Assembly (NCBI RefSeq): GCF_017348835.2
Contig: NZ_CP072315.1
Reading direction: 5' to 3' (one strand)
Source: Escherichia coli
Lineage (GTDB): Bacteria > Pseudomonadota > Gammaproteobacteria > Enterobacterales > Enterobacteriaceae
Length of the DNA stretch: 64,000 nucleotides
The notes beneath the pieces are model-generated. The model had not been told where the DNA came from. It worked only from the letters and a program-made list of their open reading frames with translations, and searched no databases. Position 1 is the stretch's first letter, and every line of letters starts with the position of its first letter. Shown here one piece after another: positions 1 to 64,000 of the stretch. Position numbers and translations under genes: made by a program.

Positions 1-19428: not shown

Positions 19429-20244
19429 TTAACGAATTCTTGCGGTTTCTTTTAGCGCCGCCAATACCGCCAGCCCGTCGCGCAAGGGGCGCGGCTCGTG
19501 TGTGCGGATGAAGTCAGCTCCACCTGCGGCGGCGGCAAGCTCTGCAGCGAGTGTCGCGGCCCCGACATCCCCCGGACCACGGCCTGTGAGCGCGCGCAGA
19601 AAGGATTTGCGCGAAACAGACAGAAGCACCGGCAAATCGAAGCGCAGCCGCAATTCATCGAACCGCGCCAGCACCGAGAGCGAGGTTTCGGGAGCAGCCC
19701 CCAGAAAAAACCCCATGCCGGGATCAAGGACAAGGCGGTTGCGTTTGATACCGGCACCCGTCAGCGCCGCGATGCGCGCGTCAAAGAACGCCGCAATGTG
19801 ATCCATGATGTCGCCAGCGGGTGCCTCGCGCCGATCTGCCTGCCCGTCTTGCACCGAATGCATAACGACGAGTTTGGCAGATGATTTCGCCAATTGCGGA
19901 TAGAACGCAGCGTCTGGAAAACCGCGAATATCATTGAGATAGGCCACACCACGCGACAAGGCATAGGCTTGCGTCGCGGGTTGATAACTGTCGAGCGAGA
20001 CGGGAATGCCATCTGCCTTGAGCGCGTCCAGCACCGGCGCGATACGCTCGATTTCTGTGTCGGACGAAACAGGCGCGGCGTCGGGGTTGCTGGATGCCGG
20101 ACCGAGGTCGATCACATCTGCCCCCTCGGCCATCAACTTACGCGCCTGCGCAATGGCTGCGTCTGGCGCCAGATACCGGCCTCCATCGGAGAAACTGTCC
20201 GAGGTTATGTTGACGATGCCGAAAATGATGAGCGATTTATTCAT
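19429..20244 (-). CDS. sul2: sulfonamide-resistant dihydropteroate synthase Sul2
   Basis: 271-aa protein MNKSLIIFGIVNITSDSFSDGGRYLAPDAAIAQARKLMAEGADVIDLGPASSNPDAAPV... Confidence 0.95.
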   Translation of the reverse strand: MNKSLIIFGIVNITSDSFSDGGRYLAPDAAIAQARKLMAEGADVIDLGPASSNPDAAPVSSDTEIERIAPVLDALKADGIPVSLDSYQPATQAYALSRGVAYLNDIRGFPDAAFYPQLAKSSAKLVVMHSVQDGQADRREAPAGDIMDHIAAFFDARIAALTGAGIKRNRLVLDPGMGFFLGAAPETSLSVLARFDELRLRFDLPVLLSVSRKSFLRALTGRGPGDVGAATLAAELAAAAGGADFIRTHEPRPLRDGLAVLAALKETARIR

Positions 20245-20551
20245 GGGGGCTTCTATAATAATAATAATCGAGCATGAGTCTCATACGGATGCTCGGGTCG
20301 AAAGGGAATCCCCAGGCGAGTAACCTGTTTGCGGTGATCCATTAGCTGCAGGAGCAGAATAGCATACATCTGGAAGCAAAGCCAGGAAAGCGGCCTATGG
20401 AGCTGTGCGGCAGCGCTCAGTAGGCAATTTTTCAAAATATTGTTAAGCCTTTTCTGAGCATGGTATTTTTCATGGTATTACCAATTAGCAGGAAAATAAG
20501 CCATTGAATATAAAAGATAAAAATGTCTTGTTTACAATAGAGTGGGGGGGG

Positions 20552-21403
20552 TCAGCCTGCCGCCTTGGGCCGGGTGATGTCGTACTTGCCCGCCGCGAAC
20601 TCGGTTACCGTCCAGCCCAGCGCGACCAGCTCCGGCAACGCCTCGCGCACCCGCTGGCGGCGCTTGCGCATGGTCGAACCACTGGCCTCTGACGGCCAGA
20701 CATAGCCGCACAAGGTATCTATGGAAGCCTTGCCGGTTTTGCCGGGGTCGATCCAGCCACACAGCCGCTGGTGCAGCAGGCGGGCGGTTTCGCTGTCCAG
20801 CGCCCGCACCTCGTCCATGCTGATGCGCACATGCTGGCCGCCACCCATGACGGCCTGCGCGATCAAGGGGTTCAGGGCCACGTACAGGCGCCCGTCCGCC
20901 TCGTCGCTGGCGTACTCCGACAGCAGCCGAAACCCCTGCCGCTTGCGGCCATTCTGGGCGATGATGGATACCTTCCAAAGGCGCTCGATGCAGTCCTGTA
21001 TGTGCTTGAGCGCCCCACCACTATCGACCTCTGCCCCGATTTCCTTTGCCAGCGCCCGATAGCTACCTTTGACCACCATGGCATCAGCGGTGACGGCCTC
21101 CCACTTGGGTTCCAGGAACAGCCGGAGCTGCCGTCCGCCTTCGGTCTTGGGTTCCGGGCCAAGCACTAGGCCATTAGGCCCAGCCATGGCCACCAGCCCT
21201 TGCAGGATGCGCAGATCATCAGCGCCCAGCGGCTCCGGGCCGCTGAACTCGATCCGCTTGCCGTCGCCGTAGTCATACGTCACGTCCAGCTTGCTGCGCT
21301 TGCGCTCGCCCCGCTTGAGGGCACGGAACAGGCCGGGGGCCAGACAGTGCGCCGGGTCGTGCCGGACGTGGCTGAGGCTGTGCTTGTTCTTAGGCTTCAC
21401 CAC
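20552..21403 (-). CDS. repC: RSF1010/IncQ-type replication initiator RepC
   Basis: VKPKNKHSLSHVRHDPAHCLAPGLFRALKRGERKRSKLDVTYDYGDGKRIEFSG... with a GTG start inferred; the supplied ORF extends further upstream. Confidence 0.85.
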   Translation of the reverse strand: MVKPKNKHSLSHVRHDPAHCLAPGLFRALKRGERKRSKLDVTYDYGDGKRIEFSGPEPLGADDLRILQGLVAMAGPNGLVLGPEPKTEGGRQLRLFLEPKWEAVTADAMVVKGSYRALAKEIGAEVDSGGALKHIQDCIERLWKVSIIAQNGRKRQGFRLLSEYASDEADGRLYVALNPLIAQAVMGGGQHVRISMDEVRALDSETARLLHQRLCGWIDPGKTGKASIDTLCGYVWPSEASGSTMRKRRQRVREALPELVALGWTVTEFAAGKYDITRPKAAG

Positions 21404-22106
21404 GGGGCACCCCCTTGCTCTTGCGCTGCCTCTCCAGCACGGCGGGCTTGAGCACCCCGCCGTCATGCCGCCTGAACCACCGATCAGCGAACGGTGCGCC
21501 ATAGTTGGCCTTGCTCACACCGAAGCGGACGAAGAACCGGCGCTGGTCGTCGTCCACACCCCATTCCTCGGCCTCGGCGCTGGTCATGCTCGACAGGTAG
21601 GACTGCCAGCGGATGTTATCGACCAGTACCGAGCTGCCCCGGCTGGCCTGCTGCTGGTCGCCTGCGCCCATCATGGCCGCGCCCTTGCTGGCATGGTGCA
21701 GGAACACGATAGAGCACCCGGTATCGGCGGCGATGGCCTCCATGCGACCGATGACCTGGGCCATGGGGCCGCTGGCGTTTTCTTCCTCGATGTGGAACCG
21801 GCGCAGCGTGTCCAGCACCATCAGGCGGCGGCCCTCGGCGGCGCGCTTGAGGCCGTCGAACCACTCCGGGGCCATGATGTTGGGCAGGCTGCCGATCAGC
21901 GGCTGGATCAGCAGGCCGTCAGCCACGGCTTGCCGTTCCTCGGCGCTGAGGTGCGCCCCAAGGGCGTGCAGGCGGTGATGAATGGCGGTGGGCGGGTCTT
22001 CGGCGGGCAGGTAGATCACCGGGCCGGTGGGCAGTTCGCCCACCTCCAGCAGATCCGGCCCGCCTGCAATCTGTGCGGCCAGTTGCAGGGCCAGCATGGA
22101 TTTACC
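21390..22106 (-). pseudogene. repA: RSF1010-type helicase gene repA, 5'-truncated by IS26
   Basis: Frame ...MLALQLAAQIAGGPDLLEVGELPTGPVIYLPAEDPPTAIHHRLHALGAHL... begins at the IS26 boundary inside the Walker A region; about the first 40 codons are missing. Confidence 0.8.
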
Positions 22107-22926
22107 GGCACTGTTGCAAAGTTAGCGATGAGGCAGCCTTTTGTCTTATTCAAAGGCCTTACATTTCAAAAACTCTGCTTACCAGGCGCATTTCGCCCAG
22201 GGGATCACCATAATAAAATGCTGAGGCCTGGCCTTTGCGTAGTGCACGCATCACCTCAATACCTTTGATGGTGGCGTAAGCCGTCTTCATGGATTTAAAT
22301 CCCAGCGTGGCGCCGATTATCCGTTTCAGTTTGCCATGATCGCATTCAATCACGTTGTTCCGGTACTTAATCTGTCGGTGTTCAACGTCAGACGGGCACC
22401 GGCCTTCGCGTTTGAGCAGAGCAAGCGCGCGACCATAGGCGGGCGCTTTATCCGTGTTGATGAATCGCGGGATCTGCCACTTCTTCACGTTGTTGAGGAT
22501 TTTACCCAGAAACCGGTATGCAGCTTTGCTGTTACGACGGGAGGAGAGATAAAAATCGACAGTGCGGCCCCGGCTGTCGACGGCCCGGTACAGATACGCC
22601 CAGCGGCCATTGACCTTCACGTAGGTTTCATCCATGTGCCACGGGCAAAGATCGGAAGGGTTACGCCAGTACCAGCGCAGCCGTTTTTCCATTTCAGGCG
22701 CATAACGCTGAACCCAGCGGTAAATCGTGGAGTGATCGACATTCACTCCGCGTTCAGCCAGCATCTCCTGCAGCTCACGGTAACTGATGCCGTATTTGCA
22801 GTACCAGCGTACGGCCCACAGAATGATGTCACGCTGAAAATGCCGGCCTTTGAATGGGTTCATGTGCAGCTCCATCAGCAAAAGGGGATGATAAGTTTAT
22901 CACCACCGACTATTTGCAACAGTGCC
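22107..22926 (-). mobile_element. tnp26: IS26 copy 3, standard Tnp26
   Basis: 820 bp with both inverted repeats; tnp26 about 22159-22863 on the minus strand; Gly184. Confidence 0.95.
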
Positions 22927-22984
22927 GCTCCATCAGCAAAAGGGGATGATAAGTTTATCACCACCGACTATTTGCAACAGTGCC
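22927..22984 (-). repeat. 58-bp fragment of the IS26 left end, tandem to IS26 copy 3
   Basis: gctccatcagcaaaaggggatgataagtttatcaccaccgactatttgcaacagtgcc repeats the last 58 bp of the adjacent element. Confidence 0.85.
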
Positions 22985-23105
22985 CTTCAGCCTGCCTGGG
23001 CGAGATCTCCGGCGGACGGATTAACGGCGGAGCTTCGCCGCCTTTCGTGCGTGTGAAGGCCGAAGATAGTTCTCTCAAAAACATCCGTTTATGAGAGATA
23101 CCAAA

Positions 23106-23130
23106 TGTCATTTTCAGAAGACGACTGCAC
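23106..23130 (+). repeat. IRt, 25-bp tni-end inverted repeat of a Tn402/class 1 integron
   Basis: TGTCATTTTCAGAAGACGACTGCAC read directly. Confidence 0.75.
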
Positions 23131-23228
23131 CAGTTGATTGGGCGTAATGGCTGTTGTGCAGCCAGCTCCTGACAGTTCAATATCAGAAGTGATCTGCACC
23201 AATCTCGACTATGCTCAATACTCGTGTG
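23131..23228. other. short tni-module remnant between IRt and IS6100
   Basis: About 98 bp between IRt and the IS6100 end, as in In4-type structures. Confidence 0.5.
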
Positions 23229-24108
23229 GGCTCTGTTGCAAAAATCGTGAAGCTTGAGCATGCTTGGCGGAGATTGGACGGACGGAACGATGACGGATTT
23301 CAAGTGGCGCCATTTCCAGGGTGATGTGATCCTGTGGGCGGTGCGCTGGTATTGTCGCTATCCGATCAGCTATCGCGACCTTGAGGAAATGCTGGCGGAA
23401 CGCGGCATTTCGGTCGACCATACGACGATCTATCGCTGGGTCCAGTGCTACGCCCCGGAGATGGAGAAGCGGCTGCGCTGGTTCTGGCGGCGTGGCTTTG
23501 ATCCGAGCTGGCGCCTGGATGAAACCTACGTCAAGGTGCGGGGCAAGTGGACCTACCTGTACCGGGCAGTCGACAAGCGGGGCGACACGATCGATTTCTA
23601 CCTGTCGCCGACCCGCAGCGCCAAGGCAGCGAAGCGGTTCCTGGGCAAGGCCCTGCGAGGCCTGAAGCACTGGGAAAAGCCTGCCACGCTCAATACCGAC
23701 AAAGCGCCGAGCTATGGTGCAGCGATCACCGAATTGAAGCGCGAAGGAAAGCTGGACCGGGAGACGGCCCACCGGCAGGTGAAGTATCTCAATAACGTGA
23801 TCGAGGCCGATCACGGAAAGCTCAAGATACTGATCAAGCCGGTGCGCGGTTTCAAATCGATCCCCACGGCCTATGCCACGATCAAGGGATTCGAAGTCAT
23901 GCGAGCCCTGCGCAAAGGACAGGCTCGCCCCTGGTGCCTGCAGCCCGGCATCAGGGGCGAGGTGCGCCTTGTGGAGAGAGCTTTTGGCATTGGGCCCTCG
24001 GCGCTGACGGAGGCCATGGGCATGCTCAACCACCATTTCGCAGCAGCCGCCTGATCGGCGCAGAGCGACAGCCTACCTCTGACTGCCGCCAATCTTTGCA
24101 ACAGAGCC
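23229..24108 (+). mobile_element. IS6100 (IS6 family)
   Basis: 880 bp bounded by GGCTCTGTTGCAAA and TTTGCAACAGAGCC; transposase ORF 23254-24054 (...[52 protein letters not shown]...). Confidence 0.9.
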
Positions 24109-24546
24109 CGCCGTGCTAGTCTGCTCGGTGATGGTGGAGTGAAGCCAACCCGCAATCGGGTTATGAATCTGCATCGCGATTCGCAATCAGCTGTCTCTTG
24201 AGCATGTCGAACTCCTGCGATGTTATCTCGCCGTGCTCGTGCTGCTACACCAACTTGTCCAACTCATCCGCCACACCGCTCCCCACCACCTGCGATGGCC
24301 AGGTTGTTTGCTGGGCGCATTGGCGGAGTATCGTCTCGACCCGGGACACCCACACCGGCACAACCTTACGGGAGTGATTCACTGTCAAAGAATCGGCCCG
24401 GTGCTCTGACGCAAGTATCGGGATGGTCACCATTTGTAAGCCGTAGACCTGAGTGGTGATCAAGACTTCGATACCACCGACCGTACCGGTACTAATCGAC
24501 GACGGTCGTGTTCGTCGCCTGCCGCAGGGACTCTGCACACCTCCGT

Positions 24547-25131
24547 TTACGCATGTGCCTGGAGGAGTTGGAAATCGTCGTGTTCGGGAAACATTAAACA
24601 CAGGATGGCAGCGATCTGAGCCAGCACATGATCAGCTAGCTCACCATCCGGATCGACGGCCCACTGCATCGTCGCGCCAGCGATGACCGAGTGCAGGAGC
24701 AACTCAGCTGCCGCAGGAGCACCTGGGGGCAGTCGCTTGCGGATCCCCTCCACCACCGCGCGGTTCCGCTGGATCGCAAGCGTGCGTAGCTCCGGCACCT
24801 GGAGCTCGTACCAGGAGATGAGATAGTTCACCGAGAAGTCGTTGCGAGTGTTCATGCTCCGAACGAGCACCTGCAAAAATTCCCAGAGCCCTTGCGGCCC
24901 TGCGCCTATCGGTATCGCATTCAGGTAATGCCGCACCTGCTCGACGCCGCGCTCCATCATCCTCACCAGCAGCGTATCGCGGTTGGTGAAGCGCTGGATT
25001 AACGCTGCGCGGGAGAGCCCCACCTCCTTTGCTACTCCGCTGAGCGTGAACTCTATGGGACCGCAACGCTTCAGCACTACGGTGGCGGCCTCGAGTACCT
25101 CGTCATCGGACTTGAGCTTGGGGCGGGGCAT
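24547..25131 (-). CDS. mphR(A): TetR-family repressor MphR(A)
   Basis: 194-aa protein MPRPKLKSDDEVLEAATVVLKRCGPIEFTLSGVAKEVGLSRAALIQRF... Confidence 0.9.
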   Translation of the reverse strand: MPRPKLKSDDEVLEAATVVLKRCGPIEFTLSGVAKEVGLSRAALIQRFTNRDTLLVRMMERGVEQVRHYLNAIPIGAGPQGLWEFLQVLVRSMNTRNDFSVNYLISWYELQVPELRTLAIQRNRAVVEGIRKRLPPGAPAAAELLLHSVIAGATMQWAVDPDGELADHVLAQIAAILCLMFPEHDDFQLLQAHA

Positions 25132-26369
25132 CAGTGTTCACCTTCTGTATGGGTTGGGGCGGAGGCTGTGGCTGCCGCCGCCATTGTAGCAAATTGAAGA
25201 CGGAGCGAGAGTAGAGCCACGAGCCCCGCAAACACGGCCGATACAACGAGGCCAGGGAGCGGACCAGCAAGGTCGACAAACGCGCCGGCCGCAAGCATAA
25301 CCATGGGCGAGGCTGACAGCATCACCGCCGAGACCGTGCCGAGTACCCGGCCGAGAAGTTCTGGCGGCGTGCGGTTGTAGATGGCAGCGTTGAGAATGGG
25401 AGAGACTGAGCCGGTCAGCAGTCCCACGAGCGCGCCCAACAACATCAGCACCGGCACGCCTGGCAACTGTGAAAGCAGAAGCGAGCCCACCGCAGAGCCA
25501 CAAAATGCCACCGCCAGCCAGTTCTGCGCTGATATCCGGGCGCCGACCGACGCATGAATGGCAATGCCAAGGAGACCACCAGCCCCCATCATTGAGGAGA
25601 ACAGCCCGAGCTCTGCTACTTGGCGTCCTGCATCTACAAACAGCGCAGGCATGATGACGCTGCCGTTGGCGCCAACGATGCCCACGAAGATCATCACTAT
25701 ACCAAAGAGAGGGCGCAGCAGGGGTTCGCTCCAGAGAAAAGCGACGCCGGCGCGCATGGAGAGAGTCGCCGTCGTGGTCATCGTCCGAGCGGCACGCGCG
25801 GGAAGCACCCACGCGCCGAGCAGACCTGCAAGGACGGAGCAGAACGCCGTCAGCCCGAGCGTTGGCGCAGCGCCAAGCAGGCCGATTGCGGCCCCCCCAA
25901 GGGCCGGGCCACCTAGAATCGCGACGTTCCCGATCACCGCTTTCAGTGACGAGACGCGCTCAACGGAGAGCCCGGCGACGTGGCCGAGTTTGGGCAGCTC
26001 ACTGTCCTGCGCGGCCATACCGGGTGCGTCGAACGCGGCACCGAGCACCACGCAAGCGATCAGCCCAGTGTTCGAGAGGGCGCCAACGGCATCGAGCAGT
26101 GGGATGCTCGCCATGGCCACGCCGCCCACCACACCCGAGATCAATGCGACGGGCGCGCGCCCGAACCGATCGACGAGGCCACCACCAACCCACGCGCCGA
26201 TGATGGTCGCGATGACGCTGCTAGCGGCCGTGGCGCCCGCCCAGGCCGCGCTCTTTGTATGAGACAGGACGAACCATGGAAGCGCGAGGGCCGCCACCGC
26301 GTTGCCGATCCGGAAGAGAAAGGTCGCCGCGAACAGCGTCGCGAGCGGGCTATATCGACGTTCGCTCAT
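25131..26369 (-). CDS. mrx: MFS-type membrane protein Mrx
   Basis: 412-aa membrane protein lying between mph(A) and mphR(A). Confidence 0.85.
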   Translation of the reverse strand: MSERRYSPLATLFAATFLFRIGNAVAALALPWFVLSHTKSAAWAGATAASSVIATIIGAWVGGGLVDRFGRAPVALISGVVGGVAMASIPLLDAVGALSNTGLIACVVLGAAFDAPGMAAQDSELPKLGHVAGLSVERVSSLKAVIGNVAILGGPALGGAAIGLLGAAPTLGLTAFCSVLAGLLGAWVLPARAARTMTTTATLSMRAGVAFLWSEPLLRPLFGIVMIFVGIVGANGSVIMPALFVDAGRQVAELGLFSSMMGAGGLLGIAIHASVGARISAQNWLAVAFCGSAVGSLLLSQLPGVPVLMLLGALVGLLTGSVSPILNAAIYNRTPPELLGRVLGTVSAVMLSASPMVMLAAGAFVDLAGPLPGLVVSAVFAGLVALLSLRLQFATMAAAATASAPTHTEGEH

Positions 26370-27271
26370 TCCGCTGCGGCGAGCTGCGCCTTCGCCGCAG
26401 CGAGGTACTCTTCGTTACCCGAGTCGAGGGCGAAGAGTGCGTAGGTGACCGCCCCGAACGCAAGGCGCTCCGCGATGTGGTGGGCGAGCCGCGGCCACAC
26501 CCGGCCACCGGCCGCTTCATACGTGAGGAGGAGCTTCGCGAGCCCCTCTTCACCAAAGACCATAAGGTGCGCGGCCATGTCGATGGCAGGGTCATCAACG
26601 CGGGCCTCGCTCCAGTCGATCATCCCGCTGACGCGCTCCGTGTTGTCGATGAGCACATGGCCCACGTAGAGATCGCCATGCACCACCACGGAGAAATCTG
26701 GCCACGACGAATCGTCGTCGAGCCAGCGCTGCCACCGGTGGAGGCGCTTGTCGTTCACCACGAACTCGCGTCGGACGCGGTCAACGTCGTCGGCCACCTT
26801 CTGACGGGCCTGCGTCGGTGTACGGATGAGCATCCCCGCATCCACGGCGGCGGAAATGGGGACGGCATGCAGGGCGGCGAGCGCGGTCGCGAAGCTCTCC
26901 GCGAAGACCTCCGAGTCCTGCGGCACGACCCAGTCGGGCGTGGACGAACCAGGCTGGATGACCATCGCAGTCGAGTCTTCGAGCATGGGATAGGCAACGA
27001 GCTCGGCGTTGGCCACGCGCCAGTCCGGCACCGCGAACGGCAGGCGATTCTTGAGCATTGCCAGCACCCGCGCCTCTGGTTCGACCTTCGCGCTTACCTC
27101 GGCTCGGCGCGGGATGCGCAGCACCCACCGACGTCCATCGTCGACGGTGGCGATCACGATCCTATAGTCGAGCCCAAGCTCATTGACAGTCAGCGGGCCA
27201 TGGAGCTTGAGCCCATGTCGGGCTGCAAGTGCGTACAGTTGGGAGGTATCGGCGGTCGTGACTACGGTCAT
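26366..27271 (-). CDS. mph(A): macrolide 2'-phosphotransferase Mph(A)
   Basis: 301-aa protein MTVVTTADTSQLYALAARHGLKLHGPLTVNELGLDYRIVIATVDDGRRWVLRIPRRAEV... Confidence 0.95.
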   Translation of the reverse strand: MTVVTTADTSQLYALAARHGLKLHGPLTVNELGLDYRIVIATVDDGRRWVLRIPRRAEVSAKVEPEARVLAMLKNRLPFAVPDWRVANAELVAYPMLEDSTAMVIQPGSSTPDWVVPQDSEVFAESFATALAALHAVPISAAVDAGMLIRTPTQARQKVADDVDRVRREFVVNDKRLHRWQRWLDDDSSWPDFSVVVHGDLYVGHVLIDNTERVSGMIDWSEARVDDPAIDMAAHLMVFGEEGLAKLLLTYEAAGGRVWPRLAHHIAERLAFGAVTYALFALDSGNEEYLAAAKAQLAAAE

Positions 27272-27340
27272 GATTCACTCCTGAGGGCTTGACGGGTTTA
27301 GCCACCTAAATGTAACAGTCACGTCGGTTATATTCAATCC

Positions 27341-28160
27341 GGCACTGTTGCAAAGTTAGCGATGAGGCAGCCTTTTGTCTTATTCAAAGGCCTTACATTT
27401 CAAAAACTCTGCTTACCAGGCGCATTTCGCCCAGGGGATCACCATAATAAAATGCTGAGGCCTGGCCTTTGCGTAGTGCACGCATCACCTCAATACCTTT
27501 GATGGTGGCGTAAGCCGTCTTCATGGATTTAAATCCCAGCGTGGCGCCGATTATCCGTTTCAGTTTGCCATGATCGCATTCAATCACGTTGTTCCGGTAC
27601 TTAATCTGTCGGTGTTCAACGTCAGACGGGCACCGGCCTTCGCGTTTGAGCAGAGCAAGCGCGCGACCATAGGCGGGCGCTTTATCCGTGTTGATGAATC
27701 GCGGGATCTGCCACTTCTTCACGTTGTTGAGGATTTTACCCAGAAACCGGTATGCAGCTTTGCTGTTACGACGGGAGGAGAGATAAAAATCGACAGTGCG
27801 GCCCCGGCTGTCGACGGCCCGGTACAGATACGCCCAGCGGCCATTGACCTTCACGTAGGTTTCATCCATGTGCCACGGGCAAAGATCGGAAGGGTTACGC
27901 CAGTACCAGCGCAGCCGTTTTTCCATTTCAGGCGCATAACGCTGAACCCAGCGGTAAATCGTGGAGTGATCGACATTCACTCCGCGTTCAGCCAGCATCT
28001 CCTGCAGCTCACGGTAACTGATGCCGTATTTGCAGTACCAGCGTACGGCCCACAGAATGATGTCACGCTGAAAATGCCGGCCTTTGAATGGGTTCATGTG
28101 CAGCTCCATCAGCAAAAGGGGATGATAAGTTTATCACCACCGACTATTTGCAACAGTGCC
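27341..28160 (-). mobile_element. tnp26: IS26 copy 4, standard Tnp26
   Basis: 820 bp with both inverted repeats; tnp26 about 27393-28097 on the minus strand; Gly184. Confidence 0.95.
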
Positions 28161-29282
28161 CGTCGGCTTGAGATGCACATGTTGGCTGAGGTCGCCGGGT
28201 AGCGTGAACAGGCGCGGACCGTCCCGAAACTGGAACACGCGATACAGATGGAATTGATCGCCCGCCTCCTTGGAGAATTCGAGTTCGTTGTGGCTGACCA
28301 AGAAAGACGAGCCTACCCCGCCATTGGTGGTTTTCACCTCGATGAAGCGCTCATGGGCGTCCTCTTCGAACGACAGGATGTCGAACCCCGCACCGTCTCC
28401 CTGGGTGTCGGACACCCAATCCAGCCGCTGAAAAAGCTCTGGGTGGCCGAGCTCGGTCAGGCGTTGCTGTTCGTAGCCAATCACCCACTGCTCCCCTGCC
28501 CGGCCCAGCTTGCGGTTGGCTTCATCGCGAGCGGCATAATCGAACTTTCGCGGTAGGCGTTGCCGTAGAGATGCCGGGGTACGCACAAGCACTTCACGGG
28601 CGGGTGGTTCTACCAAAGCCGCTCGGTAGGTTTTGTCACCCGGAAGTTTTACCTCCTCCAGGGCATCGACAAGAGCGCCGACCGTCTGCTGATGTTCCAG
28701 AACGTAGGCGTGTACGGATTTACGCAGCAGCAGTTGGCTGTTGCCGCGTGGCTTGTAGCCGTTGATATAGGGCAGGCCCAGGGCATCGAGTACGGCGCTA
28801 ATGTTCTGGTGCTTGAGCTCGACTGAAGACTTGCTGCGACCGTTCAGCAGTTGGCGCAGTGCCTGGTTGTGCTCGGACTTGTTGTACGGCTCCCCAGCCG
28901 CCTCGGCACGCAGCATGTCGAAATAGTCTTCGACCGTGGCCAGGACCTCTTCTTCGGACCAGTCTTCGCCGATGCGAATGATGCGAAACCCGAGCCGCGT
29001 CAGCGCCGGAACGACGGTCGCCTCGCCACCGGAGAAGCTGTCAGCAGTGAGCGGGCCCTGCTCGGGAAATTGCTTGCCGAAGGCCACACCGGCGATGGCC
29101 TTGGAATCGCAATCGGTGCCGGTCTTCGGATCACGTACCAGGAAGTCGCGGGACTTGCCGTAGCCGTGGCGCGCCAGGAATTTCGTGCGGCCCAGTTGCA
29201 CGAACTCATCGATGGCAGCCTGCACGGCGGCGGGGCTTCGAAGCTGGGAGAGTTGAGACACAGGGTCCTTCCTTACTGTCAT
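28134..29282 (-). CDS. DUF3883-like (restriction-endonuclease-like fold) protein of unknown function; 3' end replaced by IS26
   Basis: Probable start MTVRKDPVSQLSQLRSPAAV...; C-terminal region FIEVKTTNGGVGSSFLVSHNELEFS...LYRVFQF resembles DUF3883 from memory; last 8 codons (GTVANSRW) are encoded by the IS26 terminal repeat. Confidence 0.5.
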   Translation of the reverse strand: MTVRKDPVSQLSQLRSPAAVQAAIDEFVQLGRTKFLARHGYGKSRDFLVRDPKTGTDCDSKAIAGVAFGKQFPEQGPLTADSFSGGEATVVPALTRLGFRIIRIGEDWSEEEVLATVEDYFDMLRAEAAGEPYNKSEHNQALRQLLNGRSKSSVELKHQNISAVLDALGLPYINGYKPRGNSQLLLRKSVHAYVLEHQQTVGALVDALEEVKLPGDKTYRAALVEPPAREVLVRTPASLRQRLPRKFDYAARDEANRKLGRAGEQWVIGYEQQRLTELGHPELFQRLDWVSDTQGDGAGFDILSFEEDAHERFIEVKTTNGGVGSSFLVSHNELEFSKEAGDQFHLYRVFQFRDGPRLFTLPGDLSQHVHLKPTGTVANSRW

Positions 29283-29843
29283 GGTGTGCCGGGAACCGCC
29301 GAGCCACGAGATTATGAGTAGCCCCTGAACAGAAACGTCACGATAAAAGCCGTGAACGCCACCAGGCCCATTAAATCCCTTGCGTATTTGCAGCCCGTGC
29401 TGTCCAAACCTGTACCAGGTCCGATCAACACGCTCCAACCATTGAGGTACGAAAACACCGCCTGACCGAACAAAAAATGCGTGATAGCCGCCGCAGCCAT
29501 GACGCCGGAATCGTCAGACAGGCTGTAGCTGTTGACCATTGCCCTGTACGCCTGCATCTGAAATGGCTATTGCCCTGATGGGAGCCGGCTTTTCAGCCAC
29601 CGACACCAGCGATGCCGTCAATATTCTTTACCCGATAACCATGACCGTACAAGCTAACAAGGCCTGGCAAGCCAGCGGACTTAAAAAGTCTTTTTTTCTA
29701 CCATCCCACAAAAAAGTTCGTGGTGGAGAAAAGATAAGCTATGCAAGGCTTTAGGAGACGTGGTTTTTCAGGATGACGAAGAACGATTCGGCGCTAGGTG
29801 CAACATAGGTGCATCGCACGAGCGCTAGGAACGGCGAAAAAAG

Positions 29844-30142
29844 GCGGACGTGGCGAAATCGGTAGACGCAGCAGACTTTAAAATTGGAGTGCCCGCGGGG
29901 AAATCCGCGGAGTAGAACCGCTCAAAGTCGGGGAACGCTAACGGGCAATACCCTAAGCCAATCCCGAGCCAAGCCCCTTCGGGGGAAGGTGTAGAGACTG
30001 GACGGGCGGCGCCTAAAGCCTTCGGGCAATGGCGAAGGGACAGTCCAGACCACGAACGTCATCAGACGGCGGCGAAAGTCGAGGTGGTACGAAAATCTGC
30101 TTCTCTGTGAGAGTACGGGTTCGAGTCCCGTCGTCCGCACCA
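29844..30142 (+). tRNA. tRNA-Leu (anticodon UAA) gene interrupted by a group I intron in the anticodon loop
   Basis: Exon 1 29844-29878 (GCGGACG acceptor, D-arm GCGAAATCGGTAGACGC, anticodon stem GCAGA, then CUU) and exon 2 30092-30142 (AAAA, TCTGC, long variable arm TTCTCTGTGAGAGT, T-arm ACGGGTTCGAGTCCCGT, CGTCCGC, A, CCA) fold into a canonical type II tRNA. Confidence 0.8.
29879..30091 (+). ncRNA. group I self-splicing intron (Azoarcus/cyanobacterial tRNA-intron type), about 213 nt
   Basis: Follows U34 of the tRNA and ends in G. Contains CGAGCCAAGCCCCTTCGGGG and GGTGTAGAGACTGGACGG, matching conserved core segments of bacterial tRNA group I introns as remembered (...GAGCCAAGC...; GGUGUAGAGACUAGACGG). 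Confidence 0.7.
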
Positions 30143-30235
30143 CAAAGCCAAACATCCCTGCGATGATCGACCTCTGGGCGTTTGGTCGTGAGCCCGCCAC
30201 CCTCGCGCTACGCTTTGCGCAGGCGTCGAAGGCGA

Positions 30236-30778
30236 TCAGGTGCGCCCATCGATTCCGTCGAGCACCATCGCTGCGAGTTCATCGCTGGTGTGTGCACCAC
30301 TATCGAGAACACGGGTTGTGCATGGAAGCCGTTCCCTTGCGGCCAAGCATCGGGCGACATTCGCTAATCGCCACTCTCGAATCTCCGCATTTCGATTCGG
30401 GTCAGGATGCATGGTCTGGTTCGCGATCCGGTGACGCAATAGGTCCTCGTTGAGCGTCAGAAAGATGTGCAGCAGCTGATCGTCGATCCGCCTTACCCCG
30501 TCGAGTATCTCAGTCAGATAGTCCGGGTGCACGAGCGTCATTGGGATGATGATGTCCTGCGAGTAATTCCTTCGAATCTCCCTGACCGCCGCGATCGTAA
30601 GTCCCCTCCACAAGGGGAGATCCTGATAGTCTCCGCTCGCTGGCATGGGGACCGTTTCTTTCACCACGAACCCGATTTCCTCGGGGTCAAAGATCAGCGA
30701 TTTGGAACGCCGATCGCGCAGCCGCTTAGCGAGCGTCGTCTTTCCGGCGCCGAAAGGTCCGTTGATCCAGATTATCAT
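30236..30778 (-). CDS. tmrB: TmrB-like ATP-binding protein (tunicamycin resistance protein homologue)
   Basis: MIIWINGPFGAGKTTLAKRL... with a P-loop; usual neighbour of aac(3)-II. Confidence 0.8.
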   Translation of the reverse strand: MIIWINGPFGAGKTTLAKRLRDRRSKSLIFDPEEIGFVVKETVPMPASGDYQDLPLWRGLTIAAVREIRRNYSQDIIIPMTLVHPDYLTEILDGVRRIDDQLLHIFLTLNEDLLRHRIANQTMHPDPNRNAEIREWRLANVARCLAARERLPCTTRVLDSGAHTSDELAAMVLDGIDGRT

Positions 30779-30790
30779 TGTCGACGGCCT

Positions 30791-31651
30791 CTAACCTGAA
30801 GGCTCGCAAGAGCGCTCGACGGCCTCGTGCGGAGGCACGATCGGAGTGGTTCCGAAATGCTTCTCAAGATAGGTGACGCCGAACGTCACGATGTCCTGCG
30901 CGTCGAACAGGTAGCACTGAGCAAAGCCCACGACACCTTCTCGATGGCGACCGAGCTTCACGTAAGCATTTGCTATAGTTTCAACCGCATCCGGCTTTCC
31001 TTCGATAGCAAAGCAATCGAGAATGCCGTTTGAATCGTAATCCGATGCCGTTTTCCAGGCGACTTCACCGTCTCTTCCAAGCATCGGCATCTCATACGTC
31101 ACCCACCGTTTGTTGGGGATATCGGCAACCGCCTCGGCGTAGTGCAATGCGGTAACGGAGTTTAGCGGCGCACCCAACAGCAGGGCCTTCCCGCCAAGGC
31201 GAACGAACCGCTCGACGGGCGATCCTTCCCCCAAGGCGTGACCGAGTTCGTGAGGCTCCGTCAGCGTTTCAGCCAGCGGACCAACCGCGACCATCGATGC
31301 ATCGGGGTGCGCGCTGCGCCGCGCGCCGGGGGCTTGAACCAGAAATTGATTCAGCAGGCCGAACCCACGGTAAGTCCCGGCTGTTGCGGGATCGAACGGC
31401 AGCCAGGTACGGCGGGCTTCGTCATCCAGCCGAGCGCCATTCAGAGTCTCCTCGTAGGGTGATCGGTCCCACGACGCGTATCCCATCACAGTGCCAGTCG
31501 GCCCAACCGCGGAGCGTAACGCGGCAACGACCGTCTCCGCTCCTCCTTCGACCGGACCAATCGCTTTAAGTGAGGCATGCACCATCAAGAGGTCACCGGT
31601 TTGGACTCCGAGTTTTTGAAGCGCCTCCGTTATTGCCTTCCGCGTATGCAT
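30791..31651 (-). CDS. aac(3)-II: aminoglycoside 3-N-acetyltransferase AAC(3)-II (IIa/IId-like)
   Basis: MHTRKAITEALQKLGVQTGDLLMVHASLKAIGPVEGGAETVVAALRSAVGPTGTVMGYASW..., 286 aa; sub-allele not resolved. Confidence 0.9.
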   Translation of the reverse strand: MHTRKAITEALQKLGVQTGDLLMVHASLKAIGPVEGGAETVVAALRSAVGPTGTVMGYASWDRSPYEETLNGARLDDEARRTWLPFDPATAGTYRGFGLLNQFLVQAPGARRSAHPDASMVAVGPLAETLTEPHELGHALGEGSPVERFVRLGGKALLLGAPLNSVTALHYAEAVADIPNKRWVTYEMPMLGRDGEVAWKTASDYDSNGILDCFAIEGKPDAVETIANAYVKLGRHREGVVGFAQCYLFDAQDIVTFGVTYLEKHFGTTPIVPPHEAVERSCEPSG

Positions 31652-31686
31652 CGCGATATCTCCTCTAAACTGCAAAACACTATACG

Positions 31687-32695
31687 CTGATGAATCCCCT
31701 AATGATTTTGGTAAAAATCATTAAGTTAAGGTGGATACACATCTTGTCATATGATCAAATGGTTTCGCGAAAAATCAATAATCAGACAACAAGATGTGCG
31801 AACTCGATATTTTACACGACTCTCTTTACCAATTCTGCCCCGAATTACACTTAAAACGACTCAACAGCTTAACGTTGGCTTGCCACGCATTACTTGACTG
31901 TAAAACTCTCACTCTTACCGAACTTGGCCGTAACCTGCCAACCAAAGCGAGAACAAAACATAACATCAAACGAATCGACCGATTGTTAGGTAATCGTCAC
32001 CTCCACAAAGAGCGACTCGCTGTATACCGTTGGCATGCTAGCTTTATCTGTTCGGGCAATACGATGCCCATTGTACTTGTTGACTGGTCTGATATCCGTG
32101 AGCAAAAACGGCTTATGGTATTGCGAGCTTCAGTCGCACTACACGGTCGTTCTGTTACTCTTTATGAGAAAGCGTTCCCGCTTTCAGAGCAATGTTCAAA
32201 GAAAGCTCATGACCAATTTCTAGCCGACCTTGCGAGCATTCTACCGAGTAACACCACACCGCTCATTGTCAGTGATGCTGGCTTTAAAGTGCCATGGTAT
32301 AAATCCGTTGAGAAGCTGGGTTGGTACTGGTTAAGTCGAGTAAGAGGAAAAGTACAATATGCAGACCTAGGAGCGGAAAACTGGAAACCTATCAGCAACT
32401 TACATGATATGTCATCTAGTCACTCAAAGACTTTAGGCTATAAGAGGCTGACTAAAAGCAATCCAATCTCATGCCAAATTCTATTGTATAAATCTCGCTC
32501 TAAAGGCCGAAAAAATCAGCGCTCGACACGGACTCATTGTCACCACCCGTCACCTAAAATCTACTCAGCGTCGGCAAAGGAGCCATGGGTTCTAGCAACT
32601 AACTTACCTGTTGAAATTCGAACACCCAAACAACTTGTTAATATCTATTCGAAGCGAATGCAGATTGAAGAAACCTTCCGAGACTTGAAAAGTCC
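31687..32695 (+). mobile_element. IS10-like (IS4 family) element, 3'-truncated by IS26
   Basis: Outer end CTGATGAATCCCCTAATGATTTTGGTAAAAATCATTAAG, then transposase MCELDILHDSLYQFCPELHLKRLNSLTLACHALLDCKTLTLTELGRNLP... cut after ...FRDLKSPA at the IS26 boundary. Confidence 0.85.
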
Positions 32696-33515
32696 GGCAC
32701 TGTTGCAAAGTTAGCGATGAGGCAGCCTTTTGTCTTATTCAAAGGCCTTACATTTCAAAAACTCTGCTTACCAGGCGCATTTCGCCCAGGGGATCACCAT
32801 AATAAAATGCTGAGGCCTGGCCTTTGCGTAGTGCACGCATCACCTCAATACCTTTGATGGTGGCGTAAGCCGTCTTCATGGATTTAAATCCCAGCGTGGC
32901 GTTGATTATCCGTTTCAGTTTGCCATGATCGCATTCAATCACGTTGTTCCGGTACTTAATCTGTCGGTGTTCAACGTCAGACGGGCACCGGCCTTCGCGT
33001 TTGAGCAGAGCAAGCGCGCGACCATAGGCGGGCGCTTTATCCGTGTTGATGAATCGTGGGATCTGCCACTTCTTCACGTTGTTGAGGATTTTACCCAGAA
33101 ACCGGTATGCAGCTTTGCTGTTACGACGGGAGGAGAGATAAAAATCGACAGTGCGGCCCCGGCTGTCGACGGCCCGGTACAGATACGCCCAGCGGCCATT
33201 GACCTTCACGTAGGTTTCATCCATGTGCCACGGGCAAAGATCGGAAGGGTTACGCCAGTACCAGCGCAGCCGTTTTTCCATTTCAGGCGCATAACGCTGA
33301 ACCCAGCGGTAAATCGTGGAGTGATCGACATTCACTCCGCGTTCAGCCAGCATCTCCTGCAGCTCACGGTAACTGATGCCGTATTTGCAGTACCAGCGTA
33401 CGGCCCACAGAATGATGTCACGCTGAAAATGCCGGCCTTTGAATGGGTTCATGTGCAGCTCCATCAGCAAAAGGGGATGATAAGTTTATCACCACCGACT
33501 ATTTGCAACAGTGCC
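32696..33515 (-). mobile_element. tnp26: IS26 copy 5, Tnp26 G184N variant
   Basis: 820 bp with both inverted repeats; tnp26 about 32748-33452 on the minus strand; reads KRIINATLGF. Confidence 0.95.
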
Positions 33516-34880
33516 GAGATTTTATTGCTTCCTGCGGGTCTGTCGGGTGCCCCAAAGAACGATAAACCTTAATCCGGTTTGCCTGCCAGTCAGCACCCTG
33601 TAGTAATCTTGCACGAGGATCTCCCCACCGGTTACTGCCGGTAACGTAGACATCCCTCCGCCTCAGACTATCCTGCAGTTTACTGAGAAAGCAGAGCGTG
33701 TATCCCCTGCGGGTGATATGTTTTTCCTTGTTAATCACCAGCCGTTTCCATGACCGACTGATAATTTCCGTTGGTGCGTCGTCAAAAAACTGCCGCCGTG
33801 AGCTGAACTCCCGGCTGAGGTAGTCACAGGCATTCAGAGTGGTAACCCCGGCAGGTGCGGATGAAAATTTAACGGTATTCAGCAGATGGGGCAGGAAACG
33901 ACGAACGCGCCCGTACTGCTCCACCATTTCTTCATGAAAATTATCGTCTGAGGGCCGGGCAATTTCACGGACAAGCGTGATGATTTCAGCCAGCTTTTGC
34001 CTTGGGATGTAGCTGAACACCTCAGCACGAATCGATTCGTCCGGTGTTTCTTCTTTCAGCAGGTACGAACATGCGCTGGCGAGCGCCAATGCAGATTTAT
34101 CCAGATCCTTCAGCGAGCGGAGCCGTTTTTTCTGCCCAATCTTTCTGGCGTCACGGATGATAACGGCCAGCATGGCGTCCAGAACGTCCAATGCATCATC
34201 CAGCGCCAGCGTTTCCCATGCAAGGACAAAGGCAACCAGAACCGCCATCCTTTTCTGCGGTGACATCCTGGCAATATTGAACACCGAAGTCATACCAGCA
34301 TAACGTGCGAGATTTTTCAGGCGCACAGCCGGGAGTGTACTCAGGTTTTCAGCATGCAGGCCAAAATCGTTCAGAGTTTTCCAGCGTTCAATTGCTTCAT
34401 TAAACGCCGGACCACTGATGGTCACAGGGCCCTTTTTCAGTGATTCCAGTAAAGACAGGCGGCTGCAATCAGTTGGCCCCAGCAGCATCTCCAGCTGTGA
34501 ACGCTGTTCGGCTGACGGTATCAGTGCCAGTTTGTTCCACAGGCGCAACGTCGCCTTTTCCCTTACCTCTGAAATCAACCGGGTCAGCGTAGTGGCTCCG
34601 GGGAGAATAATACGATGTTGCATAAGCCACCCTGTCGCCAGATCGAAAAGCAGGCCAGGACGTTCGTTGCTTATCCAGCTCCGGGTATATAAAAGACGGG
34701 TAAGGCGAAATGTCCAGGGCCAGGCAAATTCACGATACTGATAGTGCTGACGTATCAGCGCTGCATGCTCACGGCGGGTATTTTCCCTCTGACCGTATTC
34801 TGCAAGAACGGTGATATCACGAATCCCGAGCTGTCTGGCGGTAAAATGCCGGACGCCGGAAGGAATATGACCTGGGACCT
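33516..34880 (-). pseudogene. tnpA: internal fragment of a Tn2/Tn3 transposase gene tnpA
   Basis: Frame ...HIPSGVRHFTARQLGIRDITVLAEYGQRENTRREHAALIRQHYQY...MQHRIILPGATTLTRLISEVREKATLRLWNKL... corresponds to roughly residues 70-500 of Tn3-type TnpA; truncated by IS26 at one end. Confidence 0.85.
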
Positions 34881-34882
34881 AC

Positions 34883-35215
34883 GTGCGCCCGCACCGACAC
34901 CCTCACACCTTCGAGCTACTGTTGCCATTAAGGGGTCGTTTCGTGGTGCTGAATTTTGACGATCGGGGTACCGTCACCCATCGGGCGATATTGGGGGAAA
35001 CCTGTACGGTGCTGGAGATGGCCGCAGGAACCTGGCATGCCGTGCTGTCGCTGGATACCGGTGGCATAATTTTTGAAGTAAAACACGGTGGCTATCAACC
35101 CGTGGCTGCCGATGACTATGCGCACTGGGCTCCAGCGGAAGGAGAACCAGGAACCACGGAGCTTATGGCCTGGTATGCGCAAGCGCAGGTGGGCGACAGC
35201 ACTTTTGCCGTCTAA
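34883..35215 (+). CDS. truncated orf477/WbuC-like cupin protein usually found downstream of blaCTX-M group 1 genes
   Basis: 110-aa ORF convergent with blaCTX-M, in the position where the orf477 remnant normally lies. Confidence 0.65.
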   Translation: MRPHRHPHTFELLLPLRGRFVVLNFDDRGTVTHRAILGETCTVLEMAAGTWHAVLSLDTGGIIFEVKHGGYQPVAADDYAHWAPAEGEPGTTELMAWYAQAQVGDSTFAV

Positions 35216-35261
35216 GGCGATAAACAAAAACGGAATGAGTTTCCCCATTCCGTTTCCGCTA

Positions 35262-36682
<1,421 letters not shown>

Positions 36683-37502
36683 GGCACTGTTGCAAAGTTA
36701 GCGATGAGGCAGCCTTTTGTCTTATTCAAAGGCCTTACATTTCAAAAACTCTGCTTACCAGGCGCATTTCGCCCAGGGGATCACCATAATAAAATGCTGA
36801 GGCCTGGCCTTTGCGTAGTGCACGCATCACCTCAATACCTTTGATGGTGGCGTAAGCCGTCTTCATGGATTTAAATCCCAGCGTGGCGTTGATTATCCGT
36901 TTCAGTTTGCCATGATCGCATTCAATCACGTTGTTCCGGTACTTAATCTGTCGGTGTTCAACGTCAGACGGGCACCGGCCTTCGCGTTTGAGCAGAGCAA
37001 GCGCGCGACCATAGGCGGGCGCTTTATCCGTGTTGATGAATCGTGGGATCTGCCACTTCTTCACGTTGTTGAGGATTTTACCCAGAAACCGGTATGCAGC
37101 TTTGCTGTTACGACGGGAGGAGAGATAAAAATCGACAGTGCGGCCCCGGCTGTCGACGGCCCGGTACAGATACGCCCAGCGGCCATTGACCTTCACGTAG
37201 GTTTCATCCATGTGCCACGGGCAAAGATCGGAAGGGTTACGCCAGTACCAGCGCAGCCGTTTTTCCATTTCAGGCGCATAACGCTGAACCCAGCGGTAAA
37301 TCGTGGAGTGATCGACATTCACTCCGCGTTCAGCCAGCATCTCCTGCAGCTCACGGTAACTGATGCCGTATTTGCAGTACCAGCGTACGGCCCACAGAAT
37401 GATGTCACGCTGAAAATGCCGGCCTTTGAATGGGTTCATGTGCAGCTCCATCAGCAAAAGGGGATGATAAGTTTATCACCACCGACTATTTGCAACAGTG
37501 CC
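36683..37502 (-). mobile_element. tnp26: IS26 copy 6, Tnp26 G184N variant; right-hand boundary of the resistance mosaic
   Basis: 820 bp with both inverted repeats; tnp26 about 36735-37439 on the minus strand; reads KRIINATLGF. Confidence 0.95.
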
Positions 37503-37646
37503 ACGCAAAGACGTAATGAGCAGTGTATCCCCTGCCACAATACCCTCTTCAGGGATGCTGTCAGTGGACGTCCAGTACTGACCCGCCAGCAAAGAATGAA
37601 ATCGCTCTAAACGGTCAATGCTATTTTTGCTGACCAGGTCACCCAT
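37503..37646 (-). pseudogene. 5' end (48 codons) of an unknown backbone gene, truncated by IS26
   Basis: ATG at 37646 preceded by AAGGA; frame MGDLVSKNSIDRLERFHSLLAGQYWTSTDSIPEEGIVAGDTLLITSLR runs into the IS26 repeat. Confidence 0.4.
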
Positions 37647-37844
37647 ATACTTTTCCTTCCAGATTCGTGTGTTAGGTGAATCATACCAGATTGCCCTTGC
37701 CGTCTAATAACGCAGAAAACTGTGAATCCAAAATTCCTTAAATTCAAACCTGTCCAATATAAAAGATGGCTCTTTTTCTTATCCAGTGTTAAGCGATAAT
37801 GCTCAATTTTATTTCATTATTGTCAGAATCAAAATAATCTGAAA

Positions 37845-37872
37845 ATAAAAAAGGCTTCAGAATTGAAGCCTC
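37845..37872 (-). terminator. candidate rho-independent terminator
   Basis: Hairpin AGGCTTCA-GAAT-TGAAGCCT followed on the minus strand by a T-run, just 3' of the 37897-38253 gene. Confidence 0.4.
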
Positions 37873-37896
37873 TATATTATACAACGTGAATGTATT

Positions 37897-38253
37897 TTAT
37901 TTATCTTTCACCGGGTTCATTTCCCAGTATCTTTCACGTACGTTTTCTTGGCAATGGTCCGCTCGCTCCGGCGTGTCCCTTTTACGAGTAGCAAATGCTT
38001 CAATTACGGCATTCAAGTCTTTTTCTTTGATTTTAGATCCAACAGGCAAGTTTTCTTCAAACTCAGTCCTTACCAGTTCTTTCGTTTTTTTATAATCGGT
38101 TTCACTTTGGATTTCAGGTTTTAAACAAATATCGGCAACCATCACATCTGATTTGCCCGGGATCGGTTTTTTCCCGTTTTCAGATGCAAGGACCGCAGAG
38201 GAGGTAAAGGCGACAGACAGAGTTGCACATAACAGAAGGTATTTTAATTTCAT
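37897..38253 (-). CDS. small secreted protein of unknown function (N-terminal signal peptide)
   Basis: 118-aa ORF with N-terminus MKLKYLLLCATLSVAFTSSAVLA. Confidence 0.5.
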   Translation of the reverse strand: MKLKYLLLCATLSVAFTSSAVLASENGKKPIPGKSDVMVADICLKPEIQSETDYKKTKELVRTEFEENLPVGSKIKEKDLNAVIEAFATRKRDTPERADHCQENVRERYWEMNPVKDK

Positions 38254-38402
38254 GACTCACTCCATGATTATCAATGATGGTTGCTCAGACACATCATTTA
38301 TACCATGCCTGTCACCGAATACGAGATCCCCATATTTTGGCTTTAAATATTATCCAATAGGGTTTCATACACCTGGCTTCTGAAAGCAAGGTTCAAGGAG
38401 CT

Positions 38403-39020
38403 TCAGGGGGAAATCAGATTGTTGTCGACCCAGTACTTGTGCAAACCTACCACCCAATTCCTGGAAATGGACGAAAGTTCATGCGCCAGTTCACGACAGC
38501 ATTCAGGCGTAAAAATACGTATGGGTCCTGAAGTACCGATATCAACAGACATGATAAACTCCAGAATGTTGCCATGGCATAGGTTGTTTCTCAGCCTGAC
38601 AATTTCTGCTTCAGGTGTTCTCCCGGCTGCTACCTTAACCAACATATCCTGCTCGGCTGGAAATGAAAGTAATTCTACCGGCACCCCTTCCTGCTTGGCC
38701 TTTCTCAGTAAGGCATTACTCATTACGGAGATACCCTCCAAGTCCACCAGCTCAGGAGCTGCATGCTGATCGTTAACTGTTGGTTTCAGCATCAGCGACT
38801 TCAACGTAACCATGAGTGATGTTTCAATCCCGTTCAGGAAGCTCGTACAGGCCGGTATCCATAGTTCGTGATGCAACGCCTCGGTTGCTTGTTTAAAGAA
38901 CCAGTCAATCACGGGGACAGTGTGATAATCATAATAGTGATTTATCTCGCTGAATCTTGACATATAAGCATCGTACTCAGCCTGGTCTTCAGGAGATAAA
39001 AAATTTGGTGGGAGGGGCAT
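38403..39020 (-). CDS. hypothetical protein
   Basis: 205-aa ORF; no recognisable motif. Confidence 0.45.
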   Translation of the reverse strand: MPLPPNFLSPEDQAEYDAYMSRFSEINHYYDYHTVPVIDWFFKQATEALHHELWIPACTSFLNGIETSLMVTLKSLMLKPTVNDQHAAPELVDLEGISVMSNALLRKAKQEGVPVELLSFPAEQDMLVKVAAGRTPEAEIVRLRNNLCHGNILEFIMSVDIGTSGPIRIFTPECCRELAHELSSISRNWVVGLHKYWVDNNLISP

Positions 39021-39174
39021 CAGAATCCTTTCATCCTAGCTTGTATACCTTCTTCGTAGGCCAGCTCGCCATTATCGGTAAAAGATGGTTTTTGGTGTTT
39101 GTGACAAAGCTTAATTTTTCGTCAGGCTCGATAGCGTTACCGGAGAGATTTGATCTTTTCTCTGTAACTCGCAA

Positions 39175-39194
39175 TACTGTTTATACATACAGTA
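39175..39194 (+). promoter_or_regulatory. LexA (SOS) box upstream of the umuD-like gene
   Basis: TACTGTTTATACATACAGTA fits the CTGT-n8-ACAG SOS-box pattern, 20 bp before the ATG at 39214. Confidence 0.7.
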
Positions 39195-39213
39195 TGAGAA
39201 TTCGAGTGTAGCT

Positions 39214-39648
39214 ATGTCTGTTATCCTTGAGCACATTAGCAACAAGCCTTACGAAATGGCACCTTTTTTCAGTGATTTACTGAGCTGTGGAGTGATGAGT
39301 CCGTGCGCCGGGCATGAAGATAATGAATTAAATTTGCATGAATATGTAGTCCGTAACCGCCCCTCAACCTTCTTTGTCAGGGCGGCGGGCCTCAGTATGA
39401 TCAATGCCGGTATCAATGATGGCGCTATTCTGGTTGTGGATCGGTCTTTAACGGCACGACACGGCTCTATCGTCGTTGCGCTGGTGGATGGAGAGTTCAC
39501 GGTAAAGATCTTACACACGTATCCTGAGCTGCTTTTGATGCCTTCTAATCCAGCCTATAAGCCGATACGTGTAAATCCCGAATCCCTTGAGATATGGGGC
39601 GTCGTCACCTTTGCACTGAATCAGTTTAGCCATGTACATGCACGTTGA
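39214..39648 (+). CDS. umuD: UmuD/MucA-like translesion-synthesis accessory protein (LexA-like S24 peptidase fold)
   Basis: 144-aa ORF immediately upstream of, and overlapping, a UmuC-like gene; preceded by an SOS box. Confidence 0.75.
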   Translation: MSVILEHISNKPYEMAPFFSDLLSCGVMSPCAGHEDNELNLHEYVVRNRPSTFFVRAAGLSMINAGINDGAILVVDRSLTARHGSIVVALVDGEFTVKILHTYPELLLMPSNPAYKPIRVNPESLEIWGVVTFALNQFSHVHAR

Positions 39649-40891
39649 TATTAACGGGGCCTATGCGGCATTTGAGTGTGCGATGGATCCCAAGCTGGCA
39701 AAAAAGCCGCTCATCATAGCCAGCAATAACGATTCGTCCGTCATTGCAATGAATAAACTGGCTAAAAGCGTTGGTATTAAGCGTGGGACCCCAATTTTTA
39801 AGTGCAGGGATTTGATTCAGCAACACCAGATCGAAGTCCGGAGCTCTAACTTTACTTTGTATGAAGACTACTCAAATCGCTTCCATGAAACGCTGGAAAG
39901 CTTCGCGCCTCAATCGAGTCGATATAGCATAGATGAAAATTTCATGTTATTGAAAAACATGAACAAGATAATAGATTATGAAGATTACGGCCGGTTGATC
40001 AGAAGTACACTTCTTCATAATCTGTCCCTTACCTGTGGTGTGGGGTGTTCAAGCACCAAAACCCTGGCTAAATTATGCACCTATGCGAGCAAACGATGGG
40101 CAGCTACAGGCGGGGTTGTAGTTTTGACTGATCAGGCCAGGATCAGGAAGCTCCTGGGCCTTATCAGTACCAGAGAAATATGGGGTATTGGTCAAAAGAT
40201 CAGTGAACGCCTGTCGGCTTTCGGGATCATCACTGCCGGTGATTTTTATAATAGCGACGTTCGCTTTTTACGTAAAAGCTTTGGCGTTGAAATCGAGCGT
40301 ACCTGGCGGGAACTGCATGGCGAACCATGTTTCCGGCTGCATGAATCCCCTCCTGTCCGGCAACAGATTATCGTTTCCAGAAGTTTTGGTCAGCGCCTTA
40401 ATGAGATAGGCAAGCTACATGAGGCAGTTTCATTTTTTACCGCCCGGGCGGCAGAGCAGCTGCGCAAGGATGGCTCGTGGACCCGTCAAATCACAGTCTT
40501 CATTCAGAGCAGCAATTATGCGCAAGGTGAAAACCGCTACAGCAATTGTGGTATCGAGCCGCTTACCGCTACACAGGACACCCGCGATCTGGTTGATGCA
40601 GCCATGACCATCCTGAACCGCATTTACAAACCCGGGATAGCGTATGCGAAAGCTGGGGTAATGCTCTCCGCTATGACTGACGGCACAGAGCAACTCAGCC
40701 TGTTTGATGAGCGCCCGGCCAGGCCTGGCAGTCAGGCACTGATGAAAGTTATGGACCGGTTCAATAAAGAAAAGCGCGGAGCTCTGTTTTTGCTGGGGGA
40801 AGGCATTCAACAGGATTTTCGTATGAAACAGGCCATGCTATCACCGAGATATACGACCCGCTGGGATGAATTACTCGTTGTAAAAGCGTAG
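39632..40891 (+). CDS. umuC: UmuC/MucB-like Y-family error-prone DNA polymerase
   Basis: 419-aa ORF; N-terminus MHVDINGAYAAFECAMDPKLAKKPLIIASNNDSSVIAMNKLAK parallels the UmuC start MFALCDVNAFYASCE...VVVLSNNDGCVIA. Confidence 0.8.
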   Translation: MYMHVDINGAYAAFECAMDPKLAKKPLIIASNNDSSVIAMNKLAKSVGIKRGTPIFKCRDLIQQHQIEVRSSNFTLYEDYSNRFHETLESFAPQSSRYSIDENFMLLKNMNKIIDYEDYGRLIRSTLLHNLSLTCGVGCSSTKTLAKLCTYASKRWAATGGVVVLTDQARIRKLLGLISTREIWGIGQKISERLSAFGIITAGDFYNSDVRFLRKSFGVEIERTWRELHGEPCFRLHESPPVRQQIIVSRSFGQRLNEIGKLHEAVSFFTARAAEQLRKDGSWTRQITVFIQSSNYAQGENRYSNCGIEPLTATQDTRDLVDAAMTILNRIYKPGIAYAKAGVMLSAMTDGTEQLSLFDERPARPGSQALMKVMDRFNKEKRGALFLLGEGIQQDFRMKQAMLSPRYTTRWDELLVVKA

Positions 40892-40926
40892 CGGCCATGA
40901 CCGGCATGGCCGTACTCATCAAAAGT

Positions 40927-40939
40927 GAAAGTAACTTTA
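40927..40939. repeat. 13-bp palindrome family AAAAGT-N-ACTTTT, copy with one mismatch
   Basis: gaaagtaacttta read directly, between convergent genes. Confidence 0.6.

Positions 40940-64000: not shown

Follow-up and report, generated by a model that had tools for sequence, protein, structure and literature searches.

The junction at positions 37502/37503 of the window (the whole stretch of 64,000 nucleotides analyzed here) is very probably a secondary boundary of the resistance region, made by IS26 through an adjacent deletion, and not the point at which that region entered the plasmid. The sequence-only reading had taken the junction as the entry point of a mosaic of roughly 37.5 kb. This is contradicted by a 5-bp CTTAA duplication, with its corresponding empty site, that lies 606 bp deeper in the gene, and by the lack of an IS26 duplication at the junction, and the mosaic is in fact larger, spanning 54.3 kb in the closest relative.

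Right-hand boundary of the resistance region

In the window sequence, the sixth copy of IS26 ends at position 37502 and IncHI2 backbone runs from 37503. Over its first 1.7 kb (37503-39200), this backbone shows 100% identity to several hundred large conjugative plasmids with IncHI2A/MOBH typing, and the order of backbone genes to the right of the junction (two hypothetical genes, umuD, umuC, and dsbA) matches that of typed IncHI2 relatives, with the IncHI2 assignment resting on the PLSDB typing records of these relatives. This identity and the continuation of the interrupted reading frame in relatives confirmed that the right-hand mosaic/backbone boundary interrupts a backbone gene, of which a stump of 48 codons remains; the left junction was correctly placed beyond the window. 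The features at and around the boundary are as follows.

35262..36682, minus strand: mosaic segment on the inner side of IS26 copy 6, with blaCTX-M-55 (36137 to 35262) preceded by an IS26-cut ISEcp1 transposase remnant
36683..37502, minus strand: IS26 copy 6, complete (820 bp), bounded by repeats at 36683-36696 and 37489-37502; matches copies 1 and 5 at 820/820 positions
37439 to 36735, minus strand: tnp26 of IS26 copy 6; passes the curated cut-off for IS6 family transposases (E=3.6e-83); residue 184 is N (Tnp26 G184N)
37503..37510, no strand: abutting octamer ACGCAAAG; single occurrence, no target-site duplication
37503..37646, minus strand: 5' stump of the backbone ORF, 48 codons, running from 37646 to 37503; the ORF has 388 aa in the relative with the empty site and 1111 aa in IncHI2 plasmids of the R478 type
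37476..37646, minus strand: chimeric 56-aa ORF, 48 backbone codons followed by 8 codons and a stop from the IS26 end; RefSeq hypothetical protein WP_152919720.1
37647..37896, minus strand: intact intergenic region upstream of the stump, containing promoter-like sites (37785-37756, 37845-37816) and a hairpin (37873-37850)
37897-38253 (118 aa) and 38403-39020 (205 aa), minus strand: two backbone hypothetical genes, syntenic in all IncHI2 relatives
39214..40891, plus strand: umuD/umuC-like translesion polymerase genes (UmuD family, E=4.4e-38), the synteny anchor of the IncHI2 backbone

IS26 carries a single transposase gene, tnp26, encoding a DDE transposase of 234 aa. The window contains 13 occurrences of the 14-bp terminal repeat of IS26, GGCACTGTTGCAAA, where 0 would be expected, and these repeats define six complete copies of 820 bp, which differ mutually by at most 3 nt, and one end fragment of 58 bp. 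Copy 6 has the length of 820 bp, the 14-bp terminal inverted repeats, and the tnp26 gene of IS26, and copies 3-6 all lie on the minus strand. Two types of the element are present within the one mosaic: the 3-nt G184N variant at 4225-5044, 32696-33515, and 36683-37502, and the canonical type at 8187-9006, 22107-22926, and 27341-28160. The 58-bp duplicate of an IS26 end (22927-22984) directly follows a complete copy and accounts for the 13th match to the terminal repeat.

The sequence flanking copy 6 is GTTTTCAG on the left and ACGCAAAG on the right, and the element is thus without an 8-bp target-site duplication. Such a missing duplication is expected of a deletion or recombination product and therefore does not argue against the identity of the element as IS26. 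Neither ACGCAAAG nor its complement, CTTTGCGT, was found flanking another IS26 copy in the window, as would be the signature of an inversion; other occurrences lay inside IS26 or were unrelated. With regard to base composition, a switch from GC-rich to AT-rich sequence at the junction had been noted, and G+C content does fall from 56.2% for positions 1-37502 to 43.8% for positions 37503-64000. The step is nevertheless not sharp at the junction itself, given that the 485 bp to the left of IS26 copy 6, which contain the ISEcp1 remnant, have a G+C content of 33% and the stump one of 50%.

In the segment bordering copy 6 on its inner side, the match to the CTX-M family was strong (E=4.7e-189), with the name CTX-M-55 being taken from an identical relative, and the match of the ISEcp1 remnant to the IS1380 family transposase covered only positions 335-419 of the 419 positions of the model, corresponding to the COOH-terminus. 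The stump ORF, tnp26, and blaCTX-M-55 are co-oriented, all on the minus strand. On the backbone side, the promoter-like sites in the intergenic region at 37647..37896 are weak, and both these sites and the terminator-like hairpin, which would belong to the upstream gene, are consensus matches only; transcription from the region upstream of the stump could read into tnp26, with the promoter-like matches there being weak. Searches of Pfam, NCBIfam, and PADLOC with the 118-aa and 205-aa hypothetical proteins yielded no match. Additional insertions of IS5 or IS1 were present in the stretch corresponding to 37503-39200 in the relatives NZ_CP119735.1, NZ_CP119741.1, and NZ_CP034390.1.

The disrupted gene

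In related plasmids, the reading frame of the stump extends over 266, 388, or 1111 aa, and the gene has therefore truly been cut at the junction instead of ending there naturally. We sought the intact gene in related plasmids lacking the insertion and recovered it as an ORF of 388 aa in p28945-2 and as an ORF of 1111 aa in R478-like plasmids. The 1111-aa ORF (WP_000502666.1; positions 3384-6719 of locus L005, NZ_CP083854.1) belongs to IncHI2 plasmids that are approximately 97.5% identical to the window at this locus, and plasmids carrying the IS26 junction gave a tblastn match of 97.9% to residues 1-48 of the protein. The 388-aa ORF of p28945-2 (CP048303.1; positions 5580-6746 of locus L006) represents the lineage of the window, with an identity of 99.9% and no insertion. 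In this ORF, residues 1-239 of the 1111-aa protein are followed in the same frame by residues 15-163 of a 163-aa ORF that is situated 3.8 kb downstream in R478-like plasmids, with a CTT microhomology at the join; the 388-aa ORF is thus a fusion of two unrelated ORFs, and its COOH-terminal portion resembles a small membrane protein. The 266-aa version, found for example in pQnrB4_020042, comprises codons 1-249 of the 388-aa ORF and then continues into the end of a transposon.

Full-length relatives of approximately 1100-1190 aa, with identities of 36-58%, occur across Proteobacteria and in 1168 PLSDB records, and the 48 residues of the stump form the conserved NH2-terminus of this family of approximately 1100 aa. 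Given that full-length homologues are widespread, the 1111-aa form is ancestral and the 388-aa form a deletion derivative. The family is found on large conjugative plasmids among the Entero-, Beta-, and Alphaproteobacteria (homologues P0001-P0120), and the neighbors of the distant homologues are generic plasmid accessory genes, including those for a DNA methyltransferase, ArdC, H-NS, KfrA, and toxin-antitoxin systems, with no conserved operon partner being seen in these neighborhoods. Searches of Pfam and NCBIfam and a sequence search of the PDB gave no match for the 1111-aa protein, nor did its structure model, which was predicted with confidence, yield a structural neighbor. An identity as KwaB/DUF4868 was not adopted, since the PADLOC match was weak (E=0.003, 14.9 bits, 70 residues) and insufficient. 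No other piece of the disrupted gene was found in the window, where only positions 37503-37720 match the R478-type locus.

The chance that the gene ends naturally at the junction, with the short ORF being a genuine small backbone gene, is close to nil. RefSeq does annotate WP_152919720.1 in many plasmids, but the last eight codons and the stop of this ORF are IS26 sequence, the frame continues to 266, 388, and 1111 aa elsewhere, and the 48 residues constitute the conserved beginning of a much longer protein. The 56-aa ORF annotated as WP_152919720.1 is an artefact, a by-product of annotation and no gene. The disruption of a gene, as originally claimed, thus holds.

Three successive events, namely the 3.8-kb deletion, the Tn1721 insertion, and the IS26 deletion, have affected the gene in the IncHI2 lineage that is sequenced most widely. 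That loss of the protein of approximately 1100 aa was selected, for instance because the protein is costly or limits host range, seems to us quite improbable; if it were true, the locus would be a tolerated or favored landing pad and not a neutral one.

Original insertion site

The point at which the resistance region entered the gene is marked in relatives by terminal inverted repeats of the Tn1721 type, 38 bp in length (GGGGAGCCCGCAGAATTCGGAAAAAATCGTACGCTAAG), at both boundaries (left in locus L007, right in locus L002) and by a 5-bp target duplication, CTTAA, for which a matching empty site exists. The three states are as follows, with a slash denoting the junction.

Empty site, p28945-2 (L006): AAAATCTTAAATACC, that is, ...GCCAAAAT CTTAA ATACCTTCCG..., with a single CTTAA
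Left boundary, p2016062-242 (NZ_CP090540.1, L007): ...AAAATCTTAA / GGGGAGCCCGCAGAATTCGG..., that is, GCCAAAAT CTTAA / GGGGAGCCCGCAGAATTCGGAAAAAATCGTACGCTAAG
Right boundary, pQnrB4_020042 (L002): ...GCGGTTCCCC / CTTAAATACC..., that is, CTTAGCGTACGATTTTTTCCGAATTCTGCGGTTCCCC / CTTAA ATACCTTCCG

In NZ_CP090540.1, the left junction is located at 100764/100765 and reads GCCAAAATCTTAA / GGGGAGCCCGCAG. The insertion of the Tn1721-family element lies at codons 248-249 of the 388-aa ORF, 606 bp further into the gene than position 37503. In the relatives, the right repeat is followed inward by orfI of Tn1721, a methyl-accepting chemotaxis-like gene, and the left repeat by a transposase of the TnAs1/Tn1721 family. 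In PLSDB, 619 records contain the left junction, 52 contain the right junction in its original form, and 17 among the matches listed have the complete empty site. The arrangement is typical of a Tn3-family insertion, and in the lineage of the window the resistance region entered as a Tn1721-family (Tn3-family) transposon.

The elements at the boundaries of the relatives share with Tn1721/Tn1722 (Tn3 family; designated "TnAs1 family" in RefSeq) the 38-bp repeats, the 5-bp duplication, orfI, and the TnAs1-family transposase; the window differs in that the repeat has been deleted at its junction. A search of the literature for the CTTAA site in IncHI2 plasmids yielded nothing relevant. The Tn1721/Tn21 insertion described in PMC7355605 was considered as the same site, but it differs, being located in tnsA of a Tn7-like element.

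Formation of the IS26 junction

Three portions of the sequence around the original right junction are absent from the window: the Tn1721 repeat, the right copy of CTTAA, and 606 bp of the ORF (positions 5395-6000 of L002). Backbone identity resumes exactly at ACGCAAAG (37503). Comparison with both L002 and L006 thus reveals an intact IS26 abutting backbone from which a contiguous interval is missing, as expected for an adjacent deletion. Deletion by IS26 through intramolecular replicative transposition has been documented (He et al. 2015, PMC4471558; IS6-family review, PMC7986276). The junction resembles the events described there in having an intact IS26 at the new boundary, no 8-bp duplication, and loss of the intervening DNA relative to a nameable ancestor, as well as in its setting, an enterobacterial plasmid whose resistance region contains several IS26 copies. 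We see no mechanistic difference from those events, with the one at the present junction being deduced from sequence.

The order of events is as follows. At this locus, R478-like IncHI2 plasmids have the 1111-aa ORF. The lineage of the window then lost 3.8 kb, whereby codons 1-239 became linked in frame to codons 15-163 of the downstream 163-aa ORF and the 388-aa ORF arose. A Tn1721-family transposon subsequently inserted into codons 248-249, with duplication of CTTAA, and the resistance region grew inside it. In the window, IS26 now abuts ACGCAAAG after codon 48, and the right inverted repeat, the right CTTAA, and 606 bp of the ORF have disappeared. For this last step, we infer that an IS26 inside the region attacked the nearby backbone intramolecularly by replicative transposition, so that the interval was lost in a single step; the deletion probably happened once and was then inherited by hundreds of plasmids, and the boundary IS26 may since have served as a fixed hinge for exchange of the inner segment, which here is the unit formed by the ISEcp1 remnant and blaCTX-M-55. 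The sequences compared directly show the ancestral states and duplications, the loss of 606 bp, the absence of a duplication around IS26, and the broad occurrence of the junction.

The same final sequence could also have arisen in two steps, with IS26 first inserting at ACGCAAAG with an 8-bp duplication and the interval then being removed by recombination with a directly oriented IS26, through either homologous recombination or the conservative reaction of Tnp26. IS26 copies that share an orientation are numerous in the mosaic (3-6 all lie on the minus strand), recombination between IS26 copies is common (PMC4676283), and exchange at the boundary IS26 has clearly occurred, as is apparent from comparison of pSTM6-275 with the window. 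A plasmid with the simple insertion should, however, have IS26 abutting the left side of the octamer, and a synthetic 63-nt probe for this intermediate (CAACGTAACGCAAAG / GGCACTGTTGCAAA) gave no match in the 368 records of PLSDB (72,556 plasmids) in which the sequence to the left of the octamer is retained. The one-step route also requires fewer events, and we regard the two-step route as unlikely.

Entry of the whole mosaic into the intact gene as an IS26-bounded composite, with the junction as the original insertion point, would account for IS26 lying directly against a truncated backbone ORF, and IS26-bounded units do move as composites. Such an entry is nonetheless highly improbable: there is no 8-bp duplication; the other boundary, in relatives with an identical right junction, is a Tn1721 inverted repeat and not IS26; the CTTAA duplication and the empty site place entry 606 bp away; and those 606 bp of backbone are missing, not displaced, with no other piece of the gene being present in the window. 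Adjacent deletion by IS26 from within a region that had entered as a Tn1721-family transposon thus remains our preferred explanation.

Relation to described IncHI2 resistance regions

The multiresistance region of IncHI2/ST3 plasmids has previously been mapped by PCR of "HP1-IS26" and "Tn1721-HP2" junctions, where HP denotes a backbone hypothetical protein (PMC6288184). The plasmids pHN6DS2, pHNSHP45-2, and pMCR_WCHEC1613 of that study share with the present region an IS26-HP junction on one side and a Tn1721-HP junction on the other, whereas the inner content differs, with the present region carrying blaCTX-M-55, floR, tet(A), mph(A), and other genes. We found that pMCR_WCHEC1613 (CP019214) has the same Tn1721 left junction, and the "HP1-IS26" junction is probably nucleotide-identical to that at 37502/37503. 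The kind of event is thus well known, the exact junction is already contained in hundreds of public sequences, and the architecture of the region has already been recognized. Edges of IS26 deletions are routine in enterobacterial resistance plasmids, and the finding matters little in itself. It does indicate that target duplications and empty sites need to be checked before an IS26 at a boundary is taken as the entry point of a resistance region.

Distribution of the junction and exchange of the interior

A 70-nt probe across the junction of IS26 with ACGCAAAG detected this junction in 318 PLSDB records, and the exact 56-aa chimeric ORF was present on at least 1000 contigs in a large protein collection. 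The mosaics of the 318 plasmids differ on the inner side of IS26, and the Tn1721 left junction is retained in plasmids with the IS26 junction, such as pSTM6-275 and p2016062-242. In the latter, the closest relative, the region extends from 100765 to 155026 (54.3 kb), with the stump ORF at 155000-155170. From such near-identical relatives, the left boundary of the plasmid from which the window is derived is likely also the Tn1721 junction.

The right flank of the junction recurs in pSTM6-275, where it borders a canonical IS26 and a sul1 fragment; in the window, its neighbors are the G184N type of IS26 and the ISEcp1 remnant with blaCTX-M-55. The same flank with a different interior indicates that the boundary has been fixed and the interior exchanged. 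Given that the junction is common to 318 plasmids and at least 1000 contigs, it is best regarded as an inherited lineage marker, the edge of a later IS26 deletion. A single origin of the 318 copies appears probable on the basis of the identity of the junction; alternatively, the junction may have spread among IncHI2 plasmids by recombination. Together with the 56-aa chimeric ORF, the IS26/ACGCAAAG junction provides a precise marker of one IncHI2 sub-lineage.

The contigs with WP_152919720.1 include one of 5.3 Mb, which suggests the existence of chromosomally integrated copies. The window itself contains a sole Tn1721-type repeat, at 6396-6433 (the orfI end), which lies in another context, with the flank ...CCTTAAAAC / GGGG; it is followed by a chemotaxis-like orfI (6585-8186) that is cut by IS26 at 8187. 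The segment at 5045-22984 is inverted in NZ_CP090546.1 relative to the window.

Follow-up and report, generated by a model that had tools for sequence, protein, structure and literature searches.

Plasmid orthologues of DNA polymerase V, such as mucAB, impCAB and rumAB, are generally viewed as damage-inducible mutators carried on resistance plasmids. The IncN operon mucAB (R46/pKM101 type), which encodes MucA'2B or "pol RI", is plasmid-borne and preceded by a LexA box, and its two genes overlap by 13 nt. The rumAB genes of R391 (polV-R391) are described in the literature as encoding a pol V orthologue; they reside on a conjugative resistance element, and their mutator potential raises concern about how resistance may evolve (PMC8460599). 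They form a strong mutator when subcloned, whereas in the native element additional repression by SetR and CroS keeps them nearly silent (PMC8460599). Known pol V orthologues thereby span a range from strong mutators to operons that are almost silent where they naturally reside.

The genes of this kind on IncHI plasmids are named mucA and mucB in the IncHI literature (PMC4855149, PMC7366339). They were detected in 25 of 25 IncHI2 plasmids in one survey (PMC4855149), those of R27 are listed as "UV protection" genes (PMC7366339), and umuC has served to mark the boundary of the IncHI2 resistance region on maps (PMC9599605). The last of these papers also describes umuC mutations, which are in the chromosomal gene and not in the plasmid one. 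The IS26-umuD-umuC unit of PMC12240926 is found in the setting of blaNDM-5 and is distinct from the backbone operon. No LexA-binding, inducibility, UV-protection or mutagenesis assay of an IncHI1 or IncHI2 pol V was found in the literature, the coverage of which was incomplete, leaving the absence of such assays unproven.

The operon described here lies in a 64-kb stretch of DNA (the window, meaning the whole stretch that was analysed). In RefSeq, exactly these proteins carry the names umuD and umuC, and they are annotated in about 900 public plasmid records. The locus is an ordinary, already-annotated umuDC (mucAB-type) operon of the IncHI2 backbone and is not new. Since a damage-inducible mutator is the standard idea for plasmid pol V orthologues and the genes already carry annotations in hundreds of records, the operon adds no new biology. 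The only unusual feature of the locus is a rare co-varying pair of residues in the polymerase subunit, A10/F14 instead of F10/C14. The components of the operon are listed in Table 1. The span delimited by the first-pass annotation, 39175-40891, runs exactly from the first base of the LexA box to the umuC stop codon.

Table 1. Features of the umuDC-like operon and its flanks, in window coordinates
Feature	Position	Strand	Evidence
Inferred -35 hexamer TTGATC	39150..39155	+	Identical hexamer upstream of E. coli K-12 umuD; inside conserved block
Inferred -10 hexamer AATACT, 17-nt spacer	39173..39178	+	Read from sequence; overlaps left arm of box
LexA operator (SOS box) TACTGTTTATACATACAGTA	39175..39194	.	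18/20 to consensus, 6-nt palindromic arms, cross-operon alignment
umuD-like gene, self-cleaving subunit, 144 aa	39214..39648	+	Peptidase_S24, NF007621, PDB 8gmt_B
umuC-like gene, Y-family polymerase catalytic subunit, 419 aa	39632..40891	+	IMS, IMS_C, DUF4113, NF002955
GC-rich hairpin (9-bp stem, 5-nt loop), candidate terminator	40891..40913	.	Gap between umuC and dsbA-like gene

The UmuD-like and UmuC-like proteins

The product of the first gene matches Peptidase_S24 (PF00717; 2e-24) and scores 129.8 bits against NF007621, the NCBI curated model for the pol V autoproteolytic subunit, which has a cut-off of 110. Its best match in the PDB is E. coli UmuD (8gmt_B; 1.3e-31). The dipeptide C25-G26 aligns with the UmuD cleavage site C24-G25, and the invariant residues S61 and K98 align with the S60/K97 dyad of UmuD. 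The protein therefore carries the marks of the UmuD/MucA family, namely an S24 domain above cut-off, a Ser-Lys dyad and a Cys/Ala-Gly cleavage site. With respect to the last of these, the IncHI protein and UmuD have Cys-Gly, whereas MucA has Ala-Gly. The C-terminus is 5 residues longer than that of E. coli UmuD. Sequence identity is 41% to UmuD, 48% to MucA and 81% to the IncHI1B homologue.

The product of the second gene contains PF00817 (IMS; 3.9e-31), PF11799 (IMS_C; 3.2e-20) and PF13438 (DUF4113; 1.8e-17), and it reaches 464.7 bits against the curated UmuC model NF002955 (cut-off 431), with every pol IV model scoring well short of its own cut-off. In a sequence search of the PDB with this protein, the nearest solved structures were those of pol IV/Dpo4 (about 1e-16), with no UmuC-type protein coming closer. 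In an alignment of the window protein with E. coli UmuC, IncN MucB, the IncHI1B homologue and a Citrobacter plasmid homologue, the catalytic residues D6, D101 and E102, the steric gate Y11 and E15 are invariant. The same is true of Q, L, L and F in the clamp motif, which reads Q354-L-S-L-F358 in the IncHI2 protein. The UmuC/MucB domain set above cut-off, the catalytic carboxylates with Tyr11 and the beta-clamp motif QLxLF are thus all in place. Identity is 48% to E. coli UmuC, 45% to MucB and 84% to the IncHI1B homologue. An alternative start of the gene, ATG 39638, is used in some RefSeq records (as seen in record L006).

Compared to the E. coli K-12 operon (NC_000913.3), the gene order and the overlap of the two genes are alike, as are the cleavage site, the Ser/Lys dyad, D6/Y11/D101/E102 and QLxLF in the proteins. 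It had been proposed from a first reading of the DNA that a umuD-like gene overlaps a umuC-like gene. Both family assignments hold, and the two reading frames share 17 nt, compared to an overlap of 1 nt in the chromosomal E. coli operon. The IncHI genes represent a lineage separate from mucAB proper, since the identity to the A and B proteins of mucAB is only 48% and 45%, respectively. The mucAB/umuDC operon of IncHI1 (R27-type) plasmids is syntenic (HEPN-like hypothetical, umuD, umuC, dsbA-like, lipoprotein) and shares both the 17-nt overlap and the N-terminal MYMHVDINGAYAAFE with IncHI2. It differs in its operator, TACTGGTTAAATATCCAGTA, and in an otherwise diverged intergenic region.

The distribution of residues around the steric gate was assessed by searching 1.84 billion representative proteins with the UmuC-like sequence and aligning the best 150. 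Among these, D6 is present in 146 of the 146 representatives that cover the column and D101/E102 in 149 of 149, and the window protein has all three. At position 10, beside the steric gate, 134 of 146 of the same best matches have Phe and 5 of 146 have Ala, including the IncHI protein, in which Ala10 replaces the conserved Phe10 and is accompanied by Phe14, one helical turn further on. Position 14 co-varies with position 10: it is bulky (F/M/W) in all five Ala10 proteins and in none of the 134 Phe10 proteins (C in 128, A in 4, V in 2). Further rare residues in the IncHI protein are G9, A13 and N103, so that its motif reads DINGAYAAFE compared to the family consensus DCNNFYASCE, with N103 instead of A103. 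E. coli UmuC has F10/C14 and MucB has M10/C14. Membership in the UmuC family stands, because position 10 is not a defining catalytic residue.

In E. coli UmuC, the F10L substitution greatly reduces ribonucleotide incorporation and raises fidelity (PMC3493448), and the IncHI pocket may therefore behave differently. By analogy, the IncHI pol V lineage could have a rewired nucleotide-binding pocket, such that ribonucleotide incorporation, fidelity or mutation spectrum would differ from those of pol V and MucA'2B, although this is considered rather unlikely. The co-variation of A10 and F14 could equally reflect a neutral, structurally compensated swap. If the pocket were indeed rewired, a distinct mutational signature might be expected in hosts of IncHI1 and IncHI2 resistance plasmids. 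Given 45-48% identity and the rare residues G9, A10, A13, F14 and N103, activity and fidelity of the enzyme cannot be assumed equal to those of pol V or MucA'2B.

The probable LexA operator and the putative umuD promoter

The box upstream of the umuD-like gene, TACTGTTTATACATACAGTA, differs from the 20-nt E. coli LexA consensus TACTGTATATATATACAGTA at 2 positions, both in the spacer. It has no mismatch to TACTGT-N8-ACAGTA, and its 6-nt palindromic arms are perfect. With up to 3 mismatches to TACTGTATATATATACAGTA allowed, it is the only match in the whole 64-kb window, in agreement with the near-consensus LexA box reported by the first-pass annotation. That annotation had also placed the box 20 bp upstream of the umuD-like gene; the upstream placement stands, while the spacing from the end of the box to the ATG (39214) is 19 nt and not 20. 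The same 19 nt separate box and ATG in E. coli umuDC.

The surrounding promoter was assigned by comparison. The candidate -35 hexamer TTGATC, shared with E. coli umuDC, is part of ATTTGATCTTTTCTCT, a block of 16 nt that does not differ between IncHI2 and IncHI1B. Most of the 190-nt intergenic region of an IncHI1B plasmid (record L002) has diverged from that of IncHI2; the island that is retained comprises the -35 block, both box arms and the Shine-Dalgarno region. At the position of the candidate -10, IncHI1B has GATACT. In E. coli, TTGATC is followed 17 nt downstream by TACTGT, which forms the left arm of the LexA box of that operon. A consensus promoter scan did not call the umuD promoter, as its hexamers match at 8 of 12 positions and the threshold is 9; the assignment is based on the comparisons with E. 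coli and IncHI1. From the positions of the two elements, the operator overlaps the best -10 candidate (8/12 for the putative promoter), and this predicted layout matches that of E. coli umuDC.

The operator is well conserved among carriers of the operon and beyond. It is kept in about 1,100 plasmid records, and an R478-like IncHI2 plasmid has 4 substitutions in the 77-nt promoter segment and none in the box. In IncHI1B, the operator TACTGGTTAAATATCCAGTA has TACTGG..CCAGTA instead of TACTGT..ACAGTA, meaning that both half-sites have changed symmetrically (CTGT/ACAG to CTGG/CCAG) and the palindrome has been kept. The pattern TACTG-N10-CAGT is found at the equivalent position in all six aligned umuDC-type operons, with E. 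coli umuDC, IncN mucAB and two other plasmid operons among the carriers. TACTGTTTATACATACAGTA has two of the features by which members of the SOS regulon are recognized: the 16-mer core CTGT-N8-ACAG with an AT-rich spacer near the 20-nt consensus, and conservation of the operator at orthologous loci (IncHI2, IncHI1B, E. coli umuDC, IncN mucAB and the Citrobacter plasmid).

The possibility has to be considered that the palindrome is a chance match and that expression is independent of the SOS response. There are six copies of the core CTGT-N8-ACAG in the window, of which those at 42355 and 60000 have GC-rich spacers. However, significance was judged by mismatch counts together with shuffles: the full 20-mer has 2 mismatches to the consensus, and 100 dinucleotide-preserving shuffles produced no site with 3 or fewer, giving a chance expectation of 0 for such a box. 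In addition, the position over the -10, the distance to the ATG, the symmetric change in IncHI1B and the recurrence of the pattern in the aligned operons all argue against coincidence, which is very improbable. LexA control of the umuDC-like operon is, on these comparisons, very likely.

Other LexA-like boxes are present in the window. The two occurrences with GC-rich spacers are probably fortuitous. A box at 2763-2782 lies 11 nt before the start of intI1 and is of a known kind. Identical boxes at 10718-10737 and 15002-15021 precede the ISVsa3/ISCR2 transposase and are also of a known kind, as SOS control of these transposase boxes has recently been described (bioRxiv 10.1101/2025.11.21.689736).

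Predicted function of the operon

It is highly probable, from the combined sequence evidence, that the two genes form an operon repressed by LexA and encode a plasmid orthologue of DNA polymerase V. The first-pass annotation had read the locus as an SOS-regulated umuDC-like error-prone polymerase operon, and this reading is borne out by the passing of the curated models, the intact residues, the operator architecture and the symmetric conservation, which point in the same direction. LexA binding, inducibility, self-cleavage, polymerase activity and the size of the mutator effect are predictions of this interpretation.

The following mechanism is envisaged. In an undamaged cell, a host LexA dimer would sit on 39175-39194, over the -10, and block transcription. 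Upon DNA damage or exposure to SOS-inducing antibiotics, RecA-ssDNA filaments would cause LexA to cleave itself, and the operon would be transcribed. Translation of the umuC-like gene is probably coupled through the 17-nt overlap. The UmuD-like protein would then cleave itself at C25-G26 on the RecA filament by means of S61/K98, and two cleaved subunits would bind the UmuC-like Y-family polymerase. Finally, the beta clamp would recruit the complex through QLSLF, allowing low-fidelity copying past lesions. The expected outcome is that host and plasmid survive damage better, at the cost of induced mutations.

A possible reading, though on balance an unlikely one, is that the operon is genuine but weak or silent on its native plasmid, owing to extra repression by plasmid or host, rapid proteolysis or low intrinsic activity. 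Such a reading overlaps the one just given and does not exclude it. It would imply little mutation supply under antibiotics, and the selected role would be damage tolerance or plasmid establishment. The behaviour of rumAB, potent when subcloned and poorly mutagenic natively (PMC8460599), is a precedent. The promoter hexamers are weak, and in transcriptomics the R27 mucA/mucB genes were unresponsive to the temperature/HtdA circuit, data that are silent on induction (PMC7366339). Moreover, no paper with an IncHI-dependent mutator phenotype was found within the incomplete literature coverage. However, a repeat search of the 193-nt intergenic region found no further direct or inverted repeats that could serve as second operators of the SetR/CroS kind, so that, in comparison with the literature on R391, no equivalent of that additional repression is seen in IncHI2. 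The reading frames are also strictly intact in about 900 plasmids, which argues for a selected activity.

Under the preferred interpretation of a LexA-repressed pol V, it is plausible, by analogy with the plasmid operons introduced above, that the IncHI2 operon could increase the supply of mutations under antibiotic stress, as the first-pass annotation had suggested. IncHI2 plasmids play a major part in carrying mcr, blaCTX-M, blaNDM, oqxAB and floR in Salmonella, E. coli and Enterobacter. With a predicted damage-inducible, error-prone polymerase on the backbone, the mutation rate of every recipient host could rise under SOS-inducing drugs such as fluoroquinolones, including hosts that lack umuDC of their own or have only a weak one.

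Plasmid backbone and neighbouring genes

The 2.1-kb locus is found at an identity of at least 95% in 945 PLSDB plasmids, 899 of which cover at least 80% of the query. These plasmids, most of them about 210-370 kb in size, have hosts in Escherichia, Enterobacter, Salmonella and Klebsiella and are typed conjugative in 934 of the 945 cases; both carrier records that were examined (n=2) were typed IncHI2A/MOBH/MPF_F. The genes run in the order IS26, two small hypothetical genes, a 205-aa hypothetical gene, umuD, umuC, a DsbA-like gene, a lipoprotein gene, a DsbC-like gene, a lytic transglycosylase gene and TraG. Because this order is common to IncHI1B, the operon is part of the IncHI backbone. The backbone location had been claimed at the outset and is further supported by a 99.98% match of 36682-49000 to the IncHI2 plasmid pSTM6-275. 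In contrast to the chromosomal umuDC of E. coli, the operon is plasmid-borne. The left 37 kb of the window form a resistance region rich in IS26. The initial description of the plasmid as loaded with resistance genes is accurate, as floR, tet(A), aph(3'')-Ib, aph(6)-I, sul2, blaCTX-M, intI1 and six copies of IS26 are located within 1-37.5 kb.

The position of the operon within the transfer-associated backbone, beside the DsbA/DsbC-like, lytic transglycosylase and TraG genes, could suggest a different main role, namely UmuD2C-type checkpoint or SOS modulation when ssDNA enters by conjugation, with replication being slowed until the incoming plasmid is duplex. A checkpoint function and a role in cold sensitivity are ascribed to E. 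coli UmuD2C (PMC4045847), and IncHI transfer is thermosensitive (PMC7366339). The IncHI2 proteins nevertheless retain the catalytic triad, the steric gate and the clamp motif, which would be needless in a purely regulatory role, and a checkpoint as the main function is improbable.

Downstream of the operon, umuC and the dsbA-like gene are convergent and separated by a 45-nt gap that contains the hairpin of Table 1. Its predicted fold has an energy of -18.8 kcal/mol (z = -1.8), and 11 of 200 shuffles fold as well or better. There is no T-run on the + strand at the hairpin, and a terminator scan found no canonical terminator directly after umuC. The hairpin is a possible terminator on this weak evidence.

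Upstream of the operon lies the divergent 205-aa gene (38403-39020), the product of which has no match in Pfam or PADLOC. PADLOC likewise gave no match for the UmuD-like protein, the UmuC-like protein or the two upstream hypothetical proteins, and hence no link to a catalogued defence system. The 205-aa protein contains an R-x4-H motif (RLRNNLCHGN) that is invariant across 20 homologues, some of which are named MAE-28990/MAE-18760-like HEPN proteins in UniRef. This HEPN-like gene was considered as a part of the umuDC operon and rejected, because its homologues in Thiomicrospira and Pseudomonas have no umuDC nearby; it is treated as a separate unit. In these two genomes, the homologues sit among restriction-modification, TIR and caspase genes or in ICE cargo.

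Translation start and active-site residues of the UmuC-like protein

The umuC-like gene contains two in-frame ATG codons, at 39632 and 39638. RefSeq places the start at the first in the IncHI2 plasmid pSTM6-275 (419 aa) and at the second in pME-1a, also IncHI2 (417 aa). Alignment to E. coli UmuC and IncN MucB, with the Asp as residue 6, favours the first. No clear Shine-Dalgarno sequence precedes either ATG, which suggests that umuC is translationally coupled to umuD.

At residues 6–15 (39632-39680) the protein reads DINGAYAAFE, compared to the family consensus DCNNFYASCE. Ala10 is found in 5 of the 146 aligned representatives that cover this column. Position 14 is F, M or W in every Ala10 representative, and in none of the 134 Phe10 proteins. 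On this alignment, residues 10 and 14 are a co-varying pair adjoining the steric gate.

LexA-like sequences elsewhere

The box upstream of intI1 resembles the operator by which class 1 integron integrases are reported to be under SOS control. Two further boxes are identical to each other; one lies 18 nt upstream of the ISVsa3/ISCR2 transposase ORF (497 aa, 10755-12248), and the other lies within a truncated copy adjoining tet(A). SOS control of ISCR transposases has been described in a 2025 preprint (10.1101/2025.11.21.689736). Two CTGT-N8-ACAG matches with GC-rich spacers, one of them inside a lipoprotein ORF, are probably fortuitous.

Features of the window
Feature	Position	Strand	Remark
IntI1 LexA-like box GACTGTACAAAAAAACAGTC	2763-2782		ends 11 nt upstream of start codon (2793)
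ISVsa3/ISCR2 LexA-like box GACTGTATGTAAACACAGTA	10718-10737		
Same, truncated copy	15002-15021		
CTGT-N8-ACAG CTGTGCCGTCAGACAG	42355-42370		in lipoprotein ORF
CTGT-N8-ACAG CTGTTCGCCCCAACAG	60000-60015		
118-aa ORF	37897-38253	-	N-terminus signal-peptide-like
Hypothetical gene, 205 aa	38403-39020	-	divergent from umuD
UmuC-like residues 101-104	39932-39943		
IS26	4225-5044		
IS26	8186-9006		
IS26	22104-22926		
IS26	27341-28160		
IS26	32696-33515		
IS26	36682-37500		

Genes upstream of umuD and the backbone junction

The 205-aa protein has no Pfam or PADLOC match. It carries an HEPN-like R-x4-H motif (RLRNNLCHGN) that does not vary among 20 homologues. MAE-28990/MAE-18760-like HEPN is the name given to some homologues. 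In other genomes, homologues adjoin restriction-modification, TIR and caspase genes or sit in ICE cargo. The gene is kept in IncHI1 with 53% identity. The 118-aa ORF has no family match, and its position is kept in the IncHI1B plasmid with a syntenic umuDC copy. The resistance region is structured by the six IS26 copies. At the last of these it meets the IncHI2 backbone, approximately 1.7 kb ahead of the umuD promoter.
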